IMG/VR virus record: IMGVR_UViG_3300032401_000001 | Location: 96,001-160,000 of that record | Reading direction: 5' to 3' (one strand) | Length of the DNA: 64,000 nucleotides | DNA from: a virus | Shown: positions 1-64,000 of the stretch, piece by piece | How positions within the stretch are numbered: position 1 is the first letter of the stretch | Layout of the letters: each line of letters opens with the position of its first letter | Notes under the pieces: model-generated | Told to the model about the DNA's origin: nothing | The model's database searches: none | Seen by the model: only the letters and a program-made list of their open reading frames with translations | Program-made: the position numbers and the translations under genes

Positions 1-1
1 C

Positions 2-154
2 AAGTTCGATGAGACTCAGTTCAACCCGGATCCCATCGACAGCCGCACCAGCGCGCGCAACCACGAGAGCTACGTGATCATGGTGGCGGCGAAGTCCGCC
101 AAGGCGCGGCCGAAGCTGTACTGGCCCGTCGTGTCGATGCTGCGCAAGGCGTAG
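2..154 (+). CDS. hypothetical protein, 3' end (truncated by window)
   Basis: Open GC3-rich frame KFDETQFNPD...SMLRKA* ending in TAG 152-154. Confidence 0.5.
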   Translation, partial: KFDETQFNPDPIDSRTSARNHESYVIMVAAKSAKARPKLYWPVVSMLRKA

Positions 155-156
155 TC

Positions 157-690
157 GTGGCCTACGATCATCAGAAGGTACAGGCGTGGTTGCAGGATGT
201 GCCACGTGGGGCGCCGGCGTTTCTGACGTTGCGGCTCTGGATGGCGTGCATCAATCCACGGAACTTCGGTCTGGAAGTGACGCGGTATCACGACCTCGTT
301 GATCAGTTCCATGCGGCGTCGCCCTGGGAGCAGGTCAACATGCTCTACGGGCTCAAGGATCTGCTCATCGTCGATCTGGATAGCAGTCTCCAGGTCTATG
401 GGCGTAAGACGCGGGCTGAAGACGAAGCCGCTGATCCAGAGCTGCAGCGCATCTTGCGCGAGCGCTACGAGAAGTCCAAGACGTCGACGCAGAACATCCC
501 CGACGGGAGCATGGGTTGCTTCGCGCCAGATCCGCTGTGCTCGATCTGTGGGCAGCCCTACGTGCATCATCAGCACCCCATGAAGCCACTCGGTGTTATC
601 ATCAGCTCAACCTGTGGTTGCACTGGGGAGACGGACAATGCCCAAGAAGCCGAACGGCGCCGACGTGGATCAGCTGGACCCCGACGCTGA
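157..690 (+). CDS. hypothetical phage protein
   Basis: 177 aa ORF, GC3-rich codons, follows the upstream stop by 2 nt. Confidence 0.65.
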   Translation: MAYDHQKVQAWLQDVPRGAPAFLTLRLWMACINPRNFGLEVTRYHDLVDQFHAASPWEQVNMLYGLKDLLIVDLDSSLQVYGRKTRAEDEAADPELQRILRERYEKSKTSTQNIPDGSMGCFAPDPLCSICGQPYVHHQHPMKPLGVIISSTCGCTGETDNAQEAERRRRGSAGPRR

Positions 691-937
691 GGAGTTCCCG
701 GATCCGGAGTTTGTGCCGCTGGAGACGCTCGACGAGGACACGGACCCCAACCATCCGCTTCCTGATGCCGACGCCGAGAAGTCTCCTGACGACTCCGAAG
801 AAGAAACGGACTACTGCACCGGGTGCAAAGAAGAGTTCCCGCTTTGTGACTTGTGCGATGAGTGCGGGGAGTGCTGCGACTGTTGCGTCTGTCACATCAA
901 TGACGCCGACAAGGTGCGGCCCGATCCCGAGGAGTGA
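638..937 (+). CDS. acidic, Cys-cluster small protein (putative metal binding)
   Basis: GGAG SD before ATG 638; D/E-rich N-terminus then CTGCKEEFPLCDLCDECGECCDCCVCH. Confidence 0.7.
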   Translation: MPKKPNGADVDQLDPDAEEFPDPEFVPLETLDEDTDPNHPLPDADAEKSPDDSEEETDYCTGCKEEFPLCDLCDECGECCDCCVCHINDADKVRPDPEE

Positions 938-939
938 CC

Positions 940-1326
940 ATGCTCGTGCTCGCTGAAGTCTTTCTGCCGCTCGGCCCCCAGGCCAAGATCTGCAAGGTGG
1001 CCCTGCCCGAAGGTACCAAGGTCCTCAAGTTCGGCGTGCAGGTCGAGAAGGGCATGATTCAGCAACCGGGACCGCAGAGCGGTCAGACCGTCGTCAATCT
1101 GAAGCCGGTGATGCTGTGCCTGTTCGACCCGCAAGCTCCGGTAGCGCCACGGCGGTTCATCATGGCGAACATCGGTGACCCGATTCCCGACGGTGCGACT
1201 TACCTCGATGGGTTGCAACTGCCGGACGGGAACCTGGTGCACCTGCTCGAAGTTCCGCTGTTGTCTGAGCTGCCGCAGAAGACTCAGCCGCAGCTGCGGC
1301 CGGTGGTACTGTCGGGAGACGCCTGA
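940..1326 (+). CDS. hypothetical phage protein
   Basis: GAGGAG SD before ATG 940; tightly coupled to the previous gene. Confidence 0.7.
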   Translation: MLVLAEVFLPLGPQAKICKVALPEGTKVLKFGVQVEKGMIQQPGPQSGQTVVNLKPVMLCLFDPQAPVAPRRFIMANIGDPIPDGATYLDGLQLPDGNLVHLLEVPLLSELPQKTQPQLRPVVLSGDA

Positions 1327-1360
1327 TGCGCTCGCTCGACTTGCCACAAGAAGCGGAGCT

Positions 1361-1567
1361 TTGACGGTACAAGCAGGCGTCACCGAACGGCTCTATCGCA
1401 TCACTGCTCCTCATTTCTGCGCTGGTTTCGTCGTGCATGGTCACTACGTGCGCGATACGGCGCCCATCCTTCATTGGCTGAAAGGCTGGCCACTCACGGC
1501 GGTGCTGGTCTACTGCCGGCGCAAGCGGTGGCAGCTTGAACGCATTTCTGACACGCCGGTTCAATAG
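1361..1567 (+). CDS. small phage hypothetical protein
   Basis: GGAG SD before TTG 1361; YRITAPHFCAGFVV...APILHWLKG resembles a recurrent small phage protein motif. Confidence 0.6.
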   Translation: MTVQAGVTERLYRITAPHFCAGFVVHGHYVRDTAPILHWLKGWPLTAVLVYCRRKRWQLERISDTPVQ

Positions 1568-1575
1568 AGGACGAC

Positions 1576-2055
1576 ATGAGCGTATGGCGTAGCTTGCTCA
1601 TGGGCATCACCTGGCCGACGCGTCGCTGGCGCGTCGCCGCCGGGCGTTGTCCGTGGTGCAACGAAGAGCTGCTCAAGGCCGTGCTGCAGGGCGGTCCGCT
1701 CGATCATCGGCTGGGTGAGGTTGCCTACTGCCAGCGCTACCACTACTTCTCGAGCGTCTGCAAGTATCGGCAGCGTATCTTCGATGCAGTCACCGCGCAG
1801 AGCACTGAAGACGCCTACACCGTGAAGGTGCAGCTGCAGGACCCCAAGGGGAACCTGCCGCGGGAGACCCGGGAAGTCATCGACGCGCTTGTCTACGCTC
1901 TGCATCGCGTCGTGCTGTACGAGCGCATCGACGAGATCGACATGCAGTACTACAAGGAGCAGGCGACCCAGGCGGCGCTGCGGTCCAGTGAGCGGCTTCT
2001 TGATCGGCTGCTCTGTTTGGACGGCGGGGCTAGGGTGGCAAAGGGGTCACGATGA
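1576..2055 (+). CDS. hypothetical protein with CxxC motifs
   Basis: GAGGA SD, 159 aa, CPWC motif. Confidence 0.7.
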   Translation: MSVWRSLLMGITWPTRRWRVAAGRCPWCNEELLKAVLQGGPLDHRLGEVAYCQRYHYFSSVCKYRQRIFDAVTAQSTEDAYTVKVQLQDPKGNLPRETREVIDALVYALHRVVLYERIDEIDMQYYKEQATQAALRSSERLLDRLLCLDGGARVAKGSR

Positions 2056-2461
2056 TGTCGGTGCCCGAGAGCGTGGCCAGCGGGAGGTAGTAGCAGTTCT
2101 CGCGGATGATTCGCGTGGTCGTGACACCTTGAATCGTCAGCGTCTGCGTGGTGGCGTCGTGGATGAGCACACCGGCCGGTGAACGCGCGATCGCACGGAC
2201 CACACGCTGCAAGCCACCGTCGGTGTTCTCGGTGAGCAGCGTGACGAAGCTGCCACTGAGTTCACTGCCTTGAACGCCGGCGATGAAGAGCTCGAGGTCC
2301 TGGGCACGCAGGGTACGGCTCTGCGAGAGCACCGTGGTCAACACGTTCAGGATGACGCCACCAACTCCGGTGCCACCATCGCTGCAGTTGTAGTAGCGGA
2401 ACGTCCGGGTGTAGTTGGTGGCGGGGGTCTCGGTGCGCAGTGTGGTGTAGGCGAAGCTCAC
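2030..2461 (-). CDS. hypothetical protein
   Basis: 143 aa ORF; TAGAAT -10-like hexamer just upstream on the minus strand. Confidence 0.6.
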   Translation of the reverse strand: MSFAYTTLRTETPATNYTRTFRYYNCSDGGTGVGGVILNVLTTVLSQSRTLRAQDLELFIAGVQGSELSGSFVTLLTENTDGGLQRVVRAIARSPAGVLIHDATTQTLTIQGVTTTRIIRENCYYLPLATLSGTDIIVTPLPP

Positions 2462-2538
2462 GGGGCCATTCTACTACGCTTCCCACCGTCGTAAACGCGC
2501 TCTTTCTTTCGGTACAAGGACTTGAAAGGAAGGTGTCC

Positions 2539-3018
2539 ATGCGCGACGAGAAGCAGGGAATCCCGGAGTATGGCCCGGCTCTGATGGCCATCCTCATGGC
2601 CTACGAGTGCATCGCCGAACTCCCTCTCCAGGCGATGGCTCGCGCGTGCGGGTGCGACCTCGACGCGCTCAACGCGCGCGTCAACATCGCGTTCGACGGC
2701 GCCGTCATCTACATCGCGGTCGACGGGGCGACGTGGAGGTCGGCGATGAAGGACGGCGACAGTGGTCGCTGGCTCCTGACGCAGGAGCACCCGATCCCGC
2801 CCTCTGCGCGGGTGTGGTGCGACGTCTTCGGCAACGCCGAGGCGGCGGTGCGCGACACCCTGCGGGCGCTTGCCAACCGGCTGGCCAAGCCGGTGCCCTC
2901 CTACGAGGCCCAGCGGGGGGCCAACGAGGAGTACTACGAGAACGGCTGCGTCTCCGACTTCGCGCACGACCGCGCATGTCAGGAGATTGCAGGCAACGAG
3001 AAGCTGTCCGCTGCTTAG
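2539..3018 (+). CDS. hypothetical phage protein
   Basis: GAAGG SD before ATG 2539, strong GC3 bias. Confidence 0.7.
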   Translation: MRDEKQGIPEYGPALMAILMAYECIAELPLQAMARACGCDLDALNARVNIAFDGAVIYIAVDGATWRSAMKDGDSGRWLLTQEHPIPPSARVWCDVFGNAEAAVRDTLRALANRLAKPVPSYEAQRGANEEYYENGCVSDFAHDRACQEIAGNEKLSAA

Positions 3019-3019
3019 C

Positions 3020-3520
3020 AGCGACTCCAGACAGTTAGCAGGAGGCTGGTACCGACTTCCCGCCCGGTGACCTCCAGTCCGTCGACGACGGCTCCTGGGG
3101 TGAGACCTGGTTATTCGGTGCGTGGAGTAGGATTTCCCGATTCGAGGAGGACGCCATGAACCCTGGGCAGTGTGCATCTACTACGGTCTGGCCGGGCGTT
3201 GCCCGCCAACTGGAGTAGATGGTCCTGGTCGCGGGCAAGGCCCGGTCAGACCTCGATGGCGTACCGCAGCCGCCAGCCGGTGTGAAGCTGGGAAGCGGGA
3301 GTTCCACCTGGAAGGATAGGTTGAGTCGTGGCGTCGCCCATCCGACGCCGTTTGTTGTGAGAACCGGGGACTCGAGTCCGGTTCTCTTTAGGCGCAAAAC
3401 GGGGGCCTCTCTGCGGTACAAGGAAGTGTCCCGGAACCATCGACCCTCTCTCCCAAGGGTAATCGGTGGTCGGCCGGGCACTCGTCGTGCGTCTCTCAGC
3501 TGAACGCATGACGGCACACG
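3020..3520 (+). ncRNA. candidate structured RNA / long structured leader
   Basis: ~500 nt without a convincing gene; perfect helices 3175-3182/3214-3221, 3330-3336/3343-3349, 3359-3367/3378-3386. Confidence 0.35.
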
Positions 3521-3535
3521 CATCAGGAGGCTCCC

Positions 3536-3889
3536 ATGAAAGCTGCTCGGCTGTTCGGCGTCACCGTTCTCTACGTCATCGTCGCGGCCATCTATGTGCC
3601 GGTGGTCGCCCTCCACATCGCCAGCTGGCCGGTCCGCATGGCCGCCTGGATCCTCGTCGGTCGGAATGCCCAGGGTGGGCTCGCCGGGGTGTGCGTCGGT
3701 CTGGCGAACCTCCTGCGGCGCCTGGCGCGCACGCAGACCGCGCTGGCCTACGGGTACAACAACCTGCAGGCGTACGACGAGCACGTCGCTGAGGAGGCCG
3801 CCCGCATGAAGGCGGAGTTCGAGGCGGGCCTCGCGGCGGGTCGGGCACACGCGGCTGCGGCCGCCGGTGCGGTGCCCAGCGCTACGTAA
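3536..3889 (+). CDS. putative membrane protein
   Basis: AGGAGG SD; hydrophobic N-terminal segments. Confidence 0.7.
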   Translation: MKAARLFGVTVLYVIVAAIYVPVVALHIASWPVRMAAWILVGRNAQGGLAGVCVGLANLLRRLARTQTALAYGYNNLQAYDEHVAEEAARMKAEFEAGLAAGRAHAAAAAGAVPSAT

Positions 3890-3919
3890 CACCTTCGTCC
3901 GTAGTACACTCCGGCTTCA

Positions 3920-3958
3920 AAGGGGCGCGCGTTGGGAGGCGTGCGCCCCTGCCTCTTT
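3920..3958 (+). terminator. putative intrinsic terminator
   Basis: AGGGGCGC...GCGCCCCT hairpin followed by CTCTTT. Confidence 0.45.
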
Positions 3959-3973
3959 AGCTAGGGAGCGCGC

Positions 3974-4270
3974 ATGGACATCGGTGACGAAGTTGAAGTC
4001 GTGACCGCTGACAAGCATCACGAATGTGCTCGCATTGGTCAACGAGCGCGGGTCATTGGGCGTCAGGGACCGCTGTTGCAACTGCACCTGCGCTGTGGGC
4101 ATGTCTGGCCGATGCCCGAAGCTTCACTGCGCCAGCTCGATGCCACCGAAGTTGAAACGCCGGTGCGCGGTGAAAGCAACGCGGACCGCAAGCGTCGTGA
4201 GCAGGAAGAGGTCGAAGAGCAGAAACGCCTCGCACGAGAAGACGACCTGAGTTCTTTCGACGACGAGTGA
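3974..4270 (+). CDS. hypothetical protein (SH3/KOW-like N-terminus possible)
   Basis: GGGAG SD; MDIGDEVEVVT start. Confidence 0.65.
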   Translation: MDIGDEVEVVTADKHHECARIGQRARVIGRQGPLLQLHLRCGHVWPMPEASLRQLDATEVETPVRGESNADRKRREQEEVEEQKRLAREDDLSSFDDE

Positions 4271-4301
4271 CCTGGCGGCGTGGTTGCGGTACCATGGGGA
4301 C

Positions 4302-4889
4302 ATGACACCTGACGACGAGAAGACTACGGATTCCCGGATCATCGAGAGCGCGGTGGCGGGTGCCGTAGCTGGATTGGCTGATGACGATGCGCCACTGGTG
4401 AAGGTCGAAGAGACGGCGTCACAGCGCTTCGCCAACTACTGCAAAGGCGTCGGGGGGCTCGTCAGCGGTATCACAGCGGTTGCGGCGGTGGTGCTCAGCA
4501 TCTTCGCATTGACGCGCGGTGAGCCGACAGCGAAGAAGGGCTACCAGGCCGTCGACGTGGTCGTCAAGCAACTCTCGACGGACATGCAGAAGGAACACGA
4601 CGACCGTATTCGAGTCGAGGCCCTGATGGGCAAAGACGTGACCTCAGTGCGCGAACAGCTGCAGTTGGTGGTGCAGCTGCTCTCGGTGCGCGCGACTCCG
4701 GCGGTGCGTCGACCCGTACGCTTGCCGCCGGTGACGAAGAGCAACCCGCCCACCGCCGCTCCTCCGGCACCGGCGTCACAGCCGGCGGAGATCCTGCAGA
4801 CCCTCACCTTGAAGTCGCAGGTGAAGATGACGAAGAAGGCACCGCCATCAGCGCGGCCACCGCTACGGAAGCTGCCGCCGCTTCCGTGA
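4302..4889 (+). CDS. membrane-anchored protein with coiled coil and Pro-rich tail
   Basis: One TM-like segment (GLVSGITAVAAVVLSIFAL) and a Pro-rich C-terminus. Confidence 0.65.
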   Translation: MTPDDEKTTDSRIIESAVAGAVAGLADDDAPLVKVEETASQRFANYCKGVGGLVSGITAVAAVVLSIFALTRGEPTAKKGYQAVDVVVKQLSTDMQKEHDDRIRVEALMGKDVTSVREQLQLVVQLLSVRATPAVRRPVRLPPVTKSNPPTAAPPAPASQPAEILQTLTLKSQVKMTKKAPPSARPPLRKLPPLP

Positions 4890-5099
4890 GTCGTGGTAGA
4901 GCGCGCGGACTCGGGCTACGGTCTCCTGGGGCTTGAGTTGCTTGCCCTGCGCTTGTGACCCTACGGACGTAGGGCCAGCGGTGCCTGGTGCCTTTGGTCG
5001 TGGCATAGTGGCCATGCTTTGATTCTGCCACAAGCTGAGATTCGCTGGTTTCCCTTTCCGTTCAGAACGTGCCAACGCGCGTCGTCGGTGCTACACCGA

Positions 5100-5996
5100 C
5101 AGAAGAGGCTACGGTAGAGGTGGTTGCGCCGCCGCAGTGAAACTCATCGCCCAGCTCGAGCCGGCTTCGCGGGCCTCCGGTGGTCTACCTCCTTCGTCCC
5201 AGCTCACCCGCCTCGAGCTGGGCGTATTCGCAACAACGAAGTGAACGGAATTTTGCTCGTCTGGTGTAGGGCTGTTCGTGAGTCGCGAATCACGAATCGC
5301 TGCCGCCGGCGTCACGCCGGCATTCTCGTGGGCACGAGAGTTCTCGGGTATGCGGTTGCTCGGACCAGGCCTGGTGCCGGTCCCCGCAACCAGCGATAGC
5401 AGACGAGGGTCGTCAGCCGGCTGCTGCGCCCGAAGAAGGGCTACGAATGCCCTTCTTCGCGCGCTGCCCCCCGGCTGTCGAACGTAGCAGACGAGAATGT
5501 TCTCTGCTGATGACCACCGCGTCCGGCGGTAAGTGCCCCCGGACGCCAGGTCATCAGCATGAAAACGTAGCAGACGAGAAGCGATGTGCGCGGCTGTCTA
5601 ACGTCCCGCCTCGGCTGCGCCGATCTGGGACGTCGACAGACCGTGCAACGAAGCAGACGAGCTTTGAGGCCTCAGTGCGCTGTCTGTCAGCGCTGGTAGT
5701 GCAACGCTACTCTGGTAGCTGCAGTGTGGCTCACCTCGTGATGTCGACCCGCCAGGCTGCGCTGCGCTTTCCTGGCGGTCGACATCCCTGCGGTGAAAGC
5801 CGAGCACCCACAGCCAACCGAGCTAAGTGAGGCTTCTACGAACCCTAGTACGCTGTCCCACAGCGTCGACGGCGTTACGGCCGTCTCTGGAGCTCCACTC
5901 GAGGTGACGAGGGCGCATGTCAGCTCCCAGTCGCCTCGACTGGGAACCGACATGCTTTCGGCGCCCGCCGAATGCCCAAGGCAACTGTAGGGTTCG
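5100..5996 (+). ncRNA. candidate large structured non-coding RNA (~900 nt)
   Basis: No credible gene; many long helices (5149-5160/5212-5223, 5431-5441/5449-5459, 5505-5515/5549-5559, 5740-5756/5771-5786, 5839-5847/5988-5996). Confidence 0.6.
5397..5661 (+). repeat. four copies of (T/A)AGCAGACGAG at 83-88 nt spacing
   Basis: Copies start at 5397, 5485, 5568 and 5651; the last three are preceded by AACG. Confidence 0.85.
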
Positions 5997-6032
5997 GGAG
6001 TATCATCGGCACAGCAGCGGAGGAGGTCGGCG

Positions 6033-6314
6033 ATGGCATACTTCGATCGCCGGGCGTGCCGGGACTACATGCACCTGGTGCTGTCACAGTTGGACGTGCC
6101 CCAGGTGCCGCTCCTATGGCACTATCTCGCGTACCGTGACGCGCGAATTCTCAGCTGCTTCGACGAAGATCAGCGCGCCAAGGTGCGTGGTCTCGTACAA
6201 GCCTGGGAGTGCCTCTTGCCGATGGAACAAGAGGACGTCATGGCGCATTTCGCTACTGTCCTCGAGGAGCTGGCGCGGCACCACGCCGCATTACCAAGTA
6301 AAGGACCTGGATGA
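6033..6314 (+). CDS. hypothetical protein
   Basis: GGAGGAGG SD; overlaps the next gene (ATGA). Confidence 0.7.
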   Translation: MAYFDRRACRDYMHLVLSQLDVPQVPLLWHYLAYRDARILSCFDEDQRAKVRGLVQAWECLLPMEQEDVMAHFATVLEELARHHAALPSKGPG

Positions 6315-6943
6315 GCGCCAAGAACCGCAAGCAGGCTGCCAAGGCCTTTGACCAGTACCCCACTGATCCGCGCTTGGCGCGTGCCGGCTTCGAGAAGCTC
6401 TGTCAGCGGTACGGCAGCCGCCTCACGGAGATGACGACGTTCCTGGAGCCCGGTGCGGGTCGTGGTCCCTTCTGCCAGGCGGCACGTCTCTACTTGCCCA
6501 ACGTGTGCCGCGTCGTGGGCGTCGAGCGGCATGCGCCGCCACCGGACCGCTTCAAGTACGAGCTCGTGACGCAGGACTTCCTGGCATGGCAGCCCAAGTT
6601 CCGGCCCGACCTCATCGCTACCAACCCGCCGTTCACGCCGGCGGCAGAGTTCATCCGGCACAGCCAGGAACTGCTCGCGCAGGGCGGGTTGATGTTCTAC
6701 CTCATGCGCGTCGGTATCCTCGGGTCCAAGAAGCGACGTGAGCTGTGGCAGCAGGTCAACTTGCTCGAGACCTGGATCATTCGACCGCGGCCGAGCTTCC
6801 AGTACGAGGGTGGCAGCGATGCTTCGGAGTACGCATTCTTCGTGATGGACGGGCGGCAACCCAAGGCGGGGTGCAGTCAGCAGGTGCGGCAGGACTGGGT
6901 GGACTGGGACGGGGATACAGATGAGTTGTTCGAGGAGGAGTGA
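6311..6943 (+). CDS. SAM-dependent N6-adenine-type DNA methyltransferase
   Basis: Motif I FLEPGAGRGPF and motif IV TNPPF. Confidence 0.8.
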   Translation: MSAKNRKQAAKAFDQYPTDPRLARAGFEKLCQRYGSRLTEMTTFLEPGAGRGPFCQAARLYLPNVCRVVGVERHAPPPDRFKYELVTQDFLAWQPKFRPDLIATNPPFTPAAEFIRHSQELLAQGGLMFYLMRVGILGSKKRRELWQQVNLLETWIIRPRPSFQYEGGSDASEYAFFVMDGRQPKAGCSQQVRQDWVDWDGDTDELFEEE

Positions 6944-7407
6944 TGGGACGCCTTCGCCACGGTCATACCCAGGGTGCGCGAATGACCGTTGAGTACCTGG
7001 CGTGGTGCAACATGATTCAGCGGTGTACGAACCCCAAGGTGCAGAGCTATGCTACGCACGGTGCTCGTGGGATCAAAGTTTGTGTGCGCTGGTTGACTGA
7101 TTTTCAGAACTTCCTGGCGGACATGGGACGGAAACCGCGTCCGAGTCATCGGTGGAGTCTTGAACGGAAGGACAACAACGGAGACTACGAACCTGGAAAT
7201 TGTTGCTGGGCAACTTCGAAAGCGCAGGGACGCAACAAGAGAGGTAATCGGCTATTCACCGTCTGGGGTCGAACTCAGTGCGCAGCTGCTTGGGCCGAAG
7301 AGTACGGAATGTCGAAGCAGACGCTGCGCGCACGCCTGCTCCGGGGTTGGTCGATGGAGCGGATTCTCACTACCCCAATTAAGTCGCCATTGCATCAAGC
7401 CTCTTGA
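6940..7407 (+). CDS. phage HNH-type homing endonuclease
   Basis: WCNMIQRC...YxxHGARGIKVC...SLERKDNNGDYEPGNCCWAT signature. Confidence 0.8.
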   Translation: MMGRLRHGHTQGARMTVEYLAWCNMIQRCTNPKVQSYATHGARGIKVCVRWLTDFQNFLADMGRKPRPSHRWSLERKDNNGDYEPGNCCWATSKAQGRNKRGNRLFTVWGRTQCAAAWAEEYGMSKQTLRARLLRGWSMERILTTPIKSPLHQAS

Positions 7408-7507
7408 CGACGCTTTGTAGGCCGATTATCTTACGTAAAGTTACAGGTTTGTTGTGGCCTCCCTTCAGCCTCGTGTTCTTCCTCCTCCAGGCGGAAGAAT
7501 TGCTTGC

Positions 7508-7548
7508 AAACCCCCGGCGGGTGGCGCCTTGCCGGGGGTTTTCCTTTC
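7508..7548 (+). terminator. putative intrinsic terminator
   Basis: AAACCCCCGGC/GCCGGGGGTTT hairpin plus a T-rich tail. Confidence 0.55.
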
Positions 7549-7589
7549 TGCGCCACTTTTCGCAGTACGACCAAGGAGTGACTGAGAAC

Positions 7590-7958
7590 ATGCCCGACAC
7601 GAACCTCTACGTGGGCAACCTGCCCTGGGACATCACCAAGGAAGAGCTGGCGGCGCGCTTTGCGCAGTTCGGCGAAGTCCGTGGGGTACGCATCATCACC
7701 GACAAGGAGACGAGCCGATCGCGCGGCTTCGGTTTCGTCGAGTTCGCGCAGGCGGCCGACGCCCAGGCGGCCCTGGTCGAAGATGGCCAGGACTTCGGGG
7801 GCCGGGCGTTGCGCGTGAATCTCGCCAACCGCCAGAGCGAAGATCGACCGCGCAGCGGTAACGGCAACGGGCAGCGGCCCAAGAGCAACAGTGGCGGCGG
7901 CAAGCCCCGCGGCCACGGCGGCGGGCGTCCGCGCACGGCGTACGGCGACGAGGGCTGA
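7590..7958 (+). CDS. RRM (RNP1/RNP2) RNA-binding protein with Gly/Arg-rich tail
   Basis: RNP2 LYVGNL and RNP1 RGFGFVEF. Confidence 0.92.
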   Translation: MPDTNLYVGNLPWDITKEELAARFAQFGEVRGVRIITDKETSRSRGFGFVEFAQAADAQAALVEDGQDFGGRALRVNLANRQSEDRPRSGNGNGQRPKSNSGGGKPRGHGGGRPRTAYGDEG

Positions 7959-8044
7959 TGCTACGCGTCGTTGGTTGGTGTATCGTAGGACCAGTGCTAC
8001 TGTTCTTCACCATGGTAGTTCACGTGATGGAGTTCTTCTGCTGA
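7958..8044 (+). CDS. possible 28 aa hydrophobic peptide
   Basis: TGATG coupling to the RRM gene; MLRVVGWCIVGPVLLFFTMVVHVMEFFC. Confidence 0.3.
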   Translation: MLRVVGWCIVGPVLLFFTMVVHVMEFFC

Positions 8045-8133
8045 TAGAGGCGCCCCACCGGGACCATCGGGGTATTCAACCGGACGTCGCCCACCGGCTA
8101 GTCACCGGCCGCTGCCTCGAAAGGGCGACACGA

Positions 8134-8469
8134 GGGCCTGAAACGGTTTCGACAGGGGTACAGAAGGCAGAGTAGCGTGCCGTGGTTGATCGGTGGGCCA
8201 CGTTAAAAGCCGATCAAAACCGAAAAGCGAACGACAACATCGTCCGCCAGCCCCTCCGCGCCGCGGCCTAGCCGAGGCGGGAGGAGCGGGGAAGCCCTCA
8301 GAGCTCCTGGCAACAGAAAGAGGGATGGTGGAGGCGCCGCAAGGCGCCCTGTAGCACCGGGTGAGGCTGGCCATACCGGTAACTACGCCAGCACGCCTCG
8401 CAAGAGGCTACGCACGTAGAAGCTCTACTGGAGTACTGCTGGACCCGGGTTCGACTCCCGGCAGGTCCA
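8134..8469 (+). ncRNA. ssrA: tmRNA, tag (A)ANDNIVRQPLRAAA
   Basis: GGGCCTG/CAGGTCC acceptor with G3.U70, GGTTTCGAC 5' motif, T-arm CCGGGTTCGACTCCCGG, tag frame 8227-8271. Confidence 0.95.
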
Positions 8470-8576
8470 ACTAAGCCCCGCCGGCGCGCGGTCAATCGTA
8501 TGGTAAACGCCCAGCGGCGCCGGCGGGGTGATACATTCGCTGGGCACCTCAAACTCAACATGACAGGAGCACGATC

Positions 8577-9314
8577 ATGAAGGCACAGCGGCTGAACCAG
8601 GTCATCTCCGTCGAGAAGGGCATCCGGAACAAGACCACGGAGCGCATCACGGAGCTGTATCACACCGTGCAGAAGCCGGCGCTCTTCGACGGCTTCAACA
8701 AGAAGTACCGCCCACTCGCCGAGGACGGCGAGCAGTTCCCGCCCGAGGACAAGCGGGTGCAGGTGAAGGGCATCGACGTCGTCAAGGAGCTGTTCGCGTG
8801 CATGCGCGAACTCTTCGACGTGACCCTCATCAAGGACAGCGCCAACTGCATGGCGAAGGCCGACGTGGTGGTAGGCGACAAGGTCGTCCTCAAGGACTGC
8901 CCGGCCACCTACCTGCTGTTCCTCGAGAAGCAGCTGACGGACCTCCACACCGCGATGTCGAAGATGCCGGTGCTCGACCCGGCCGAGGAGTGGGAGTTCG
9001 ACAAGAACGCGTCGCTGTACCGGACGCAGCCCGTCGAGACCGGCCGCACCAAGAAGGTGCAGAAGTCCCTGGTGCTGCTGGCGCCGACCGACAAGCACCC
9101 GGGACAGGCGCAGCTCATCACCGAGGACATGACGATCGGCTACTGGGGCACCGTGAAGTTCTCGGGGGCGATGGCACTGCCCGACAAGGAGCGGCTGCTC
9201 ATCCGCATCGAGAAGCTGCACCATGCGGTGAAGTTCGCCCGTGACGAAGCGAACACCGCCGGGGTGATCGACCGCAGCACCGAAGCGGTCTTCGACTACT
9301 TGACCAGCGCCTAG
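8577..9314 (+). CDS. conserved hypothetical protein (LNQVISVEKG...YLLFLEKQL...KFSGA family)
   Basis: 245 aa, AGGAG SD, very high GC3; resembles a widespread uncharacterised bacterial/phage family. Confidence 0.85.
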   Translation: MKAQRLNQVISVEKGIRNKTTERITELYHTVQKPALFDGFNKKYRPLAEDGEQFPPEDKRVQVKGIDVVKELFACMRELFDVTLIKDSANCMAKADVVVGDKVVLKDCPATYLLFLEKQLTDLHTAMSKMPVLDPAEEWEFDKNASLYRTQPVETGRTKKVQKSLVLLAPTDKHPGQAQLITEDMTIGYWGTVKFSGAMALPDKERLLIRIEKLHHAVKFARDEANTAGVIDRSTEAVFDYLTSA

Positions 9315-9329
9315 CGATAGGCGTACAAC

Positions 9330-9760
9330 GAGTTCAGGAGCACAAGCTCAAGCTCAAGCTCAAACTGAGAAGACCGGCGTCGGGGATACCCCCGTGGAGG
9401 TTCGAGTCCTCCGGCTCCCACTGCGTAGCGTTTTCGGGAGTCTGGCGAAATGGCAGACGCAGCCGCTGGTCGAACGTTCAAGCTCAACTTGTTGCTCCAA
9501 GCTCAAACTGGGAACGTCGACACCGAATCGAACGCGAAGCAAACCACGACGGAAACGCGGGTTCGAATCCCGCCGGGATCTCCAGGCAGTGCTGCACCCT
9601 TTGATCCTGTAGCCCAGCGGAAAGGCGCCGTCGCTCAGATCTTATCGCTTCGCTTAAATGCCGTCGGTGGCGTATGCGTTCCAGCGCAAGAGTCACCCTT
9701 GAAAGGTGAATATCTACGCACCCGGCCGGGGGAGAGGATACCTCCCTCGGCCACTTTTTT
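9330..9760 (+). ncRNA. chain of two circularly permuted tRNA-like modules with repeated linker segments
   Basis: Order is T-arm plus 3' acceptor strand, short linker, 5' acceptor strand plus D-arm, occurring twice (9372-9471 and 9547-9633). Confidence 0.7.
9724..9760 (+). terminator. intrinsic terminator
   Basis: GGCCGGGGGAG/CTCCCTCGGCC hairpin plus T-run. Confidence 0.7.
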
Positions 9761-9763
9761 AGC

Positions 9764-9795
9764 TTGACAGGCGTTTCAGATACGCTCATAGGTGG
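9764..9795 (+). promoter_or_regulatory. possible sigma70-like promoter for the tRNA array
   Basis: TTGACA at 9764-9769; the -10 element is weak. Confidence 0.3.
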
Positions 9796-10048
9796 AGAAG
9801 AGGCAGATCTTCCGTGACCAGAAAAGCCACAATGACGCAGTTGCTGTCCAGCCAGGCCATTCGGCCATGGTCGGACGCGTGCGTCTTTGTGCGCCCGACC
9901 TCACAAAAGCCCGAGGGTACCGCGTACGCCAATACCCTCGGGCACGAAAGGCCACCAGGCGGCTAAGCTCGAGGGGAACTGAAGAAGAGCGAGGCCGCCT
10001 GGGAAAGAACCCCGGCGGCCTTTTCGCATTTCAGGGGTACGAAGTCAC

Positions 10049-10136
10049 GCACGTGTAGGCCCGTAGGGCTCGGGGACCGGCTGTAAACCGGTTGGACACA
10101 GCGCCCAGGTTGGTTCGACTCCAGCCACGTGCACCA
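10049..10136 (+). tRNA. tRNA-Tyr(GUA)
   Basis: Cloverleaf, long variable arm, CCA encoded. Confidence 0.85.
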
Positions 10137-10178
10137 TGACCAGACGATTGAAACGCGAGGCGTGTCCTGTGTTCCCAC

Positions 10179-10251
10179 GCCTCCGTGACGCAACTGGTAG
10201 CGTAGCGGGCTTTTACCCCGAAAGTTGCAGGTTCGACTCCTGCCGGAGGCA
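10179..10251 (+). tRNA. tRNA-Lys(UUU)
   Basis: Cloverleaf, loop CTTTTAC. Confidence 0.9.
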
Positions 10252-10266
10252 CTGACGAGACGACAC

Positions 10267-10339
10267 ACGCGCCTAGCTCGACTGGCTGAGCACTCGGCTC
10301 TTACCCGAGAGGGTGTGGGTTCGACCCCCACGGCGCGTA
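10267..10339 (+). tRNA. tRNA-Lys(CUU)
   Basis: Cloverleaf, CTCGG-CTCTTAC-CCGAG. Confidence 0.85.
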
Positions 10340-10346
10340 CCGATGA

Positions 10347-10419
10347 TCGGGACTAGCACAACTGGTGGTGCACACGGCTCTGACCCGTGCGGCTTCAGGT
10401 TCGAATCCTGAGTCCCGAA
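10347..10419 (+). tRNA. tRNA-Gln(CUG)
   Basis: Cloverleaf, U1-A72. Confidence 0.9.
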
Positions 10420-10472
10420 CCGAGGGTGGTTGATCACCACCGTGACAACCGAATAGTCGTCGTGGTCAGTGT

Positions 10473-10543
10473 CCACCAGTGGCTCGAAGGTCGAGCGGCT
10501 GCCTTATGAGCGGCAGGTGAGGGTTCGATTCCTTCCTGGTGGA
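10473..10543 (+). tRNA. tRNA-Ile(UAU)
   Basis: CCACCAG/CTGGTGG acceptor; GCTGC-CTTATGA-GCGGC anticodon arm. Confidence 0.7.
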
Positions 10544-10549
10544 CTTCAT

Positions 10550-10621
10550 GCCTCGTGAGCTTGTAAGGTCGAGCGCTCGCCTGAAGAGCGAGAGGGCTCC
10601 GTTCGATTCGGAGACGAGGCA
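10550..10621 (+). tRNA. tRNA-Phe(GAA)
   Basis: Cloverleaf, CTCGC-CTGAAGA-GCGAG. Confidence 0.85.
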
Positions 10622-10628
10622 CCGACGA

Positions 10629-10700
10629 TCGGCCGTCGTCCAACGGTAGGACACTCGGCTTTGACCCGAGTAGTTGCACGTTCGAATCGTGCCGGCCGAA
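10629..10700 (+). tRNA. tRNA-Gln(UUG)
   Basis: Cloverleaf. Confidence 0.9.
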
Positions 10701-10704
10701 CTGA

Positions 10705-10781
10705 CGGGGTGTGGCTCAGCCTGGTAGAGCGCCTGCTTTGGGAGCAGGACGTCGCTGGTTCAAATCCAGTCACCCCGACCA
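10705..10781 (+). tRNA. tRNA-Pro(UGG)
   Basis: Canonical cloverleaf with CCA. Confidence 0.95.
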
Positions 10782-10782
10782 T

Positions 10783-10854
10783 TCTGGCGTCGCCTACTGG
10801 TAAGGCAGCCGGCTGTTAACCGGCCCTATGCAGGTTCGAATCCTGCCGCCAGAG
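10783..10854 (+). tRNA. tRNA-Asn(GUU)
   Basis: Cloverleaf, G73. Confidence 0.9.
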
Positions 10855-10860
10855 CAACAC

Positions 10861-10933
10861 GCAGCTCTAGCTCATTTGGTAGAGCACTCGCCCGATAAGC
10901 GAGAGGTGCCGAGTCCGAATCTCGGGAGCTGCA
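10861..10933 (+). tRNA. tRNA-Ile(GAU)
   Basis: Cloverleaf; C33 and an atypical T-loop. Confidence 0.8.
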
Positions 10934-10935
10934 CT

Positions 10936-11006
10936 GTGGCCGTGGCTCAATGGCTGAGCGCCGGGTTGTGGCCCCGGTTATGTGAGTTCGATTCTCACCG
11001 GTCACC
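10936..11006 (+). tRNA. tRNA-His(GUG)
   Basis: Cloverleaf, C73. Confidence 0.9.
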
Positions 11007-11010
11007 CCGC

Positions 11011-11081
11011 GGGTCGATCGTCCAATGGGAGGACAGTGCTCTCGCACGGCGCAGATCGGAGTTCAACTCTCCGTCGATCCA
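11011..11081 (+). tRNA. tRNA-Ala(CGC)
   Basis: Cloverleaf, G3.U70. Confidence 0.85.
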
Positions 11082-11085
11082 CAGA

Positions 11086-11156
11086 GGGGCCATCGTCCAA
11101 AGGGAAGATGCTGGTTCGGCAGACCAGAGATCGGGGTTCAATTCCCCGTGGCTCCA
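11086..11156 (+). tRNA. tRNA-Ala(GGC)
   Basis: Cloverleaf, G3.U70, C33. Confidence 0.85.
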
Positions 11157-11241
11157 CGAGAGGTAGGAGCGGGTTCGATTCCCGCCGAGGCATCGAGCGA
11201 TGGTGCTTCGTGGTGTAACCTGGCGAGCACAACCTCGTTAT
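11157..11241 (+). tRNA. circularly permuted tRNA-like element (3' half before 5' half)
   Basis: GAGGT, T-arm 11169-11185, CGAGGCA; 11 nt linker; TGCTTCG, D-arm, ACCTC; both stems pair. Confidence 0.65.
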
Positions 11242-11324
11242 GGAGAGTACTGGGGACGGTGACCCAACGCGGCTCGAACCCGCGGGCAGCCTCCGGGCTG
11301 GGCGTTCAACTCGTCTACTCTCCG
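11242..11324 (+). tRNA. tRNA-Ser(CGA), atypical Sec-like scaffold
   Basis: GGAGAGT(A)/(T)ACTCTCC, CGCGG-CTCGAAC-CCGCG, long variable arm, G73. Confidence 0.75.
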
Positions 11325-11330
11325 CAGCAT

Positions 11331-11403
11331 GCCGCTGAGCTCACCTGGTGGTGAGGCCCGCCTGTCACGCGGGAACCGGCGAGTTCGATCCTCGTCAGCG
11401 GCG
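11331..11403 (+). tRNA. tRNA-Asp(GUC)
   Basis: Cloverleaf, G73. Confidence 0.85.
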
Positions 11404-11462
11404 CCGAGCATCGGAGACCGGAACGCGTCCCGTGGGTACCCGGGCCGGAACGATGCTCATCT

Positions 11463-11549
11463 GGAAGCGCTGTGGGCATCGGTGCCCCACGCCGGTCCGC
11501 TACACCGGTGAGCCTCACGGCTCTGCTCGTTCAACTCGAGTCGCTTCCG
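11463..11549 (+). tRNA. tRNA-Ser(GCU), atypical Sec-like D-arm
   Basis: GGAAGCG/CGCTTCC, long D-stem with TCGG loop, long variable arm, G73. Confidence 0.7.
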
Positions 11550-11554
11550 CTCTC

Positions 11555-11630
11555 GCGGCCATAGTTCATTCAGTAGAACGCCGGCTTGCCAAGTCGGAGG
11601 TGCCGGGGGCAGAGCCCGGTGGCCGCTCCA
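11555..11630 (+). tRNA. tRNA-Gly(GCC)
   Basis: Cloverleaf with CCA; T-loop GGCAGAG is non-canonical. Confidence 0.85.
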
Positions 11631-11666
11631 ATTGCGAAAAGTCTCGGGTTAGAGTAGACTGTTTCC

Positions 11667-12062
11667 GTGCCCTACAAAGACCCTGACCAACAACGAGCAT
11701 ACATTCGAGCTTGGCGTCAGCAAAGACGGCGTACGTGGCTCACTGAACACGGACCGTGCATATACTGCAAGAGCACCCGACGTCTTGAAGTACACCACCG
11801 TGACCCAACAAAGAAGGTCACACACAACGTGTGGTCATGGTCAGAATCCCGTCGCGAAAGAGAACTCGCGAAGTGCGTCGTAGCGTGTCACCAGTGCCAT
11901 GAAAGAATCAGTACGACCGCACGAGAACCAAAGCACGGGACGAACAGTCGCTACACCAGTTACCGATACCGCTGTCGATGCACCGATTGTCACACTGCGC
12001 ACATCGCAGCAGATCGTGCATATCGACGAAAGAAACATGGAGAGGCCGACTCGCATCGGTGA
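11667..12062 (+). CDS. HNH endonuclease (with C-terminal HGT...CRC zinc motif)
   Basis: CIYC...LEVHHRDP...CVVACHQCH. Confidence 0.8.
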   Translation: MPYKDPDQQRAYIRAWRQQRRRTWLTEHGPCIYCKSTRRLEVHHRDPTKKVTHNVWSWSESRRERELAKCVVACHQCHERISTTAREPKHGTNSRYTSYRYRCRCTDCHTAHIAADRAYRRKKHGEADSHR

Positions 12063-12126
12063 CGAGCGCGTGTCTGGAAAGCACGTGTACCGAAAGGTAC
12101 TGAGCGTTCAACTCGCTTCCTCTCCG
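12039..12126 (+). tRNA. tRNA-Ser(GGA), atypical D-arm
   Basis: GGAGAGG/CCTCTCC, CGTGT-CTGGAAA-GCACG, long variable arm; overlaps the HNH 3' end. Confidence 0.75.
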
Positions 12127-12133
12127 CTACAAC

Positions 12134-12208
12134 GCGAGCTAAGTCACCGGGCGTGACGCCAGCCTTCCAAGCTGGACATGACGGGTTCGAGCCCCGTAGC
12201 TCGCTCCA
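12134..12208 (+). tRNA. tRNA-Gly(UCC)
   Basis: Cloverleaf with CCA. Confidence 0.85.
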
Positions 12209-12209
12209 T

Positions 12210-12282
12210 CCGGGTGTAGGGCAGTGGTTGTCCCGCCTGTTTCGGGAACAGGAGCACGCCAGTTCGATCCTGGCCGCCCGGA
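12210..12282 (+). tRNA. tRNA-Pro(CGG)
   Basis: Cloverleaf. Confidence 0.85.
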
Positions 12283-12286
12283 CAAC

Positions 12287-12375
12287 GCCAAGGTGGTTCG
12301 GAATTGGTAGACATCTCCGGCTGAGAACTGGAGGGGCGAAAGCCCGTGCGGGTTCGAGTCCCGCCCTTGGCACCA
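12287..12375 (+). tRNA. tRNA-Leu(GAG)
   Basis: Class II cloverleaf with CCA. Confidence 0.9.
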
Positions 12376-12376
12376 T

Positions 12377-12465
12377 GCACAGGTGGTTCGGAATTGGTAG
12401 ACATCCACGGCTCAGAACCGTGGGGGCGCAAGCCCGTGAGGGTTCGAGTCCCTCCCTGTGCACCA
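12377..12465 (+). tRNA. tRNA-Leu(CAG)
   Basis: Class II cloverleaf with CCA; near-duplicate of the previous gene. Confidence 0.9.
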
Positions 12466-12466
12466 C

Positions 12467-12542
12467 GCCGCTGAAGCTCACCAGGTAGAGCGCTCGGCTC
12501 GTATCCGAGAGGAAGCTGGTTCGAATCCAGTCAGCGGCTCCA
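12467..12542 (+). tRNA. tRNA-Thr(CGU)
   Basis: Cloverleaf with CCA. Confidence 0.9.
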
Positions 12543-12545
12543 TTC

Positions 12546-12618
12546 GCTGCGGTAGCACAATTGGCGGTGCATCTGATTTGTAATCAGAAGGTTCTCGGTT
12601 CGAAGCCGAGCCGCAGCT
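12546..12618 (+). tRNA. tRNA-Thr(UGU)
   Basis: Cloverleaf. Confidence 0.9.
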
Positions 12619-12641
12619 CCGCTCTTTACGCGGTAAAGAAC

Positions 12642-12712
12642 GGCCCCATCTGCTAACGGAAGGCAACTGGGTTCTCAACCCGGAAACGAGGGTTCAACTC
12701 CCTCTGGGGTCA
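12642..12712 (+). tRNA. tRNA-Glu(CUC)
   Basis: Cloverleaf. Confidence 0.85.
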
Positions 12713-12717
12713 CCGAC

Positions 12718-12792
12718 GCTCTCATGGTCTAACGGACAGGATACTGGACTTTCACTCCAGGGGCGGGAGTTCAACTCTCCCTGAGAGCACCA
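12718..12792 (+). tRNA. tRNA-Glu(UUC)
   Basis: Cloverleaf with CCA. Confidence 0.9.
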
Positions 12793-12793
12793 T

Positions 12794-12868
12794 CCGGGAT
12801 TGGTTCACTGGCGGAACGGCAGCCCTACAAGCTGCTCTAAGGGGGTTCGATTCCCTCATCCCGGACCA
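12794..12868 (+). tRNA. tRNA-Val(UAC)
   Basis: Cloverleaf with CCA, C33. Confidence 0.8.
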
Positions 12869-12869
12869 C

Positions 12870-12941
12870 ACGCGGTTGGCTCAGCGGCTGAGCACCTGCT
12901 CGACGCGCAGGTCTAGGCAGGTTCGACCCCTGCACCGCGTA
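12870..12941 (+). tRNA. tRNA-Val(GAC)
   Basis: Cloverleaf, C33. Confidence 0.8.
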
Positions 12942-12946
12942 CTGAT

Positions 12947-13019
12947 GGGTGCGTAGCTCACTTGGGAGAGCGCGAGCTTTGCAAGCTTGAGGCAGAGGGT
13001 TCGAATCCCTTCGCATCCA
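12947..13019 (+). tRNA. tRNA-Ala(UGC)
   Basis: Cloverleaf, G3.U70. Confidence 0.92.
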
Positions 13020-13025
13020 CTTCAT

Positions 13026-13101
13026 GCCGACGTAGCACATCTGGCAGTGCGCATCCTTGGTAAGGATGAGGTAGCCGGTTCGACTCCGGCCGTCGGCTCC
13101 A
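13026..13101 (+). tRNA. tRNA-Thr(GGU)
   Basis: Cloverleaf with CCA. Confidence 0.92.
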
Positions 13102-13102
13102 C

Positions 13103-13174
13103 GGGTCACGCTCTGGGTCAGCGCACTGGACTCCAAACCCGGTTGGCGGCGAGGTTCGATTCCTCGGTGACCCG
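13103..13174 (+). tRNA. tRNA-Trp(CCA)
   Basis: Cloverleaf, loop CTCCAAA, G73. Confidence 0.75.
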
Positions 13175-13178
13175 CTAC

Positions 13179-13252
13179 GGTACCGTCGCCAAGAGGCCAG
13201 GCTCCGGTCTGCAAAACCGGCAACGCGGGTTCAACTCCCGCCGGTACCTCCA
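13179..13252 (+). tRNA. tRNA-Cys(GCA)
   Basis: Cloverleaf, U73, CCA. Confidence 0.9.
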
Positions 13253-13253
13253 C

Positions 13254-13324
13254 GCTCCGCGGTGCGGCGCCAGCCGGGCCTTCTAATCCCAGCACTCCGG
13301 GTTCGACTCCCGGGCGGAGCTCCA
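13254..13324 (+). tRNA. tRNA-Arg(UCU), minimal D-arm
   Basis: GCTCCGC/GCGGAGC acceptor, loop CTTCTAA, shortened D-arm, imperfect anticodon stem. Confidence 0.6.
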
Positions 13325-13346
13325 GTTTCACCGTCTGCTGAAACCT

Positions 13347-13418
13347 GCCCCGCTAGTGAAACGGAGATCACAGCGCACTCCTAAGGCGCGAGTCCCAGTT
13401 CGACTCTGGGGCGGGGCG
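13347..13418 (+). tRNA. tRNA-Arg(CCU)
   Basis: Cloverleaf. Confidence 0.85.
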
Positions 13419-13422
13419 CTGC

Positions 13423-13494
13423 ACCGTCGTCCAAGCGGCTTGGCCTCGCCCTCCGAAGGCAAGTGTGAGGGTTCAACTCCCTCCGACGGTACCA
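13423..13494 (+). tRNA. tRNA-Arg(CCG)
   Basis: Cloverleaf with CCA, unusual D-arm. Confidence 0.7.
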
Positions 13495-13495
13495 T

Positions 13496-13567
13496 CTCCT
13501 CCTAGTGAAACGGACATCACTCTGGTCTACGGAACCAGCATTCCGAGTTCGAATCTCGGGGAGGAGG
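13496..13567 (+). tRNA. tRNA-Arg(ACG)
   Basis: Cloverleaf. Confidence 0.85.
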
Positions 13568-13571
13568 CTAC

Positions 13572-13653
13572 GCGAGCGTGGCGGAACTGGCAGACGCGCC
13601 GGACTTAGGCTCCGGTGTCGCAAGACGTGCAGGTTCAACTCCTGTCGCTCGCA
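13572..13653 (+). tRNA. tRNA-Leu(UAG)
   Basis: Class II cloverleaf. Confidence 0.92.
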
Positions 13654-13658
13654 CCGAC

Positions 13659-13746
13659 GCGTGAGTGGGTGGAACCGGCAGACCCGGCTGCCTTAAAAGC
13701 GGCTGCTCTTCGGAGCGTGCGAGTTCGAGTCTCGCCTCACGCACCA
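13659..13746 (+). tRNA. tRNA-Leu(UAA)
   Basis: Class II cloverleaf with CCA. Confidence 0.9.
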
Positions 13747-13747
13747 C

Positions 13748-13823
13748 TGCGGGGAGGACCGGCTGTCCGGCCCGGCCTCATAAGCCGGCTTGCACGAGGG
13801 TTCGACTCCCTCCTCCGCAACCA
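13748..13823 (+). tRNA. tRNA-Met(CAU)
   Basis: Loop CTCATAA, CCA; fMet/Met/Ile2 status not resolved. Confidence 0.75.
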
Positions 13824-13824
13824 A

Positions 13825-13897
13825 CAGGGTAGGGCTCGGATGGTTGAGCGCCAGTCTGGGGGACTGGAGGACGCGGGTTCGAGTCCCGCTGCCCTGA
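13825..13897 (+). tRNA. tRNA-Pro(GGG)
   Basis: Cloverleaf. Confidence 0.85.
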
Positions 13898-13901
13898 CTA
13901 C

Positions 13902-13986
13902 GCGAGCGTGCTTGGAATTGGCAGACAGCACCGGCTCAAACCCGGTGGCCCTTCGGGACATGAGGGTTCGACTCCCTCCGCTCGCA
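13902..13986 (+). tRNA. tRNA-Leu(CAA)
   Basis: Class II cloverleaf. Confidence 0.9.
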
Positions 13987-14053
13987 CTGACGATGACCAC
14001 GTCGGCTATTCTTAGGGAGTACCATGACCTGGAAGATACGCTTGAGGTGACCC

Positions 14054-14563
14054 GTGCAAACGACCTTAGTACTGGACCAATCGATGCAACCCATCAACAT
14101 CGTCTCCTGGCATCGTGCTGTCGGCATGATGCTGACGGGGTCAGCGGACGTGCTCGAAGAGTACGACCAGCTCGTGCATCCGTGGATTCAGATGCCGGCC
14201 GTCGTCCGCCTCAAGCACAACGTCAGCCGCGGCAAGCAGAAGGTGAAGTTCAGCCGCGCCAACGTGCTGATGCGGGATCGTTGCCGGTGCCAGTACTGTG
14301 GGCAGAAATTCTCGGCCCGGGAGTTGACGTTCGACCACGTCGTGCCCCGCTGCCGCGGCGGCAAGACCGAGTGGGAGAACATCGTCATGGCTTGCTGGCC
14401 GTGCAACGATGCCAAGGGTGGGCGGCTACCTCAACAGGCCGACATGCGGCTCCTCCGCGCGCCGGTACGGCCCTCGTGGGTGCCGCACTACAACCCTCGG
14501 CTGAAGACGTGCGATGTTCCACCCGAGTGGCGATGCTACTGGACGGTGGAGCTCGAGTCGTAG
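14054..14563 (+). CDS. HNH endonuclease (McrA-like)
   Basis: CQYCG...LTFDHVVPRCRGGKTEWENIVMACWPCNDAKG. Confidence 0.9.
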   Translation: MQTTLVLDQSMQPINIVSWHRAVGMMLTGSADVLEEYDQLVHPWIQMPAVVRLKHNVSRGKQKVKFSRANVLMRDRCRCQYCGQKFSARELTFDHVVPRCRGGKTEWENIVMACWPCNDAKGGRLPQQADMRLLRAPVRPSWVPHYNPRLKTCDVPPEWRCYWTVELES

Positions 14564-14639
14564 TAGGATGAAATCTCTGGTGATCGTCGTGCTGGTAGAC
14601 GGCGCTCCGTGTCGCTACACGGGGCGCCGTCGCTATTTT

Positions 14640-14723
14640 GGAGACGTCGCTCAGTTGGTCGAGCAGTCGCCTTGAAAGCGGCCAGGCCGAAAGGCTCTGC
14701 GAGTTCGAATCTCGCCGTCTCCG
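14640..14723 (+). tRNA. tRNA-Ser(UGA)
   Basis: Class II cloverleaf, G73. Confidence 0.9.
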
Positions 14724-14733
14724 CTTCTTTAGG

Positions 14734-15159
14734 TCAGACGTTGAACGGGGGGATCATCCGCGCTTCGATCGGCGCCAGGGCAGCGGCGAGCGTCTCTTGC
14801 GTCGGGGGCTTGAGCACCCAGCTATCGAGGATGGTCTCACGCAGCATCTCGCGCGCGAAGCCGACGCTGTTCATGTCGACGGCCATCAGGATGGCGATGA
14901 GCTTGATCTTGTAGTCGCTGCGGATGATGGACAGCAGCTCCTGGCCGTTCTTCTGCCCCTGGAGCACCCAGTCGAGGTAGACCAGCCCAGAGGCGCTGTT
15001 GCCGAAGCGGTCAGCGTTGTGAAGGCGCTGGATGGCCACGGGGGCGCTGTTGGCCATGTCGGTGTCAGTGTAGCCGATGGTGTGGAAGAGGTCGACGACG
15101 CGCATCATCTCGCGGTTGTCACCGCCCACCACCATCACTCGGGTCCGCAGGTCGAGCAT
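14734..15159 (-). CDS. stand-alone response-regulator receiver (CheY-like) domain
   Basis: RVMVVGGD...LVYLDWVL...NGQELL...VLKP pattern. Confidence 0.7.
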   Translation of the reverse strand: MLDLRTRVMVVGGDNREMMRVVDLFHTIGYTDTDMANSAPVAIQRLHNADRFGNSASGLVYLDWVLQGQKNGQELLSIIRSDYKIKLIAILMAVDMNSVGFAREMLRETILDSWVLKPPTQETLAAALAPIEARMIPPFNV

Positions 15160-15382
15160 CGTTCTCCTCGGGGACGCAGGCTTTGAAGAGCTCCCGTTCG
15201 CGGTCCGTCAGTTCCTCGAGCAACTTCACCAGCACGAACCGCTTGATGTAGCCCGTCGGGATTGTATCAAGGAACGCGCCCCGGTACTTGCCCCGCAGTA
15301 AGATGTGCCGTCCACCCACAGACTCCGAAAGGTAAGCCCCGAGAGTGGTGCTGGGCGTGAGTTCTTCGAAGCCCAGCTTCAT
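15119..15382 (-). CDS. hypothetical protein
   Basis: 87 aa, ATGA-coupled to the ATPase gene. Confidence 0.6.
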   Translation of the reverse strand: MKLGFEELTPSTTLGAYLSESVGGRHILLRGKYRGAFLDTIPTGYIKRFVLVKLLEELTDRERELFKACVPEENDARPADPSDGGGR

Positions 15383-17118
15383 GCGAAGACGTCCTGGTTG
15401 ATGCGCTGAGCCCCGCTCTGCTTGGTGATGAGTCCGTTGCTGTTGAGTCGGGCCAGGTAGCTGTTGAACGTACCGCTAGTCGCACTGAGTCCGACGGCGG
15501 TGGCGAGCTCATCACGGGTGTACCACTGATCCGGATGCTCAAAGAGGAAACGCAACATCTCGGCCGCTTTGCCGACGAGGTTGTTGCACCACATCGTGAC
15601 GACCTCTTCAGGCGTCTTGGGGGCGTCACAGCTGGCCGTCAGGTGCAGCCCGGTCTCGGTGAGTGCGATGAACTTGTCACCCTTGGTGATGGCGCCCATC
15701 ACGTTGATGCGGGCCATGTAGCTGTTGAACGTCCCGCTCTTGTGTGAGAAGCCAGCAAGGGTGGCGACCTGCACTTTCGTCAATGGCTGGGGGTGGCGGC
15801 TGCGCAGCGCGATGAGCAATGACAGCGGGCCGCGGCTGAGGCCCACTTCATCGGCGGTTTCGGTGCGTACCGGTGCTTGCGGCGTGTTGGGCTTCTCGAA
15901 CTGCGCCCACAGGTGCTTCGATGTCGGCATCAGTGGCGGCGGCGCAGCCTTGGGGCTCAGCACGACGGGGCGCGCGAGCCGGGCGTTGCAAGCCGCGAGC
16001 TCTTGCGTGAGTTTCTTGAGATCGTCCCCGAGCTCTTCGGCCCACTTGCTCAGCTTGGCGAGCCGGTTGCGGTCCCGCTTGCCCAGCACCGGGACCTCGA
16101 TGAACGTCTTCACGATGCGCTCGACGGTCTTCTCGACGGTCTGGGGACGCGGCGACGGCGCGCGCTGCGTCTTGGCCAGTTCTCCCTGCAGTCGCCGTAC
16201 TTCGGTGCGCAGATGCCCGGGGTCGTTGGCCTGGGCGCGTTCCACCGTCGCGGCCATGGCCTTCTTGATGCGGTTGAGATCGATGGCCTTCGGGTTGTGC
16301 GCCTTGTCGTGCTTGCCGAACGTCGGCGTGGCCGAGGCGTCGTAGGTGTGCTTGGAGGCGAAGGTGATCTCGCGCAGGAGCTTCAGCCACTGCGGGCTCC
16401 AGAAGAAGGCGTGGCCCACGGGTAGATGTGGCAGCGCTTCGAGCAGATTGTGGTCGAGTCCCTTGTCGGTGATCCAGTCGTCGATGGCGTCTCGGTCGCG
16501 TTTGCCAGTGAGCTGGAAGCAGACCAGGATCTCCGTCTGGCTGAGCACGTCTTTGTTGACGGCTTGCGGTCGCTGGCTGATCAGTGTCGTGCCGAGCCCG
16601 AAGTTGCGGCCCTGCTTGATGAGGGTCTCCATGGCACCGACCATCACCGAGTTGCTGTGGTCGACCCGCTGCGGCACGAACTCCTGGCATTCGTCCCAGA
16701 CGACCATCAGCGGTGAACGGGCCTGCTTCTTGCGCTGGAGCAGGCGCGCGGCGAAGTCGGCGACGAAGCGGCGCGTCTCCCCTTTGGTGAAATTGGAGAC
16801 GTCGATGACCAGCGATTGGTCATGTTCGACGACGATGTCGGCGACCAGCGTACCACCCGTCGCTTCCAGGGGGACGTCGCCACGGAAGCCGCCGAAGATG
16901 GGGATCTCGAGTCCCTGGTTCTTGCCGTCCTTGGCGAGTCGCAACCCCCACCAGACGCCCACCGGATCGACGATGACCACTTGGGCACGGTGCTTCAGCA
17001 TCTCTTCGACGAAGCGGCCGGCGCCGTAGGTCTTCCCGGAGCCGCTGCGACCCATGAAGCCGAACTTCTGGGTGACCGCGTCGGCGGGCAGTGAGAGATC
17101 CTTGCTGATGCGGTACAT
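15379..17118 (-). CDS. HerA/FtsK-superfamily ATPase with C-terminal winged-helix-like repeats
   Basis: Walker A GRSGSGKT, Walker B VVWDECQEF, QGRNFG and SQRP motifs; two SGTFNSY repeats at the C-terminus. Confidence 0.85.
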   Translation of the reverse strand: MYRISKDLSLPADAVTQKFGFMGRSGSGKTYGAGRFVEEMLKHRAQVVIVDPVGVWWGLRLAKDGKNQGLEIPIFGGFRGDVPLEATGGTLVADIVVEHDQSLVIDVSNFTKGETRRFVADFAARLLQRKKQARSPLMVVWDECQEFVPQRVDHSNSVMVGAMETLIKQGRNFGLGTTLISQRPQAVNKDVLSQTEILVCFQLTGKRDRDAIDDWITDKGLDHNLLEALPHLPVGHAFFWSPQWLKLLREITFASKHTYDASATPTFGKHDKAHNPKAIDLNRIKKAMAATVERAQANDPGHLRTEVRRLQGELAKTQRAPSPRPQTVEKTVERIVKTFIEVPVLGKRDRNRLAKLSKWAEELGDDLKKLTQELAACNARLARPVVLSPKAAPPPLMPTSKHLWAQFEKPNTPQAPVRTETADEVGLSRGPLSLLIALRSRHPQPLTKVQVATLAGFSHKSGTFNSYMARINVMGAITKGDKFIALTETGLHLTASCDAPKTPEEVVTMWCNNLVGKAAEMLRFLFEHPDQWYTRDELATAVGLSATSGTFNSYLARLNSNGLITKQSGAQRINQDVFA

Positions 17119-17119
17119 G

Positions 17120-17359
17120 TCATGCTCCTTGCGGTGCTACTTTCTTCTCTCGACGGTTGCAAACCTGGAAGTCAGGACACGCTGCGAAAGAACCGTAGCC
17201 GCGACACAAGCTGTGCCGGCGCACCGTCGGTGGCATTGTCACGAAGTAGAGGCAGTAGCGGCTCTTCTCCTCGAGTAGGATGTGCCCGTCGATAGGTTGA
17301 CGAAGCTTCGTCGGCTCCTTCTTGATGCGGGGGCCGTCTTGTACCTTGGGCGCGGGCAT
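17120..17359 (-). CDS. hypothetical protein
   Basis: ATGA overlap with the kinase stop; 79 aa. Confidence 0.55.
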   Translation of the reverse strand: MPAPKVQDGPRIKKEPTKLRQPIDGHILLEEKSRYCLYFVTMPPTVRRHSLCRGYGSFAACPDFQVCNRREKKVAPQGA

Positions 17360-18015
17360 CAGCTGAGACTGCGGCAAGCATCCTTGACTGTACTGGCGAC
17401 CGCGTCCCACTGCTCGGTGCTGATGGTGTCAGGGTCCCAGGGGATGCGACAGACGCGGATGGCGTGCGCCCAGGGCAGTAGGCCGCGCTCCGCCTCGTTG
17501 ATGAGGTCCTGGTAGCCCTGGCGTAGCGTGATGAGGTAGGCGAGGGGTACGCCGGCCTCAGCACCGCGGTTGCGCTTCTTCATGCGGGCGTAGGCGGTCT
17601 CGGGCTGGATGTCGAGAAACACCAGCAGCGTTGGTGGCAGCAGCGAACGGCACATGATGTTGTAGGCCATCTCGTAGGTCTGCCAGTCGAGTTGGTCGAT
17701 GTTCTCGGCGTCGCGGTGCAGCTTGGCGAAGACCCGGTCACCGGAGAGGGACCGATCGAGCAAGGCGCCGGCATAGCCACCGACACCGGTAGCTTCGTAG
17801 GATGCGAGTTGCTGCATGGCGTAGCGCTTGTGGAGCAGGAAGATCTGCATGCCGAAGGCGTAGCGCTTGGGGTCTTCGTAGAAGGGCTTGAGGTAGGGGT
17901 TGCTCTCGACCGGCTCTTCGATGCAGCGGAGGTTGAGGCGCTTGGCAACCTCACGGGAGAAGGTCGTCTTGCCAGCGCCGATGATCCCTTCGCACCAGAT
18001 GAGCACGCCCATCAC
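17359..18015 (-). CDS. deoxynucleoside kinase
   Basis: EGIIGAGKTT P-loop, EEP, DRS and RNRGAE lid motifs. Confidence 0.9.
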   Translation of the reverse strand: MMGVLIWCEGIIGAGKTTFSREVAKRLNLRCIEEPVESNPYLKPFYEDPKRYAFGMQIFLLHKRYAMQQLASYEATGVGGYAGALLDRSLSGDRVFAKLHRDAENIDQLDWQTYEMAYNIMCRSLLPPTLLVFLDIQPETAYARMKKRNRGAEAGVPLAYLITLRQGYQDLINEAERGLLPWAHAIRVCRIPWDPDTISTEQWDAVASTVKDACRSLS

Positions 18016-18287
18016 TTCCCTCCCTTGGGGTTCTCCGGTGATTGCCCGCCGCCGTAGCCGACCTGCGTCTTCGTGGCGGGTTGAGGCTTGCCGATGTGCT
18101 GGTAGCCGGCCTTGCGGGCTTTGGCGCCGGGGTAGGTCGGCACGATGACGGAGAAGACGTGCGGCGCTGAGTCGAGACGCGTCATAGCAGCACCGCAGGG
18201 GCAGACGACGGTGCTCTCCGCACTGTCAACCAGGACGTTCTCTTCTCGCTGATTGCACTCGGGGCACTGGTAGTCGAAGACCAGCAT
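18012..18287 (-). CDS. FmdB-like zinc-ribbon protein
   Basis: FDYQCPEC...CPCG. Confidence 0.75.
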   Translation of the reverse strand: MLVFDYQCPECNQREENVLVDSAESTVVCPCGAAMTRLDSAPHVFSVIVPTYPGAKARKAGYQHIGKPQPATKTQVGYGGGQSPENPKGGK

Positions 18288-18724
18288 CAGCGGACCTCGA
18301 CTTCGAAGACCACGCCCAGCTCTTCCAGCGCTTGGAGCAGCTCGAGCGGGGCGAAGCGCTTGTCAGCGAAGGTTATGAAGACGAAGCGCGGTTCGGTATG
18401 GTGCAATCGAACCTGGAGTGCCGTCAGTCCACCGAGAGGTCGACTGCCCAGCGTCACCATGGTTTCGTCAGGGTTGTGCGTCGTGCGGATGCGTAGCGGG
18501 TACGCGGTGTTGCTGTTGGCGTCATCGGGCGCCGGCCCAGGGATGGGGAAGCAGCCAGCGATGTTGAAATGCGTGGTCATCCCGGTAGGGCTGATCAGCA
18601 GTTCGAAGGATGTGATGCGCTTCAGTACCTGGCCGTTGTAGAGAACCAAGTCTTTGGGCGGGGTTTCTTGCTGGCGGGCGAGGTGGATGCTGAGCGGTAG
18701 CGGTGAGTCGAGGACTAAGGGCAT
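18287..18724 (-). CDS. hypothetical protein
   Basis: 145 aa, coupled to the next gene. Confidence 0.6.
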   Translation of the reverse strand: MPLVLDSPLPLSIHLARQQETPPKDLVLYNGQVLKRITSFELLISPTGMTTHFNIAGCFPIPGPAPDDANSNTAYPLRIRTTHNPDETMVTLGSRPLGGLTALQVRLHHTEPRFVFITFADKRFAPLELLQALEELGVVFEVEVR

Positions 18725-18780
18725 GCGAGCTCCTGAGCTATGCTAATGAGATAAGCACAGCTCAGGCGGGCTTGTCAACG

Positions 18781-19149
18781 CTACTTCGTCGGTGGCTGGG
18801 GGTTGCGGACGGCTTCGACGCCGCTGGCGATGACGTTGGGGATACTGCCGATGCCAGCACCGGCGACGAAGCCACGCAGGGCGCGGTAGGGGGCGCCGTG
18901 TCCGGTGTGCATCGAGAGCTCGAGAGGTACGCCGATGGCGGCGCCGGCGAGCGGGCCGAACTTGCGGATGAAGGGCAGGACATGCTGAGTGTCGCGTTGT
19001 TCTTCTGGCTCCGGTAGATACGGGATCCCGGCGGTCAGACCCACGTCTCCTGACGGTTGCATGCCGAGTTGCTCGAGGCTGCCGGCGGGCAACAGGCCCA
19101 TCGCTTGTAGCGCCTGAATCTGCCCGATGCCGCGGATGAACTCGTCCAT
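18781..19149 (-). CDS. putative internal virion protein (Gly-rich hydrophobic segments)
   Basis: Carries the shared G..ALxxxGL motif. Confidence 0.6.
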   Translation of the reverse strand: MDEFIRGIGQIQALQAMGLLPAGSLEQLGMQPSGDVGLTAGIPYLPEPEEQRDTQHVLPFIRKFGPLAGAAIGVPLELSMHTGHGAPYRALRGFVAGAGIGSIPNVIASGVEAVRNPQPPTK

Positions 19150-19219
19150 GGTACCCTCAGCAAACCGCCGTCAGGGCCGGTATAAGGATGTGATGGCCCC
19201 CCACTCGAAGGAGGAAACC

Positions 19220-19447
19220 ATGAAGGCGATCATGAAGGCCTTCGTCGTGTCTGGCATGTGCGGCGCAGTGCGTAAGCCGGTGGTCGGTCTCGACGGCGTC
19301 TCGGTCTCGTACGATGAGTCCCAGGTGGCTCCTCGTCGCCTCTACCTCACATTCCCGAACGGCAAGACGCAGACCTACGAGCTCCAGGGTGAGACGCTCG
19401 AGGCTTGTGCGCGCAACGCGGCTGACATCGTTGGTTTGCCGGCGTAG
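19220..19447 (+). CDS. small hypothetical protein inserted on the opposite strand
   Basis: GAGGA SD before ATG 19220; followed by a terminator-like hairpin. Confidence 0.6.
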   Translation: MKAIMKAFVVSGMCGAVRKPVVGLDGVSVSYDESQVAPRRLYLTFPNGKTQTYELQGETLEACARNAADIVGLPA

Positions 19448-19500
19448 CTGCTGTACGGCGCTGCCCCTCCGGGGGTGGCGCGCTTCTTTAGTCTGCAGCG

Positions 19501-20217
19501 TCACTTGGGGATTCCTCGGGCTACGAGTTTGCCAAGCGACTTGAGCCGACTGGTGGCAGGGGCTACGAATTCTTCAGCTTTGGTTGCTGCTGCTGCTCCA
19601 GTTCCTTCGAGGACGTTTCCGGTACCGATGTTGGTGAGGTGCTCGGCGGTGGTTCTTGGATCCAGTGGCATGAGACCGACGTGCCGAGGGTAGGGCTGCG
19701 GCTTGGAACTGGGGAGATCGGCACGGAACGGTGCAAGGCGCTCGACCGGTGGTGGCAACGGTTCACCGGGACCTTGTGTGAACCGCTGCAGGAATTCTCC
19801 GCGTTCGCTCAAACGTGACCTGAAAGGTTCTTCGGCGACGGGTCCGCCGCGTACTGATACTGGTGCTTCGCCGGTAGGACCACCGGACGCGTACCAGCCC
19901 ATCCGCGGTGCGCCTCGACTGGGTTCGACACCTATTGCACGGTGCTGTTGATTGATGGCGTCGAGAGCGCGCGAGAATTCTGGTCCCGGTGCTGCAGTGG
20001 CGCGAGCGCGCATAAGTGTCTGCATGCGGTCAGTGGGTGTCATCGCGCCCCAGTTCTCGGGCACGGTGACGCCGGCAGGTGGCCGGGCCGTGAAGACTTG
20101 AGGCCAGTGTTGCTGCATGGTCTCGAGCTGCCCGGCGCTGTAGTCAGCTTGCTTGAGCAGACCGAGCGCCTGCAGTGCGTGTTGCTGCCCCCAGCGCTGT
20201 GCTTGCGTGAGCATCAC
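19501..20217 (-). CDS. putative internal virion protein
   Basis: N-terminal WGQQHALQALGLLKQA motif. Confidence 0.65.
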   Translation of the reverse strand: MMLTQAQRWGQQHALQALGLLKQADYSAGQLETMQQHWPQVFTARPPAGVTVPENWGAMTPTDRMQTLMRARATAAPGPEFSRALDAINQQHRAIGVEPSRGAPRMGWYASGGPTGEAPVSVRGGPVAEEPFRSRLSERGEFLQRFTQGPGEPLPPPVERLAPFRADLPSSKPQPYPRHVGLMPLDPRTTAEHLTNIGTGNVLEGTGAAAATKAEEFVAPATSRLKSLGKLVARGIPK

Positions 20218-20669
20218 GCCTGTTCCGGTGCCATCCCCGCCATCGAGCCGTCGTCGGCGCCAGGCATGCCTGGTGCACCGGGCGCGCCGCTGGCCATCTG
20301 TTGCTGTTGGCCCTGGACGGCGACGTCGGGACCACCTTCCGGCGCTTGCATCTCGATCTTCGCGGTCGGGTCAGCCTGGAACATGGCTTGGAGCGCTGCG
20401 GGATCGATGAGCGCATCCGGCGACACCTTGACGCTGGTCGACTTCTCGCCTTCGGGCGTGATGCGGATGCTGGCGCCCTGGAAGGTGCCACCGGGCAGCA
20501 GACCGATGGCTTCTTCTGCGTCCTGGGGCTGCGGTGGCGCCTGTTCACTGCCGCCCTGCCAGTAGTTCGGATCGCCCAGCGACGGGTCGGCGCGCTTCGT
20601 GAAGATGGCCGCGGCGGCATGGGCGCCGAGCTTGTAGGCCAGAGAGACGTCGTTGAGACCCATGGTCAT
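20214..20669 (-). CDS. putative internal virion protein
   Basis: AYKLGAHAA...KRA motif; GGAGG SD. Confidence 0.65.
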   Translation of the reverse strand: MTMGLNDVSLAYKLGAHAAAAIFTKRADPSLGDPNYWQGGSEQAPPQPQDAEEAIGLLPGGTFQGASIRITPEGEKSTSVKVSPDALIDPAALQAMFQADPTAKIEMQAPEGGPDVAVQGQQQQMASGAPGAPGMPGADDGSMAGMAPEQA

Positions 20670-20673
20670 CCTC

Positions 20674-20937
20674 CTACTGCGTAGGCTTGCTGCTGGACTT
20701 GGCTGCGGTCAAGGGAGCGCCACCGGGCGGTGCGGCCAGTCGCGGCGCGCCTGCGGCTGCGGCAGGCGTCTGACGCCCATCGATGAGGCTGCCGGTGAAG
20801 GCGCCCGGGATGTCGCCGAACGTCGCACCGCCGGGCTTGGCCCCGGCGCTGGTGCTGGTGATGTTGTCCGCGGCTGCGCGCTTCATGAGCTGCGCGAGTG
20901 CGTGCTGAACGCCGAGCTGGTAGGCGGTGCTGGTCAT
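20674..20937 (-). CDS. putative internal virion protein
   Basis: AYQLGVQHALAQLMKRA motif. Confidence 0.65.
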   Translation of the reverse strand: MTSTAYQLGVQHALAQLMKRAAADNITSTSAGAKPGGATFGDIPGAFTGSLIDGRQTPAAAAGAPRLAAPPGGAPLTAAKSSSKPTQ

Positions 20938-22262
20938 CGGCCCGCTTGATTCCAGTCGGTGAAGGCCGCGCGCGACGCCGTCAGCTTCTGGTTCTGTGCG
21001 ACGGCGGGCGGCGGTTGTTGCGGTGGTGGTTGCGCTTGGGTCACGTTAACTGGCTTCTGGGGCCAGCGCATCGGTTGGGTCTTGTCGACGGGAACCGAAT
21101 AGCCGGCGGCGACTGCAGCGCCTCGCTGAGACTTCTGGGCTTCAGGACCCAGCGTGCCGAGGGTGGGCTTGCTCCACGGCCAGCCGAGCTTCTCGGCGGC
21201 GCGCTTGCAGCGGCGTTCGTAGATGGCCGCGTGAGCCGCTTTCGTCGGCAGGTCATCGAGCGTCTTCGAGGCCAGGTTGTGCGACGATTCGGTGCCCAGC
21301 ATGTCGGGGGTGCGCCGGGCGAAGCTGCGCAGCTGCCGGGAGATGGTGTCGGCCTCGTGCACGCTCTCAGAGAGCGTCTTGGGACGGGCCATGCTGGTCT
21401 TGAGCCCCAGTTGTTGTGCTGCGCCTTCAGCCCCATCAGCACGGCGTGCTGAACGACCACCGAGGTGAGCACCTATGGCTAGCCCACCAATGCCGAGAGC
21501 GCCCATCAAACCGCGGCGCATGCCCAACGATTCAGGAGCTACGCGGCGCAGGAGCGCAGCGAGACCTGCACCTGTGCCGAGACCAACAGCACCACCTGCG
21601 GCGCCACCACCCATGCCGCGCAGCGCGGGGCTGGTGTCGGGACGAGCACGACCGCCGGCCGCACGATGTCCGATGCCGGCGCTAAGACCCATCGCGGCCA
21701 TCGGGATGCCAGCGGCCAGCAGGGCGTGTCGCACGCCGGCAGCCCGGTAGGCTTCGCGGAGTGAGGCGCCAGCCGCACGGAGGGGCTCCATCGAAGGCAG
21801 CGGCGAAGGCATGTCGGGCGGCAGTGGCATCGCAATCTTCCTTGGACTCTCGAAGGTCGCGAGTACCTTCGTCTTGAATTTCTCGAATGGTAGCACGCTC
21901 ATCGAGCCGAAGAACCGGTCGTCGTTGTAGTGGTTCTTGTACGCGGTCTTGGCTTCGTCGGCGGTGTGGAAGCCGAGCATGCACTTGTCTTCGTCGAAGG
22001 ACTTGAAGTCGGGGGCCTTGCGCTGGTGGATGACGTAGACGTTCTCGGCGTCTTCGTGTGGGCCGACGAAGACGTCCACGTGATCGCCATCGACGCCTTC
22101 GGTACGGCGGATGTAGCCGTAGGGCACCGACATCTTCGTCTTGCCCGCTTCGCCGGTGCTGGCGTCGGTCCAGTGACGCAGTTCTCCTTCGTCCGTCTCG
22201 ATCGAGACGTCAAGGCCGCGAAACTTCAGGCGCCGGGAGAGGCGGTGTTGGGCGAGCTTCAT
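20934..22262 (-). CDS. protein with N-terminal phage inorganic-pyrophosphatase-like domain and Gly-rich membrane-like segments
   Basis: YGYIRRTEGVDGDHVDVFVGP...FDEDKCMLGF. Confidence 0.7.
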   Translation of the reverse strand: MKLAQHRLSRRLKFRGLDVSIETDEGELRHWTDASTGEAGKTKMSVPYGYIRRTEGVDGDHVDVFVGPHEDAENVYVIHQRKAPDFKSFDEDKCMLGFHTADEAKTAYKNHYNDDRFFGSMSVLPFEKFKTKVLATFESPRKIAMPLPPDMPSPLPSMEPLRAAGASLREAYRAAGVRHALLAAGIPMAAMGLSAGIGHRAAGGRARPDTSPALRGMGGGAAGGAVGLGTGAGLAALLRRVAPESLGMRRGLMGALGIGGLAIGAHLGGRSARRADGAEGAAQQLGLKTSMARPKTLSESVHEADTISRQLRSFARRTPDMLGTESSHNLASKTLDDLPTKAAHAAIYERRCKRAAEKLGWPWSKPTLGTLGPEAQKSQRGAAVAAGYSVPVDKTQPMRWPQKPVNVTQAQPPPQQPPPAVAQNQKLTASRAAFTDWNQAGR

Positions 22263-23062
22263 CGGTTGTACCAGGGTCGCTGAGTTCGGCCGCCGACGTA
22301 ACTACCTGCGAGTGTGCCAGCGGCGGTACCACCAAGGATAAGGGGTACCGCGGCTCTTCCTCTCGTCGCTAAGCTGGCGAGGGTACCTAGGGTGCCGCCG
22401 GCAAGACCGCCACCTAGACCACCAAGCATTCCATGCCCGATGACACGACCGACGTTCCACCGGGTGGGTGCGCTACCATAACCGCTGTAGGCAGCAGATG
22501 GTCCGCCAACAAGGCCAGCAGCGAGTGCCGTGGCTGCTACGGCAGGGACTAGGCCTGTGTAGTCATTTGAGAGACCTTCTCCAGGTTTGTAGTCAGACCG
22601 ATATTGGGGCGGTGCGTCTGCTGGTCCGTACGCGCCTGGATTTCGATTCCAGTGTTCTTCTGCGCGTTGTTGAGCCGTCTGTGAAGTACTCTGGTTGGTG
22701 CGCTGGCCACGTGCACGCTCGTAAGCGGCTCTGACCTGTTCTTTGCTGGCCGGATGGACCGGGTTTTGTTGCCGCCACTTTGTGTAGAGTTGATCGAAGT
22801 CGGAGGGCGCAGCGACGTTCTTCAATGCGGCTTCGAGACGCTGCGCGAGATCTGGCTGGGTCTTCCAGATGTCGGCGCGAATGCCGCCGGCGGCGCCGGA
22901 GGTGACGTAGTGGCGCAGTGCTTCGACTTCGTCCGGTGTCATTTTCGAGAGGATCTTGGGTAGATTTTCGACTCCTTCTTCGGTCACGGCGCGTAGGACT
23001 CCACCCACGGAGAGTCCGAGTTTCTCAAGGGCTGCAAGTTTGCCGAAGAGGTAGGGGGTCAT
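22259..23062 (-). CDS. putative internal virion protein with glycine-zipper-like C-terminus
   Basis: YLFGKLAALEKLGL motif; GGLGGGLAGG segments. Confidence 0.65.
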   Translation of the reverse strand: MTPYLFGKLAALEKLGLSVGGVLRAVTEEGVENLPKILSKMTPDEVEALRHYVTSGAAGGIRADIWKTQPDLAQRLEAALKNVAAPSDFDQLYTKWRQQNPVHPASKEQVRAAYERARGQRTNQSTSQTAQQRAEEHWNRNPGAYGPADAPPQYRSDYKPGEGLSNDYTGLVPAVAATALAAGLVGGPSAAYSGYGSAPTRWNVGRVIGHGMLGGLGGGLAGGTLGTLASLATRGRAAVPLILGGTAAGTLAGSYVGGRTQRPWYNR

Positions 23063-23066
23063 GGGG

Positions 23067-23324
23067 TCACAATCTGATCGGCGGCGACTTCCCTGCCAAC
23101 TGCTTGCCGATGATCCGGAATGGATTACGAAACAGTCGTTTGATCAGCTTCGAGAAGTCGAACTTTGGGAGCTTCAGCTTGAAGAGTCGCTTCATCCGTC
23201 GATGTAGCGAGGTGAGCGGGTCGGGACGCTGACGGGCGCGCAGCGGCGGTGCGTGCTTGGCTTCCTTGAGGAGGCCGAGTTCGCACAGTGCGTCGTGAAC
23301 ACCGCTGTCATAGAACTGCGTCAC
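23067..23324 (-). CDS. small basic putative internal virion protein
   Basis: FYDSGVHDALCELGLLKEA motif. Confidence 0.6.
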   Translation of the reverse strand: MTQFYDSGVHDALCELGLLKEAKHAPPLRARQRPDPLTSLHRRMKRLFKLKLPKFDFSKLIKRLFRNPFRIIGKQLAGKSPPIRL

Positions 23325-23327
23325 GGT

Positions 23328-24200
23328 TCACTGCAGGAAGGGCATTCCTGTGCCGGCCATCGATCCGCGCATCTTGGTCAGCCAATCACTGGCTTGCTGT
23401 GCGCGCGATGGTGGTTCACTGGGTGCAGCCATGGCGCCACCCGTGATGCCACCGATGAGACTTCCGCCAGCGACGCCAGCGCCACCGCGTGTGAAAGGTC
23501 GCTCGAGTTGTGGATGTCGCGCGAGGATTTGTTGAACGCGTGCAGTTCCTTCTTCTCCGGCACGGGCTGCGCGTACCGGACTGACGATGCCGCTGAGGGT
23601 TCGCTTTCCGGCGTCACTCAAGCCACGGCCAGCAAATCCTCCAGCAGCGCCGCCGAGCAGTGCACCTCCGGCAGCGCCGCCGAGAGCACCACGCGCAGCT
23701 CCGCTCCAACCCCTGCCTTCCGGTGCTGCGATGGCGCCGCTGATGGCGCCGGGGATGGCACCACCGAGGCCACCGGCCAGAGCACCGCGGCCGATGAGAC
23801 CGAGCAGAGGGCCGATGCCGAGCTTCTCGACGGCGGCGATCTTGCCCTGCAGGACGAAGCGATTCTCGTTCACGGCGGACTCCTTCTTGCGCGCAGGTGA
23901 CTTTGTGATTTCTTCGGGCTTGCGGAGTGCTTCGCGTGCGTTGTGCTTCGGCAAGTTCGCGATCATACGCGAGCGACGCGCGTCGATTGAACCAGGTCCT
24001 GGCGATGCCCAGGCGGTGTCGGGGCTGAAGAGCATACTGTTCACGCGTCCGCGCTGATGTTGTTTCAGCAGACCGAACAGTCGGTCGTCGATCGGACGAC
24101 GAGCAATCTCCGTGAGTTGGTGGCCACCGTAGTGATGGGACCCTCTGCGGAGCATGTCCTTGAGGTAACGCGGCACACCTGCGCGTTTCTCTTCGTTCAC
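23328..24200 (-). CDS. putative internal virion protein, glycine-zipper-like
   Basis: GKIAAVEKLGI motif; repeated GGA helices. Confidence 0.65.
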   Translation of the reverse strand: MNEEKRAGVPRYLKDMLRRGSHHYGGHQLTEIARRPIDDRLFGLLKQHQRGRVNSMLFSPDTAWASPGPGSIDARRSRMIANLPKHNAREALRKPEEITKSPARKKESAVNENRFVLQGKIAAVEKLGIGPLLGLIGRGALAGGLGGAIPGAISGAIAAPEGRGWSGAARGALGGAAGGALLGGAAGGFAGRGLSDAGKRTLSGIVSPVRAARAGEEGTARVQQILARHPQLERPFTRGGAGVAGGSLIGGITGGAMAAPSEPPSRAQQASDWLTKMRGSMAGTGMPFLQ

Positions 24201-24688
24201 GGCAGATTCCTTTGCGAGGCGGCGAGGATGGGCGCGGTGTTGTTGAAGCCCAGTTCCTGCAGCGCGGCGATCTTGCCGAAGTCGTAGGCGCTGCGCTTCT
24301 CGTGTGACATCGACCAGCGGCGACCGAGATGGGCACCGGTACCACCACCGACTGCGCCACCAAGGACTGCGCCGAGCAGCGCGGCGCGCATAGTGGTGTC
24401 CTTGTTCTTGTCACTGAAATGGTGACCAAGGGCACCACCGAGATAGGCGCCTCCGGTCATGCCCAGGATGCTCCCGAGCGCGGCGCCACCACCACTGGCG
24501 AGTCCGCGTTGGGCAGCGTGCCGATCTGGTCCGGTGAGGCCACCGGTGAGCATACCACCGGTGAATGCTGGAAGCGGCCCGAGAGCTCCACCAAGTGCAC
24601 CGACGACTGGCGTGGCAATGCTGCCCTGTTCGGCGTTGCGAGCGCTGGTCTTGACGAGCTGACGCACGACTTCACTGGCGTACGACAT
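24197..24688 (-). CDS. putative internal virion protein, glycine-zipper-like
   Basis: YDFGKIAALQELGF motif at the C-terminus. Confidence 0.65.
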   Translation of the reverse strand: MSYASEVVRQLVKTSARNAEQGSIATPVVGALGGALGPLPAFTGGMLTGGLTGPDRHAAQRGLASGGGAALGSILGMTGGAYLGGALGHHFSDKNKDTTMRAALLGAVLGGAVGGGTGAHLGRRWSMSHEKRSAYDFGKIAALQELGFNNTAPILAASQRNLP

Positions 24689-24697
24689 GGGTGGCTC

Positions 24698-25057
24698 CTA
24701 CGCGAAGACGTACATTTTCAGCGTCGCGGGCACCGTAGTGGTGCTGACCTTCACGCCGGTGATGGCGCCGTCGGGGTTGTGGATGAGGATGAAGCCAGCA
24801 CCGGTCTTCACGGTGAGCGCGATGGTGCTGTTGTTGAGCTTGATCTGCAGGTCGGCGCCGCTGGCTTCGATGAGCAGCAGCTTGGCGCTGGCAACTGGCA
24901 GGTCGATGACTTCGTCGACGGCGGTGACGCTGAACGGCTTCTCGACGTACAGCGCGGCGGTGTACGCCAGCGAGATGGCGAGGTTGTGCTTGGCGGCTTG
25001 TTTGCCATCTTCGAGGGGCCAGGTGAGTTCGCCGGCGAAGGTCAGGGTACGAGCCAT
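24698..25057 (-). CDS. putative structural beta-rich protein
   Basis: GGAG SD; 119 aa. Confidence 0.7.
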   Translation of the reverse strand: MARTLTFAGELTWPLEDGKQAAKHNLAISLAYTAALYVEKPFSVTAVDEVIDLPVASAKLLLIEASGADLQIKLNNSTIALTVKTGAGFILIHNPDGAITGVKVSTTTVPATLKMYVFA

Positions 25058-25072
25058 GGAAATCGCTCCTCT

Positions 25073-25771
25073 TTACGGCGTAAACTGGCTCATTACTTCG
25101 CCAGTGTTGACGTTGGTGACGCCCTGGGTCAGACGGTTGTTCTCACCCCGGTTGGCCTTGAACGGCGGCACCGTGGCGTAGAAGTGGGCGGCGATGTAGT
25201 TGGCCCCGTCGAGTGCGACCATTCCGGCGATCACGTCGTCAAGATGCTTCGCTAGTTGGCGGAGTTCGAAAGGCCCGAAGCGACCAAAGCGGTGGCCCTG
25301 CCCGAGAGTGCGAATCCACTGTTGAACGCCGGCCGTCGATCGATACGCGGCGCCCGCCTGGTTGACGGTGGTGAACAGCTTCTCCGCTGAGTTGAGTCCG
25401 AGCACGAAGACGATGCGAACGGCGGCCCAGAAATCCAGATCGGCGCGGGTCCACCAGGTAGCGTACTGCGCGTGGAGCTGACGACCGTAGTCGTTTGCGA
25501 GTTGGCACCAGAGGTAGAGATTCTGCTGTGGGTCACGCGCCGCAACTTCCGTCTGTCCCAGATGGGAGACCTCGGCGACGCGCAGGCGCATGATACCGAC
25601 GGTACGCTGGGTCGCGTCACGGGTGGGCGGGTCGGCGCTGCCGTTGGTCTCGGCGGCCATGTGCGCCAACCCCAGGCTGCGGGGTGCGGGTCCCCGCCAA
25701 CGGTCCAGTGTCGCATTCCACAGGACGCCGAGTTCGCGCAACCGGGTGGGGCTGGTGCCGTACAGGATCAC
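25073..25771 (-). CDS. possible lytic transglycosylase/lysozyme-like protein
   Basis: GAGGA SD before GTG; AETNG...VGIMRL...DPQQN loosely matches SLT motifs. Confidence 0.45.
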   Translation of the reverse strand: MILYGTSPTRLRELGVLWNATLDRWRGPAPRSLGLAHMAAETNGSADPPTRDATQRTVGIMRLRVAEVSHLGQTEVAARDPQQNLYLWCQLANDYGRQLHAQYATWWTRADLDFWAAVRIVFVLGLNSAEKLFTTVNQAGAAYRSTAGVQQWIRTLGQGHRFGRFGPFELRQLAKHLDDVIAGMVALDGANYIAAHFYATVPPFKANRGENNRLTQGVTNVNTGEVMSQFTP

Positions 25772-26157
25772 GCTGTCCTCAGTGCTGTGGCTAGTCCCCG
25801 TACGACCTGGGCGAGGTGGGGCGACATGGCGGACGCCGTCACGACTCGGGCGGCGGCGGTGGGCGCTGCGGCAGCGGCCGCAGGGGCTGCGGCAGCTGCG
25901 GCGGGGGCACCAGCGGCCGCTGCGGCGGCCCGGCGCGCCAGGTAGCCCTTGCCGAGGCCACGGAGCCCCAGCGCGGCCAGCAGGCCGCCAGCGATGAGCC
26001 CAGTGGGCAAGGCCCATTTTGGCCAGGCGTACGGATCCCACTGCGGCGGCGCGTAGAACTGCGGGGGCAGTTGTGTGGGGTCGTCGATGCCGGGATTGTA
26101 GCCCGACTCACCGTAGGTGCCGGCCGGCATCGCGGGCACGTCTTGGGCAGTCTTCAT
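25768..26157 (-). CDS. membrane-anchored Ala-rich protein
   Basis: One TM-like helix; late-promoter-like motif upstream. Confidence 0.6.
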   Translation of the reverse strand: MKTAQDVPAMPAGTYGESGYNPGIDDPTQLPPQFYAPPQWDPYAWPKWALPTGLIAGGLLAALGLRGLGKGYLARRAAAAAAGAPAAAAAAPAAAAAAPTAAARVVTASAMSPHLAQVVRGLATALRTA

Positions 26158-26215
26158 CTGGGATCCTCGACGGGTTCGCCCAATTATAGGCTCTCCGCGA
26201 CGTTCCCGGTAGCCG

Positions 26216-27997
26216 TCAAGGATCGAACGGCACGTTAGCGCTGTCGTCGGTAGCGGCGACGGGGGCCATGGTGTCGTCGAAGGTCTGCTGCGCTTCGGTC
26301 ACTTCGGGTGCCGGACCGGGCAACATGGCTTCGGTGAATGTCTTTTGCTCAACGACGGTCAGTACTTGGTCGATGCTGTCGACAGCTTGTTCGAACGCCG
26401 TTGGTCCCGAGGAGAGCCCGAGCAGCAGGCTGATGAGGGCTTGTACCGAAGCCAGGTTGGCTGGATTGGGCGCCCCCGCGAAGAGGACGACACCGGCGGT
26501 GACGCCGTGCCGGAAGTACGGGGGTGCGGTGATGTCGGACTCATCGCTGAGACGCTGGGTCAAAGCGCTGGCGAACGCCTGTGTGCCACCACGGCTGCCG
26601 GAGATGAGCGTCACGTAGATGCCACTCTGGGGCAACCGCATGAGCTCGATGAGCGATTTCACCCGCTCGTTGATCATGGTGGCGTAGGCGATGTAGCGGT
26701 CCACCTCGCTCTTCAGGAACGCCAGGTAGCTCTGCAGGGCGTTGGAGGCGCCGACTACCTGGCTCTTCAGCGTCTCGACGTAGTCACGGAGCAGGGCCAG
26801 GAAGTACTTGAGGTCGGGGAAGAGATCGAGGGCGCTGGGCGTGGCGTCCCAATCGGGCGGGGTGCCACCGTACGAGAAGGGGATCTTGTCGGCGTCGACG
26901 CGGACCTTCACGGTGTTGCTGATCTGCTGGTAGCGCTGCGAGACGAACGTCGTGTACTTGCCAGACCGATCGGCAACGGCGAGGCCATAACGGTACGCGA
27001 GCGCGTAGTAGTAGTCTTGGCCTTTGGCGAGCGTGGCGTCGTTATCGACGTAGCTATCCTGGGCACCGTCGAAGAGCTTGAGCTTCAGCAGCGTGGTCTG
27101 GCCTTTACCCGTGGTGAAGGTTTTGACGTTGCTACGCTCACGGTCTTCGCCGCCGAGCGGGGTGGGCTGATAGCCGAGCATGAAGCCGTCCCAGCCCTTG
27201 GCGGCGATGGTGCGTGGGTCAGTCGAACGCAGGATGGCGATTTCCTGGATGCTGACGCGGGTGTTCTCCCCGAAACCGGTGAGGACTTGGTCCGTCGGGG
27301 GATTCGTCCAGTTGAGGTGTACGCCGACGCGGGGTGTGCCGGGCGCGGCGATGGTGCGGGCACGCAGGTCTTGTGGTGTCCGCGCTACTACGGCGGGCAG
27401 CATCTTTCGACTCTTGAGGGCACCGTCGAAGACCGCCATCAGGCGGATGACGTAGTCGAAGAGCTCGAGGATGCTGGTGCCACCGGCGAGGATGACCACG
27501 GCGTAGTAAGCGTCTGTGTCGCTGTACTGAGGTCGATTCAGGTCGCGTTCGTCAGCGATGGATTCCATGACGGTGCGGCCGTAGGACGCATTGCCGCCTT
27601 CGACGTTGAAGACGGCGTTCAGCTTATCTTGGAAGCTCATGTCCGAGACATCGTTCGGACGCAGGTTCGTGGTGAGTCCGTCGTTGTACGGGGACAGGGA
27701 CAGCAGCTCCTGGGCGTCAGGCGGCAGGGCGACGCGCGGCGGCACTGTCAGAAGATGAATCTTGGCGGCGCCTTCGATGTACTGCGTGAGGACGTCTTCA
27801 ATGGCTTGCAGCGCGGTCTGGATGAGCAAGGCTTCGGCGCTGAGGATGTCGACGATCAGCTTGGCGACGATGTCCGTGGCGGTCTGGACGATGGTGAGCA
27901 CCAACGTCAGGGTGTCGGTGAGTCGTTGAACGCCTTCCGCGAGCGGCTTGATCGGTCCTAGATCGAAGCTCAGTGATTTCCACTGGCCGTCAGCCAT
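26216..27997 (-). CDS. putative baseplate/tail structural protein
   Basis: 593 aa, located in the virion module. Confidence 0.6.
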   Translation of the reverse strand: MADGQWKSLSFDLGPIKPLAEGVQRLTDTLTLVLTIVQTATDIVAKLIVDILSAEALLIQTALQAIEDVLTQYIEGAAKIHLLTVPPRVALPPDAQELLSLSPYNDGLTTNLRPNDVSDMSFQDKLNAVFNVEGGNASYGRTVMESIADERDLNRPQYSDTDAYYAVVILAGGTSILELFDYVIRLMAVFDGALKSRKMLPAVVARTPQDLRARTIAAPGTPRVGVHLNWTNPPTDQVLTGFGENTRVSIQEIAILRSTDPRTIAAKGWDGFMLGYQPTPLGGEDRERSNVKTFTTGKGQTTLLKLKLFDGAQDSYVDNDATLAKGQDYYYALAYRYGLAVADRSGKYTTFVSQRYQQISNTVKVRVDADKIPFSYGGTPPDWDATPSALDLFPDLKYFLALLRDYVETLKSQVVGASNALQSYLAFLKSEVDRYIAYATMINERVKSLIELMRLPQSGIYVTLISGSRGGTQAFASALTQRLSDESDITAPPYFRHGVTAGVVLFAGAPNPANLASVQALISLLLGLSSGPTAFEQAVDSIDQVLTVVEQKTFTEAMLPGPAPEVTEAQQTFDDTMAPVAATDDSANVPFDP

Positions 27998-28199
27998 GGG
28001 TCTTCTCGGGATCGGTCAGGTTGATTGGTTGGCGCAGCAGGGTGCGCGCGGCGGTTAGCTGCGCTTCAGCCTCAGCGATAGCCTTACCGCCACCAGGTAC
28101 GCGACGGAGTTCTGGGGCTTGACTGCGAATCAGCGCTTCGAGTTGATCGAAGCGGCGCAGGATGACCAGCCGCTGGGCACGCAACGCCAAGTTCGCCAT
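27990..28199 (-). CDS. small hypothetical protein
   Basis: Likely start MANLALRAQ; overlaps the next start codon. Confidence 0.45.
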   Translation of the reverse strand: MANLALRAQRLVILRRFDQLEALIRSQAPELRRVPGGGKAIAEAEAQLTAARTLLRQPINLTDPEKTHG

Positions 28200-28317
28200 C
28201 CGTGCAGCTAGTGGTGGTTTGCCCTGTGGGGATTGCCAGGCGCCGATCACAACGCGAATCGTAGCACGGTCGCCGGTATAAGAGATAGAGACCTCACTAC
28301 GACGAAAGGAGCTGACG

Positions 28318-28692
28318 ATGTGGGTAATTGGGATTGTCGTCTTCACGGTAGTGGCCCTCGCCATCATCGGCGGGGGTAAAGAGGCGAAGCCGGTCACGGA
28401 TCGGCTCGCGCAGATGGTGGCGTCACACGCACCAGTGCTGTTGGACTACGGGAAGGCTCTCTACGCAGTGCGCCTGGTGGGGCTCGAGGAGAAGATGGTG
28501 GGCGTGGTCGATGGCGCAGGTCGTTATGCGACTTTCGTGCTCGACAAGATCGTGCTCACGGAAGCGCCAGAAAGCGCCCTGGCGGAGGTTGGACTCCGTT
28601 TGCCGAATCTGGACAACGGAGTTCCGTCGACGTCGGCGGCGGCGGAGGGTGCAGTGGGCGCGACAGCTGCTGACGACATGGCGCCGGTGTAG
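28318..28692 (+). CDS. hypothetical membrane-anchored protein
   Basis: AAGGAG SD; N-terminal hydrophobic helix; terminator downstream. Confidence 0.7.
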   Translation: MWVIGIVVFTVVALAIIGGGKEAKPVTDRLAQMVASHAPVLLDYGKALYAVRLVGLEEKMVGVVDGAGRYATFVLDKIVLTEAPESALAEVGLRLPNLDNGVPSTSAAAEGAVGATAADDMAPV

Positions 28693-28707
28693 TCGATAAG
28701 CCGGTGG

Positions 28708-28740
28708 CGGCGGGGCATCACTGCCCGCCGCTTTTCTTTA
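28708..28740 (+). terminator. intrinsic terminator
   Basis: GCGGCGGG/CCCGCCGC hairpin plus TTTTCTTT. Confidence 0.6.
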
Positions 28741-28759
28741 GCTGTGATACCGTAAGGCC

Positions 28760-29194
28760 ATGACGGCCGAGATGGTGGTTGATCTACGTCCCCTCGCGGT
28801 GGATAAGTTGGTGACGCTGTCCGCTGAAGCCGTGGTGCAGCGTCGACAACGGGCTGAAGAGTTGGTGCTGCACTTCGAGCAGCGGTGCAGTGATCTCCGT
28901 ACTCGACTCGAAGATGCTCAGACCATGTACCGGTTCCTGGTTCAGGAGCGCGACAACGCGGTGCTGGCGTTGCGGCTGCAGGCGAACGAAGTTGTGCGGG
29001 TCATCTGTCCGACGTGCAAGGGCAGTGGGCTGAAACCCACCGATGTACTGGCAGGACAGATACACCGCAAGTCGGCCTTTGAGAGCGTGGGTGAACCGGT
29101 ACGGCGCATCGAGCCGAGTGAAGTGCCCGAGACAGAGCGCTGCAGTGCGTGCGGGGGGAAGCGTTGGGTGCTGATGGATCGGTTCTGCGGCTAG
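28760..29194 (+). CDS. coiled-coil protein with DnaJ-type CxxCxGxG zinc motifs
   Basis: CPTCKGSG and CSACGG. Confidence 0.65.
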   Translation: MTAEMVVDLRPLAVDKLVTLSAEAVVQRRQRAEELVLHFEQRCSDLRTRLEDAQTMYRFLVQERDNAVLALRLQANEVVRVICPTCKGSGLKPTDVLAGQIHRKSAFESVGEPVRRIEPSEVPETERCSACGGKRWVLMDRFCG

Positions 29195-30024
29195 GTGACG
29201 ACGGGGACGGAGAGCCGGGAGACGTGCGGGCCACAACGGTACTCGAGCGGCACGATGCGGCCGTTGGCGGAGACGCTGCCCGGGGGGTCGAAGGTGACCG
29301 AACCGGTGACCAGCTCGGTGATGGCACAGGCGGTGCCGCCGAGGGTGAGACTCACGCCCGGGCCGATTCCGCCGGTCAGGAAGGTCTCGGCGGCTGCGGC
29401 GTTGATGGTGCCGCCCACGCCCGTGGTGGCCTGCACCAGCAGCTTGGCGCCGGCGTAAGCGTTGATGGCGCTGACGATGTCGGCGACGGTTGAGCCACCG
29501 ACGGCGGGACGCACGATGACCTTGCTGCCAGAGATGCTCACGTCCAGTGTGCTGGACGGCGTGATGATCTGGCAGGAGATTCCGTTGCCAGGTGCGCCCG
29601 GGACGACGGCTTCGAGATCGAGACGCGCTGCGCCGATCAGGATCTGAGTGGTGGCCTTCACCTGGTTGCCGAGCAGGTTGGTACCGGTGACGACCTTGCC
29701 GGTGCCCGGGGTGCCGGTGCTGTAGTTCGCGGCCTGGAACTCGTTCAGCGTGGGCAGGCCCTGCACGCCTTCCGGCTGGGCACGGTCGTCGGCGCCATCG
29801 GCGATGACGGACCAGCGCAGGCCGATGAGGACGTTCCCGAGGGCGTCCTTGACGGGCTGCTGTTCCAGCGCGCGCAGTTGGGGCGCCAGGCGTTGCATGA
29901 GGTCGACGGAGACATCGAAGTCGCTGGTGTGGCCACCTTCCACCTCGGCGACGAAGTAGGTGTAGCCCTGGGGGTCCTTGACGACGACGCGGGCCAGGCC
30001 AACGTTCTGCAGGCGGAGTTTCAT
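29191..30024 (-). CDS. putative virion structural protein
   Basis: 277 aa; N-terminus paralogous to 31131-31523. Confidence 0.7.
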   Translation of the reverse strand: MKLRLQNVGLARVVVKDPQGYTYFVAEVEGGHTSDFDVSVDLMQRLAPQLRALEQQPVKDALGNVLIGLRWSVIADGADDRAQPEGVQGLPTLNEFQAANYSTGTPGTGKVVTGTNLLGNQVKATTQILIGAARLDLEAVVPGAPGNGISCQIITPSSTLDVSISGSKVIVRPAVGGSTVADIVSAINAYAGAKLLVQATTGVGGTINAAAAETFLTGGIGPGVSLTLGGTACAITELVTGSVTFDPPGSVSANGRIVPLEYRCGPHVSRLSVPVVT

Positions 30025-30086
30025 CGCGCGCTCCTCTCGAAGGAATCGTCGGAATTATAGGGTGATAGGAGACGGCTCACAAGCGG

Positions 30087-31115
30087 CTAGGTGACGTTGT
30101 GAGCGTGGCTGCCGCTGCTGACGCTGTGGGTGTGGGTAGCTTCGCCACCGGTGGCAGCGCCGTGGTCGTGCGCGGCTTGTGCAGCCGTGGGCAGCACCCG
30201 GTACTGCACGTTGTAGACGTGCGTGCCGTTGGGGGTGGTGCCCGGGATCACGGTGCCGGAGGCAGTGTGGATCGAGCTGTAGCCCTCCGCGCCGCCGTTC
30301 AGACCGACCCTGTCGACGTCGGAAACGGCGACCCCCAGGCCGAAGCCGTTGCCGGTCTGGACGTCGGTGGTGCCCACCGGGTCTACGTTGCTGCGGACCC
30401 GCGTGATTGAGGCGAACGCCTTGATGCCCTGGAACGTACCAGCGCCCGAAGCGTTGATGATGTCCTGCAGTGCGACGCCGTCCTGGTCGAGCCCGTCGAT
30501 GGTGTAGACCGTGGCTACGCCACCGACACCGACGACGATCCGTACTGTACGGCTGGGGCTGTACACGTAGAAGGGACCGACGGCGTCGTCGATGATGGCG
30601 CCACCGGCGTAGGGGCTGGCGATGTAGGCCTCGCCGGGAGCTTCGACTGCTCCCATGAACTGCTGCATCCGAATCTTGTCGGCGGTGATCCCCGGTGTGG
30701 CCGAGGCCACTGAGTGGGCGTGAGAGGCTCCGGCACCGGTGGCGGTGACGCCCGTGCCGGCACTGGCTACGGCCAGCACGTCGGTGCCGCCGGCGGTCTT
30801 GTGCGTCGTGGCGTGTGCACCGGGCGCCGGGCCAGTGACGACGAGCGTACCAAGACTGAACTCCGGCTGGTGCGTCCAGGCGTACTCGACAGTGCCGGCG
30901 GCGACCTGAACTTGCAGCGCGGTGAAAGCACTCGCGGCGAGTCCGCCGGTTCGACCATGGGCCGGATCGACCGTCAGGTTGGGCCACAGTTCGGCGGTGA
31001 CGTCGAAAGCCTTGCCGCGGGCGCCGGGGATGAGACTGGCGGGCAGCGTGACTACGGGGGATCCAGCGGCGAGCGCCACTGGCGAAGTCGTCTTGTTGTA
31101 CGCGAGCAGTGGCAT
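30087..31115 (-). CDS. putative virion structural/fibre protein
   Basis: 342 aa; SHAHS/THTHS phage-fibre-like repeats. Confidence 0.65.
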   Translation of the reverse strand: MPLLAYNKTTSPVALAAGSPVVTLPASLIPGARGKAFDVTAELWPNLTVDPAHGRTGGLAASAFTALQVQVAAGTVEYAWTHQPEFSLGTLVVTGPAPGAHATTHKTAGGTDVLAVASAGTGVTATGAGASHAHSVASATPGITADKIRMQQFMGAVEAPGEAYIASPYAGGAIIDDAVGPFYVYSPSRTVRIVVGVGGVATVYTIDGLDQDGVALQDIINASGAGTFQGIKAFASITRVRSNVDPVGTTDVQTGNGFGLGVAVSDVDRVGLNGGAEGYSSIHTASGTVIPGTTPNGTHVYNVQYRVLPTAAQAAHDHGAATGGEATHTHSVSSGSHAHNVT

Positions 31116-31130
31116 TGTCGTCTCCTTCGT

Positions 31131-31523
31131 CTACGAAAGGTTGCCGTCAGCGTCGACCCAGGCAGTGCCGTTCGACCACTGCGGCGCGCCGTTCGCACCT
31201 TCGTCGGTGACGAAGACAGCCGTGCCGGCTGGTACGGTGTTGGCCAGCGGCCGGTTGATGGTGGTGCAGGCGAACTCGAACATGTCCTGCGCGCTGGTGA
31301 TCGCTTTGTAGGCGATCTTGAGGTAGTAGTCGCTGAGATTGGGCGCCAGCACTGGATGCGCCACCGCGTCTTGCAGGGCGGGTCCGAGGCGGTACACGAC
31401 ATCGGGAGAGATCTCGAAGACCTTGGTCGAGAGCGGGGCGACCTCGCCGACGAAGGGCGAGTAGCCCTGGGGATCCTTGAAGACGAAGGGCGCGATGCCC
31501 AGGTTCTGAACGGACAGTTGCAT
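31131..31523 (-). CDS. putative virion structural protein
   Basis: AAGGAG SD before ATG 31523. Confidence 0.7.
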   Translation of the reverse strand: MQLSVQNLGIAPFVFKDPQGYSPFVGEVAPLSTKVFEISPDVVYRLGPALQDAVAHPVLAPNLSDYYLKIAYKAITSAQDMFEFACTTINRPLANTVPAGTAVFVTDEGANGAPQWSNGTAWVDADGNLS

Positions 31524-31639
31524 GCGCGTTCTCCTTGCCCCGCAAGTATAGGGCATTGCGTCAGAGCGCGAAAGACGCTAGTCTAAAGGCAGTCGGAACT
31601 ACCGGGTCCGACGGTGCGGGCTGAGGGTGTTACACTCCA

Positions 31640-31850
31640 GCGTTGGCGTACGAAAGCCGTGGGGATGTCCTGAGACGCTCGTCGTCAACGGCTCCTGCAG
31701 CTGCCCGGCCCCGAAGGACGGCGTAAGCCGTTCGACCCAGGTTCGGTTGCGTGGTTCGGGGACGTGAGAACCTGGTCAAGCCCCTCGAGGGCAGGGCGCA
31801 AGCCCGACGAGCCTCGCCGCACTTCGGTGCTCGCGGGGCTCGTCACTTTA
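31640..31850 (+). ncRNA. candidate structured small RNA antisense to the late region
   Basis: TACACT -10 upstream; GNRA/UUCG-capped hairpins; terminator 31805-31850. Confidence 0.4.
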
Positions 31851-31860
31851 CGGGGTAAAG

Positions 31861-33498
31861 TCAGGCAGTGAACACCTTCGCGGAGAGGGTGGTGGGCAGC
31901 GCCGCTTGCAGCGTCGAGAGCGCCGAGCTGAGCGTCGAGAAAGCTCCCATCAAGGTACTGACGAAGGCGAGCAGGACGCTGCCATCGACGGGGATTCCCG
32001 GCATGGCGGCGGCCGTGGCGGCAGTGCAGGCCATCATGGCGGTGGTGCAGGCGCCGATGGCGGTGGCGCAGTAGGTGCTGAAGACCGTCGAATAGATGGT
32101 GCCTTTCACGACGGGGTTGGCGAGCGCTGCGGCACTGGGACCCAGTGTCACCTGGGTGCCATCGACGTTGGCGATGCCGAGCAACGTCTTCAGAGTGGCG
32201 AGTCCGGCCGTGGTTTGCAACGTGGCATTGCCGAGGATCGTGCTGAAGAGAACGTTGCCGCGGATCTTCGCGGCCATCGTGATGTCGCCGGTGAATGTGC
32301 TCAGGTTGTAGCCGGCGAGCAGAAGGGGGTTGAGGGCACCGTCGAGCGGGTTGCCGATCGCAATCTCCCAGGTGCCGTTGACGACCTTGGTCTTGCGGAT
32401 GACCTGCTTGGGGATGCCGGTTGCAGGGTTGCCACCGGTGGTGGTTTCGAGGATGTTGCCGCCAACGCTGTCGGTACGGTGACGGACGACCGTTTCGGTG
32501 AGGTCGTTGCCGACCATGCGCGTTTCGCTGCTGGAGACGGTGGCCAGTCGATTGCCTTCCACGCGACAGGTTTCGCGGCCGCCCACGGATTCGTTGTTGT
32601 CGCCGCTGGTGATCGTCGCGCGATTGCTGTGGGTCATGTCGCGATGGTCTTTGTAGCTGGTGACGTCGATGGCGTCGGCGCTGTAGATCTCGAGTTTGCC
32701 TTCACCGTCGACCTTGAACGTGAAGAGCGGCGTGCCGTCGGGCATCGTCAGTGCGAAACGAAACATGTCGCCTTCGGCACCAAGGTCGACGCGAATCGAC
32801 CAGTTCTCCTGGTCGGCACCGGCTTCAGTGGCTTGATGGGCACCACCACGGAAACGCCAGTTTGTTCTTCCGTTCTCGCTCGTGATTTCGCTGATGCCCA
32901 TGTCTGAGATTTGGCGAAAGTTGCGGCAGATGACTTCGACGAGGTCTTTGACCTGGTGAGTGCGTACCTCGGCGAACCCCGACTTCATCGTGTTCAAGCC
33001 GCCGGACAAGGCGCCGATCATGTTGCCGTCAGGACCAAGGATGGCCTTGTCGCCTGGTAGCAGGTTGGTGGGCATGTGGGGCAGGCGGTAGACGCCGGCA
33101 CTACCTGCAACAGCGGGCTCGGTGGTTTCGTCAGAGCTGGTGGCGGTGGGCGGTGGCAGCGTACCGCGGCCGGCAGTGAAAGGGACGACGCCGATGATCA
33201 GGGGCAGGTCGTAGTCATGGGTGAGCGCGACGTGGGTACCTACGGGTAGCAGCGTTGCGTCACCAGGGTCTTGCAGCATACGTCCCGCAGTGATCGGGCG
33301 AGTCGCGTTGCTTTCTTGCACTTGGTAGCTGTGGTCTTGGCTATTGACGCCGATGATGACTCCGCGCGCCGGTTTCTTGGTGGGGATCTTCCCCGAGAAC
33401 AACGAGGTGTGCTTGCGCTCCTGTGCGCGCTGGTAGCCGTCGGCGTCTGAGATGCGGATGGGGTCGAGATTGGGCGGGAAACTACCGGGGCGGTTCAT
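31861..33498 (-). CDS. baseplate central spike (gp5/gpV-like)
   Basis: N-terminal OB-fold-like region and ~8-residue beta-helix repeats (SVGG, RVEG, RMVG). Confidence 0.6.
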   Translation of the reverse strand: MNRPGSFPPNLDPIRISDADGYQRAQERKHTSLFSGKIPTKKPARGVIIGVNSQDHSYQVQESNATRPITAGRMLQDPGDATLLPVGTHVALTHDYDLPLIIGVVPFTAGRGTLPPPTATSSDETTEPAVAGSAGVYRLPHMPTNLLPGDKAILGPDGNMIGALSGGLNTMKSGFAEVRTHQVKDLVEVICRNFRQISDMGISEITSENGRTNWRFRGGAHQATEAGADQENWSIRVDLGAEGDMFRFALTMPDGTPLFTFKVDGEGKLEIYSADAIDVTSYKDHRDMTHSNRATITSGDNNESVGGRETCRVEGNRLATVSSSETRMVGNDLTETVVRHRTDSVGGNILETTTGGNPATGIPKQVIRKTKVVNGTWEIAIGNPLDGALNPLLLAGYNLSTFTGDITMAAKIRGNVLFSTILGNATLQTTAGLATLKTLLGIANVDGTQVTLGPSAAALANPVVKGTIYSTVFSTYCATAIGACTTAMMACTAATAAAMPGIPVDGSVLLAFVSTLMGAFSTLSSALSTLQAALPTTLSAKVFTA

Positions 33499-33510
33499 GC
33501 CCCTAGGATA

Positions 33511-34284
33511 CTACGAGCTGGAGACGGGGGGCATCGCGTTCGGCAGCAGGTCGTTCGTGTTGGTCATCTCGAGGGCCGTCTGGTCGACCCAGCCCATGAC
33601 CTTGTTGAGCGAGGTGGCGCCGACTTTGGCCCAGGGGGCCATGACGCTGGATTCGAAGAAGGGCAGGAGTCGGTCGAAGACGCAGTTGACCTGCTCCATG
33701 ACCATGTTCTGGCCGGCGGTGACACCGATGGCGTAGGTGGTGATCATCATCAGCTCGGCGTAGACGCCGCCGATGTTGTGGTGAACCTTGTCGCGGAACA
33801 GCGCGCCGAGGCCGAACGGGATCAGGTAGAGCTCGGAGTCCAGGTTGACGTAGTACTGGTTGGCAGCATCACGGGCGGGCTTGTCATCGAAGTCGCCGAC
33901 CTTCAGACCGGATCGGCGCACGTTGTGCGCCAGCACGCGCAGCAGGTTGCGGCCGTTGAGGAACAGGCGGCTGAGCGTCACCTGACCCTGGGCCTTGCCG
34001 CTGACGAAGAAGGCGCGGCCGGAGCCGATGGCCATGACTGGCTGGGTGGGCTTCTGCTGGGTCACCTGGAACTGCTGCAGGTGGCCGATGGCCAGCATCT
34101 TGCTGTCGATGGTCTTGTCCGAGGCAGGACCGGACAGCGTGTCGGGAGACCGTGGCGTACCCGCCATCACCAGCGTGTCATCCGGATGCGCGGCGGTGTA
34201 GGCCGAGTTGTCCATGACGCGCTCGACGTAGTGGTCCTGGAATTCCCAGGTGGTCAGTCCGCGAGTGATCCCGATCTGGGGCAT
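33511..34284 (-). CDS. tail tube-like protein
   Basis: IGHLQQFQVTQQK...IGSGR...VSG...LSRL pattern and position downstream of the sheath gene. Confidence 0.55.
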   Translation of the reverse strand: MPQIGITRGLTTWEFQDHYVERVMDNSAYTAAHPDDTLVMAGTPRSPDTLSGPASDKTIDSKMLAIGHLQQFQVTQQKPTQPVMAIGSGRAFFVSGKAQGQVTLSRLFLNGRNLLRVLAHNVRRSGLKVGDFDDKPARDAANQYYVNLDSELYLIPFGLGALFRDKVHHNIGGVYAELMMITTYAIGVTAGQNMVMEQVNCVFDRLLPFFESSVMAPWAKVGATSLNKVMGWVDQTALEMTNTNDLLPNAMPPVSSS

Positions 34285-34294
34285 CGTCCTACTC

Positions 34295-35068
34295 CTATCC
34301 GTAACCCTGATTGTACTCCCACTGTGAAGCCGGGGGGAGACTTGTTGGGTTGCCGTAGTACTGCTGCGGGTCGAGCGGTAGGCCCTGCATCATCGGGCCG
34401 TAGACTTGCGGCATGGCGTAGCTGGGCTTGTTCGCAGTTCCGCGCACGAGGTCGATCATGCCTGGTTGGCCGATCGCCTTCATGGCGAGATCGGAACCGA
34501 CCATACCGCCGGCGAACGGCACGGCCTTGGCTCCAAGAATCTTGGCGCGTTCACCGAGGGTGCCGCTGCGAGTGAAGATCGCGCGTCCTTTGGTGAGTTC
34601 TTCGAGTCGATTGGCGCCGCCCGGTAGCACGCGACCCAGACCACGGGTGGCTAGACGTTCACCGGCCCCCCAACCCATACCGCTCAAGGCACCCAGACCG
34701 AAGCCGCGACCGAAGCCTTTGAGGCGGTCTCCAGGTTCAGAGAGCGCGGCTTCGATGCCACCGCCCAAGAGACCCCAGCTGCCCATCTGCCCGGCAAGAC
34801 CCTTGCCGAGTTCTTGGGCCTTCGGTGCGAGGCCAGCGATCCACGGAGTCTTGGCGCGACCCAGCAGGCCAACCAGCTTGTTGCCAGCCCAGGCGAAGGG
34901 TGCACCGGTGACGCTGCCGATGATTCCTGCTGTCTTAGAAGTGGTGGGTTTGGCTGCGAGACCGAGTTCTGCGAGGGCACCGTGGATGCCCTCTTTGCGC
35001 GCAGTGTTGGCCAGCTGGGCCAATGCAACTGTACCCAGGAGCGCTGCGGCGATGTCGTGCCCCGCCAT
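34295..35068 (-). CDS. Gly-rich putative virion/membrane protein
   Basis: EGIHGALAELGLAAK motif. Confidence 0.6.
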   Translation of the reverse strand: MAGHDIAAALLGTVALAQLANTARKEGIHGALAELGLAAKPTTSKTAGIIGSVTGAPFAWAGNKLVGLLGRAKTPWIAGLAPKAQELGKGLAGQMGSWGLLGGGIEAALSEPGDRLKGFGRGFGLGALSGMGWGAGERLATRGLGRVLPGGANRLEELTKGRAIFTRSGTLGERAKILGAKAVPFAGGMVGSDLAMKAIGQPGMIDLVRGTANKPSYAMPQVYGPMMQGLPLDPQQYYGNPTSLPPASQWEYNQGYG

Positions 35069-35087
35069 CGTGTGCTGCAGCCTTGGG

Positions 35088-37793
35088 CTAGGAGCTGATG
35101 AGGTGCAGGCCGATGCGGTTGAGGGGCTTCGGCATCTGCACTTCCATGTAGAGCTCGGCGCGATCCGCCGCGGCGGTGCTCTGGACCACGGAGGTGACGC
35201 TGGCTGAGAGCAGGGGGGCGCCGATCTTGGCGTACTTGCGCAGCTTCAGCAGGTCGATGCCGGTGTCCAGCGATTGGTTGAGCAGCCCGAGCGTCTCCTC
35301 GCTGATGTTGTACTGGCCGAGGAAGTCCTCGAGGATGTCCTGGAAGAACACTGAGATGAAGTCGAAGTTCTTGACGATGCTGTACTCACCGGTCTCGAGC
35401 GTGCTCGGGTCGGTGGTGAGCTGGTGGAGGCAGTAGGGCAGCGCCGAGGGCGTGTCTTGTACGAAGAGGAACCAGCCACCGTCCGACAGCGTGGTCAGCT
35501 GCGTGTCGCTGAAGTAGCGCGTCGAGTTGTAGATCTGGTCGACGCCCGCGATGCCGAGGTTGGTGAAGCCCTGATGCGACGGCAGGCCCGAGGTCAGGCC
35601 GCCGACGACGGCGGCCAGGTAGTAGCCCGGCTGGGCGTCGGCGGCTTCGGGGGTCGAGGGCACCGTACGGGACTTCGAACCGTCGACGAGCCCGTTGACC
35701 ATCACCGAGTCTGGCCACACCAGCACGGTACGCCGGCTCTTGAAGCTCTGCGCGATCGTGACCAGTTCGGTGACCTGGTCATCCTTGGTCAGCGCGCGGT
35801 TGACGCGGAAGCGCAGGGTGCTGTCGCCGACATCTGGCGCAGTGGCTTCGGCATCCTCATCGGCCGCCAGCACGATTGCGTTCTCGTTGGGGATGTAGGC
35901 GACGGGGTGGCTGAAGACCGTCGTGAACACCGTGGCGCTGATGGGGTTCGGGATCTCCAGTGCGTCACCAGCGATCACCATGTCGGTGAGGAAGGTCGCC
36001 GTGGGGCTCTGGATCATGCGGAAGACGCGCCGCGTGACGATGGCGGTGCCCGCCGGCACGGAGACGAGCGGCGCGTAGAGGCTGCCGATCAGAGCGGTCG
36101 TTGCGGTCCAGGCGCCGACCGGGGGGTTCTGCGTGGAGGCGATGGGCGTCCACTGGGCGGGCGTGACTACGGGCGACGTCGTGACCAGCCAGTCACCGTT
36201 GTCGGCGGCGCTGAGACCACCAGTGATGCGCAGGACCTTGCCGACGTGGGCGGCGAGTCCGACGATGCCGGCGTCGGCGGTGAAGAGGTTCGGTCCGGTG
36301 GTGGCGACACCGGCGATACAGGTGGTGCCGGAGACCGGCGTGCCGGTGCCGCGGATGATGTAGTACTTCGTCGTGCCGGACTGCTTGTTGGTGCTGGCGA
36401 ACGCGGTCGTGGTGCGCAGGCGCTTGTTGTCGTACACCTGAGCGACGGTGTAGGTGCCCTTCCGGGTGGCGACCGTGTCATCGACGATGACCAGCGTGTC
36501 GCCGGCGCGTACGCCGGCGGTGACGAAGGTGCCGGTGGCGTCGTAGAAGACGTTGATGGCGTCGGCAGCGACGATCGGCGTACCGGTGATGGCACCGTCC
36601 ACGGTGGCGTGGGCACCGTTGGCGAAGCTGGCGGCGTTGCTGGGACTGACGACCTTCGTGGTCGGCAGGGTCTGGGCGCCGAGAACGACGCGGAACTTCT
36701 GTGGGATGCCGGTGGTCTCGGAGTAGCTGACGCTGGCCAGCTGTTCGTACTGCGCCTTGTAGGTGGCGAGGATGCTCTTGTCCACGGTGAGGGGCACCGT
36801 GGCGTAGACGTCCTTGCGACCTTCGATGACTTCGAGGCACTCGCCGTGGCCGGTGGCGTCGTCCGACTTGACGCCGAAGAACTGGATGGGCGTAGTCGTG
36901 TTCTTGAGTGCGGCGATACAGCACCCGGCGAGCGGGTTGCGCGCGTCGTTCTTGCCGATCTTGGTGGTGACATCCGTCTCCGAGGAGACCGTGTCGAGTG
37001 CACGCAGATCCTGTCGCAGGGATCGGTACTCGACGTAGACCTCGGCGTAGCACACCGTGCGGACACTGGTCTCACTGGGGAGGACAATCACCGGGACGCC
37101 GGTTTCGGTGCTGATCAGGGCGGGCGTGGTGACGACGGTGGTCACGCCGCCCTGGACGATGATCTGGTTGTTGGTGATGACCACGAAGTTCGAGTCGACG
37201 GCGACGTCGTGGATTTCGCGTTCGACGCGGATCTTCAGCTTGCTGGCGCTACCCGCGGCGAAGTTGGTCGTCGTGTAGATGAAGTAGTTGGTGGCGTCGA
37301 CCGACAGCACCTGCTTGACGAGTCCCGTGCCCCCGGCGGGGTTCTCGATGATGACGTAGTCCCCGGCCCGCATGTTGGTCACTTGGGCCTTGAAGACGGT
37401 GCTGCAGCTACTGCAGTCGATCTTGTTGTGCGGGATGAAAGGTGAAGCCGTGGCTACCACGGCGCCGGTGGTGGGCGTGTTGTTGTCCTCGGCCATACGC
37501 ACGCGGCAGGCGTCGAAGTAGATCTGGACGCTGCTGGCATCGAGCAGCGCGCCGATCTTGTTGCCCGGTGGTTCCGCGATGGTGATGGCGTCGGTGGCCG
37601 CGGCCGGCGGCACGTACGGGTTGGCGGTGTCCTTCGTCCCGTAGTTGGAGGCGGCTTGGATGTCGCCCTTGTCGTCGAGGTAGTCCTTGACCCAGTACGC
37701 GGGGCCAGCGACCAGGCAGTTCAGATCGGGCGTGGCCGGCGTGACGGTGACGGACGCGTATTCTTGATAGACGAGAACAACTGGTCGTGCCAT
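35088..37793 (-). CDS. contractile tail sheath protein
   Basis: 901 aa; sheath-type C-terminus (HQLTTD...EYSIVKNFDF...VQMPKPLNRIGLHL). Confidence 0.75.
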   Translation of the reverse strand: MARPVVLVYQEYASVTVTPATPDLNCLVAGPAYWVKDYLDDKGDIQAASNYGTKDTANPYVPPAAATDAITIAEPPGNKIGALLDASSVQIYFDACRVRMAEDNNTPTTGAVVATASPFIPHNKIDCSSCSTVFKAQVTNMRAGDYVIIENPAGGTGLVKQVLSVDATNYFIYTTTNFAAGSASKLKIRVEREIHDVAVDSNFVVITNNQIIVQGGVTTVVTTPALISTETGVPVIVLPSETSVRTVCYAEVYVEYRSLRQDLRALDTVSSETDVTTKIGKNDARNPLAGCCIAALKNTTTPIQFFGVKSDDATGHGECLEVIEGRKDVYATVPLTVDKSILATYKAQYEQLASVSYSETTGIPQKFRVVLGAQTLPTTKVVSPSNAASFANGAHATVDGAITGTPIVAADAINVFYDATGTFVTAGVRAGDTLVIVDDTVATRKGTYTVAQVYDNKRLRTTTAFASTNKQSGTTKYYIIRGTGTPVSGTTCIAGVATTGPNLFTADAGIVGLAAHVGKVLRITGGLSAADNGDWLVTTSPVVTPAQWTPIASTQNPPVGAWTATTALIGSLYAPLVSVPAGTAIVTRRVFRMIQSPTATFLTDMVIAGDALEIPNPISATVFTTVFSHPVAYIPNENAIVLAADEDAEATAPDVGDSTLRFRVNRALTKDDQVTELVTIAQSFKSRRTVLVWPDSVMVNGLVDGSKSRTVPSTPEAADAQPGYYLAAVVGGLTSGLPSHQGFTNLGIAGVDQIYNSTRYFSDTQLTTLSDGGWFLFVQDTPSALPYCLHQLTTDPSTLETGEYSIVKNFDFISVFFQDILEDFLGQYNISEETLGLLNQSLDTGIDLLKLRKYAKIGAPLLSASVTSVVQSTAAADRAELYMEVQMPKPLNRIGLHLISS

Positions 37794-37890
37794 CTCGGTT
37801 TTCTCCTGCGTCAGTGTCCGCGCCGACGCGGCGCAGCGCCTGGTCCGGTCGAATTATAGGTCGCGGCTGGGGGTTCCACAACGTGACCGG

Positions 37891-38574
37891 TCAGGGCTTG
37901 CGCCGCATGACGACTTCGGTGAAGTAGTCGTTCGCGGTGGTGCCGGCAGCTTTGATGCGAACGGCGATCTGCTGGAGCAGGGGCTTGATGGGGACATAGG
38001 TCCAGACGACGTTGTACTGGACCTGGAAGTTGATCGGCGTGTTCCAGCACTCGGAGTCCATCTCGTAGGGAATGGTGCGGCCCAGGGTCGGGGGGCTCAT
38101 ATCATGCAGCCCGAAGGTCTTCTGGATGATGTCTGACGAGGCGTGCAGAGTCCACTGTACGATGTCGCCGAGGATGGCACTTTCGCCGCGCCGGGTGGCG
38201 ACGCATTCGATGATCACGGGCACTGTGGACAAGGCCCACTGCACGTCTTGACTGTTGCGCATCTGGTGGTGCGCGCGATCTCCGACGACCGACTTGCCGT
38301 AGACGCTCTGGTCCTTGTCGACGAAGATGGCGGGTTGCTTGTTGCGCAGCGTGGAGTTGTCGTCGAGCGCGGATTCGATCGTGATGGTGCTGGCCGTCGG
38401 ATCTTCTTGCCAGATCCAAGTGTCACGGCGGGGGCTGTCAGTTTCCGAGAACCGTTCGCGCAACACGCTGACGTACATGCCAATGATGGCCAGCGGCGAG
38501 CCGTCAACGATGTACTGTTGCTGTCCGCTGACGCGGACTGGCGGATACCCGGGGGGAGCGACGGCGCGTCTCAT
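37891..38574 (-). CDS. putative tail completion/terminator protein
   Basis: Position between neck and sheath genes; 227 aa. Confidence 0.5.
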   Translation of the reverse strand: MRRAVAPPGYPPVRVSGQQQYIVDGSPLAIIGMYVSVLRERFSETDSPRRDTWIWQEDPTASTITIESALDDNSTLRNKQPAIFVDKDQSVYGKSVVGDRAHHQMRNSQDVQWALSTVPVIIECVATRRGESAILGDIVQWTLHASSDIIQKTFGLHDMSPPTLGRTIPYEMDSECWNTPINFQVQYNVVWTYVPIKPLLQQIAVRIKAAGTTANDYFTEVVMRRKP

Positions 38575-38575
38575 G

Positions 38576-39424
38576 TCAGAACAGCGGCGGAATCGTCCGC
38601 GGGTCTACAGGGATAGTGTACTCGACGGCGCCCCGGGCGAGCAACGATGTCGTGACCACTTGGTGTACAGGTTTACGTACGATTTCCGTCTGGGTTTGGC
38701 GCTCGACGGTGTAACGGTTGTCGGTAGCGATCTCGACCAGGAGATCGTCATCCTGCAACAGCGGTACGTCGAGCAACTGGATGTTGTGCTTGGTCGATTC
38801 AACTTTGCCGGGGGTTCCGGTGGCGGCGGTGACGGCCTGCGGCGGGTAAACCCGGCCCACGGTCAAGACGGGGTTCCAGTAACCGCCCTTGAAGCTGGTA
38901 CCGTAGCAGATGGGACAGGCTTCACGCGTGACGGCCCGTGTGAGTTTGTCGTAGCAGACATCGCAGCGTTCGCCCCAGCGGCGGCGTTTGAGGACAGCGA
39001 GCTGGACGCCGTTGATGCGGGTCAGCGTGATGCGTTCGTCATAGAGCAGGCGACGACGCAAACCGCGCTGGTGGGGAAGCAGGGTCGCGTCGGTGCGGTA
39101 AAGACCGTGGGGTTCGGTCTGCGCACTGTTGGCACATCCCGAAGGTGGGATGACCGTCACCTGGTAGTAGATCTGGCGCTGCAGGGAGTAGAGGTGAGCT
39201 TTACCGTCGCTGGGCAACGCGGGTTGCACAGTCAGGTCGTCGATGTAGTTGTAGCCGTTCTGCAGACTGGCGGTGAGGATTTCCCACGGTCCTGCGGATG
39301 ACCCCGAACGTTCGACTTTGAAGAGGTAACTGCCGCGTTCGGTCGGTTGCAGCAGGTCCCACTGCAGGTAGACGCGTCGTGGATGCAGGGGCACTAGCTG
39401 GGAGATGCAGATGCCGAGGGCCAC
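38576..39424 (-). CDS. putative neck/head-closure protein
   Basis: RCDVC...CPICYGT motif seen in myovirus neck proteins; position. Confidence 0.55.
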   Translation of the reverse strand: MALGICISQLVPLHPRRVYLQWDLLQPTERGSYLFKVERSGSSAGPWEILTASLQNGYNYIDDLTVQPALPSDGKAHLYSLQRQIYYQVTVIPPSGCANSAQTEPHGLYRTDATLLPHQRGLRRRLLYDERITLTRINGVQLAVLKRRRWGERCDVCYDKLTRAVTREACPICYGTSFKGGYWNPVLTVGRVYPPQAVTAATGTPGKVESTKHNIQLLDVPLLQDDDLLVEIATDNRYTVERQTQTEIVRKPVHQVVTTSLLARGAVEYTIPVDPRTIPPLF

Positions 39425-39428
39425 CGGA

Positions 39429-40085
39429 TCACTCCGAGACGAAGCGGACGATGGAGTTCGTGGCGGGGTTCTGCAACCGGCGGTCGTAGTGCTCCCAGAT
39501 ATTGCCGACGTCGGAGCTGGGGACGTCGTAGAGGGTCATCGCTTGTCGTTGGGGAGTCTGGTCGGGTACCGAGACCTCGGCGCCAGCGTGCGACAGTGAG
39601 CCACCGCCACCACTGCCAGCGCCGACTTGAGGCTCGTTGTCGCCCGGAATCTGTTCGTGCCGGGTGACTTCGCCGTTCTCACTCGACTGCAGGTTCCCCT
39701 CGAGCAAGCCACGACGGCGGCGTGAAGAGTGCGGCGCCGGGGGTAGACGCCACTCCGGGGCTTCACGCTGGAGGTCCTCCGGGGGACCGCTCATGGCACT
39801 CTGCTTCGAGAGTACCGGGGTAGCGGGACCAACGGGCGGCGCGCCTTGTTCAGCCGTTGGCGTTGCTGGTAGTTGGTCACGGCGGACGAGGTCCGGAAAG
39901 TCAGCGAGTCCGAGATGTTTGAGCAGGGCTTGGCCAGGATCGACGGGCTGGCCAGTGAGATCGACGTACTTGTCGGCCAGATTCGTGGCGGAGTCACTTA
40001 CGGCTAGGCCGGCGATGCCGGCCTGTTTGAGGAGACCCACCGCATGCAGTGCACAGCGGTAGCCGATCGCGTGGAAGTTGCTCAC
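39429..40085 (-). CDS. putative internal virion protein
   Basis: GTGA overlap; FHAIGYRCALHAVGLLKQA motif. Confidence 0.6.
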   Translation of the reverse strand: MSNFHAIGYRCALHAVGLLKQAGIAGLAVSDSATNLADKYVDLTGQPVDPGQALLKHLGLADFPDLVRRDQLPATPTAEQGAPPVGPATPVLSKQSAMSGPPEDLQREAPEWRLPPAPHSSRRRRGLLEGNLQSSENGEVTRHEQIPGDNEPQVGAGSGGGGSLSHAGAEVSVPDQTPQRQAMTLYDVPSSDVGNIWEHYDRRLQNPATNSIVRFVSE

Positions 40086-40579
40086 AGGTACCTCCCGCGC
40101 CGGCCGATGTACGAGTAGCCGCTGCCGACGAAGCCGTACGCGCTCTCCATGTTCATCTGGTTCTTGATGGCGCGGGCCATCTGCTGCCACTCGTCACGCA
40201 GCGCCTGGGCCAGCGCGACATAGGCGTTGGCCTTCTCGTAGATGCCGCTCGGTGAGACGTCACCGTCCTGGGCGCTGATCTGGTTGCGCAGCTGATGGAA
40301 GCCTTCGCTCATCATCAGGAAGCGCGACGCACCGATGAGTAGCAGATATTCGTTGGGGAAGTTCTCACGGGTGTAGCTACCGATGGGCGTCATGCCATTG
40401 AAGGCGGAGACGGCCATTTCGATGGAGTTGTCCAGCTCTTCGTCGGTGAACTGGACGGTGTCGAGGATGATGTTGCCCTGCCCGCCGGGCAGTACGTCCA
40501 GCGCGTAGTCGCGCAGGAACATGCGGATCTTCTGTTCCGTGACGACGAACGGCGTAGCGGGAGTCAGGACGACGGGCAT
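40082..40579 (-). CDS. putative head-tail adaptor
   Basis: 165 aa helical protein; position in the neck module. Confidence 0.55.
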   Translation of the reverse strand: MPVVLTPATPFVVTEQKIRMFLRDYALDVLPGGQGNIILDTVQFTDEELDNSIEMAVSAFNGMTPIGSYTRENFPNEYLLLIGASRFLMMSEGFHQLRNQISAQDGDVSPSGIYEKANAYVALAQALRDEWQQMARAIKNQMNMESAYGFVGSGYSYIGRRGRYL

Positions 40580-40598
40580 GACTTTACCTCGTAAAGCG

Positions 40599-41066
40599 CT
40601 AGGTGATGCCCGAGTCGAGGCTGAGAATGATGCGTGCTACCATGGCGAGAGTACCGCCGCTGGTGACGATCTTGAGCTTGTCGCCGCGGAACAGGTAGAA
40701 GCGTTCGTACTCCGTTCGCATGATGTACTGGCTGCTGCTGCCCGTGGCGACTTGAATTACATCGCCGGTACGGGTGACGATGGAGACGGTCCAGGTCACG
40801 GCGCTGCCGAAGTTGGCTGCGATGCCTTCGACGCAGACGGGGAAGGTCTGCTGCCACTCGAAGAGACCGCCCTTGTCGCCGGCGATCTTCGTGACGTCGT
40901 TCGCTTGTTTGTAGCGGGCGACGCAGTCTTCGGTATCGAAGTAGGGTGCGAATGCGACGCCAGCCAGTGACGGGGCTTCGCCGGTGAACTGGGAGCCCGC
41001 CTTGATGCGCTGTTCGAGGCAGGTGGCGACAGTCTGGATCTCGACAGCGTCTTTCTTGAACTCCAT
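40599..41066 (-). CDS. putative structural protein
   Basis: GGAG SD; 155 aa. Confidence 0.65.
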   Translation of the reverse strand: MEFKKDAVEIQTVATCLEQRIKAGSQFTGEAPSLAGVAFAPYFDTEDCVARYKQANDVTKIAGDKGGLFEWQQTFPVCVEGIAANFGSAVTWTVSIVTRTGDVIQVATGSSSQYIMRTEYERFYLFRGDKLKIVTSGGTLAMVARIILSLDSGIT

Positions 41067-41080
41067 GAGTCTTCTCCGTC

Positions 41081-41647
41081 CTAGGGGACGATCACCTGCT
41101 GCGTGTTGGGACCGAAGGCCCCCGGTTTGAAAAACTGGATCACGTAGGTGAAGCCCGCTTCGACTGTGATGGGTTGATTCCAGCGTCCGTCAGTACCGGT
41201 CGACGTGGTACCGACGGCGGCTGCGTAGTTGCCGAGGTCGAAGTCGATTTTCTTCCAGATGCGGATCTGAACTCCGACCAGTGGGTGATTGTCGGGGTCG
41301 ATCGGCTGCAGTTCGTTTACCCCGCCGTAGTCCTGGTTGAGGACGACGGTGTTGGGAAATGGCGGTGGCGTGGTCGACTCGGAAGGTTGAAACGGATCTG
41401 ACCAGCCGCTCGGATTGCCGTCGGTGTCGACGGCGCGTTCGCGATACCACAGCGTGGTGCTGCCGGTGGCATCGACGTAGAAGAAGCGGTTCGAGGTTGG
41501 GTCGTAGTCCGGTCCTGGAATGACGTGCGCAATGCTGACCAGGTCGGTCCAGGTGCCGGGTACACCAGCAACGTCCGGTGCCCGCTGCCAGTCGTAGCGG
41601 GAGATGTCCGACTCGGTGTTCGGCAGCCAGGTCAGTCGGATGCTCAC
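41081..41647 (-). CDS. Fn3/Ig-like virion protein
   Basis: IRLTW...YDWQR...WYRERAVD..GN.SGWS pattern. Confidence 0.65.
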   Translation of the reverse strand: MSIRLTWLPNTESDISRYDWQRAPDVAGVPGTWTDLVSIAHVIPGPDYDPTSNRFFYVDATGSTTLWYRERAVDTDGNPSGWSDPFQPSESTTPPPFPNTVVLNQDYGGVNELQPIDPDNHPLVGVQIRIWKKIDFDLGNYAAAVGTTSTGTDGRWNQPITVEAGFTYVIQFFKPGAFGPNTQQVIVP

Positions 41648-41964
41648 GACGCATCACCTCGAGGATCACGCGGGGTTGCCGGCGGTTCGGTGCCGACGAC
41701 TTCGCTTCCTTCTGTACCATGCGGCACAGTCGGCGGTTCAATTGTAGTGTCGATCCCCGTCGGACCACAAGGTACGTGCGGAGGTCCGGCGCCGCTGGCT
41801 TCCATGCCAATGGGGACGTGCGGCGGCACCGGTTCGGCGATGCCTTCTGGGGCGCAGGGGCGGTGCGGCAGAGGTCCGTAGTGCCCTTCAGGGTCGTCTG
41901 GGGCGCGGATTTCTTGGAGGTTGATGTACCCCAGCATGCCATCGGTGATGAGGGAGATGGTCAT
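41644..41964 (-). CDS. Pro-rich low-complexity protein
   Basis: PPHVPIG/PPHVPCG/PPTVPHG repeats; coupled on both sides. Confidence 0.55.
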   Translation of the reverse strand: MTISLITDGMLGYINLQEIRAPDDPEGHYGPLPHRPCAPEGIAEPVPPHVPIGMEASGAGPPHVPCGPTGIDTTIEPPTVPHGTEGSEVVGTEPPATPRDPRGDAS

Positions 41965-42686
41965 GCGTCACGTACCGAACGCGCGGTGGCTGCACGTTCG
42001 ATGTGACCGGGGATCTCAGTGGTCATGAATGCGTAGACGGCTAGTTCGCCTTCACCGGTACCGCCGGCTGTGGCGGCCAACGCGGTGGCTTTGTCGGGGA
42101 AGATGCGGACGCGGCCGCTGATCATGAGGCCGCGGGTGTTGTAGGTCATCTCGTCGATGAAGTAGTTCTCTTTCTGCAAGGCCAGAATGCGCCGCACCGC
42201 ATCACCAAAAGATCCGGCGATGACGTGCGCGAGTTGCGTTTCATCCCAGACAGCGGCGGCGACGCTACCGGGCAAGGCCTTGATCTTGTCGGCGAGCCAG
42301 CCGAGGCGAATTTCAAAGCCGACGGGCAAACCGGGAGCGTCGCTCTCGACGTCTTGCAGAACCACGACTTCGTAGATGTCGGTGGCGACGGCGTTGACGA
42401 TGGCGCCGGTGTTGAGCCCCTTCACGTGAGGTGCTGTGTTGAGCTCATAGATGCCGGGGCTGTAGATCGGGTCGACTTCGATCAGCGGCAGTAGCAACTG
42501 GCCGACGGCGCCACCCGCCTTGAAGCTGTTGTCAGCCCAGTCGAGATAGAGGTCGTCATTGATGCGGCGAACACGGAGCTTGATACTGGTCTTGCCGATC
42601 AGGGGTAGTCCATCGAGGCCGAAGATCTGTACCTCGACGGGTTCGGTCTCGCCAAACGGCAGATTGACGGACTCACCGCCGTACAT
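41961..42686 (-). CDS. putative structural protein
   Basis: 241 aa. Confidence 0.65.
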   Translation of the reverse strand: MYGGESVNLPFGETEPVEVQIFGLDGLPLIGKTSIKLRVRRINDDLYLDWADNSFKAGGAVGQLLLPLIEVDPIYSPGIYELNTAPHVKGLNTGAIVNAVATDIYEVVVLQDVESDAPGLPVGFEIRLGWLADKIKALPGSVAAAVWDETQLAHVIAGSFGDAVRRILALQKENYFIDEMTYNTRGLMISGRVRIFPDKATALAATAGGTGEGELAVYAFMTTEIPGHIERAATARSVRDA

Positions 42687-42698
42687 GCGCCCATTCTA

Positions 42699-43046
42699 CT
42701 ACTTCCCGGCAGTGTTCGCGCCGTTGTTGCCGTGACGATGACGGATCCGGTCGTAGACGCGGGCGGCAGCGGCCGTAGCCGTCTTGACGGCGGCGCTGGC
42801 GATTTCAGCTTGGGCCAGTGCGCGGGCGGTCTTGCCGTTGCCCCGCAACTGCTTCTGTGTCAACAGGGCTTGCTTCAGGACTTCAGGATCGAGGATTTGC
42901 TTGCCCACCATGAAGAGGCCCAGTAGTTCGTCAGGTGAGACTTGTTGACGTTCCTGGATGGCGGCCTTGAGTTGTTGCGCGGTGATCACACCAGTGGTGA
43001 CGAGGATGCAACCGATCGAAGTGGGGTCGTCTGCTGGGTCTATCAC
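42699..43046 (-). CDS. MshEN-like domain protein
   Basis: AGGAGG SD before GTG; tandem IGxILVxxGVI...L..AI and LGxxxV...IL...L..AL.TQ motifs. Confidence 0.6.
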   Translation of the reverse strand: MIDPADDPTSIGCILVTTGVITAQQLKAAIQERQQVSPDELLGLFMVGKQILDPEVLKQALLTQKQLRGNGKTARALAQAEIASAAVKTATAAAARVYDRIRHRHGNNGANTAGK

Positions 43047-43056
43047 GCAGCACCTC

Positions 43057-43314
43057 CTACCCCTCTTTTCGTTTGATGCCAGCCAGGTCGCGTTCGACAT
43101 CGTCGAGGTTGTGTTCGATGCCTTCGAGGGTACGGTTGAACTCGGTCATCGCCTTGGTCATGTCGGTGAAGAGATCGAAAGCTCGATCCGTGAGTTTCTC
43201 GCGGGCCTTGCGTTCGAAGTAGTAGAGCACCAGGAGGAGCGCCGCGATGAGTCCACCGACGGGACCAATCTTGTCGGCGAACTGCTTTACCAGGTAAAGG
43301 AAGAAGGATTCCAT
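43057..43314 (-). CDS. holin-like small membrane protein
   Basis: TM helix followed by a coiled coil and a basic C-terminus. Confidence 0.5.
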   Translation of the reverse strand: MESFFLYLVKQFADKIGPVGGLIAALLLVLYYFERKAREKLTDRAFDLFTDMTKAMTEFNRTLEGIEHNLDDVERDLAGIKRKEG

Positions 43315-43410
43315 AGCGCAGCACTCGCACGTGGGTAGGGGTGGTGCAGCACATGCCTCTCCCTTCAGTATAGGCTGCGCGGGTGCATCTATGGAAGGTG
43401 GAAGCTGGAA

Positions 43411-43788
43411 CTACGTGGTGGGTGGTGTAGGTTCCTTGTCGCTGGCTTCCATGATGGCGTCGAGGAACGGCAGCAGCTGGGGCATGACCGCGGCGTGGTA
43501 GCCATACTGGCCGCTGGGGTTCTCGACCAGGTCGTGCAGCCGCTTCCAGTCTTCTTCGGCGAGCTGGACCACGGCTCCGGGTTGCGTCTTCTCGAAGGCC
43601 CGGTCGATGGCCTTGGCCGCTTTGATGGCCTTGTAGTTCTCGGCCCACTTCGGGTTGAAGAGGAGCTTGCCGATGAAGTCGTAGAAGACGACGGGCTTGA
43701 CGATGCCCTTCTCGTCTTTCAGCGGGTCCTTGGTGGTGGGCTCGAGCAGGGTGATGGCGGCGGGGATGGTGATGTACTTGAGCGGCAT
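43411..43788 (-). CDS. hypothetical protein
   Basis: GGAGG SD before MPLKYIT. Confidence 0.7.
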   Translation of the reverse strand: MPLKYITIPAAITLLEPTTKDPLKDEKGIVKPVVFYDFIGKLLFNPKWAENYKAIKAAKAIDRAFEKTQPGAVVQLAEEDWKRLHDLVENPSGQYGYHAAVMPQLLPFLDAIMEASDKEPTPPTT

Positions 43789-43878
43789 GAGTCGGCCTCC
43801 TCTGTGCATGTGATTGCTAAGTCGTTTGGTGAACGTCACGGAAGGAGTTTATCTGACCGACAACGTGGAATGCAAGCG

Positions 43879-44571
43879 TTACGACGCGAGGCCGTAGCCC
43901 TGCTCGTCGTCGATGAGGGCGTTGACGACTTGCTTCACGTTCTCGAGGTCAGCCCGCAGCGCGTTGACCTGGGCGCCGAGGGATGCCACGGCGTCCTTGG
44001 TCGCGTTCTCGCAGCCGGACCCGCCACCCGTGATCGCCGCCAGCGTGGTTCCCGGCGTGCCCCCGGAGCTGTCCGTGAGTGTGGCCGAGGTCAGGTTGCT
44101 CTGCGTCCGGGCCGCCGTGGAGTAGGTCTGGGTGTAGGCACCCGCCTGCACGACAGCGGTGGCTCCCAAGAAGCCGAGCTTGCCGCCCGACTTGCCCAGG
44201 TTCACCTCGGCCGCCGCTGCCCCGATGTTGACCTTGCCGTAGACCCCGGCTCCATCTTTGGCGCCGACGTCGAGGTTGAGATCCCCTGAACCCAGCCCCG
44301 AAGATCCCGAGGCGTCTCCGGTCTTGATGGTCAGGCTCCGGAGGCTGTCGTTGTTCTCGATCTTGAGAACCCGATTGGCGCCCGAGACCAGTGTGACGTC
44401 GGCTACGTCGATGAGCTTCTGATCATTGACGGAGATGTCCCCCGACGCCGCAGCCAGGATGTCCTTGGGGAGCACCTGCTCCCAGTCGGTGTTCCCGCTG
44501 TTGCGCTTGAGCACCCCGTTGCCGATGTCGGTCCCGAGCTCGGTGATGACTCCAAGAAGGACGGTCTTCAT
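43879..44571 (-). CDS. putative head/tail fibre protein
   Basis: Beta-rich body plus a C-terminal coiled coil. Confidence 0.6.
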   Translation of the reverse strand: MKTVLLGVITELGTDIGNGVLKRNSGNTDWEQVLPKDILAAASGDISVNDQKLIDVADVTLVSGANRVLKIENNDSLRSLTIKTGDASGSSGLGSGDLNLDVGAKDGAGVYGKVNIGAAAAEVNLGKSGGKLGFLGATAVVQAGAYTQTYSTAARTQSNLTSATLTDSSGGTPGTTLAAITGGGSGCENATKDAVASLGAQVNALRADLENVKQVVNALIDDEQGYGLAS

Positions 44572-44582
44572 GGTGATCTCCT

Positions 44583-47219
44583 CTAGGCGTTGCCTGAGAC
44601 GGCCTGCATCGTGACGGTGCCGGCCCAGTTGATGGTGACGCTGCTCTTGCCGGTGACCTTGACCTCGACGTCGTTGGTGTTGACGTTGACGCCCACGTCC
44701 CAGTCGGCGTCGGTCTCTTCCGAGAACAGCTCGATGACGTTGCCGAGTACGGCACCACCCGGATTCTGCCGGTAGACGTAGAACGTCCGTCCGTAGTAGG
44801 CCCGCTCGACGCCGGCGGTGTCACGGCCGATGACGCGGACCTCGACCCAGTACAGGGTATCGTCGGCCAGGGTCTTGGACCAGAGCACCGCCGGAGTGAC
44901 CGTCGTGGTCTGGATGGCCCGAGTCTCGGGGATGAAGCCGCTGCCGGCGAAGGCCGAGTGGTTCTTGAAGGTGACGCCGCCGGTGAAGGTGTGGGCGCCG
45001 GTCCAGGTCGGGATGACGGCCTGGTCGAGCGTGAGGGTGCGATTGGCCGAGAGATCACCGCCACCCGAGAGCCCGGTGCCGGTCGAGACCGAGCGCGTCT
45101 CGAAGACGAAGGCGCTGCGGACGGTGCCCGTGGTGATGGTCCCGTAGAACTTGTCGGAGAGGAACTCGATGGCTCCCGCTTCGGGCGCGGTCATCAGGTC
45201 GCCGGAGGTGAGCTTCAGCGGCGCGGTGCTGGCAGCGGTGGTGCCGGCCTTGAGGTGCAGGACGGCAGTGGGGCTGGTGAGGCCGATGCCGACCTTGCCC
45301 GCGTTGTCGATGGTCACCAGCGGATCTACGCTAGACCCGTTCCACTTCGAGAACACCGCCACGTTGGGGCCAGAAGGCCAGGCCGCTGGGGTGTCCATCG
45401 TACCGCCGTGGGCGCGATACTCGAAGGCCGAGGAGCCACTAGAGGGATTGTAGCTGCTGAACTGAGTGCCGTTCCCACCCGAGCCGGTGCGCGTACCCGA
45501 GAACAACAGTCCGCCGGCTCCTGCGGTACTTGGCTCGGAGATACGAGCTACCTCGATCCGCGTGCCCCCCGAGGCGTAGTTGAAGCCCTGGAAGAAGATG
45601 TTGTCGGTATTCGAGATGGCGGAAGAGCGAATGGTGCCAAGAACCTCAAGCTCCTGGTTGGGACTATTCGTGCCGATGCCGACCAAGCCCGTAGACTTGA
45701 TCCACATCTTCGTAATTTCACTCCCTGCCGTGCAGGTGGAGAAGGTCAAGTCGCCGGTGTTGTCTGCTCCGGCACGGAGAGCCTGGATACTCGCGATGAG
45801 GTTCAGGTCTCCGGCCGAGTCTCGGATTGCGAACCCGAGGCCCGCGCCGAATCCATCCACCATGTCGGCGGTGGTTCGGTGCACCGCGTGGAGCCCGGTG
45901 AGGCAGAGATTGGTCGAAGAACTGGTCCGTGTCCCTTGGATCACAGGGACGCCAGAGCTACGAACTTCCAGCGCGGCTCCTGGGTCGATACAGCCGATGC
46001 CGACCTTGCCATCGGAGGTGACCCGCATCTTCTCCGTGCCGACACCCGCAGCAATCGTGTGGACTGCGAAGTCGCCGGTGTCGTCAGTACTGGTACGAAT
46101 ACCCTGGAGTGAGACCACTGCGTTGGACACTCCGGCGCTGTCCCGGACGAGGAACGTCAGGCTGGAGCCGAATCCGCTGACCATGTCCCCGGAGGTGCGG
46201 TGTTCAATCCCGATGCCAGTGGCTACTGAGTTCGTCACGGCACTGGTGCGGGTGCCTTGGATGGCGGGGTAGCTGTCGTTGCGCACTTCCAGGGTGCGGA
46301 CGGGGTCGATGCAGCCGATGCCGACCTTGCTCGTCGTGAGGATAGTCATGGCAGGCACAGCATCGGCCGGTATTCCATCGCTCACGAGGAAGTACAACGG
46401 GAGTGCCGTAGCTGATCCGTTCTTCACGGAGCCGATGAACGCCCCCGGCAGCGTGTTGTGAACCCAACCTATCGTCGGGGCTATGCCGCAGGAGAACATC
46501 GGGCTGTTGCCACTATCGTTGTTGGCGAAGAAGTCGAAGATCCGGTTCTTGTTGGAACCAGTCAACGGCTTCATTGCAAACGACACGTTGGCGATGTCGC
46601 TACGGAAAGAGAACACGCCGGTTGACGACACCAGCGCAAGGAGGTTTCCGCTGGCGTCGATCCACTGCTGCACATCATCGGTGCTGACACCTTTGACTGA
46701 CAACCGGGCTGCGGGGCTGGCCGTGCCGATGCCGACCTTGCCGTCAGAGGTGATCCGCATCCTCTCAGTGAGCACCGTCGGTGCCGCATCGGTCCCCGTC
46801 CAGAAGGTGAGGCGCCCTGGTACGCGGGTCGTGGCCACAGTGCCTTCTGAGGTCGCCTTGATGGCCGCGCCCACCACGTAGCCACCCGCCCCCGAGTAGC
46901 CGGCGAAGCTGATCATGCCCAGGTCATCAGCGGTCGTGATGACGGTCGGCGCGGCGAGGGTGCCCCGAGCCTTCTTGATGGTCAGGTCGGGCGCATCGGT
47001 GTCACCGTACGCTTGCTCCAGCGTCAGGATGGTGCCGCCCGTGGCTCCCGAGGCGAAGTGGCCCAGCGTAGCTGGCGTGAGCGTCCCTACCCCCAGCTTG
47101 CCGCCGACGTAGGCGTCGCCGACCGTCTGGAGGATGCCGACCTTGCAGGTGTCGGCGTCGAGGAACTGCGCCAGGCCCGGAGCCGAAGCGGGGGAGTAGA
47201 CTGGATATGCGGTCGCCAT
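44583..47219 (-). CDS. long tail fibre protein
   Basis: 878 aa with multiple EKMRITSDGKVGIG-type repeats. Confidence 0.75.
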   Translation of the reverse strand: MATAYPVYSPASAPGLAQFLDADTCKVGILQTVGDAYVGGKLGVGTLTPATLGHFASGATGGTILTLEQAYGDTDAPDLTIKKARGTLAAPTVITTADDLGMISFAGYSGAGGYVVGAAIKATSEGTVATTRVPGRLTFWTGTDAAPTVLTERMRITSDGKVGIGTASPAARLSVKGVSTDDVQQWIDASGNLLALVSSTGVFSFRSDIANVSFAMKPLTGSNKNRIFDFFANNDSGNSPMFSCGIAPTIGWVHNTLPGAFIGSVKNGSATALPLYFLVSDGIPADAVPAMTILTTSKVGIGCIDPVRTLEVRNDSYPAIQGTRTSAVTNSVATGIGIEHRTSGDMVSGFGSSLTFLVRDSAGVSNAVVSLQGIRTSTDDTGDFAVHTIAAGVGTEKMRVTSDGKVGIGCIDPGAALEVRSSGVPVIQGTRTSSSTNLCLTGLHAVHRTTADMVDGFGAGLGFAIRDSAGDLNLIASIQALRAGADNTGDLTFSTCTAGSEITKMWIKSTGLVGIGTNSPNQELEVLGTIRSSAISNTDNIFFQGFNYASGGTRIEVARISEPSTAGAGGLLFSGTRTGSGGNGTQFSSYNPSSGSSAFEYRAHGGTMDTPAAWPSGPNVAVFSKWNGSSVDPLVTIDNAGKVGIGLTSPTAVLHLKAGTTAASTAPLKLTSGDLMTAPEAGAIEFLSDKFYGTITTGTVRSAFVFETRSVSTGTGLSGGGDLSANRTLTLDQAVIPTWTGAHTFTGGVTFKNHSAFAGSGFIPETRAIQTTTVTPAVLWSKTLADDTLYWVEVRVIGRDTAGVERAYYGRTFYVYRQNPGGAVLGNVIELFSEETDADWDVGVNVNTNDVEVKVTGKSSVTINWAGTVTMQAVSGNA

Positions 47220-47263
47220 CAGTTCACCTCTCTGGAAGCACGCCGGTTCGCCATGTCAGTGTC

Positions 47264-48643
47264 CTACCAATCGCCTGGCATCACGATGTTGGTGAAGGCA
47301 GGCAACCACGCACCTCCGCCACTCTGATCCGCACCAGGGTAGTCCCCAATAGTGGCACCTCCGGTGGTCATCTTGCGAAAGCGAGTACTCCACTTGAGCC
47401 ACAGGTTAGTGCCGTCAAAGAACACACCAGACGAACTGTCTGGCACGGTGTATCGGTCTACACGAACCATGTCGGAGAGTCGGATCTTGTCGAGCCGAAC
47501 CCAACCAGAGTGGTCTGTGTCCATATTAGCAGTGAGCCACAGGTACGTCCCATCCCAGGCGGCTTGTCCTTGTTGGGGTCCGCCTTGGTAGGAACCATAC
47601 GTGGTGACGGCGAAGTCGGAGATGCGTACCTTGCGAACGTAGTAGCTGACGTTGACCCCGCCCCCATTCCAGTTGTACTTGACGACCCAGATGTTGGTCT
47701 TGTCGGACACCAGGGGGTAGGAGCCATAGCTATAATCAGGTTCAACACTACCCAAAACGGCGCCATCAGAAACGCGAACCTTGACCAAGTATGTGTACGA
47801 GCTAACCCAGATGTTTCCTACGCCGTCGTAGATTATGTTTGAGGCCCCGTGGGGCAATGAGACACTCCGCACTGGACTCAGGTTGATGTCGATGCAACGT
47901 AGTTGAGAATCGGTGACGTTTGTCGAGTACCAGTAGTTGATTCCGTCGAAAGCGATTTGACCTGCTTGACCGCCAGCAGAAGCGCCTCGATCCATTCCCC
48001 CGAGGCGGGCTCCAGTAACGGCATCGAGCTTGATGATGGTGTCCGTACCCTGAGCGTAGTAGGATCCCCAGACGTTGCCCTTGCCGTCGTTGAGGAGACT
48101 ACACCCGTAGTCGTTGTAGTTCAGTCCCGGCTGTACTTGGCGAGTGAGCGCACCACTGCTCACCAAGAGTTGAGAGAAACCGTGGTTGCTGGTGGGGCTG
48201 TTCGTCATCCACAAGTACGGAGGCGGTGTCGCCGGCAACGCGATGACTGGCTTCTGCTGCAACAGCACCTTCCGGTTGGCGAAGTCCACTACCACACCGA
48301 CCTCGTGCACCATGTCCATCGTCGGCTTCGTAGTCGTGAGTTGGCCGGCGGTGCTGGAGAGATAGACGGCATCACCGTTCGCCGTCGGCGCAATCTTGAA
48401 CGTTGCAACGACCACGCCTTCGCGCACCACAGATCCGGTCTCCGCGAAGACCCCCACGATGGGGCTGGTGCTGGTGTTCACCGCCTTGGAGAGGGTCAGG
48501 TTCGCCGTGACCTGAACCACATCGCCAGCGGCCAGGCCCGTGGTCGTCAGGCCGGCATGGGCGATCACATCGGCCCGGAGCGTGTCGGTGCCGAGGACTC
48601 CCGCGAGGCCGGACTTGATGACGAGTGGGTCGTACTGAGCCAT
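47264..48643 (-). CDS. fibre-tip/receptor-binding paralog 3 (beta-propeller)
   Basis: Conserved N-module plus repeated FDGxxxW blades. Confidence 0.7.
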   Translation of the reverse strand: MAQYDPLVIKSGLAGVLGTDTLRADVIAHAGLTTTGLAAGDVVQVTANLTLSKAVNTSTSPIVGVFAETGSVVREGVVVATFKIAPTANGDAVYLSSTAGQLTTTKPTMDMVHEVGVVVDFANRKVLLQQKPVIALPATPPPYLWMTNSPTSNHGFSQLLVSSGALTRQVQPGLNYNDYGCSLLNDGKGNVWGSYYAQGTDTIIKLDAVTGARLGGMDRGASAGGQAGQIAFDGINYWYSTNVTDSQLRCIDINLSPVRSVSLPHGASNIIYDGVGNIWVSSYTYLVKVRVSDGAVLGSVEPDYSYGSYPLVSDKTNIWVVKYNWNGGGVNVSYYVRKVRISDFAVTTYGSYQGGPQQGQAAWDGTYLWLTANMDTDHSGWVRLDKIRLSDMVRVDRYTVPDSSSGVFFDGTNLWLKWSTRFRKMTTGGATIGDYPGADQSGGGAWLPAFTNIVMPGDW

Positions 48644-50001
48644 TAGGTCCCTGGTAGATTGGGCAAGATGTTGGCCGTGGAGCAACCGTGCTTGTGGCCG
48701 TTGGCGGAAGCGTCCTGAATGTACGTGCCAATGTAGCTACGATCAGACGCGAGCCACTTGTGCCAGCCGTAGTTTGGCCCCAGACTGAATGCGTGTTGCA
48801 TCCAGAGCCAGGTGCCATCGAACACGACTGATACGTTGCCGCTAGTGGCACTGCCAGCCTCTACATCAGCGACGAAAGAACCATCAGCTTCATTCCAGAC
48901 GCGCATGTAGTCGACGCCCACAGCTTGGTAGATGCGGGTGCCGTCATAGGCTGGCGTACCTCCCCAGGTCCAACCGTTGGTGTACGTCCCCACTACCGCA
49001 GCGGTGGACAAGAGAATCTTCTTGACGCCGCCATCGTAGCCTCCCCAGAGATGGGTCTTGGTGGAGCACATGCCGGTAAGCTCTACGCCAAGGCCAACAC
49101 TGGCCGTGATTACACCGTCTGAGATGCGCATCTTGTAGAGGGTGTAGGAGTAGGTGGATTGCATCCACACGCTGCCGACACCGTCGTAGCAGAGGATGCC
49201 GCCAACGTAGTGGTCACCACCGTAGGAGTACGTGGCTGCGACGGTACCGTCGGCGATGTTGACCTTGTAGACGTTGTGGTTGTTGACGAAACTGCTCGCC
49301 GTCCAGATGTACGTGCCGTCGAAGGTACAGCCGCCGTACCTGAAGTTGCCGTAGTAGGGGCCGGAGTACGCCAACGTGGTGGCGTTGATCTTCCATAGGA
49401 AGCCCGGGTCAGAGGTCGATGAGAGCCAGATGGAGGTGCCGTCGTACGTCGGCCACACGAGGGACTCGCCAAAACCTTGACTGGGAAGAGTGACCTGATC
49501 GATGTAGACGGCGTCGATGACACGCCGCTTGTGCAGCGTTCGACCAGAACCTGCCGTAAAGAGGTAGACCGGAGGTGTTACGGGTAGCGCTAGGACTGGC
49601 TTCTGCTGGAGCAGAATCTTGGCCGATGCTGCATCAACCACCACGCCCACCTCGTGGAGCATGTCCATGGTCGGCTTGACGTTCGTCAGGGCACCGGCCG
49701 TTGAAGACAGCCACACCGTGTCCCCATTGGCGAGGGTCACGCCGGCCTTCATGGTGGCGACGACGACCCCCTTCCGCACCACCGAGTTCGTCTCCCCGTC
49801 GAAGATGCCGACGATGGGCGAGGTCGAGGTGTTCACCGCCTTGCCTAGCGTCAGCGCTCCCGACACCTGGCAGGCATCACCGGAGGCCGGGCCGGTGATG
49901 GTCAAGCCAGCGGCGGCCAGACGGTCGGCCCGTAGGGAGTCGGTGCCGAGGACCGTCAAGATGCCGGACTTGATCGCGATGGGGTCGTACTGGTTCGCCA
50001 T
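48643..50001 (-). CDS. fibre-tip/receptor-binding paralog 2 (beta-propeller)
   Basis: MANQYDPIAIKSG start; TAATG/TGATG coupling. Confidence 0.7.
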   Translation of the reverse strand: MANQYDPIAIKSGILTVLGTDSLRADRLAAAGLTITGPASGDACQVSGALTLGKAVNTSTSPIVGIFDGETNSVVRKGVVVATMKAGVTLANGDTVWLSSTAGALTNVKPTMDMLHEVGVVVDAASAKILLQQKPVLALPVTPPVYLFTAGSGRTLHKRRVIDAVYIDQVTLPSQGFGESLVWPTYDGTSIWLSSTSDPGFLWKINATTLAYSGPYYGNFRYGGCTFDGTYIWTASSFVNNHNVYKVNIADGTVAATYSYGGDHYVGGILCYDGVGSVWMQSTYSYTLYKMRISDGVITASVGLGVELTGMCSTKTHLWGGYDGGVKKILLSTAAVVGTYTNGWTWGGTPAYDGTRIYQAVGVDYMRVWNEADGSFVADVEAGSATSGNVSVVFDGTWLWMQHAFSLGPNYGWHKWLASDRSYIGTYIQDASANGHKHGCSTANILPNLPGT

Positions 50002-51326
50002 CAGATCACCAAAGGCTTGTTGGCACAGGTCCAGTAGGCTTGGCTGGACCCATTGTAGCCCCCGACGTAGGCACCGCCGAGCGTGTAGTACAGCGTCGCG
50101 TAGGGGTTGTGGGCGCTGTTGCCGACGTAGAACCAGAGGTACGGATCGACGTAGGCTACGCTCTTGGGGCCGTAGTCCCACGACGAGACCCCGATCTCGC
50201 CGAGGTCGGTGCCGTCTGCCTCGGTCCAGCGGTGCAGGAACCCACGGGTGCTGGGCTGCCAGATGCGCGTGCCGTCGAACGTAGGCCAGTAACCTCGGTT
50301 GCGACCATTCGACCAGTTGCCTAGCTGTGTTCCGTCGGAGACGCGCACCTTGTAGACGTGCGAGTCACACCCGATCCACAGGTTCGCTCCAGCCAAGCAG
50401 AACCCTGCGGGTGCCGAGAGCAGCGGCTCCCAGGTGCTCATCACTGCGTGATCGGAGATGCGGATGCGCTGCACCTTCTGGTAACCGTAGCTCGTGACCG
50501 CGACCCACAGGTAGCCGGTACGGTCGGAGAAGATCGCGGTCATGCCGGGGTGGCCCGAACCCCAGGAGTCCAGTACGTTGCCGTTGAGGTCCCACTTCTG
50601 AATCTCTCCAGCGTTCAACTCGTTGGCGACCCAGATGTACGTTCCGTCGAAGCTGATGGTGGGAAGGCCGAGCGAGGTGCTGTACTCGGTGATCGCTCCC
50701 GTTTCGCAGTTGATCTTGCAGACCTTACTACCCGTCGAAAAATCACCATAGGCGAACCAGATGTACGTGCCATCAAACCAACCCGGACTATAGTCGTTGC
50801 CACCGCTACCCGAGGCGGGGATGGTGTACCAAGTCGGGGTGCCATCGGAGAGCTTGGTCTTGAGTACTGTCCTTGAGAAACCGGACTGGTAGATTGACGC
50901 TGGCGGAGATGCCGGCAGCGCGATCACGGGCTTCTGTTGCAGCAGCACTTTCTTCGAAGGAACATCGACGACGACACCGACTTCGTGGATCATGTCCTTC
51001 GTCGGCTTCACGTTGGTCAACTGCCCTGCCGTGCTCGACAAGTAGACGGCCTCGCCAGCGGTGGTTGGGCCGCTCTTGAACGTCGCAACGACCACACCCT
51101 CTCGCACCACCGAGCCCGTCACCCCGTCGTAGATGCCGATGACCGGACTCGTGCTGGTGTTCACCGCCTTCTGGAGCGTGAGCGCCCCGGAGACCTGGCA
51201 GGCATCGCCCGAGGCCAGGCCGGTAGTCGTCAGCCCGGCCGGCGCCCCCCGATCAGCACGCAAGGTGTCCACCCCGATGATGGTCGGGATGCCGGACTTG
51301 ATGACGAGGCCGTCGTACTGACCCAT
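50001..51326 (-). CDS. fibre-tip/receptor-binding paralog 1 (beta-propeller)
   Basis: MGQYDGLVIKSG start; FDGTYIW repeats. Confidence 0.7.
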   Translation of the reverse strand: MGQYDGLVIKSGIPTIIGVDTLRADRGAPAGLTTTGLASGDACQVSGALTLQKAVNTSTSPVIGIYDGVTGSVVREGVVVATFKSGPTTAGEAVYLSSTAGQLTNVKPTKDMIHEVGVVVDVPSKKVLLQQKPVIALPASPPASIYQSGFSRTVLKTKLSDGTPTWYTIPASGSGGNDYSPGWFDGTYIWFAYGDFSTGSKVCKINCETGAITEYSTSLGLPTISFDGTYIWVANELNAGEIQKWDLNGNVLDSWGSGHPGMTAIFSDRTGYLWVAVTSYGYQKVQRIRISDHAVMSTWEPLLSAPAGFCLAGANLWIGCDSHVYKVRVSDGTQLGNWSNGRNRGYWPTFDGTRIWQPSTRGFLHRWTEADGTDLGEIGVSSWDYGPKSVAYVDPYLWFYVGNSAHNPYATLYYTLGGAYVGGYNGSSQAYWTCANKPLVI

Positions 51327-51332
51327 GGCGTC

Positions 51333-53627
51333 CTACTGCTGGAACTCGTCGCCGACGTGGATGCTGACCTCGGCCGTGGCGCCGATGCCCACCAGATAGC
51401 CCACCCGCAGTAGGACCGTGCCGGCTCCTGGCGCCGTCAGGGTCACGGCTCCGGCCGTCGCACTCAGGTACACCGGCTTGCCGAAGTCGGCGATGGCCGG
51501 GGCGGTGCCGGTGAAGGTCATCTTGTAGACCCCCGCCATGACGATGGTGGCTGCATTGCCGGCGGTGTTGCCGGTGACGACGACGCCGACCACACGAGAC
51601 GTACTCTCGGCGGCGTTGGTGGCCTTCTTGAGCCGGCCCGAGGTGCCGCCCTCGCAGTAGGCGTAGACGACGTCGTACTGGGCCAGGGTCTCGCCAGCGG
51701 TGTAGGAGTAGTAGCCCAGTGCTCCTGTGATGTTAAGGTCACCGTTGAGGATGATCTTGCCATCGTGTTGAATGGTTAGACGGGACACTGGGCCGGTGAC
51801 GTCACGAATGGTGAATTTGTCGTTGCCGCTCAGATCGACATTGGTGCCAAAGTCCCAACCTACCTCTGTTCCAGAGTTACGGAGTAGCTGAAGCAAGGCA
51901 CGCCCGGTCGAGCCGTTCCCGGTAGAGGTGAGGACCATGTTGGAGATCGTGGTGGTCTTGATTTGGACATCGCCACGTACATCTAGCAAGGTATCCGGCG
52001 CATCAGTGCCCAGTCCGAATCTACTCGTACTGCCTTTGAAGATGCCGATCAGTGACGCCACACCAGCGGTGCTTTTCGCGATGACGAAGTCCTTGGTGTT
52101 TGTGGTGATGATGAACCCGCGATTCTGGAGCACAGTATCAGCCGAGTAGCCGCTGTTGCCGATCCCGAAAGAGCAGCCAGCAAGGCCATCATGCTGAAGG
52201 CAAACCACAGAAGAAGAACCGGTGGAGTTCGTATTCTTGGTAACAATGCCGTTGGTGGCTCCGGCGGTTGCGCTGACCACGTCAAGCTGGCAGCTGGGAG
52301 TCGCAGTGCCGATGCCCAACCGCTTGTTGCTGTTGTCCCAGAAGAAGTTGCTGGCATCGGTCGCCAGCACTCCCGTCGCGCTGGCGAAGGTCACCCCACC
52401 CGTGGCGATGTTGTGCAGCCCTACATGCTCTGCCGACGTCAGATGGTAGTACTGCCCGCTCGTCCCGCCATCCAGCCCGGTGAGCGCGTTGTGCATCGAG
52501 ATGGTGTTGGAGAAGACCTGGAAGTCGATGGCGTCGGTGCCGACGATGTCGAGGGGCTTGTCGGTGTAGCAGAACCAGGAAGTGTCCTGGTTGAGCGTGC
52601 CGAGGTCGACGAAGCAGGCAGTGGTGGCCGCGTCCGCGCCAGCCGGCAGGTCAATGGCGCGGGTCCAGGCGGCGCCGGTGTGCGCCACCCAGATGCCGTT
52701 CTCGACGTGGTTCGTCTGGTTCTTGAGGAGGACGCGGTCCAGCTCGGTGGTAGTGAAGCCGTCGATGGCCTGGTCCCCACTCAGCGTGACGTTGCCGCCG
52801 GCGACGGTGGAGGCGTACTTCACCATCGCCTTCCAGCTGAGGCCGGTGAGCAGCCCGTCGACGTAGCCCTTGGTGGTGAGGTGCGTCGAGAGCGTGGGCG
52901 TGGCGCCGATGACGACCCCCGTCACCGTGAGCGCGCCGGCCATGGTGACCGTGCCATCGCTGTTGACGGCGAAGTGGGACGTGATCCCGGTGCTGTTCTG
53001 CACCGCGAAGAGGGCCTCACCAAGGCCAGCCAGCGTGTCGCGGATCAGGATGCCCTTGCCCGAGGCACTGAGGGCGATGACCTGCGGGCCGGCACCACCA
53101 TCGGTGTAGGCGCCCTGCAGCGTCTTGACGGTAGTCGGGGGTGCAATCCACTCGAGGCCCGTAGTTGTGGAGAGGTTGACCGACAGCAACTGTCCGGCGG
53201 TGCCGACGGGGAAACGGGCGTCGACAGTGGCGGTGCGGGTGTAGAGGTCACCCTTGGCGGTCAGGGGGCTGATGCTGGCGTGCGTGTCGACGTAGTTGCG
53301 AGTGGCGAGGTGCGTGGAGAGCGTGGGTTCAGCCGCGGTGATGGTGCCGCCGAAGTGAAACGCGGTCGGTCCAACCAGGCGCATGACGCCGGTGTTCTGC
53401 AGCCACCAGTAGGCGTCAGCATCGCTGGGCGCCGGGTCACTAGCCTGTTCGGCGAGTCCTTGAAAGACGCCAGTGCGCAGCGCGGCACGTACGTCGTACG
53501 AGGCTTGGATGTGTTCGTTCCAGTGGGCCGCGGGGAGGTACTTGCTGAGGTCGGCGCCCGGCGGCGTTGGAACGAGGTCGGTCTTGCTGCCGGGAAGCGT
53601 CGTGAGATCGTAAACGAAGTTCGACAT
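51333..53627 (-). CDS. tail/head fibre protein
   Basis: TLSTHLxTxxYVD repeats, GIGT repeats, C-terminal decoration-like module. Confidence 0.7.
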   Translation of the reverse strand: MSNFVYDLTTLPGSKTDLVPTPPGADLSKYLPAAHWNEHIQASYDVRAALRTGVFQGLAEQASDPAPSDADAYWWLQNTGVMRLVGPTAFHFGGTITAAEPTLSTHLATRNYVDTHASISPLTAKGDLYTRTATVDARFPVGTAGQLLSVNLSTTTGLEWIAPPTTVKTLQGAYTDGGAGPQVIALSASGKGILIRDTLAGLGEALFAVQNSTGITSHFAVNSDGTVTMAGALTVTGVVIGATPTLSTHLTTKGYVDGLLTGLSWKAMVKYASTVAGGNVTLSGDQAIDGFTTTELDRVLLKNQTNHVENGIWVAHTGAAWTRAIDLPAGADAATTACFVDLGTLNQDTSWFCYTDKPLDIVGTDAIDFQVFSNTISMHNALTGLDGGTSGQYYHLTSAEHVGLHNIATGGVTFASATGVLATDASNFFWDNSNKRLGIGTATPSCQLDVVSATAGATNGIVTKNTNSTGSSSVVCLQHDGLAGCSFGIGNSGYSADTVLQNRGFIITTNTKDFVIAKSTAGVASLIGIFKGSTSRFGLGTDAPDTLLDVRGDVQIKTTTISNMVLTSTGNGSTGRALLQLLRNSGTEVGWDFGTNVDLSGNDKFTIRDVTGPVSRLTIQHDGKIILNGDLNITGALGYYSYTAGETLAQYDVVYAYCEGGTSGRLKKATNAAESTSRVVGVVVTGNTAGNAATIVMAGVYKMTFTGTAPAIADFGKPVYLSATAGAVTLTAPGAGTVLLRVGYLVGIGATAEVSIHVGDEFQQ

Positions 53628-53714
53628 CAGCGGCTCCTCGCGCGGCGACTGCCTACTATTCTAGGCTTGTTGGGAGACGAGCGAAAGCTCGACGGTTTAC
53701 CGCGTAAAGATGCG

Positions 53715-54209
53715 TCACCGAGGGCGACTATCTTCGCGCAGCAGGAACGTGTACAGGTCGGCCGGCGTCATGTTCTCCGGCACCCAGTACTCCGTCCCCG
53801 GGTAGTAGGACCAGCGCAACACTTGGGCGACGAACTCGGAACAGAACATGGCCTGAGCCTTGTTCCACGGGTTCTTGAGCTTCTGCCGGCACCAGCGGCC
53901 GAGCAGGACCCACAACATGCCGAAGAGGCCCCCGAAGTCGTAGGTGGACCCGAGCGTCTCGCCGACCTTGGCGAAGCCTTGCTTGAGGCTGTGACTGGGG
54001 ATGAAGACGCGCACGACACTGTTGTGCTGCTTGAAGACCTCGTAGGGGACGATGCGGACACCTTCGAGCGTGGCCTCGAGCACCATCTCCTGGGCAAAGT
54101 CCAGGTCGTAGTACAAGATCCAGGCGTGGCTTACCGGAGCCTTCGTGAACCAGCGGATGATTCGCGAGAGCCAGGCCTTGGTAGTGGAGAAGCCAATGCG
54201 GTCGTTCAC
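53715..54209 (-). CDS. permuted papain-like amidase (YiiX/YebB-like NlpC/P60)
   Basis: SHAWI near the N-terminus; YDFGG and FCSEFV near the C-terminus. Confidence 0.75.
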   Translation of the reverse strand: MNDRIGFSTTKAWLSRIIRWFTKAPVSHAWILYYDLDFAQEMVLEATLEGVRIVPYEVFKQHNSVVRVFIPSHSLKQGFAKVGETLGSTYDFGGLFGMLWVLLGRWCRQKLKNPWNKAQAMFCSEFVAQVLRWSYYPGTEYWVPENMTPADLYTFLLREDSRPR

Positions 54210-54520
54210 TGCTGCCTCACCAACCACAGGCCAAGTGCCACACCGGCGAGACCGATGAGTGGGTCGCTGAGCCATCGATTGAACCAGACCTCTGGATGGC
54301 GGACCACCCCGAGCTTCTCTAGCACCTGCCATTCGAAGACCTCCCACAGTAGGGCGCCGGCGAGCACCACCACATAGGGCAGCCACCAGGAGTGCATGGC
54401 CTTGTTCTTTAGCGCCAGCGCGCCCCAGTTGAAGCCGATCACCACCCAGAAGCAGAGGTGGCAGAGCGTCCAGGTGTCGAAGAACGTCTGCCCGGTTTTG
54501 ATTGGCCAGAGCCAGCTCAT
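54206..54520 (-). CDS. multi-pass membrane protein
   Basis: DxWTxxH...WEVFE...SD motif; three hydrophobic segments. Confidence 0.65.
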   Translation of the reverse strand: MSWLWPIKTGQTFFDTWTLCHLCFWVVIGFNWGALALKNKAMHSWWLPYVVVLAGALLWEVFEWQVLEKLGVVRHPEVWFNRWLSDPLIGLAGVALGLWLVRQQ

Positions 54521-54786
54521 GGGTGTTCTCCGAAGTGGCCGTTGACGGCGACCGTGAGTTCACCTAACTGCTTGCCATGCTGCTGGTAGCCGGCCCGTAG
54601 CAGGCTCACGTCGGTCTTGATCTCTTGCAACTCGTCACGGATCTCCCGGTGCTCCTTCTCGTTCTTCTTGAGTAGATCGATGATCTGGTCCAACTTCTCA
54701 TCGAGAGTTGGACCGACCAGAATCTCCGGATCGGACTGCTCCTCCACGTCCGAGAACAGATCCTCGGGCTTCTCGTCTTTGGCCAT
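54517..54786 (-). CDS. small coiled-coil protein
   Basis: Heptad pattern; coupled to the next gene. Confidence 0.6.
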   Translation of the reverse strand: MAKDEKPEDLFSDVEEQSDPEILVGPTLDEKLDQIIDLLKKNEKEHREIRDELQEIKTDVSLLRAGYQQHGKQLGELTVAVNGHFGEHP

Positions 54787-55039
54787 TCGTTCCTACCTTC
54801 TCTGGGGGTTGGATCTTGGTCTGCAAGACCACCTTTTGCTGCGGAAGGGGGGCGGGAGGCGCCGGTCGCACCAGCAGGCTCGGGGAGCAGTGAATCTCCC
54901 GGTCGGCCTCGGCTGCCCGCAGCTCAGTCAGCTCGTTCTCGGTGAGCAGCTTCTCGTCCAGCTCCAGGGAAGTCGAGCGGGGCAAGGACTTGCCCAGCAA
55001 GCGAACCGGACCTCGGGTGCGGTTGTAGACCTGCATCAT
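54698..55039 (-). CDS. hypothetical protein
   Basis: GAGGA SD; 3' end overlaps the next gene. Confidence 0.5.
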   Translation of the reverse strand: MMQVYNRTRGPVRLLGKSLPRSTSLELDEKLLTENELTELRAAEADREIHCSPSLLVRPAPPAPLPQQKVVLQTKIQPPEKVGTNGQRREARGSVLGRGGAVRSGDSGRSNSR

Positions 55040-55043
55040 GTCC

Positions 55044-56027
55044 TCAGACCGTCTGCATCCGGGCGGTGGTCATGTACCACGCCCCGTGCAGGCCAGAGTG
55101 CCCGGAGTTGTGCAGGGTGACCTTGCCCTTCCAGTGGGGCATGATGGTCTTGGGCTCGACCGCCGGGATGTTGAAGTCGAGCACCCCATCTCCGAGGAGT
55201 GGGAGCTTGTTGGCGAACCGGATGAGCGGGATGTCGATGGCGAACAGGTTGAAGTGCGACGCCTGCGGTGTGCCGATTGAGATCGTGCCCTTCCCGGTGT
55301 TGGGCTTGTTCCACTCGAAGAAGCCTGAGCAGGCGCCGGTCACCGGGTTCCAGGCCGGCACGGGGATGGCTGTGGCCAGGTCCACATCGAAGGCGCCGTT
55401 GCCGGCGGCCGGGACGATGAGGATGGCCGCGCCGATGCCGGGGTCCACAAGGTTGCAGTTCCCGGTCCCGCCGGCGTTGGGGACCACCGGGGTGGCCGGA
55501 GCGTAGACCTCCATCGTGGCGTAGTCCCCCGCCTCGGCCCCCTTGCAGCTCATGCCGCCGCCGGCGATGAGCACCCAATCCAGGTAGGACCACTCCATCG
55601 TCGTGTCACCAGCGACGTCGCTGCTGAGTGCGAAGGGCGTCCCCGCACCACGCACCGTGGCGCTGTCTCCAGAGCCTGCCAGGTACAGGTAGACGCCGTT
55701 GGGGAACAAGCAGGGCAGCGAAGCGGGCGTCCCGTCTGTACCCTTGGGGGTCACCGACCAGTTGCAGAGGTCTTCGTAGTGGTCCTCGAAGTCGGCCTTG
55801 TCCGTGTCGTTCTGCTCCTGGGTATATCCTGCTGCAACGACGGTCCAGGGAACCTCGCCGGTCCAGAGGGTAGTCTCGTAGCACAGGTTGGGACCATCGA
55901 AGCCGAACACCTTGATGGCGTCAGCCTCCCGATCGCACTGCATGACCATGCGCTTGAGGTTCCAGACCGCCTTGAGGTCAGCCCAGCGGATCGAGACGAC
56001 CGTGGTGTTCGCGCCGAAGTTGATCAT
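55044..56027 (-). CDS. putative virion protein
   Basis: TGATG coupling at 56027. Confidence 0.65.
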   Translation of the reverse strand: MINFGANTTVVSIRWADLKAVWNLKRMVMQCDREADAIKVFGFDGPNLCYETTLWTGEVPWTVVAAGYTQEQNDTDKADFEDHYEDLCNWSVTPKGTDGTPASLPCLFPNGVYLYLAGSGDSATVRGAGTPFALSSDVAGDTTMEWSYLDWVLIAGGGMSCKGAEAGDYATMEVYAPATPVVPNAGGTGNCNLVDPGIGAAILIVPAAGNGAFDVDLATAIPVPAWNPVTGACSGFFEWNKPNTGKGTISIGTPQASHFNLFAIDIPLIRFANKLPLLGDGVLDFNIPAVEPKTIMPHWKGKVTLHNSGHSGLHGAWYMTTARMQTV

Positions 56028-56767
56028 CAGAACTCCACGTACTCGAAGAAACCGTAGGCAGTTGAGGCGGTCGCCGCGAAGGGGCGCTCCACCAGCCACA
56101 CGAAGTCGGGACCAGGGAGCGCCAGCGGGATCTTGAACTCGTGGTCGCAGTAGTTGGCAGCGGAATGTACGAACGTCGCTCCCAAGCCCTTCTGTGGCGA
56201 GTGGGTATCCAGTGGGTCGCCCGAGTGGTTGAAGGTGGCGGCGCCGCCTACGACTGAGCCCCCCGAAGTGATGCACAGCAGGTAGCAGGTCTTGCCCGAC
56301 GGGACGTAGTGGTGTGCCCAATACGTCATGTTGTCGGAGGTGGCGATGCTACCCCACACCGAGCCCCCGCCACCGGTCTGGGTGTAGATGGAGATCGTAC
56401 CCGCGTTGCCACCACCCTGGTTGCCGGTGACGATGACCTCCATCTTCTCCAGGAAGGCGATGTCGGTGGCTACGGTGTTGACGGCCGTGGTGCCGTTGAG
56501 GGTGATGTCTTCGGTCTTCAGCTCGTAGCTGGTGTTGAGGTAGGTGATCCGTACCTGCCGCGCTCCAGTTCCAGCGGCCGTGTCGTTGACGTTGCTGGAC
56601 TTGATGGACCGCTGGGCGTTGGTCCCCTGGGGTGTGTAGGCAGTCGCTCTGATGGCGACGCCGCCTGTGCCAGAAGTACCGACGTAGCCGCCCCGCTGGT
56701 TGGCGATGTGATCCTGCATCATGCCCAGCGCTGCGGCCCACTCGAAGCTGTAGGTTGTGCCCGGCAT
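56027..56767 (-). CDS. putative virion beta-sandwich protein
   Basis: 246 aa; coupled on both sides. Confidence 0.65.
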   Translation of the reverse strand: MPGTTYSFEWAAALGMMQDHIANQRGGYVGTSGTGGVAIRATAYTPQGTNAQRSIKSSNVNDTAAGTGARQVRITYLNTSYELKTEDITLNGTTAVNTVATDIAFLEKMEVIVTGNQGGGNAGTISIYTQTGGGGSVWGSIATSDNMTYWAHHYVPSGKTCYLLCITSGGSVVGGAATFNHSGDPLDTHSPQKGLGATFVHSAANYCDHEFKIPLALPGPDFVWLVERPFAATASTAYGFFEYVEF

Positions 56768-58068
56768 CAGATCGCCTTGTCCCCGAAGAAGGTGGCGGCC
56801 AGATAGTTCACGCCCATCGCACCTAGTGTAAGGTCATCACGAATGGTGACCTTCACGAAGTCTGTGGTCCCAGTCTTGAGATAGAGCGAGCCCGGTGCGA
56901 AGCGGTATGAGGACACCATGACCACTGTGCTACCCGCCGAGTCTACGACCGGGACTTCACCAAACGTCCGCAGGAAGTCCTCGTTGATCTTGATGTTGTT
57001 CAGCGTGATGTTCGTACCGTTGTTGATCCGCATCTCGACCAAGATGCCCGTGGTAAGTCCGGCAGCGGCATTCTTGCCAAAGCCGATGCCCGACCAGTTG
57101 AAGCTGCCCGCCGAGAACACGAAGCGCAGCTCGTAGACCTCAATGTCCTTGGAAGCGTCGGCGTTGTAGGAGAAGACGACCGGCGTGACTGAGCCGTTCA
57201 CCTTCATGTTGTAGGAGCCTCCGGAGGTCTTCAGGTAGTCGGTGGCCAGGTTGGCGACGTCCGATGAACCAACGATGTTGACCGGGATGGCAGTCTGGTC
57301 GTTGGCCATGGTCACGGGGATGGACGAGGCCATCCCCTTCTGGCCCACCGTCGGAGCGGTGCTCCCGATCCACTGGGCGATGTTCTCCTGTGGCCGACCT
57401 GCCGTGTCCAGCAGGATGATCCGCTTGAGCCCGCCCCCATCAACGCCCGAGATCGAAACCGGGTTGGAGCTTGGCGCTACCCCGGTCGCTGACTTGCCCG
57501 CCACATACTGGTGGTTCTGTGCGTCCACTCCCGCAACGTTGGTGTCGTCAGTGATCTTGACCCGGCCGATGCGGTTGTCGCCCGTCGGCAGCGCGTCAGT
57601 GATCTTCTTGACGCCATCCGTGTTCTTGATGAGGGCGAGCGTGTCTTCGGTCGCCGGGTTGATGTAGCTCCCACTGGCGTTGATGAGCTTCGCCTGCTCC
57701 TGGAGCCGGTAGACCGAGCCGTCGAGGACTACGCTAACCGGGTTCCCACTAGCATCGTAGAGGACCGCCTTGACCTTCTGGTTGCCGTCGGCCTGGCGGG
57801 TGTAGATGGTGTCCAGTACCGAGTCGATGTCGGTGAGTTTGCCACTCTCCTTGGCCGGGTCGCTGGGGATGTTGTCCGTCTTGGTCTTGATGTCGGCCAG
57901 GTTGCCGCCGGTCTCCTTGGCCCCGGTGTAGAACGCCGAGCCGTCGTGGAGGCGGGTGGCAACCTTGAGCAGCTTGCTGCCCGCGTCGTCGATGACGCCT
58001 ATGATGTTGCCGCCCTCGTCGCAGAGGGCGAGCTGGCCACCTTGGACCTGTGTGATCGTCAGCGGCAT
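56767..58068 (-). CDS. putative virion fibre protein
   Basis: 433 aa; ATEDTL/KESG fibre-like repeats. Confidence 0.65.
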   Translation of the reverse strand: MPLTITQVQGGQLALCDEGGNIIGVIDDAGSKLLKVATRLHDGSAFYTGAKETGGNLADIKTKTDNIPSDPAKESGKLTDIDSVLDTIYTRQADGNQKVKAVLYDASGNPVSVVLDGSVYRLQEQAKLINASGSYINPATEDTLALIKNTDGVKKITDALPTGDNRIGRVKITDDTNVAGVDAQNHQYVAGKSATGVAPSSNPVSISGVDGGGLKRIILLDTAGRPQENIAQWIGSTAPTVGQKGMASSIPVTMANDQTAIPVNIVGSSDVANLATDYLKTSGGSYNMKVNGSVTPVVFSYNADASKDIEVYELRFVFSAGSFNWSGIGFGKNAAAGLTTGILVEMRINNGTNITLNNIKINEDFLRTFGEVPVVDSAGSTVVMVSSYRFAPGSLYLKTGTTDFVKVTIRDDLTLGAMGVNYLAATFFGDKAI

Positions 58069-58069
58069 G

Positions 58070-58591
58070 CTACACGTCCCTCGTGATGGCTTCGCCCGTC
58101 AGGTGCTGGCCGGTGTAGCTGTAGACGATGGTGATCTGCCCCAGCACCGTGACTCCGTTGGCCGCGAAGACCTTGCGGACTTCCTGCGTGACGCGAGCCC
58201 CAGTGTACGTGTAGTCCACTTGCTTGAGCAAGGAAGCGTCGCTGTGCCGCTTCCACTGTTCCTGGTCGACCCGGTTGCCGGTGTAGGTGTTGGTGTAGTC
58301 CGTCGAGGGTGTTGGCGGTTCGCACTCCAGGTACAGGTTGATGAGGTCGCCAACGGCCGCGAGCTGGGTGAGGGTGTAGCCGCTCGGGTTGTTGGCGTCC
58401 TTGAACATCATGTCGTTGATGTCGCGCCAGATGACCGTGGACTCGTCGATGAGCCCAGGGTCATCCAGCACGATACCAGCGCACTCGATGTGGTCTTCTT
58501 CGGGGTTGAGCCCGGTGGGGACCTCGTCGTCTTCATCGCCACCGGACTCGATGGATTCGAGCTTCAGCGGCTTGACTCGGTCGAGGGCCAC
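58070..58591 (-). CDS. putative virion protein
   Basis: AGGAGG SD; 173 aa. Confidence 0.65.
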   Translation of the reverse strand: MALDRVKPLKLESIESGGDEDDEVPTGLNPEEDHIECAGIVLDDPGLIDESTVIWRDINDMMFKDANNPSGYTLTQLAAVGDLINLYLECEPPTPSTDYTNTYTGNRVDQEQWKRHSDASLLKQVDYTYTGARVTQEVRKVFAANGVTVLGQITIVYSYTGQHLTGEAITRDV

Positions 58592-58601
58592 ACCAGCCTC
58601 C

Positions 58602-58645
58602 TAAGAAAACGGGCGAGGCGAGTGCGAACCCGCCCCGCCCGTTGG
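58602..58645 (-). terminator. intrinsic terminator
   Basis: ACGGGCG...CGCCCGT hairpin with a TTTTC tail on the minus strand. Confidence 0.5.
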
Positions 58646-58664
58646 GCTTCAGACTACTGCTGGA

Positions 58665-60614
58665 CTACGCGGCCTTCTTGCCGTAGTCCACGATGCGGAC
58701 GAAGAGATCGTCGGCGCTGAGGCAGATGCCGACCTGGATGATGCGCTTGCCGCCGTACCCTGTGGTGACGTCGGTGGTCAGGCCGCCACCGTTCTTGAGG
58801 TAGACCGGGACGCCAGGGCCGGCGCCGGTGACGCCCGTGACGGCGCCGATGATGACGCCGGTCACGACCACCGGGATGGCCGTGATCGTGGTCACACTGC
58901 GAGCCACGCCGATGACCCGGCTCTGGGCATCGGGCGTGGTGTTGGCCTTGTCGATCCGGTTGGCGGTGCTGGTGATGTAGACCGGATCGAAGGCGGCAAC
59001 GGTGCCGCCCGTGCCGTTCAGCGGCAGCTCGACCTTGGGCGCCGAGGTGGCGATCAGGCTGCTGTGGGTGTGGAGGGTGTCGCAGTTGCTGGCCGCACCG
59101 TTCGTCAGGAGGTTGAGGTTGGCTGCCGTGACGGCGCCGCCTCCGAGACCACCAGGGGTCTGGCTGGTGGCCGAACCACCGATCTCGAACAGGTTGGGCA
59201 CGCCCTTGACGCTGAGGCCCGCGCCGGTACCGTCGAGCTGAAGGGTCGTGCCCTGGAGCTTGATCTCCAGACCGAAGGTGCTGGACTGCTTGCGCTGGAG
59301 ACCGCCGTTGGGGGCCACCGCCACGCGGAGCTTGCCACCGGCGGCGTTGGCGTCGAACTCCAGGCCCGAGATGCGCGAAGCCGTCGGAGCGCCGGCGCCC
59401 TGGGCGTCTGCGCCGTCGTCCAGGTGGACCTGGATCGAGGTGACCAGCTTGATGAGGCCCTGGTCGTAGGTGTAGGACGGGCTGCCCGAGAACTGCGCCC
59501 AGGCGTTGGGCGTGGTGTCGGGGTTGATCGGGTCGGCCGTGATGCAGCTCCAGCCGGTGTCCTTGAACTTGGTGCCGTCCACGACGAAGACGTAGACGCC
59601 GGTGTGGAACTCGGTGGCGCTCTGGATGTCGCAGTCGGTGGCGCGGGTCAGCTTGAACTTCGCTCCGGCACCGTCACCCAGGGTGGTGACGGTGTAGATG
59701 CCGTTGTAGGGGGCGGGGGTGACCTCGTCACCGTACTCGGAGGCCACCAGCACGCGCTGGCCCACACCCGTCGCCGCGAAGGTGTGGCCGTCGATGGTGT
59801 TGTAGGCGACGCTGTCGGTCGGGGCTTCGAGGGTCGAGTTCGTCCCACCCGGACCGCCACCACTGGTGAAGGCGAAGCCGGTGCCCGTGGCCGGAGCCGC
59901 GACCGCGATGCCCGTCTTGCCCACGAGATCGCCGGGAGTGGTCTCGACGACGTTGGCCACGAGGACCCGCGACTTGGCGCCGGTCCACTTGTCGTAGAGG
60001 TCGATGTTGGTGCCGGCGAGGTTGACCCGGGCGTAGAGGAAGGTGTCGCCGGGACCGTATGCCGCCTGCATCGCGTTGTTGATGGTGGTCGCGACCGCCG
60101 CCAGGCTGGCCTCGGCGACGAACGTCACGGTGACGATGGTGGTGCTGTAGGGGTCGTGGACCTTGAAGTCGAACTTCTCACCAGCCATCGGCAGGGCGAC
60201 ACCACCGGCGCCCGCCCCAGCCAGCTTGGCGTTGGTGCCGAGGCCGCTGACGACCTTGGCGTAGACCCCGGCGTGGGGGTCGAGGCCCTGGGCGAGGGCA
60301 TCGACGTAGGACTTGGTGACCGCATCATCGGGCTCGGTCGGGGTCGCCAGGTTGTTGATCTGGTTGTGCCCCATGTCCACGTCGCCAGAGAACTCGGTCG
60401 TCCCCAGGAGCACGTTGTTCTGGCCATAGGCCAGTGCGTCCCCGGTGGTCGTACCGGGCGACAGCTCCGTGATCTTGTGGGAGTTCATGTCGATTCCGGT
60501 ACCGCCGACGGAATCGATCGAGAGCTTACCGAGAGTCATCTCGTCGGTATGCCCCATCTCCTCGTGGAAGCCTTCAGCTGAATCCATGAACAGGGGCTTG
60601 CGTGGTTGACCCAT
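58665..60614 (-). CDS. head/tail fibre protein with C-terminal decoration-like module
   Basis: DAVTKSYVD fibre motif; 649 aa. Confidence 0.7.
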   Translation of the reverse strand: MGQPRKPLFMDSAEGFHEEMGHTDEMTLGKLSIDSVGGTGIDMNSHKITELSPGTTTGDALAYGQNNVLLGTTEFSGDVDMGHNQINNLATPTEPDDAVTKSYVDALAQGLDPHAGVYAKVVSGLGTNAKLAGAGAGGVALPMAGEKFDFKVHDPYSTTIVTVTFVAEASLAAVATTINNAMQAAYGPGDTFLYARVNLAGTNIDLYDKWTGAKSRVLVANVVETTPGDLVGKTGIAVAAPATGTGFAFTSGGGPGGTNSTLEAPTDSVAYNTIDGHTFAATGVGQRVLVASEYGDEVTPAPYNGIYTVTTLGDGAGAKFKLTRATDCDIQSATEFHTGVYVFVVDGTKFKDTGWSCITADPINPDTTPNAWAQFSGSPSYTYDQGLIKLVTSIQVHLDDGADAQGAGAPTASRISGLEFDANAAGGKLRVAVAPNGGLQRKQSSTFGLEIKLQGTTLQLDGTGAGLSVKGVPNLFEIGGSATSQTPGGLGGGAVTAANLNLLTNGAASNCDTLHTHSSLIATSAPKVELPLNGTGGTVAAFDPVYITSTANRIDKANTTPDAQSRVIGVARSVTTITAIPVVVTGVIIGAVTGVTGAGPGVPVYLKNGGGLTTDVTTGYGGKRIIQVGICLSADDLFVRIVDYGKKAA

Positions 60615-60669
60615 CTTCTATCTCCTCTCGTTGGTCATGAGCTTTGCCCCTGTCCTTGCTCGGGGGAGG

Positions 60670-61128
60670 CTAGCTCGGGGAATCCTTCCGAAGATCCCGG
60701 ATCGTCCGGGACTCAGGTTCGATGGACATCTGCGTCGGGTCGAGTCCGTACTTCTTGCCCAGGCTCTGCACGAAGTCCTGGTACTCGGCCTTCTTGACCG
60801 TGACCAGGTCCTGGTAGTACTTCCGCTGACCCGAGCGCTGCGTCTGCTCGTGCTGGAACTTGGTGACGTACTCCTTCATGTCCTGCTCGGCCTTGCCGAA
60901 CTCCAGCTCGATGATGCGGATGCTCTGGAGGTGGTTCCGCAGCTCGGCATCGAGGGCGGCGAAGCGAGCCGCCTCGAGCTCGTCTACCTTCAATACGCCA
61001 TCTTGAGGGTTGACCGGCCCGTCAGGGGTGGTGGTGGCCTCCTGTGCATGCTTTTCGCACCATCCGTCACGAATGGCGGGCTTGCGACACTTCGGAGCGC
61101 TGCACTTCGGGGTCTTCATTCTGGCCAT
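60670..61128 (-). CDS. protein with N-terminal Cys/His zinc motif and coiled coil
   Basis: CSAPKC...WCEKH; GAGGA SD. Confidence 0.7.
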   Translation of the reverse strand: MARMKTPKCSAPKCRKPAIRDGWCEKHAQEATTTPDGPVNPQDGVLKVDELEAARFAALDAELRNHLQSIRIIELEFGKAEQDMKEYVTKFQHEQTQRSGQRKYYQDLVTVKKAEYQDFVQSLGKKYGLDPTQMSIEPESRTIRDLRKDSPS

Positions 61129-61218
61129 GGTGTCCTCTGTGGTGTTAGGTGGTCAGTGCTGGGTCTGTGATTTCTCTGCGCTTTAAGTATAGGAGATCCG
61201 CGTCGACTTTCGTAGTCG

Positions 61219-61632
61219 CTAGAACGTGCGTACGCCTATTTGTAGGCAGGGAAGCAGATCGAGTACTGTAGGGCTTAGCGGTGTGCCGATCTGCTGTACG
61301 TAGCGAATTTCACCCGGCGCACTTGGCGTAGGGATCGGATTCACGGGACGACCGTTGTCACCGACGGTATAGGTTCTCTGCGGCACCAGCCCGGTATAGA
61401 CGCCCAACACTGGACCCGAGAGCTGTACGATGCAGTCGGTGGTGCCCCACTTCTTGATGATGATGCCGATGGCGGGCATTCGACTACGTAGCGCGGGGTC
61501 AGCACGCCAGACACGGTAGACATCGCTGGAAGTGCTGCGGACTGCCACCAGGTCGCCGACTTGGTCAGTGAGCATGCAGAAGGCTCTGATTGCTGCGGAC
61601 GCTGTGTTTGACTTGGAGGCCTGCAGCCGCAT
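61219..61632 (-). CDS. decoration-module-only virion protein
   Basis: Matches the internal module shared with the fibre proteins. Confidence 0.55.
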   Translation of the reverse strand: MRLQASKSNTASAAIRAFCMLTDQVGDLVAVRSTSSDVYRVWRADPALRSRMPAIGIIIKKWGTTDCIVQLSGPVLGVYTGLVPQRTYTVGDNGRPVNPIPTPSAPGEIRYVQQIGTPLSPTVLDLLPCLQIGVRTF

Positions 61633-61654
61633 CGTCCGTCTCCGTCACAGCGTA

Positions 61655-61873
61655 TCACTTCCCGCGCTTGAGCAGGCGGACGAGGTTCCGTTTCGTAGCG
61701 TCGTAGTCGGCGTACGTCGAGTTCATGTACTCGCGTTCGTACAGCTTCAGATTCTCGGCGTCGATTTCGAACTGGAGGCACAACTGGTGGCCGTTGAAGC
61801 GATGCCCGGCGAGCGGGATGCCTTTCACGACCTTGATGAAGGTGGCCAGGTTGATGTCCGTGATTTCTTGCAT
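61655..61873 (-). CDS. small hypothetical protein
   Basis: Likely start MQEITDINLATF. Confidence 0.6.
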   Translation of the reverse strand: MQEITDINLATFIKVVKGIPLAGHRFNGHQLCLQFEIDAENLKLYEREYMNSTYADYDATKRNLVRLLKRGK

Positions 61874-61911
61874 GTCGTGTCCATGTTGATGGTCATGCTT
61901 TACGGCGTAAA

Positions 61912-61950
61912 GAAAAAGGCGCGTGGAGCTCAATGGCCCGCACGCGCCCT
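61912..61950 (-). terminator. intrinsic terminator after the capsid operon
   Basis: GGCGCGTG/CACGCGCC hairpin with a T-run on the minus strand. Confidence 0.6.
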
Positions 61951-61973
61951 CGGTGGCGACTGGCGACAAAGCC

Positions 61974-62456
61974 TCAGCGGGCGCGTCCACGTGGAACGCG
62001 GCCACCGCGTCCTCTCGTCGGTTCCTCACTGACTTCGGCGGATGGCACCGCGGCTTCGGACTCTGGCGCCGGTGCTTCGAGCTCTGGTGTCGAGACTTCG
62101 GACTCCGGTGTCGCGGCTTTGGGTTCCGGTGTTGGTACAGCGACCTCAGTCGGAGGAGCTGGGGGCGCGACCAGCAGCGGTTCCGGCGGTGGTGGCAGCG
62201 GTGGCGGCAGCGGTGGCGGAGGCGGCGGCGCGGTGACCATGGGGCTGACTGGGCTCGCGTCGACTACGGCTCCGAGACGTTCAGCACCGAGGCCATTGCC
62301 GATGTAGTTCTGCACCAAGGGGTGCTGGAACGTCCCGGCGGTGACGATGACGCTGTCGCCGGGCCGGGTGAAGAGCACCGGCATGCCGATCTCATCCGCG
62401 ACCTGGGATAGGTCGAGGGCACCAGTGCCCTGCCACGTCAGGCGGTACTTGACCAT
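61974..62456 (-). CDS. Pro/Glu-rich protein downstream of the major capsid gene
   Basis: GGAGG SD; low-complexity C-terminus. Confidence 0.7.
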   Translation of the reverse strand: MVKYRLTWQGTGALDLSQVADEIGMPVLFTRPGDSVIVTAGTFQHPLVQNYIGNGLGAERLGAVVDASPVSPMVTAPPPPPPLPPPLPPPPEPLLVAPPAPPTEVAVPTPEPKAATPESEVSTPELEAPAPESEAAVPSAEVSEEPTRGRGGRVPRGRAR

Positions 62457-62531
62457 GTCGGCCTCCGGTACGCGACGACAGCCCGGTGCCGAGGCGCAGG
62501 GCTGCGTCGGGTACGTGATGCTCGCGCTGGT

Positions 62532-63449
62532 CTACGCGCCGGGGAGCGCGCCGACCTGGAACGCGATCGTGTTGCCGATGCCGATGCCCGGGGCCGCGTA
62601 CGACCAGAACTCGATGACGTCGGCTTCCTGCTTGATGTACAGCGTGGCGTCCTGCAGCAGGAAGAAGTTCCCCAGGAAGTTCTCCGGCGCGAAGACGTAG
62701 AACTTCTTCGGGTTGAGGATGTCCGACTTCATCGTCGAGACGACCGGCATGCCCCAGAGCTTCTCTTCGGCCTCGATGCCCTGGTCGTAGTGGCGCGACG
62801 CGATGTCGTCGCCGACCATGGTCGCCGGCAGGTCGAGGGACTCGTAGTAGAGCTGCTTGGTCATCAGGATCTTGCCGACCGGCTGCCGCCGCGCGAGCAT
62901 CGCCTGGAAGCAGGTGCGGAAGGCGGTGCTGTTGAAGGCGGGGGCCGCGGTCAGCTGGACCGCCGCGTTCAGCGCGACCAGGGCGTCGATCGTCTCGACG
63001 AACTTCTTGTCCTCCTGGTCCGCCATATCCTTCACCGAGTTGTCGGAGAGGATCTTGCGGATGTCGTTCTGGTACGTCATCAGCTCCCACTTGTTCTTGG
63101 TGAACCGCTGGCTCTCCGTCTTGCCGAACTTCACGGCGTAGCGGGGGCCGCGGAACCAGGTGCGGGGGCCGGCGCCCTGGAAGGTCACGAAGGTGGCCAC
63201 GGAATCGGGCTCCTTCTCGACGATCTTCTTGGGCTGGTCCGTGTTCTCGTCACGGTCGATCTCGTCGTCCGCGAGGAGAATCGGGTTGATGATCTCGCGG
63301 GCGAAGGACTCCTGACGGACCTTCGTGCGGATGAAGGCCGACCCCTCATCCTGTGCTTCCTTGACCCGGCCCTCTTCGAGCTTCCGGACGAAGTTCGAGT
63401 TGATGAGCTGGGCCGCGACCTCTTTGGTCTCGGTCATGTAAGCGGGCAT
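62532..63449 (-). CDS. major capsid protein (probable HK97 fold)
   Basis: 305 aa, extreme GC3 bias, GGAGG SD, follows the decoration gene; FIRTKVRQESFAREII motif. Confidence 0.8.
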   Translation of the reverse strand: MPAYMTETKEVAAQLINSNFVRKLEEGRVKEAQDEGSAFIRTKVRQESFAREIINPILLADDEIDRDENTDQPKKIVEKEPDSVATFVTFQGAGPRTWFRGPRYAVKFGKTESQRFTKNKWELMTYQNDIRKILSDNSVKDMADQEDKKFVETIDALVALNAAVQLTAAPAFNSTAFRTCFQAMLARRQPVGKILMTKQLYYESLDLPATMVGDDIASRHYDQGIEAEEKLWGMPVVSTMKSDILNPKKFYVFAPENFLGNFFLLQDATLYIKQEADVIEFWSYAAPGIGIGNTIAFQVGALPGA

Positions 63450-63534
63450 GGTTTCCTCCGAAGCCTTAGCACCGGTTCCCCGGCGCCTTCTTGTGGTTCA
63501 GCGTACAACACGAATTGGGTCGCCCTCGCGTCCG

Positions 63535-63999
63535 CTAGGCGGACACCACTACGGTGCCCTTGGTCGCCGTGCGGTCCTCGAGCACGAAGCCGATGATCTG
63601 CTTCGTGGCGTCGGGGGTGGCCAGCGAGGCGATCTTGCCAGCGTTCATCGTGACCGGCACGCCGGGCGTGTAGGTGCCCGTGTCGTACTGATCGGTCTCG
63701 AAGATGATGCCGGTGCCCAGCTTGGCGGCGGCGCACTTCCCGACGAACTGGCCGGAGAAGTCGTCGTTGCCCTCGACCACCAGCCACGGCTCCTTCGGGT
63801 TCGCCGAGGTGATGTTCGGGCTGGTGGCCTTGTCGACCACCGTCTGCCCGGCTTGCAGCTCCTGGGTGACGATGGTGCCCCCGGGCAGGGCCACCGGAAC
63901 GGGCGGCGAGCCGCCGGTCTTGATGGGGAACGGCCACGTCAGAGCACTGCCGTTCGGGTAGCCGCGGAGGATGTCGAACTTCGAGTTGAGCAGCGACAT
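63535..63999 (-). CDS. capsid decoration/cement protein
   Basis: 154 aa directly upstream of the MCP gene; start lies at the window edge. Confidence 0.6.
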   Translation of the reverse strand: MSLLNSKFDILRGYPNGSALTWPFPIKTGGSPPVPVALPGGTIVTQELQAGQTVVDKATSPNITSANPKEPWLVVEGNDDFSGQFVGKCAAAKLGTGIIFETDQYDTGTYTPGVPVTMNAGKIASLATPDATKQIIGFVLEDRTATKGTVVVSA

Positions 64000-64000
64000 G

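Follow-up and report, generated by a model that had tools for sequence, protein, structure and literature searches.

An invariant motif between unrelated hairpins as the possible centre of a large structured phage RNA

Results

Genomic setting of the hairpin array

The window examined here, a stretch of 64,000 nucleotides, covers bases 96,001-160,000 of a 197,792-bp (~198-kb) viral record, whose final 140 bases are a repeat of its initial 140, pointing to a circular assembly. The hairpin array occupies the middle of a 1,143-nt gap (4890-6032) that carries hairpins along its full length, so that the array, which the earlier note had described by itself, is not a stand-alone element but part of a hairpin-packed non-coding region. 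As listed in Table 1, the gap lies between a 201-aa orphan gene, ~40 nt past whose stop codon the 5' domain of the conserved element starts, and an orphan 93-aa gene with an SD sequence (GGAGGAG) at 6020-6026. The 93-aa protein gave no Pfam, PHROG or ESM Atlas lead and no signal of a DNA-binding family. Downstream of the 93-aa gene, all on the + strand, are a DNA methyltransferase-like gene, an HNH endonuclease, an RRM_1 protein gene, a tmRNA, a DUF7873 protein and 39 tRNAs, with the tmRNA and tRNAs sitting 2.5-9 kb downstream of the element. The RRM protein has canonical RNP1 and RNP2 motifs, and its identity across relatives (73-93%) is unusually high; the neighbouring RRM gene named in the earlier note is real and co-conserved with the element.

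Searches of the INPHARED phage collection matched neither the DNA nor the upstream protein, and the downstream methyltransferase matched distant phages only. The phage type and host were not identified by Pfam on ten large ORFs. No sigma-70 promoter-like site was found at the locus, and terminator-like sites were confined to the 4839-5016 edge; none flanks the array. A replication origin by GC skew was rejected, the minimum being at ~84 kb and not at 101.4 kb.

Table 1. Coordinates of the genes and predicted elements of the locus (positions in the window)
Feature	Position	Strand	Remarks
201-aa orphan gene	stop codon 4887-4889	+	upstream flank
5' domain of conserved element	4930-5042	+	covarying hairpins; in all relatives, including the distant L043
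m0, degenerate motif-like segment CAACGAAGUGAACGGA	5234-5249	+	kept in the window, L034, L038, L039, L040 and L041
Anti-motif GCUCGUCUG	5255-5263	+	reverse complement of CAGACGAG(C); invariant 9-mer CTCGTCTGG
Hairpin a (GUUCGUGA / UCACGAAU)	5274-5297	+	in consensus fold and individual fold
UCGCUGC, second partial motif complement	5297-5303	+	predicted partner of motif copy 1 (GCAG-A-CGA, bulged A)
Hairpin b (GCCGGCG-UCA-CGCCGGC)	5305-5321	+	nearly invariant
Hairpin c (UUCUCGUG-GGCA-CACGAGAG)	5322-5341	+	one of two predicted pairings
Hairpin d	5352-5394	+	directly 5' of motif 1; helix 6, with 5 pairs changed on both sides
Motif copy 1 (UAGCAGACGAG)	5397-5407	+	
Hairpin H1	5408-5485	+	only cassette in every lineage (in L041 the first hairpin may correspond)
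Motif copy 2 (AACGUAGCAGACGAG)	5481-5495	+	
Hairpin H2	5496-5568	+	optional cassette; window and L038 only
Motif copy 3 (AACGUAGCAGACGAG)	5564-5578	+	
Hairpin H3	5579-5651	+	optional cassette; window, L039 and L040
Motif copy 4, last (AACGAAGCAGACGAG)	5647-5661	+	with C5662, 9 bp to the anti-motif
Domain D4	5662-5838	+	optional multi-hairpin module; window, L038 and L039; bounded by direct repeat GAGGC(C)U
3' closed domain	5839-5996	+	long-range helix CGAACCCUA (5839-5847) / UAGGGUUCG (5988-5996) encloses covarying hairpins
93-aa orphan gene	6033-6314	+	always directly downstream of the element
RRM_1 protein gene, Gly/Arg-rich tail	7590-7958	+	co-conserved with the element; candidate partner only

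A constant motif separated by unrelated hairpins

The motif (T/A)AGCAGACGAG occurs at 5397, 5485, 5568 and 5651, with periods of 88, 83 and 83, and GCTCGTCTG was confirmed at 5255-5263; these positions, the periods and the stem halves quoted in the earlier note were all exact. In the whole genome, the exact 10-mer AGCAGACGAG occurs four times, always in the array, with ~0.2 occurrences expected per strand, and the 15-mer AACGWAGCAGACGAG has no occurrence outside the array. No ordinary tandem repeat or array was detected by Tandem Repeats Finder, and a MITE or dispersed repeat was rejected, since the genome contains no further copies. In a second non-coding region of the same genome, a related AACGAAGUGG recurs between hairpins.

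Each of the spacers forms its own long hairpin, as had been claimed from the letters, with dG -50.9 and z -7.7 for H1, dG -44.5 and z -8.1 for H2, and dG -41.6 and z -5.3 for H3; in no case did any of 200 shuffles fold as well. The three hairpins are 64-78 nt long with stems of 24-27 bp and lack U-tracts; they are mutually unrelated in sequence, and each is single-copy in the genome. Upstream of the array, two folds give hairpin c different pairings, its 3' arm being able to pair instead with the direct repeat UUCUCGGG at 5343-5350, so that these pairings are mutually exclusive alternatives.

The motif, its complement and a set of cassettes are common to related lineages

Relatives were recovered by a metagenome pattern scan combined with a look-up of homologues of two flanking proteins. 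Seven related uncultured lineages, one of them partial, were obtained, with neighbouring proteins 51-91% identical: L034/L037/L062 (~91% nucleotide identity to the window, on 13 contigs), L038, L039, L040 and L041 (80, 62, 65 and 51% amino-acid identity to the window, respectively), the partial L042, and L043/L044, whose 93-aa protein is 59% identical to that of the window. Wherever a contig is long enough, the gene order is constant, with the upstream gene, a gap of 0.6-1.24 kb, the 93-aa gene and the RRM gene. All lineages except the truncated L042 contain 2-4 exact copies of AGCAGACGAG, 74-88 nt apart, as the earlier note had predicted in expecting variation in repeat number. Every spacer of every lineage holds a hairpin, and every lineage has CTCGTCTGG upstream. 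That motif, spacing, hairpins and complement are common to six further lineages is the strongest argument against chance.

Wider scans did not extend this set. The 24 IMG/VR loci matched by a search for two motif copies were all ordinary coding sequence or tandem repeats, and single-protein locus searches in IMG/VR found no related locus. A pattern scan with hairpin b across IMG/VR and GTDB genomes matched chance GC palindromes only, and no prophage or host was therefore identified.

The array is built from cassettes that differ between lineages. The window carries H1-H2-H3-D4, L038 carries H1-H2-D4, L039 carries H1-H3-D4, L040 carries H1-H3, and both L034 and L043 carry H1; L041 has at least two hairpins, the first of which may be H1, and its contig ends in an apparent third motif. 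Differences in array copy number amount to exactly one hairpin plus one motif, with the indel boundaries at motif copies, and other indels (a 177-nt module absent from the window, and D4) are bounded by short direct repeats. Comparison of the cassettes across lineages defines a universal core that comprises the anti-motif, hairpins a-d, a motif, H1 and a further motif.

Within this framework the motif and its complement stand out as conserved islands. The 9-mer CTCGTCTGG is invariant in seven lineages while its flanks diverge, and lies 120-142 nt before motif 1 where the contig covers that copy; the flanks of the motif likewise diverge between lineages. The internal motif copies are exact in 5/5 cases, even beside fully replaced stems, and so are not neutral scars; every motif copy, the internal ones included, appears from this pattern to be under selection. 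A further complement at 5082-5095 was rejected, being conserved in close relatives only and lying inside a hairpin of its own.

The gap is non-coding, constrained and maintained by compensatory substitutions

GC3 is flat across the gap, and substitutions in the gap are without 3-periodicity (24/27/21, 19/26/31 and 44/66/43), whereas the flanking genes show a strong third-position excess. Indels of 83/84 nt between relatives would break any reading frame. A coding reading of the gap was ruled out, since codon periodicity is absent. The gap is 92.8% identical to that of L038 and 85.4% identical to that of L039, while the flanking genes reach 79.8/85.5% and 69.4/79.8%, respectively; the gap is under stronger nucleotide-level constraint than the neighbouring genes.

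Of the 236 strand-symmetric pairs in the whole gap, 37 show compensatory changes. For the core, defined as the alignment from the anti-motif to motif 2 in seven lineages, 73 pairs were obtained (92% paired), of which 21 are changed on both sides, compared with 7.7±2.0 in shuffles (0/500 reach the observed count) and 2-5 in slid controls, where the shuffle controls overstate significance since there are seven lineages only, several of them close. Compensatory substitutions preserve the helices, those of every spacer hairpin among them, and compensated helices together with an absent coding signal are what the generic criterion for a structured non-coding RNA describes. The reading at the RNA level offered in the earlier note withstands, over a pure iteron role, one refutation that the note itself had set, in that relatives keep the motif and also show covariation in the hairpins.

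Individual elements illustrate how the fold is kept while the sequence changes. In H1, 14 pairs of helices 7 and 8 are changed on both sides; U(A/G)CGAAU is kept as the apical loop in 6/7 lineages, and the stems are fully replaced in L040 and L043 with the loop retained. A kissing contact between the H1 loop and AUUCGCA (5227-5233) was rejected, as its conservation fails in L040 and L043. An A-U to G-C compensatory change distinguishes H2 of the window from that of L038, and in H3 the tip UCGGC-UGC-GCCGA is conserved while the lower stems are fully replaced yet paired. Hairpin d is replaced by other hairpins in L040, L041 and L043, and hairpin b of L038 has two changes to G.U pairs, which pair on the + strand only. 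In the 3' domain, which is absent in L043, 11/55 pairs are changed on both sides; its closing helix is invariant in five sequences and is extended by + strand U.G pairs.

The motif is predicted to pair with two upstream complements

The upstream complement, which the earlier note had suggested could pair with any one motif copy, is conserved in every lineage, and a motif copy is its partner both in thermodynamic folds and in the consensus fold. When folding was restricted to the stretch that starts at the anti-motif and ends at the last motif, 5/5 sequences placed the last copy opposite the anti-motif, a choice favoured over the other copies by 3-12 kcal/mol; in whole-gap MFE folds, the anti-motif pairs with the last copy in 3/5 sequences and elsewhere in 2/5. 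The RNAalifold consensus of seven lineages contains this pairing of anti-motif and last motif as helix 1 and, nested inside it, UCGCUGC with motif 1 as helix 3. Helix 3 is 100% paired in the seven sequences, a C-to-U change in L043 giving U.G. Directly beyond helix 1, the nucleotide 3' of the last copy and the one 5' of the anti-motif are able to pair in 5/5 sequences (C-G, U.G, U.G, C-G and U-A), and a G-to-A change before the anti-motif in L040 is matched by U after the last copy. The segment m0 has CAACGAAG in common with motif copy 4 and is able to pair locally with the 5' half of the anti-motif, as seen in the alifold of block d.

Whereas the remaining helices covary freely, helices 1 and 3 are invariant, so that these two pairings carry no covariation support. 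Such invariance would follow from a strand that has to match several interchangeable partners, or from a protein that recognises the sequence; a DNA-binding protein with direct and inverted sites would produce it just as well.

Strand

The element is probably read from the + strand, at odds of roughly two in three that we base on wobble pairing, fold energies and gene orientation. In strand-symmetric pairs, G.U and A.C cells number 27 and 13 as read on the + strand; internal G.U pairs number 78 on the + strand versus 59 on the - strand, and for L043 the + strand fold is the more stable by 36 kcal/mol. Wobble changes in hairpin b of L038, helix 3 of L043 and motif 3 of L039, the U.G pairs that extend the 3' closing helix, and the flanking genes, all of which are +, point the same way. 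The - strand is favoured by the folds of H1 and H2, which are 1-11 kcal/mol more stable on -, and by the positions that are unpaired when only Watson-Crick pairing is allowed, which are T-rich on + and hence A-rich on -, RNA loops being typically A-rich.

Comparison with known systems

All 4,227 Rfam 15 families were searched with cmscan, the window at the gathering threshold and both positions 4700-6200 and the L039 gap at E<=5; the element was unmatched on either strand, GOLLD, ROOL and Gut-1 included, and only chance microRNA-like matches were returned. GOLLD and ROOL are large 'ornate' RNAs of phages and prophages that lie near tRNA islands (Kretsch et al. 2025, PMC12286853). Like them, the present element is non-coding, several hundred to >1,000 nt long and rich in covarying helices, is phage-encoded beside a tRNA island, and combines a conserved part with a variable part. 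Unlike them, it reuses an invariant strand between optional hairpin cassettes, and an RRM protein gene is co-conserved with it, whereas GOLLD and ROOL are thought to be RNA-only. The intergenic rows of stable hairpins with a constant short linker also recall Gut-1 (RF01706; Weinberg et al. 2010, PMC2864571) and REP/BIME-type arrays, some of which occur in phages. The locus differs from these in being single-copy and orthologous rather than a dispersed family, in the individual conservation of its 64-78 nt hairpins, and in the conserved complement of the linker upstream.

As in CRISPR arrays, constant and variable elements alternate and the number of units varies. CRISPR repeats are ~23-50 nt long, separate unique acquired spacers and are associated with cas genes. 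In the present array, by contrast, the constant element is short (10-15 nt) and unstructured, the 'spacers' have structure, are orthologous and evolve slowly, and a scan of neighbouring ORFs revealed no cas family; the 'inverted CRISPR logic' of the earlier note is a visual analogy only, the hairpins being orthologous modules and not acquired spacers. The array has a repeated RNA unit, a phage-related context and possible processing in common with type III toxin-antitoxin (ToxI-like) loci, to which it had also been compared. ToxI-like arrays consist of near-identical tandem repeats of ~34-36 nt beside a gene for a ToxN-family endoribonuclease. That comparison did not hold, as the units here are unrelated in sequence and form no identical tandem repeat, and neither a toxin family nor anything ToxN-like was found among ten neighbouring ORFs scanned.

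Iteron origins likewise combine a short site in several direct copies with an inverted copy; in them, helically phased direct repeats are accompanied by an AT-rich DUE and an adjacent initiator gene. Here the phasing is variable, an AT-rich unwinding element is absent, no initiator was found among the neighbouring ORFs scanned, and the spacers are selected for base pairing. Many hairpins together with a repeated short motif, and possibly multivalent protein binding, are likewise found in CsrB/RsmZ-type sponge RNAs; in contrast to these, the present motif lies between the hairpins and not in their loops, and has 2-4 copies only, two of which are predicted to be paired.

Discussion

A proposed modular domain of a large phage RNA

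We propose, with a probability of about 0.55, that the array forms the central, modular domain of a new, uncatalogued structured phage RNA of ~0.6-1.2 kb, a reading that is drawn from comparative sequence and predicted folds. The RNA would be ~1.1 kb long in the window and 0.6-1.24 kb in relatives, and would probably be read from the + strand, with or just ahead of an RNA module made up of the 93-aa gene, the RRM protein, the tmRNA and the tRNA island. The invariant motif would serve as a reused single strand, in which motif 1 pairs with UCGCUGC (5297-5303) and the last motif pairs with the upstream CUCGUCUG (5256-5263), and the two motif helices would close two nested multi-helix junctions. 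Internal motif copies would then act as linkers that flank the optional hairpin arms H2 and H3. Under this arrangement, the single anti-motif would have to preserve its complementarity to 2-4 interchangeable copies, which a sequence-specific factor, e.g., the adjacent RRM protein, may recognise as well; either constraint, one-to-many pairing or a factor, would freeze the motif while the other helices covary. Copy number would shift via recombination between motif copies, by which one hairpin and one motif are lost or gained.

Alternative explanations

We consider it unlikely that the array serves as a processed small-RNA array, cut near each AACGWAGCAGACGAG or by RNase III at the stems to yield ~70-nt hairpins, or as a multivalent sponge or scaffold for an RNA-binding protein, for which the RRM/RGG protein would be the candidate. 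The selection on each motif copy, internal ones included, would be expected from such a role, stems of 24-27 bp are long enough for RNase III, the RRM protein with its RNP1/RNP2 motifs is co-conserved at 73-93%, and the related AACGAAGUGG recurs between hairpins in the second non-coding region. In two-copy lineages (L034), however, both copies are base-paired in the consensus fold, leaving little for a sponge, and the hairpins form part of a larger conserved fold that includes long-range helices, an arrangement that favours one large RNA over released units. Moreover, RRM homologues at loci in 17 other viral contigs are accompanied by no motif-hairpin arrays, and tRNAs are rare there, so that the link to the RRM gene is a lineage-specific co-conservation and not a general rule.

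That the motif instead acts on DNA, as a site for a phage DNA-binding protein (origin iterons, operators or a packaging site) with the 93-aa product as the candidate binder, is in our view distinctly improbable. Such a role would account for the 2-4 direct copies with an inverted copy at 5256-5265 and a degenerate inverted copy at 5297-5303, and for the invariance of motif and inverted copy as islands without covariation, which is the ground on which this rival is retained. The copies in the window are ~8 helical turns apart, and the 93-aa gene always follows, in L043 starting only ~65 nt after the last copy. The spacing in relatives is nevertheless unphased (74, 79, 81, 83, 84, 86, 87 and 88 bp), so that the strict helical phasing of the iteron alternative raised in the earlier note is lost while a role of the motif in DNA stands as a rival. 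The region has a GC content of 63% and is not AT-rich, the genome GC-skew minimum lies ~17 kb away, no replication initiator was found among ten neighbouring ORFs scanned, and the 93-aa protein is without a DNA-binding family signal. A DNA site would also leave unexplained the compensated pairing of the spacers and of the whole 1-kb region, as well as the long-range closing helix. There is very little to expect from a reading as generic stability or termination hairpins or as by-products of recombination (REP/BIME- or Gut-1-like clusters, or cassette scars), with the motif as a microhomology for crossing-over. Indels do always end at short direct repeats, namely the motif, CAAGCTGAG/CAAGCTCAG and GAGGC(C)T, and hairpin b is similar to a canonical terminator hairpin at another site in the genome; against this, the hairpins are single-copy and orthologous across lineages with covariation, the region outconserves its flanking genes, the internal motif copies are perfectly conserved, Rfam Gut-1 is unmatched and the array hairpins lack U-tracts. 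Overall, the interpretation in the earlier note is partly supported, its RNA-level reading, copy variation and complement having stood and its comparisons with CRISPR and type III antitoxins and strict iteron phasing having fallen.

Possible one-to-many strand pairing

Beyond the reading as a modular domain of a large RNA, we tentatively raise a bolder model, which we consider unlikely, in which the locus would represent a new class of large modular phage RNA with one-to-many strand pairing. The anti-motif and the second partial complement would dock any of 2-4 identical strands, allowing a register switch during transcription, variable display of hairpins or multimerisation in trans, and the RNA might be an RNP with the RRM/RGG protein, one part of a phage-encoded set of tools for translation and RNA that also includes tmRNA, tRNAs and Y-like RNAs. 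Phage RNAs that are large and elaborately folded and lie near tRNA islands, such as GOLLD and ROOL, are poorly understood and comprise few classes, to which this locus would add a distinct one with an explicit modular grammar of invariant strand, optional hairpin cassettes and conserved complement. If so, arrays that look like repeats and spacers can be structural RNA domains and not immunity or replication elements. The co-conserved RRM protein offers a testable partner, and the natural copy-number variants among the relatives are ready-made deletion mutants.

Differences between the window and its relatives

Compared with its relatives, the window's hairpin-packed non-coding region lacks a 177-nt module containing three hairpins; all four of the other full-length relatives retain it, the window having lost it by deletion. 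Direct repeats CAAGCTGAG and CAAGCTCAG bound this deletion. Among the other mosaic differences from the 91%-identical relative are two stretches found in the window only.

Features located in the window, its relatives and the second hairpin-rich region (L038, L039, L040 and L034, the last in reverse complement as L034rc, are related metagenome lineages)
Feature	Position	Remark
177-nt module	L034rc 3381-3557; likewise in L038, L039, L040	absent at window 5043
89-nt stretch	window 8044-8133	window only; directly ahead of tmRNA
918-nt stretch	window 2478-3396	window only; gene-sized
HNH homing-endonuclease gene	window 6940-7407	phrog_3377, E 2e-48
AACGAAGUGG	genome 8040, 8152, 8206	related to array motif; repeated within second region
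CAACGAAGUAGAC	genome 8421	within second region

The HNH homing-endonuclease gene, which is free-standing, was likewise present only in the window, all relatives having ~65-190 nt in its place.

Downstream protein genes

In a 93-aa orphan protein (6033-6314), for which Pfam, PHROG and Atlas gave no lead, the motif PLLWHYLAY is invariant and cysteines are conserved; the gene for this protein always lies directly 3' of the structured region. The RRM protein (7590-7958) carries canonical RNP1 (RGFGFVEF) and RNP2 (LYVGNL) and a Gly/Arg-rich tail terminating in AYGDEG; its conservation among relatives is 73-93%, far above that of neighbouring proteins. The 184-aa ORF that begins at TTG 7404 is probably over-extended.

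Alternative hairpins and a second hairpin-rich region

At window 5323-5350, CACGAGAG lies between two direct repeats, UUCUCGUG and UUCUCGGG, an arrangement predicted to allow two mutually exclusive hairpins that resemble an attenuator in appearance; MFE folding yields one of them and the consensus fold the alternative.

Outside the window, a second non-coding hairpin-rich region of ~830 nt, flanked by convergent genes, was found at genome bases 7836-8667 (1337-2168 of locus L080), and its search against Rfam returned 0 matches. This region contains two copies resembling hairpin b (window 5305-5321), one with 22/24 identity to window 5302-5325 and the other, at 7892-7908, a canonical terminator with a U-tract. 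Elsewhere outside the window, AACGAAGTGAACCG at genome 50197, inside apparently coding sequence, shares 13/14 bases with the degenerate motif-like segment m0 (window 5235-5248) and may be a chance match.

Follow-up and report, generated by a model that had tools for sequence, protein, structure and literature searches.

The region studied lies in the 197,792-bp genome of an uncultured phage, of which we analyzed a 64,000-nucleotide stretch (positions 96,001 to 160,000 of IMG/VR record IMGVR_UViG_3300032401_000001; henceforth the window, whose own locus sequence is designated W). A tmRNA and 39 tRNAs are found in the same part of the genome, and these, like the surrounding genes, are all on the plus strand, with the exception of one small minus-strand gene at the left border of the region. 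This gene overlaps the end of a plus-strand gene for a 201-aa protein by 27 nt and was found in 8/8 syntenic sequences. In close relatives its synonymous differences are well above its amino-acid changes (11 versus 3 between W and L030), and its indels are in-frame ones of 3 nt. An extended −10-like element is placed exactly 6 nt from its start codon in all eight sequences, and this constant spacing suggests a putative promoter for a leaderless mRNA.

To the right, the array of hairpins and linkers described below is followed by a gene for an all-helical protein of 93 aa, whose homologues could be aligned and whose AlphaFold model has a pLDDT of 79.5; it has no Pfam, PHROG or PDB-fold match. 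The hexamer TATCAT ahead of it, matched by TAGGAT at the equivalent position in L032, might serve the downstream operon as a promoter of its own; a promoter scan found no sigma-70-like site. As the array sits between the minus-strand promoter-like element and this possible plus-strand −10, it may belong to neither flanking transcript. An RRM-domain protein is encoded downstream of the array, at a distance of ~1.6 kb in the window and 0.7–1.2 kb in all relatives with sequence extending to this point. Pfam and PHROG scans of the neighbors revealed no adjoining replication gene, and no RNase III, TROVE/Ro60 or RtcB gene was found in the phage genome.

Features of the array and its borders, with positions in the window
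Feature	Positions	Strand	Sequence or composition	Conservation and remarks
Small gene, 50 aa	4863–5015	−	MATMPRPKAPGTAGPTSVGSQAQGK...	Previously unannotated; left border of noncoding region
Extended −10-like element	5022–5034	−	ATTCTGCCAYAAG (minus strand CTTRTGGCAGAAT)	Invariant alignment block
Hairpin H0	5084–5100		GTCGGTG-CTA-CACCGAC	3/7 pairs with compensatory changes
Hairpin H1	5148–5224		Long, bulged, pairing 5148–5173/5199–5224; conserved apex CYTCGGTGGTYTRCCTCC	8/19 shared pairs compensatory
Degenerate linker-like segment	5234–5249	+	CAACGAAGTGAACGGA	11/17 matches to CAACGAAGCAGACGAGC; directly 3' of H1
Anti-linker	5256–5264	+	CTCGTCTGG	Invariant in all relatives; upstream of linkers
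Small hairpin Hs	5275–5296		TTCGTGA/TCACGAA	From alignment of relatives
Domain A	5296–5397		Closing helix ATCGCTG (5296–5302)/CAGCGAT (5391–5397) round three hairpins	In 7/7 relatives
Linker copy 1	5393–5407	+	GCGATAGCAGACGAG	
Hairpin U1	5410–5481		~27 bp with internal loops	In all 7 relatives
Linker copy 2	5481–5495	+	AACGTAGCAGACGAG	Invariant in 7 relatives
Hairpin U2	5499–5563			Only in W and L030
Linker copy 3	5564–5578	+	AACGTAGCAGACGAG	
Hairpin U3	5587–5647		Apex CGGC-UGC-GCCG	From alignment of relatives
Linker copy 4	5647–5661	+	AACGAAGCAGACGAG	
Multibranch domain U4	5667–5836		Closing helix GAGGCCTCA (5667–5675)/TGAGGCTTC (5828–5836); inner 16-bp helix 5740–5786 (5740–5749/5777–5786)	
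Multibranch domain U5	5839–5996		Closing helix CGAACCCTA (5839–5847)/TAGGGTTCG (5988–5996); ~six hairpins inside, including 5915–5955	Closing helix invariant
−10-like hexamer	6001–6006	+	TATCAT (TANNNT type)	Directly after U5, 27 nt before ATG
93-aa protein gene	6033–6314	+	SD GGAGGAGG at 6019–6026	Always first gene after the array
RRM-domain protein gene	7590–7958	+	RNP2 LYVGNL, RNP1 RGFGFVEF, Gly/Arg-rich tail	Pfam RRM_1, E = 7e-23

The initial annotation had described a gene-free, densely base-paired region here, and its noncoding nature is borne out: across 4920–5999 the codon-phase GC values are nearly flat (0.01–0.10 apart, versus 0.3–0.65 in the flanking genes), and 5036–5996 is the longest non-tRNA run of low coding bias in the whole genome. 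Within the wider gap of 4890–6032 the gene-free status holds for 5036–5996 and fails in the left part, which houses the 50-aa gene. The minimum free energy of 5080–6010 is far better than that of dinucleotide-shuffled controls, both on the plus strand (−481 kcal/mol versus −394 ± 10.5; z = −8.3) and on the reverse strand (−492 versus −394 ± 8; z = −12.1). Windows of 300 nt within 5250–6000 have z-scores of −4 to −9.6, with those of the flanking genes at ~0, and the gaps of six relatives range from −4 to −14 on both strands. All the helices listed in that annotation were recovered in the region, as was the palindrome H0; the TACACC hexamer within the latter, proposed as a −10 element, is not of the TANNNT type, and the promoter scan found nothing there. 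Hairpin loops are largely of 3 nt, and GNRA and UNCG tetraloops, like receptor-type motifs, are not enriched in the loop counts.

The absence of hallmarks of a known RNA family was likewise corroborated by Rfam searches, with no match to GOLLD, ROOL, OLE, HEARO or group I/II introns among others. At gathering thresholds, cmscan of the entire window reported only the tmRNA and tRNAs, a permissive scan of 4800–6100 only chance miRNA-type matches (E ≥ 0.55), and a scan of five relatives at E ≤ 0.05 nothing inside the gaps; ARAGORN predicted no tRNA-like gene in the region. Weak YrlA matches do occur outside the region, downstream of the DUF7873 gene in L030 and within the tRNA array in L032.

A homolog search in metagenomes recovered seven distinct syntenic relatives (L030, L031, L032, L033, L034, L035 and L037), which together with W formed the comparison set. 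All seven have a 0.6–1.2-kb gene-free gap at the same syntenic position, although the flanking 201-aa protein is only 51–91% identical. Among 50,697 phage records, neither megablast nor blastn matched the region, a tblastn search with the 201-aa neighbor against isolate phage records was likewise negative, and single-protein searches of IMG/VR with three neighboring proteins found no relatives. Pattern searches in IMG/VR returned six single matches to a 17-mer (by our estimate approximately the chance level), 20 loci with the tandem-linker pattern, all of which proved to be coding repeats with no relation to the array (runs of acidic residues or of Ala-Asp-Glu), and no match to the domain-A hairpins. 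The domain-A pattern retrieved two already-known loci and two chance matches in coding DNA from metagenome contigs. Combined with the anti-linker, it gave 7 matches in 185,579 species genomes: the three inspected are chance occurrences inside protein-coding genes, and the other four, from Ensifer/Sinorhizobium, have a span equal to that of one chance match. The tandem linker pattern is absent from Arthrobacter phage Racecar, the carrier of the nearest DUF7873 homologue.

Pair counts over the relatives revealed clear covariation, with 21 compensatory pairs in the five close sequences alone and the shuffle and slide controls far below the observed values. In U1, 14 of the 23 pairs have changed on both sides, a value reached by 0/500 shuffles, and 91% of the cells are paired as against 37–52% when the partners are slid; for U5 the corresponding figures are 11 of 53 pairs, 94% of cells paired and 0/500 shuffles. 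Compensatory changes are seen in 6 of the 32 consensus pairs of domain A, whose first hairpin (GCCGGCG-TCA-CGCCGGC) is almost invariant, and in one pair of U2 (GACC/GGTC to GGCC/GGCC). H0 reads GTCGGCG/CGCCGAC in L034 and L033, and the stem of H1 in L035 is largely different in sequence with its pairing kept. The alignment shows Hs variants TTCGGGA/TCCCGAA (L037) and TTCGCGA/TCGCGAA (L033); the automatic count for this hairpin is 0 two-sided changes over the 4 pairs common to both strand folds. An additional module of the relatives, X, has compensatory changes in 16/64 pairs, and in its closing helix (AAGCTGAG/CTCAGCTT) a C-G pair is replaced by U-A in L033. The retention of such closing helices, whose strands lie as much as ~200 nt apart, is as expected of a single-stranded fold and not of duplex DNA.

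The relatives also differ in composition. A universal core comprises the anti-linker, the small hairpin, domain A, a linker, U1 and another linker, whereas each of X, U2, U3, U4 and U5 is missing from at least one syntenic relative: L035 is without U2–U4, L032 without U2 and U4, L037 is reduced to the core, and the window is without X. U3 is missing from L030 and L035; its counterparts in L031 and L032 have the same apex on other stems, and L033 has at this place a hairpin with a different apex. U4 is present in W, L030 and L031, with only a remnant (GAGGCTTC) in L035. U5 is complete in every relative whose sequence extends there, save L037, which has fragments only, and in L032 and L035 it follows directly or almost directly after a linker. 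Modules are gained and lost as whole units, precisely at the linkers.

The linker itself, with four tandem copies of AGCAGACGAG (at 5398, 5486, 5569 and 5652), is the most striking feature of the region and was absent from the initial annotation, whose overall interpretation is partly supported. It is a purine-rich, invariant segment of 11–17 nt, (A/C)ACGNAGCAGACGAG, which joins the modules and occurs only here in the 198-kb genome; linker words are the sole enriched words in the region, and a self-search with the region turned up no further copies. Each locus has 2–4 linkers between stable hairpins, and GCAGACGAG is unchanged in 17/17 copies over seven loci, with the intervening sequences diverged or swapped. 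The linkers have predicted unpaired probabilities of 0.30–0.51 versus a region mean of 0.30, i.e. their exposure is only modest in silico. The linker-like segment 3' of H1, conserved in W, L035, L030, L031 and L034 and mostly in L032 and L033, may be a linker relic. The anti-linker has 8 bases complementary to the linker core CAGACGAG; its first 8 bases have an unpaired probability of ~0, and in the partition function it always pairs with a linker, although the best partner, the third linker, reaches only ~0.5. As the linker never varies, this pairing gives no covariation signal, and it is the sole long-range pairing found between modules. The possibility of the linker being a phage promoter was rejected, since it occurs nowhere else in the genome. 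The above findings confirm that the ~1-kb gene-free stretch is genuine and conserved, a chain of hairpin domains that fold separately and are joined by an invariant linker.

We tentatively favor the reading that 5036–5996 specifies a transcribed, modular, structured RNA that displays the linker to a sequence-specific partner. The region is most likely transcribed, with a slight preference on our part for the plus strand, which is co-oriented with the surrounding genes, the tmRNA and the tRNA block. The linker would be single-stranded in vivo, where its partner would bind it. Such an RNA would resemble beads on a string, in which the linker, as the sequence-specifically recognized part, connects independent hairpins and self-closed multibranch domains, and the stable, freely evolving hairpins would serve as spacers and nuclease barriers that keep the 2–4 linker copies apart. 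The one upstream anti-linker (CUCGUCUGG) could pair with any single linker copy and thereby mask it. The reader of the linker would likeliest be a protein, with the phage RRM protein encoded downstream as the best candidate by co-occurrence alone, and the RNA would be a binding platform or sponge linked to an RNA module that includes the RRM protein, the tmRNA, the DUF7873 protein and the tRNA array. A more elaborate version, which we consider quite unlikely in its entirety, would be an undescribed class of phage regulatory RNA, wherein a modular chain of insulator hairpins displays an invariant, single-stranded 15-nt motif to the RRM protein, with the anti-linker as a switch, to control the expression or processing of the translation module of the phage itself (tmRNA, DUF7873 with Y-like RNAs and a near-complete tRNA set).

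Alternatively, the array might be a precursor that is cut at each linker by a sequence-specific endoribonuclease of the host or phage to release structured small RNAs of ~70–170 nt (A, U1, U2, U3, U4, U5 and X), which could act, for example, as decoys or regulators, with the linker comparable to a CRISPR repeat or tRNA spacer. The units are indeed self-closed, mutually different and each conserved with covariation; they come and go exactly at the linkers, and the neighborhood is rich in processed RNAs. Moreover, the apical loop of U1 (CURCGAAUG) is conserved in 6/7 relatives, L033 being the exception, which suggests that the hairpins themselves are functional. However, no candidate nuclease emerged, with the search for an RNase III gene in the phage being negative; the junction between U4 and U5 in the window is without a full linker, and the anti-linker is left without a role. 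We consider this reading rather unlikely. Two specific proposals for the U1 loop were discarded: as a mimic of the tRNA-Arg(ACG) anticodon loop its register is off by one and its A is G in most relatives, and its potential partner for pairing, AUUCG at 5229–5233, is not conserved.

A rather improbable explanation is that the minus strand is the functional one, as a structured 5' leader or upstream RNA of the 50-aa gene or as part of a sense/antisense pair made from both strands; the latter would explain the almost purely Watson-Crick pairing. Folding is equally good on the two strands in all relatives examined, and in the window the minus strand has the stronger z-score. The numbers of G·U-type cells on the two strands are in balance (18 versus 15, 8 versus 5 and 69 versus 64), and G·U pairs are rare, at ~2% of the pairs common to both strand folds. 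U1 is more stable on the minus strand in 7/7 relatives and U5 in 4/5, the 5915–5955 hairpin forms a continuous 19-bp helix (with two G·U pairs) only there, and the positions that neither fold pairs have a slight excess of pyrimidines on the plus strand and are purine-rich on the minus strand. In the same orientation, the only conserved minus-strand gene of the block lies directly downstream. Yet this gene needs no leader, given its own invariant −10-like element 6 nt from the start codon, no minus-strand promoter is evident near 6000, the G·U pairs of domain A and module X are slightly more numerous on the plus strand, and all other genes nearby, as well as the tmRNA and tRNAs, have plus-strand orientation.

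The rarity of G·U pairs and the dominance of 3-nt loops are unusual for a sophisticated RNA and, besides a two-strand constraint, would also suit a constraint at the DNA level. Here, the nine-base sites (four direct and one inverted) would bind a phage DNA-binding protein, like the iterons or operators of an origin or regulatory region, and the palindromes would be extruded hairpins or spacer DNA. Direct repeats and an inverted copy of an invariant 8–9-bp site in an intergenic region, possibly between divergent promoters, are in keeping with this, as are the strand-symmetric structure and the shuffling of units by recombination. Nevertheless, extrusion from duplex DNA is not possible for bulged, imperfect hairpins and for multibranch domains with closing helices 100–200 nt apart, and these structures have been preserved by compensatory change all the same; the repeats are spaced 74–88 bp apart with no helical phasing, the cumulative GC-skew minimum is ~19 kb away (genome ~82 kb) and no replication gene was found adjacent, so that we regard such an element as distinctly improbable. 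A single large (~0.9 kb) ornate RNA with one global tertiary fold of the GOLLD/ROOL/OLE type, as first proposed, is highly unlikely: its size, its position near phage tRNA genes, the nested multibranch domains and the strong z-scores would suit it, but the modules are independently closed and whole domains are missing in relatives with the same flanking genes, inter-domain pairing is conserved only for the anti-linker and linker, tetraloop/receptor-type motifs are not enriched, and even permissive thresholds gave no covariance-model match.

It is believed that large phages equipped with a tmRNA and tRNAs of their own remodel host translation, and we know of no role for RRM proteins in phages. 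In this phage, a ~1-kb element under clear structural selection heads a tmRNA/tRNA module, with an RRM gene co-conserved. If the RRM protein does read the linker, this would be the first defined RNA partner of an RRM protein in a bacterial virus. If the linker turns out to be recognized by a protein or an RNA, its 15-nt motif, together with the 124-aa protein and the exchangeable hairpin modules, would offer a simple and testable system for studying the organization of phage noncoding RNAs.

Among known systems, a retron msr-msd, an idea raised by a UAGC in the linker, was rejected because the sole RVT_1 reverse-transcriptase gene (genome 16061–17257) is ~85 kb from the array and not adjacent. 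Y RNA/YrlA with Ro60 finds no counterpart either, with no YrlA match in the region or in the gaps of the relatives and no TROVE gene. The array resembles nut sites and rrn leaders of antitermination systems, where a conserved linear element (boxA) lies by a variable stem-loop (boxB) ahead of a long operon with many untranslated RNA genes; however, its element is in 2–4 tandem copies and presumably has no sequence likeness to boxA, its hairpins are much longer, and protein genes precede the tmRNA and tRNAs. With GOLLD/ROOL and OLE/HEARO it shares a large, gene-free, highly base-paired phage region near tRNA genes, but its domains are modular and dispensable, in contrast to their fixed architecture, and no whole architecture is kept among its homologues. 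CRISPR and type III toxin-antitoxin (ToxI-like) arrays likewise alternate a constant element with other sequence and could be cut into units. Unlike in these, the constant part here is unstructured and only 11–17 nt long, as against identical CRISPR repeats of ~23–50 nt with unique, non-self-complementary spacers and, usually, cas genes in the vicinity, and the variable parts are self-complementary hairpins conserved between relatives; no cas-like match was found among the eight neighboring proteins scanned against Pfam or PHROGs, and no toxin nuclease gene adjoins the array. ToxI consists of near-identical tandem repeats of 34–45 nt followed by a toxin endoribonuclease gene, whereas the units here share only the linker and the next gene is that of the 93-aa helical protein without family or fold match. 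REP/BIME elements are also extragenic palindrome arrays with constant short linkers, remodeled by recombination between units, but they represent one palindrome family scattered in many copies genome-wide, whereas the hairpins of the array are all different, 50–170 nt long and bulged or branched, and their orthologous conservation is accompanied by covariation, with the linker at one locus. The CsrB/RsmZ sponge RNAs differ in their motif (GGA, versus 11–15 nt here, confined to inter-hairpin linkers and not in loops); the array has just 2–4 motif copies of modest predicted exposure, and has the RRM protein as its candidate partner, with no CsrA-like partner known. Nonetheless, as in those RNAs, several short invariant motifs lie between stable, drifting hairpins, and their copy number varies among relatives.

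We confirmed that the element, a chain of hairpins of about 1 kb at window ~5036-5996 within a plus-strand gene block, is free of genes and extensively folded, as the initial annotation had observed for 5100-5996. The codon-phase G+C is flat across ~4920-6000 (spread 0.01-0.10, against 0.3-0.65 in the flanking genes), apart from tRNA stretches, the whole genome (197,792 bp, 63% G+C; the window covers bases 96,001-160,000) has no longer noncoding run, and every helix originally named was recovered in place. The 931 nt of 5080-6010 fold at -481 kcal/mol versus -394 +/- 10.5 for dinucleotide shuffles (z -8.3), and their reverse complement at -492 versus -394 +/- 8 (z -12.1); in a scan with 300-nt windows, z-scores of -4 to -9.6 were confined to 5250-6000, with the signal gone in the neighbouring genes. 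The absence of a link to any known ncRNA family also stands, as no Rfam model matches the element.

Neither IMG/VR nor a set of 50,697 isolate phage records contains a close relative of the phage. Homologues of the flanking proteins (201 aa, plus strand, to the left; 93 aa, 6033-6314, the first gene after the element) form a metagenomic handful with 51-91% identity, and their contigs add seven distinct loci in synteny with the window: L030, L031, L032, L033, L034, L035 (= L036) and L037 (= L038). A gene-free gap of 0.6-1.2 kb occupies the same position in every locus, and on either strand these gaps are much more stably folded than shuffled sequence (z -4 to -14). Domain A of L031 (7181-7286) is identical to window 5294-5399, yet the flanking 201-aa proteins are just 62% identical, a disparity indicating a mosaic region in which phages otherwise diverged have recently recombined.

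The initial annotation overlooked four tandem copies of a linker, AGCAGACGAG, at 5398, 5486, 5569 and 5652 (spacing 88, 83 and 83), which extend to AACG(T/A)AGCAGACGAG and occur nowhere else in the 198-kb genome; no words other than those of the linker are enriched in the region. A long hairpin or domain, different in each case, comes after every copy. Across the seven loci reaching the array, GCAGACGAG is invariant in 17/17 copies, whereas the stretches in between have diverged or been swapped. Alignment of the relatives resolves the element into a chain of self-closed modules with a universal core in the order anti-linker (an upstream invariant segment complementary to the linker), Hs, domain A, linker, U1 and second linker. 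Most module gains and losses coincide with linkers, a pattern that unequal recombination between short repeats would produce; the exception is the loss of U4 in L035, which lies between the two arms of its closing helix. As a separate observation, a CCTCCT at the apex of hairpin H1 (5186-5200 and all relatives; ACCUCCUU in the window) is conserved; read on the plus strand it resembles the 16S rRNA anti-Shine-Dalgarno end, and on the minus strand a Shine-Dalgarno AGGAGG without a start codon.

Modules of the element and features of the plus-strand block, in window coordinates; changed pairs are those altered on both sides, counted from only seven, related sequences, and are not formal probabilities
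Feature	Position	Distribution or context	Changed pairs	Remarks
Anti-linker CTCGTCTGG	5256-5264	universal core		
Small hairpin Hs		core, after anti-linker		lost in L032
Domain A	5296-5397	universal core	6/32	three hairpins
Hairpin U1	5410-5481	universal core	14/23	apical loop CURCGAAUG in 6/7 relatives; 91% of cells paired vs 37-52% with partners slid; 0/500 shuffles reach this
Module X		six relatives; absent from window and L037	16/64	~200 nt, closed by AAGCTGAG / CTCAGCTT
Module U2		variable; window, L030		
Module U3		variable; window, L031, L032, probably L033		
Module U4		variable; window, L030, L031		remnant in L035
Module U5		variable; complete in each locus whose sequence extends there, except L037 (fragments only)	11/53	94% of cells paired; 0/500 shuffles reach this
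Dam-like DNA methyltransferase	6311-6943	plus-strand block		
RRM-domain protein	about 7590-7958	plus-strand block		Pfam RRM_1, E 7e-23
tmRNA	8134-8469	plus-strand block		
DUF7873 protein	8577-9314	plus-strand block		
tRNA array		plus-strand block		38 tRNA genes; 39th tRNA far downstream, 41614-41705

The closing helix of module X, whose arms lie ~200 nt apart, shows one C-G to U-A change, and the five closely related sequences alone contribute 21 compensatory pairs. Even with so few sequences the contrast with the slid controls is large. From this contrast and the compensatory pair counts, we conclude that selection in the modules acts on base pairing rather than on sequence, and in the linker and anti-linker on sequence.

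Several further observations concern the neighbourhood, where the element lies upstream of the methyltransferase, RRM, tmRNA, DUF7873 and tRNA features. Between the methyltransferase-like and RRM genes, ~490 bp (6944-7434) are unique to this phage, relatives having only ~185 bp; the 155-aa ORF therein (6940-7407) has almost no GC3 bias, and the segment may therefore be a recent insertion or noncoding. The RRM gene, with syntenic genes in L030-L037, is conserved just upstream of the tmRNA (in L037, of tRNA genes instead), and its counterparts in isolate phages are almost absent (three weak matches: one Microcystis phage and two Acinetobacter phage records). The DUF7873 protein has its nearest counterparts in Racecar and Mimi, Arthrobacter phages of 194 kb (47% identity), and in phages of Arthrobacter, Gordonia and Rhodococcus it is also encoded inside tRNA arrays. 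The covariance model of YrlA (Y RNA-like) gives weak matches after this gene in L030 (11239-11368; E 0.02, below gathering) and, ~1.5 kb downstream and overlapping tRNA calls, in L032 (9861-9975; E 0.001); in the window this observation covers 8577-9314 and 9330-9760. The isolated tRNA-Arg(ACG) call (ARAGORN), distant from the main array, is unusually long (92 nt) and has no match to the Rfam tRNA model at gathering score. For a 901-aa minus-strand ORF (35088-37793), isolate phages offer no more than weak, partial matches. Outside the window, a 398-aa reverse transcriptase (genome G000:C1:16061-17257; L044 1267-2463; RVT_1, E 1.6e-18) lies downstream of a DUF2201 VWA-like/metallopeptidase-domain protein, with one 239-aa ORF in between; no group II intron or other Rfam match was found near it.

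Our leading reading, held tentatively, is that the element would be transcribed as a modular RNA in which recognition falls on the invariant linker, with the hairpins acting as spacers and nuclease barriers. The anti-linker could base-pair with any of the linkers, one at a time; according to the partition function it is constantly paired (unpaired probability ~0 for its first eight bases), its pairing being split among the linkers. Such pairing would offer a built-in means to mask one linker site or switch conformers. The obvious candidate reader of the 11-15-nt linker motif, presumed single-stranded, is, on grounds of gene neighbourhood, the RRM protein, which has canonical RNP2 (LYVGNL) and RNP1 (RGFGFVEF) motifs and a Gly/Arg-rich tail, and whose gene lies ~0.7-1.2 kb downstream of the gap in every relative whose contig extends that far. 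The invariant linkers between self-closed modules could alternatively mark a processing array cut at the linkers, which we consider unlikely.

The initial annotation also missed a gene: the left part of the wider gap encodes a 50-aa minus-strand ORF (4863-5015), conserved in all relatives with many synonymous changes and in-frame 3-nt indels. The protein (50-57 aa; motif PRPK.PG.AGPT.VGSQAQ.K...ELY...RKRRQLP) has no Pfam or PHROG match, and its gene, uncalled by gene callers in these contigs, is alone in running on the minus strand within this long block of plus-strand genes. An invariant TGTGGCAGAAT (5022-5034, minus strand), which looks like an extended -10-like promoter element, precedes the start codon by exactly 6 nt in every case; given this constant distance, the mRNA is probably leaderless. 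With a TANNNT hexamer at 6001-6006, the element may lie between two outward-facing putative promoters, in which case it could be transcribed only by read-through or from its own promoter; a simple promoter scan found none.

An RNA from the minus strand, or from both, is in our view about as unlikely as the processing array. The two strands fold equally well in every relative, and G·U pairs are rare (~2% of pairs common to both strand folds), 3-nt loops dominating. Strand against strand, G·U-type cells are in balance: shared pairs give 18 vs 15, close relatives 8 vs 5 and four modules 69 vs 64. The preference is mostly for the minus strand in U1 and U5, and slightly for the plus strand in domain A and X. 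On the plus strand, positions left unpaired by both folds show a slight excess of pyrimidines, although the linkers are purine-rich there. None of these measures singles out one strand; context favours the plus strand, which carries every surrounding gene as well as the tmRNA and the nearby tRNA array. A DNA-level set of protein-binding sites is less probable still: bulged and imperfect hairpins cannot form in duplex DNA, and multibranch domains and closing helices 100-200 nt apart are impossible there, which argues for a single-stranded fold, most simply RNA. A single large RNA of ~0.9 kb, as first proposed, with an ornate GOLLD/ROOL-like fold, is very improbable; the picture of modular hairpins chained by an invariant linker fits the element better.

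Among known systems, we ruled out a CRISPR array (too short a repeat, with conserved hairpins standing as the "spacers"), a ToxI-like array (the units are unrelated in sequence), REP/BIME (this is a single locus with unique hairpins), a Y RNA (the element has no YrlA match and the phage no TROVE/Ro60 gene) and a retron (the sole reverse transcriptase is 85 kb away). The element is real, conserved, structured and noncoding, and new as a family, a putative RNA whose transcription is predicted. Nearest in architecture are the protein-sponge RNAs of the CsrB/RsmZ type, from which it differs in the length and invariance of its linker, its anti-linker and its large, branched, orthologously conserved modules.

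What the first reader, a model, noticed from the sequence alone, without database searches (positions are those of the whole stretch)
8521..9510. Uncharacterised 245 aa protein whose 5' leader repeats the motifs of its downstream permuted-tRNA RNA: candidate protein-RNA system
Seen: CAGGAGCAC occurs at 8564-8572 (its own SD region) and again at 9335-9343, just before the CAAGCT repeats where no start codon follows. CTCAAACT occurs at 8548-8555 in the leader and within both 13-mers downstream. The gene sits between tmRNA and the tRNA array and is co-oriented with the RNA. Inference: the protein binds this motif, autoregulating its own leader and coating or reading the downstream RNA, as a two-component RNP acting on translation.
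Basis: partly seen in the sequence, partly recalled or inferred. Interest (0 to 1): 0.75.

Follow-up and report, generated by a model that had tools for sequence, protein, structure and literature searches.

The report
DUF7873 protein with double tRNA-mimic RNA
A phage gene of unknown function (DUF7873) is followed by a folded RNA of about 425 bases carrying two anticodon-less tRNA look-alikes on a track of six-letter repeats; the same gene-RNA pair recurs in over a hundred phage and bacterial loci and is probably an undescribed RNA-protein particle, but no binding has been measured.

Summary
CAGGAGCAC lies at 8564-8572 and 9335-9343. CTCAAACT lies at 8548-8555, 9359-9366 and 9502-9509. The 13-mer occurs twice.

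The ORF (8577-9314) is a DUF7873 protein (Pfam E 3e-91). It has no solved or named structural relative and is predicted to form a symmetric homodimer.

The downstream RNA (about 9337-9762) has two YrlA-like permuted tRNA mimics. They are flanked by phased six-base repeats of the form A-R-R-Y-U-N, and the RNA ends at a terminator.

A stray T-arm lies just downstream of the gene in 114 of 124 loci sampled; controls gave 0-11. A covariance model of module 1 hit full-length only beside DUF7873: 18 of 20 carrier genomes and 0 of 41 non-carriers. Ro60-linked YrlA RNAs sit at separate loci. This phage has no Ro60, RtcB or Band-7 gene.

The leader claim holds in part. The repeat unit is enriched in DUF7873 leaders (38 of 49, against 26 in shuffles and 91 of 281 control leaders), usually next to the ribosome-binding site. 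Exact word sharing between leader and RNA is not general. CAGGAGCAC occurs six times in the window and is not specific to this locus.

Binding and autoregulation remain inference. This scan has already noted the same gene-RNA pair on other DNA many times. I found no paper on it.

The parts
8551..8562 (+).
   Evidence: enrichment of the unit in homologous leaders
8564..8572 (+). CAGGAGCAC, which contains the ribosome-binding site (GGAG at 8566-8569, 7 nt before the ATG)
   Evidence: 6 copies in the window, so not locus-specific
8577..9314 (+). DUF7873 gene, 245 aa
   Evidence: Pfam PF25283 E 3e-91. AlphaFold2 model pLDDT 96.8. Homodimer prediction 0.67 against 0.00 for the best control.
9337..9346 (+). 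5' strand of closing helix P1 (GGAGCA + CAAG). It pairs with 9488-9498 (CTTG, bulged T, TGCTCC).
   Evidence: minimum-free-energy fold; GAGC/GCUC conserved in alignments A2 and A3, with no covariation because it is nearly invariant
9344..9367 (+). Four phased six-base repeats: AAGCTC x3, then AAACTG
   Evidence: the only run of three or more in the 198-kb genome
9372..9471 (+). tRNA mimic 1. Stem GACCGGCG (9372-9379) with CGCTGGTC (9464-9471); variable-arm hairpin; T-arm 9396-9412; acceptor 3' strand 9413-9419; capping loop; acceptor 5' strand 9436-9442; D-arm.
   Evidence: compensatory changes in T, acceptor and D stems; stem test; model R1 hit at 9341-9526, 64.5 bits, E 1.8e-11
9480..9510 (+). 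Repeats AAGCTC and AACTTG (9480-9491), the 3' strand of P1 (9488-9498), then repeats AAGCTC and AAACTG (9499-9510)
9521..9669 (+). tRNA mimic 2. Outer stem CACCGA (9521-9526) with TCGGTG (9664-9669); conserved internal loop AATCGAAC / CTTAAAT; stem GCGAAGC (9534-9540) with GCTTCGC (9647-9653); T-arm 9557-9573; acceptor 9574-9580 with 9603-9609, its loop starting TCCA; D-arm 9610-9627.
   Evidence: Rfam YrlA 31.6 bits over the full model; fold; conserved features and outer-stem covariation read
9724..9762 (+). Terminal hairpin plus T-run that ends the unit. Its loop carries GGATAC, a motif that recurs in the equivalent hairpins of other loci.
   Evidence: sequences

Best explanation
The ORF encodes a DUF7873 protein. 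The sequence downstream is one structured non-coding RNA of about 425 nt, most likely co-transcribed with the gene and ended by the terminator at 9724-9762.

The RNA carries two anticodon-less, circularly permuted tRNA mimics built like YrlA-type Y RNAs. They sit on single-stranded tracks of phased six-base repeats (A-R-R-Y-U-N; here AAGCUC and AAACUG). Gene plus RNA is a self-contained module that is inherited together in phages and bacteria and does not depend on Ro60.

Inferred mechanism: DUF7873, a symmetric homodimer, binds the repeat tracks, possibly one dimer per pair of repeats. This would give a particle that displays two tRNA-shaped heads.

Copies of the same repeat next to the ribosome-binding site of the gene's own mRNA would let free protein repress its own translation, while the RNA titrates the protein. 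The logic resembles CsrA/CsrB or TRAP.

Shown here: the family assignment, the RNA structure, the conserved and reciprocal linkage, the repeat phasing, and the leader enrichment.

Inferred only: binding, dimer-per-repeat geometry, feedback, and what the particle does.
For: Family: Pfam DUF7873, E 3e-91. The family has 2260 clusters at 50% identity.

RNA structure: the T-arm, 7-bp acceptor stem and D-stem keep pairing through compensatory changes in 14 of 15 pairs. The stem standing in for the anticodon stem is 5 bp or longer in 46% of loci, against 12% of cross-locus controls, p 2e-5. Rfam YrlA matches over the full model at 27-40 bits downstream of DUF7873 in actinophages, Streptomyces, Actinospica, and Klebsiella, Rhizobium and Ralstonia phages.

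Linkage: free T-arms within 450 nt downstream on the gene strand number 146, in 84 of 93 loci. Controls gave 4 (opposite strand), 11 (upstream, same strand), 0 (upstream, opposite strand) and 1 (inside the gene). In a distant clade the figure is 30 of 31 loci, with controls 2 and 0. Model R1 hit full-length in 77 of 93 loci, all on the + strand.

Reciprocity: full-length R1 hits occur in 18 of 20 DUF7873-positive genomes, always beside the gene, and in 0 of 41 negative genomes. Ro60-adjacent YrlA RNAs give only partial hits, at other loci of the same genomes.

Independence: no TROVE, RtcB or Band-7 gene in this phage. Bacterial neighbours are unrelated genes.

Repeats: 148 against 45 expected in the 5' flank. 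Spacings peak at 6, 12 and 18 (61, 44 and 22 cases).

Leaders: a perfect repeat unit occurs in 38 of 49 DUF7873 leaders against 91 of 281 control leaders, Fisher p 3e-9. Shuffles give 26.0 +/- 3.1, and 0 of 1000 reach 38. Perfect tandem pairs: 6 against 0.65.

Dimer: score 0.67 against best control 0.00, runs agree in at least 97% of contacts, partner pLDDT at least 87. The mark was reached by 20 of 30 proteins solved as pairs of one chain and 1 of 23 solved as single chains; these counts hold only roughly because my own alignment was used.

No terminator lies between gene and RNA; one follows the RNA.
Against:
- Synteny does not prove contact.
- Leader enrichment is partial and the loci are not fully independent. 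Exact leader/RNA word sharing is not significant overall (combined p 0.29-0.71).
- Streptomyces and Actinospica leaders show no clear tandem repeats.
- The phiRSL1 clade uses a different repeat (AGCGUU) that is absent from its leader.
- A few loci (L032, L033) have no RNA directly downstream.
- The protein has no recognisable RNA-binding fold.
- An earlier check within this scan (e1-2703945) priced direct protein-RNA partnership at only 22 in 100.
Confidence: 0.45

Rival explanations
1. Linked but not bound. The RNA is a tRNA-shaped decoy or scaffold for host factors such as RNase P, tRNA-modifying enzymes, PNPase or tRNA-targeting nucleases. DUF7873 acts in the same pathway, perhaps as an enzyme, without binding the repeat track. 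The repeats would then serve RNA folding or another factor.
For: - The tRNA mimicry is very good, and YrlA RNAs are substrates of tRNA enzymes (PMC4201824).
- In phages the module usually lies in tRNA clusters.
- The protein has conserved polar residues (H174, D184, E117, K118, R222, E223, N226) that could be catalytic.
- It has no known RNA-binding fold.
Against: - The full RNA model is never found without the gene.
- In L034 the repeat tracks are kept although tRNA body 1 is replaced by a short hairpin.
- The same repeat is enriched in the gene's own leader, which a host-factor-only model does not predict.
Confidence: 0.25
2. The leader resemblance in this phage is coincidence. CAGGAGCAC is only a ribosome-binding-site word and CTCAAACT is a chance 8-mer, so there is no autoregulation, whatever the protein and RNA do together.
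For: - CAGGAGCAC has 6 copies in the window.
- A different 9-mer, GCCCAGCGG, is also shared by the 80-nt leader and the RNA.
- Leader/RNA word sharing is not significant across 49 loci.
- Only one perfect repeat unit lies in this leader.
Against: - All three CTCAAACT copies in the 64-kb window lie in this locus.
- The repeat unit is enriched in homologous leaders by two independent controls.
- In several loci two or three phased units abut the ribosome-binding site: L050, L102, L100, L038 and L086.
Confidence: 0.4
3. These are ordinary YrlA Y RNAs that work with the host's Ro60 (Rsr), and DUF7873 is an accessory.
For: - Same permuted tRNA-like architecture, with sub-threshold full-length YrlA matches.
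- 10 of 20 DUF7873-positive actinomycete genomes also encode a TROVE protein, against 21 of 281 negatives.
Against: - No TROVE gene in this phage, Racecar, Phendrix or KpLz-2_45.
- Half of the carrier genomes lack TROVE.
- Where both exist they are never adjacent, and Ro60 has its own YrlA beside it.
- Scores are far below the Rfam threshold (31.6 against 69).
Confidence: 0.08
4. A second, permuted tmRNA-like or otherwise translated RNA, in which the six-base repeats encode a (Lys/Arg)-(Leu/Phe) repeat tag.
For: - The repeats read as AAG-CUC, AGA-CUG and similar, that is, basic-hydrophobic codon pairs in one frame.
- Many acceptor loops start with NCCA.
- Weak hits to permuted tmRNA models.
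Against: - No start or resume codon.
- The frame runs on into the T-arm without a stop.
- The phase shifts by one base after UCGCUC(C).
- CCA is not conserved.
- Module 1 here has G3-C70, not the G3-U70 alanine mark.
- The repeats lie 5' of the tRNA-like body, unlike two-piece tmRNA.
- The phage already has a standard tmRNA.
Confidence: 0.02
5. A type III toxin-antitoxin-like pair, in which DUF7873 is harmful when free and the repeat RNA neutralises it.
For: - A two-part protein plus repeat-RNA module.
- Patchy distribution (20 of 301 genomes) in varying chromosomal contexts and in phages.
Against: - No match to defence-system models.
- The gene order is opposite to ToxIN-type loci.
- The repeats are 6 nt rather than about 35 nt.
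- The elaborate tRNA mimicry is left unexplained.
Confidence: 0.05

Closest known systems
YrlA-type bacterial and phage Y RNAs with Ro60/Rsr (Rfam RF02553; Chen et al. 2014, PMC4201824; Wang et al. 2018, bioRxiv 10.1101/312249)
   Same: Each module has the same permuted layout: stem strand, variable region, T-arm, loop-capped acceptor stem, D-arm, stem strand, with no anticodon loop. Tandem copies occur. They are found in phages and bacteria. They lie next to the gene of a presumed protein partner.
   Different: - The partner gene is DUF7873 (245 aa, unknown fold), not the Ro60 ring.
- No TROVE gene in this genome.
- Scores are well below the family threshold.
- The two modules are joined in one RNA of about 425 nt, with phased six-base repeat tracks, a GAGC/GCUC helix, a conserved AAUCGA/CUUAAA internal loop and a conserved terminal hairpin loop. 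None of these is described for YrlA.
- Both systems coexist at separate loci in the same genomes.
CsrA/CsrB (RsmA/RsmZ) and TRAP: proteins that read short repeated RNA motifs
   Same: Works-like comparison only. A small oligomeric protein, many copies of a short motif in a non-coding RNA, and copies of the motif next to a ribosome-binding site. CsrA represses its own translation in this way. TRAP reads triplets spaced 5-6 nt apart.
   Different: No sequence or fold relationship was found. The motif is different. Binding is untested. The RNA also carries tRNA mimics.
Two-piece (permuted) tmRNA
   Same: A circularly permuted tRNA-like domain with the T-arm and acceptor 3' strand placed before the acceptor 5' strand. 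Some loops begin with CCA. Weak partial hits to permuted tmRNA models.
   Different: No tag reading frame with a stop, no alanine identity pair in this copy, CCA not conserved, and the repeats lie on the wrong side. A standard tmRNA is present at 8134-8472.
SPFH/Band-7-associated tRNA-like RNA of RNA-repair operons (Burroughs and Aravind 2016, NAR 44:8525; recalled from memory, paper not held)
   Same: The idea of a tRNA-like RNA that works with a scaffold protein other than Ro60.
   Different: The partner is different. This phage has no Band-7 or RtcB gene. I could not read the paper to compare the RNAs.

Membership tests
Pfam DUF7873 (PF25283) | Full-length match above the curated cut-off (27 bits) | tested here: met
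   305.9 bits, E 3e-91, residues 4-243 on profile positions 2-242 of 244
YrlA (Rfam RF02553) | Score at or above the gathering threshold (69 bits) | tested here: not met
   31.6 bits for 9525-9654; homologous loci score 27-40 bits
YrlA (Rfam RF02553) | Permuted tRNA-like domain: T-arm, loop-capped acceptor stem, D-arm, closed by a stem | tested here: met
   Both modules show it. Compensatory changes occur in 14 of 15 pairs. Stem test.
YrlA (Rfam RF02553) | Encoded within about 4 kb of a Ro60/Rsr (TROVE) gene, the criterion used by Chen et al. 2014 | tested here: not met
   No TROVE match in the 198-kb genome. In bacteria the DUF7873 RNA and TROVE are never adjacent.
YrlA (Rfam RF02553) | Ro60-binding helix formed by the 5' and 3' ends | not testable with these tools
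   End-pairing helices exist (9337-9346 with 9488-9498; 9521-9526 with 9664-9669). Whether Ro60 binds them needs an experiment.
Two-piece tmRNA | Tag reading frame ending in a stop codon | tested here: not met
   The repeat frame runs into the T-arm with no stop, and the phase shifts after UCGCUC
Two-piece tmRNA | Alanine identity (G3-U70) and a conserved CCA end | tested here: not met
   Module 1 pairs G3 with C70. Acceptor loops in relatives read ACTCGA, TCTCGT, ATACGG and similar, so CCA is not conserved.
Known anti-phage defence systems (PADLOC) | Match to any model | tested here: not met
   0 families at E up to 1

The most novel reading that the evidence does not exclude
DUF7873 dimers line up on the six-base repeat tracks and form a new class of Ro60-independent ribonucleoprotein that presents two tRNA-shaped heads to tRNA-handling machinery. 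The dose of the particle would be set by Csr-like feedback through the same repeat in the gene's own leader. Phages would carry it in their tRNA clusters to protect or manage the tRNA pool during infection.
Probability: 0.3. Interest if true: 0.85.

Novelty: new variant of a known kind. Interest (0 to 1): 0.66.

Why it matters
Y RNAs are known only as partners of Ro60. A second, widespread protein family with its own dedicated double tRNA mimic would show that tRNA-shaped scaffolds are a more general way to build RNA-protein machines. DUF7873 has thousands of clusters and occurs in phages of actinomycetes, cyanobacteria and proteobacteria as well as in bacterial chromosomes.

It would also give function to a large family of unknown proteins and to an RNA that is absent from Rfam. 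The repeat motif and the leader copies make the idea directly testable with short RNA oligos and reporter fusions in tractable phage-host pairs such as Gordonia, Arthrobacter and Streptomyces.

Tried and rejected
- Structure searches with the pLDDT 96.8 model found nothing. Foldseek against the PDB gave nothing at E 0.001 or better; the best hits were Cas7 chains at E 0.03 with TM 0.14. VIA-align against 48,161 chains gave a best Z of 8.8, all helical bundles at background level. The ESM Atlas search found only DUF7873 itself. The Atlas feature search gave no usable hit.
- Sequence searches also found nothing: PDB with a profile, 0 hits at E 10; PHROGs only E 0.028; NCBIfam and PADLOC nothing.
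- Literature: 'DUF7873' is in 0 papers. Searches for YrlA with phage, Y RNA with tRNA-like, and permuted tRNA with phage returned nothing on this pair. Burroughs and Aravind 2016 is not held.
- The search for related loci in genome contigs with the single protein gave only 2 loci. The Vibrio phage protein as query gave none.
- The exact-word test of leader against RNA was negative overall.
- A search of the phage genome for further runs of the repeat, as a possible regulon, found none beyond the RNA itself. Two-unit runs number 14 and 10 per strand against about 8.5 expected.
- The coding and tmRNA readings of the repeats were rejected; see the rival explanations.
- The fold of module 2 alone is no more stable than shuffles (z 0.24). 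Module 1 gives z -2.61.
Full report
**Setting.** The window is bases 96001-160000 of a 197,792-bp, 63% G+C virus record that CheckV rates complete. Around the finding lie, all on the + strand:
- an RRM-type protein gene (7590-7958);
- a tmRNA (8134-8472, Rfam 112.8 bits);
- the 245-aa ORF (8577-9314);
- about 450 nt with no credible ORF;
- 38 tRNA genes from 10049 onward.

**Observation.**
- CAGGAGCAC occurs 6 times in the window against about 1 expected. It contains AGGAG. At 8564-8572 it is the ribosome-binding site of the ORF, so the 9-mer is not specific to this locus.
- CTCAAACT occurs only three times in 64 kb and all three copies are in this locus.
- The 13-mer CAAGCTCAAACTG occurs twice (0 expected).
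- Against dinucleotide shuffles of the leader, sharing a 9-mer with the repeat regions of the RNA has a frequency of about 0.02.

**The protein.**
- The ORF is a full-length member of Pfam DUF7873 (E 3e-91).
- The family is large: 3596 hits among 90% clusters and 2260 clusters at 50% identity. Members are all about 245 aa with a single domain.
- It occurs in Streptomyces, Longispora and other actinomycete chromosomes. It also occurs in phages of Arthrobacter, Gordonia, Rhodococcus, Pseudanabaena, Microcoleus, Rhizobium, Vibrio, Klebsiella and Ralstonia.
- An AlphaFold2 model from a 68-sequence alignment is very confident (pLDDT 96.8). It shows four long helices plus a sheet with a long beta-hairpin.
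- No solved or named structure resembles it. It matches no defence, NCBIfam or informative PHROG model.
- A two-copy prediction gave a large symmetric interface: score 0.67 against 0.00 for the best of three controls, runs agreeing in at least 97% of contacts, partner pLDDT at least 87. That mark was reached by 20 of 30 proteins solved as pairs of one chain and by 1 of 23 solved as single chains. The counts hold only roughly because my own alignment was used. Strand 37-48 pairs with strand 186-199 of the other copy, which places the invariant G39 and G188 at the interface.

**The RNA in the window.** From about 9337 to the terminator at 9724-9762 the sequence reads as one structured RNA.

Module 1:
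- A closing helix, 9337-9346 with 9488-9498. This is where the second CAGGAGCAC lies, so there it is a helix strand and not a ribosome-binding site.
- Four phased six-base repeats at 9344-9367.
- A stem, 9372-9379 with 9464-9471.
- A variable-arm hairpin, a T-arm (9396-9412), a 7-bp acceptor stem capped by a loop (9413-9419 with 9436-9442) and a D-arm.
- Two more repeats at 9480-9491, and two more after the helix at 9499-9510.

Module 2:
- An outer stem, 9521-9526 with 9664-9669.
- An internal loop with AATCGAAC on one side and CTTAAAT on the other.
- A second stem, 9534-9540 with 9647-9653.
- A T-arm (9557-9573).
- An acceptor stem (9574-9580 with 9603-9609) whose loop begins TCCA.
- A D-arm.

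Rfam's YrlA model matches module 2 over its full length at 31.6 bits, below the 69-bit threshold.

**Is the RNA real and conserved?**
- In an alignment of 29 homologous regions the T, acceptor and D stems keep pairing through compensatory changes in 14 of 15 pairs.
- The stem that replaces the anticodon stem is 5 bp or longer in 46% of loci, against 12% of cross-locus controls (p 2e-5).
- The outer stem of module 2 covaries by inspection: CACCGA/TCGGTG here, CGCCAG/CTGGCG, TGCCAG/CTGGCA and CCCCGA/TCGGGG elsewhere.
- A GGATA-type loop recurs in the terminal hairpin.

**Linkage of gene and RNA.** I collected 93 DUF7873 loci: 80 IMG/VR contigs, 9 GenBank phages, 3 bacterial loci and the window.
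- T-arms that belong to no ARAGORN tRNA occur 146 times in the 450 nt downstream on the gene's strand, in 84 of 93 loci. Controls gave 4 on the opposite strand, 11 and 0 upstream, and 1 inside the gene.
- The T-arms typically come as a pair about 150 nt apart.
- A second sample around the distant phiRSL1 protein (28-68% identity to it, about 26% to ours) gave 30 of 31 loci, with controls of 2 and 0.
- A covariance model of module 1 with its repeat flanks (R1) hit full-length in 77 of 93 loci, always on the + strand and downstream of the gene.

**Reciprocity.**
- In a sample of 301 actinomycete genomes, 20 carry DUF7873 and 31 carry a TROVE (Ro60) protein. Ten carry both, and the two genes are never adjacent.
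- R1 was searched in the 20 carriers and 41 non-carriers. Full-length hits occurred in 18 of 20 carriers, each directly downstream of the gene, and in 0 of 41 non-carriers.
- The tRNA-like core of the model also picked up short hits right beside TROVE genes. These are the canonical YrlA RNAs.
- Several genomes therefore hold both systems at separate loci.
- This phage has no TROVE, RtcB or Band-7 gene. Racecar, Phendrix and KpLz-2_45 also lack TROVE.
- Bacterial neighbours of the pair are unrelated from genus to genus.
- The conserved unit is thus the gene plus its RNA and nothing else.

**The six-base repeats.**
- Across 49 non-redundant loci this unit occurs 148 times in the 48 nt before the stem of module 1, against 45 expected. 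Spacings are 6, 12 and 18 (61, 44 and 22 cases).
- It occurs 104 times against 42 expected between the modules, where the phase slips by one base across the conserved UCGCUC(C).
- The A at position 1 and the U at position 5 are invariant alignment columns.
- The repeats on both sides of the tRNA body have the same sense, so they do not pair with each other.
- In L034 the tRNA body of module 1 is replaced by a small hairpin but the repeats stay.
- In the phiRSL1 clade the unit is AGCGUU.
- In this phage's genome, the RNA holds the only run of three or more units.

**The leader.** This is the specific point of the finding.
- Exact word sharing between each gene's leader and its own RNA is not significant overall. 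Only 4 of 49 loci have p below 0.05, and the combined p is 0.29-0.71.
- There are striking single cases: an 11-mer in Phendrix/GodonK, and the 9-mer here.
- The repeat unit itself is enriched in leaders. A perfect unit lies in the last 45 nt before the start in 38 of 49 DUF7873 genes, against 91 of 281 other genes with a ribosome-binding site in the same loci (Fisher p 3e-9).
- Two phased units with at most one deviation occur in 14 of 49 against 19 of 281 (p 4e-5).
- Against dinucleotide shuffles of the leaders, the 38 observed compare with 26.0 +/- 3.1, and 0 of 1000 shuffles reach 38. For perfect tandems the figures are 6 against 0.65, again 0 of 1000.
- Where tandems occur they end 8-16 nt before the start codon, abutting the ribosome-binding site.
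- The window has one perfect unit (8551-8556) followed by a near-unit.
- The effect is real but partial. The loci are related to varying degrees, and the high-G+C bacterial leaders show little of it.

**Interpretation.** The most economical reading is a dedicated RNA-protein pair. A dimeric DUF7873 would read the repeat tracks of an RNA that displays two tRNA mimics, and copies of the repeat next to the gene's own ribosome-binding site would provide feedback. The RNA would titrate the protein, as CsrB does for CsrA.
- Solid: the conserved, reciprocal, Ro60-independent linkage.
- Inference: contact, stoichiometry and feedback.
- Unknown: what the particle does.

The tRNA-cluster setting in phages hints at tRNA handling, but that setting is absent in bacteria.

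The tmRNA-like or translated reading is rejected. There is no stop codon, the phase slips, CCA is not conserved, this copy has G3-C70, and the repeats lie on the wrong side. The plain Ro60/Y RNA reading is unlikely for the reasons given under reciprocity.

**Relation to earlier notes of this scan.**
- The same gene-RNA pair has been noted many times on other DNA: 169 notes in at least 100 genomes.
- Follow-up reports reached the same description, including a track of six-letter repeats (e1-5633710).
- A later check of e1-2703945 kept the observation at 90 in 100 and priced direct partnership at 22 in 100.
- That check mentions a word-pattern count of only 17.8% of genes with the RNA and a later fold test of 20 of 21. 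My counts (114 of 124 by T-arm, 18 of 20 by covariance model) agree with the fold test.
- New here: the cross-locus test of the leader motif, the reciprocal model search that separates this RNA from Ro60-linked YrlA in the same genomes, and the homodimer prediction.
- I found no publication on the pair.

Noticed in passing
window 7590-7958 (+): An RRM-type RNA-binding protein with a glycine/arginine-rich tail lies just upstream of the tmRNA. NCBIfam 'RNA-binding regulator' scores 82.9 bits, below its 100-bit cut-off.
   Followed up: partly
window 8134-8472 (+): Phage tmRNA (Rfam 112.8 bits; tag ADQNRKANDNIVRQPLRAAA), followed by a 12-bp G+C-rich hairpin (about 8476-8530) with no T-run, directly before the DUF7873 leader. 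Phendrix also has a tmRNA upstream of its DUF7873 gene (L012 2063-2591).
   Followed up: partly
window 11142-11260 (+): The YrlA model gives a full-length 20.8-bit match between tRNA-Ala(GGC) and tRNA-Ser(CGA). Another first-stage note reads a permuted tRNA at 11157-11241. It may be only the junction of two tRNAs.
   Followed up: no
window 9724-9752; L010, L011, L012, L014, L015, L016 terminal hairpins: The hairpin that ends the RNA carries a recurring loop motif (GGATAC, GGATATG, GGACA) across phages and bacteria, so it is probably more than a terminator.
   Followed up: no
L034 3229-3480: A variant RNA in which the tRNA body of module 1 is replaced by a short hairpin. The six-base repeats, GUCGCUCC and module 2 are kept.
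   Followed up: partly
L126-L139 (phiRSL1 clade); L022 3850-3890: This clade has the T-arms but no A-R-R-Y-U-N tandems. phiRSL1 instead shows AGCGTT/AGCGTA repeats at the same place, a possible change of repeat flavour.
   Followed up: partly
L023/L024 and L029/L030, between gene and RNA: About 350-430 nt carrying small ORFs (one looks like an HNH nuclease) are inserted between the DUF7873 stop codon and the RNA. L032 and L033 have no RNA directly downstream.
   Followed up: partly
Actinomycete genomes (for example G259:C8:99631-99690, G024:C4:644349-644408, G300:C1:5076727-5076782): Hits of 56-60 nt (41-45 bits) to the tRNA-like core of model R1 that lie beside neither DUF7873 nor TROVE. They could be tandem identical tRNAs or a third class of tRNA mimic.
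   Followed up: no
L011 5380-6252 (Rhodococcus phage NiceHouse): A Band-7-like membrane protein gene lies about 0.6 kb downstream of the DUF7873 RNA, after one tRNA. Band-7 proteins have been linked to a tRNA-like RNA in RNA-repair operons (recalled from Burroughs and Aravind 2016, not read here). This phage has no Band-7 gene.
   Followed up: partly
window 10473-10544 (+): tRNA-Ile with anticodon UAU in the array. The same occurs in Racecar and Phendrix near their DUF7873 loci.
   Followed up: no
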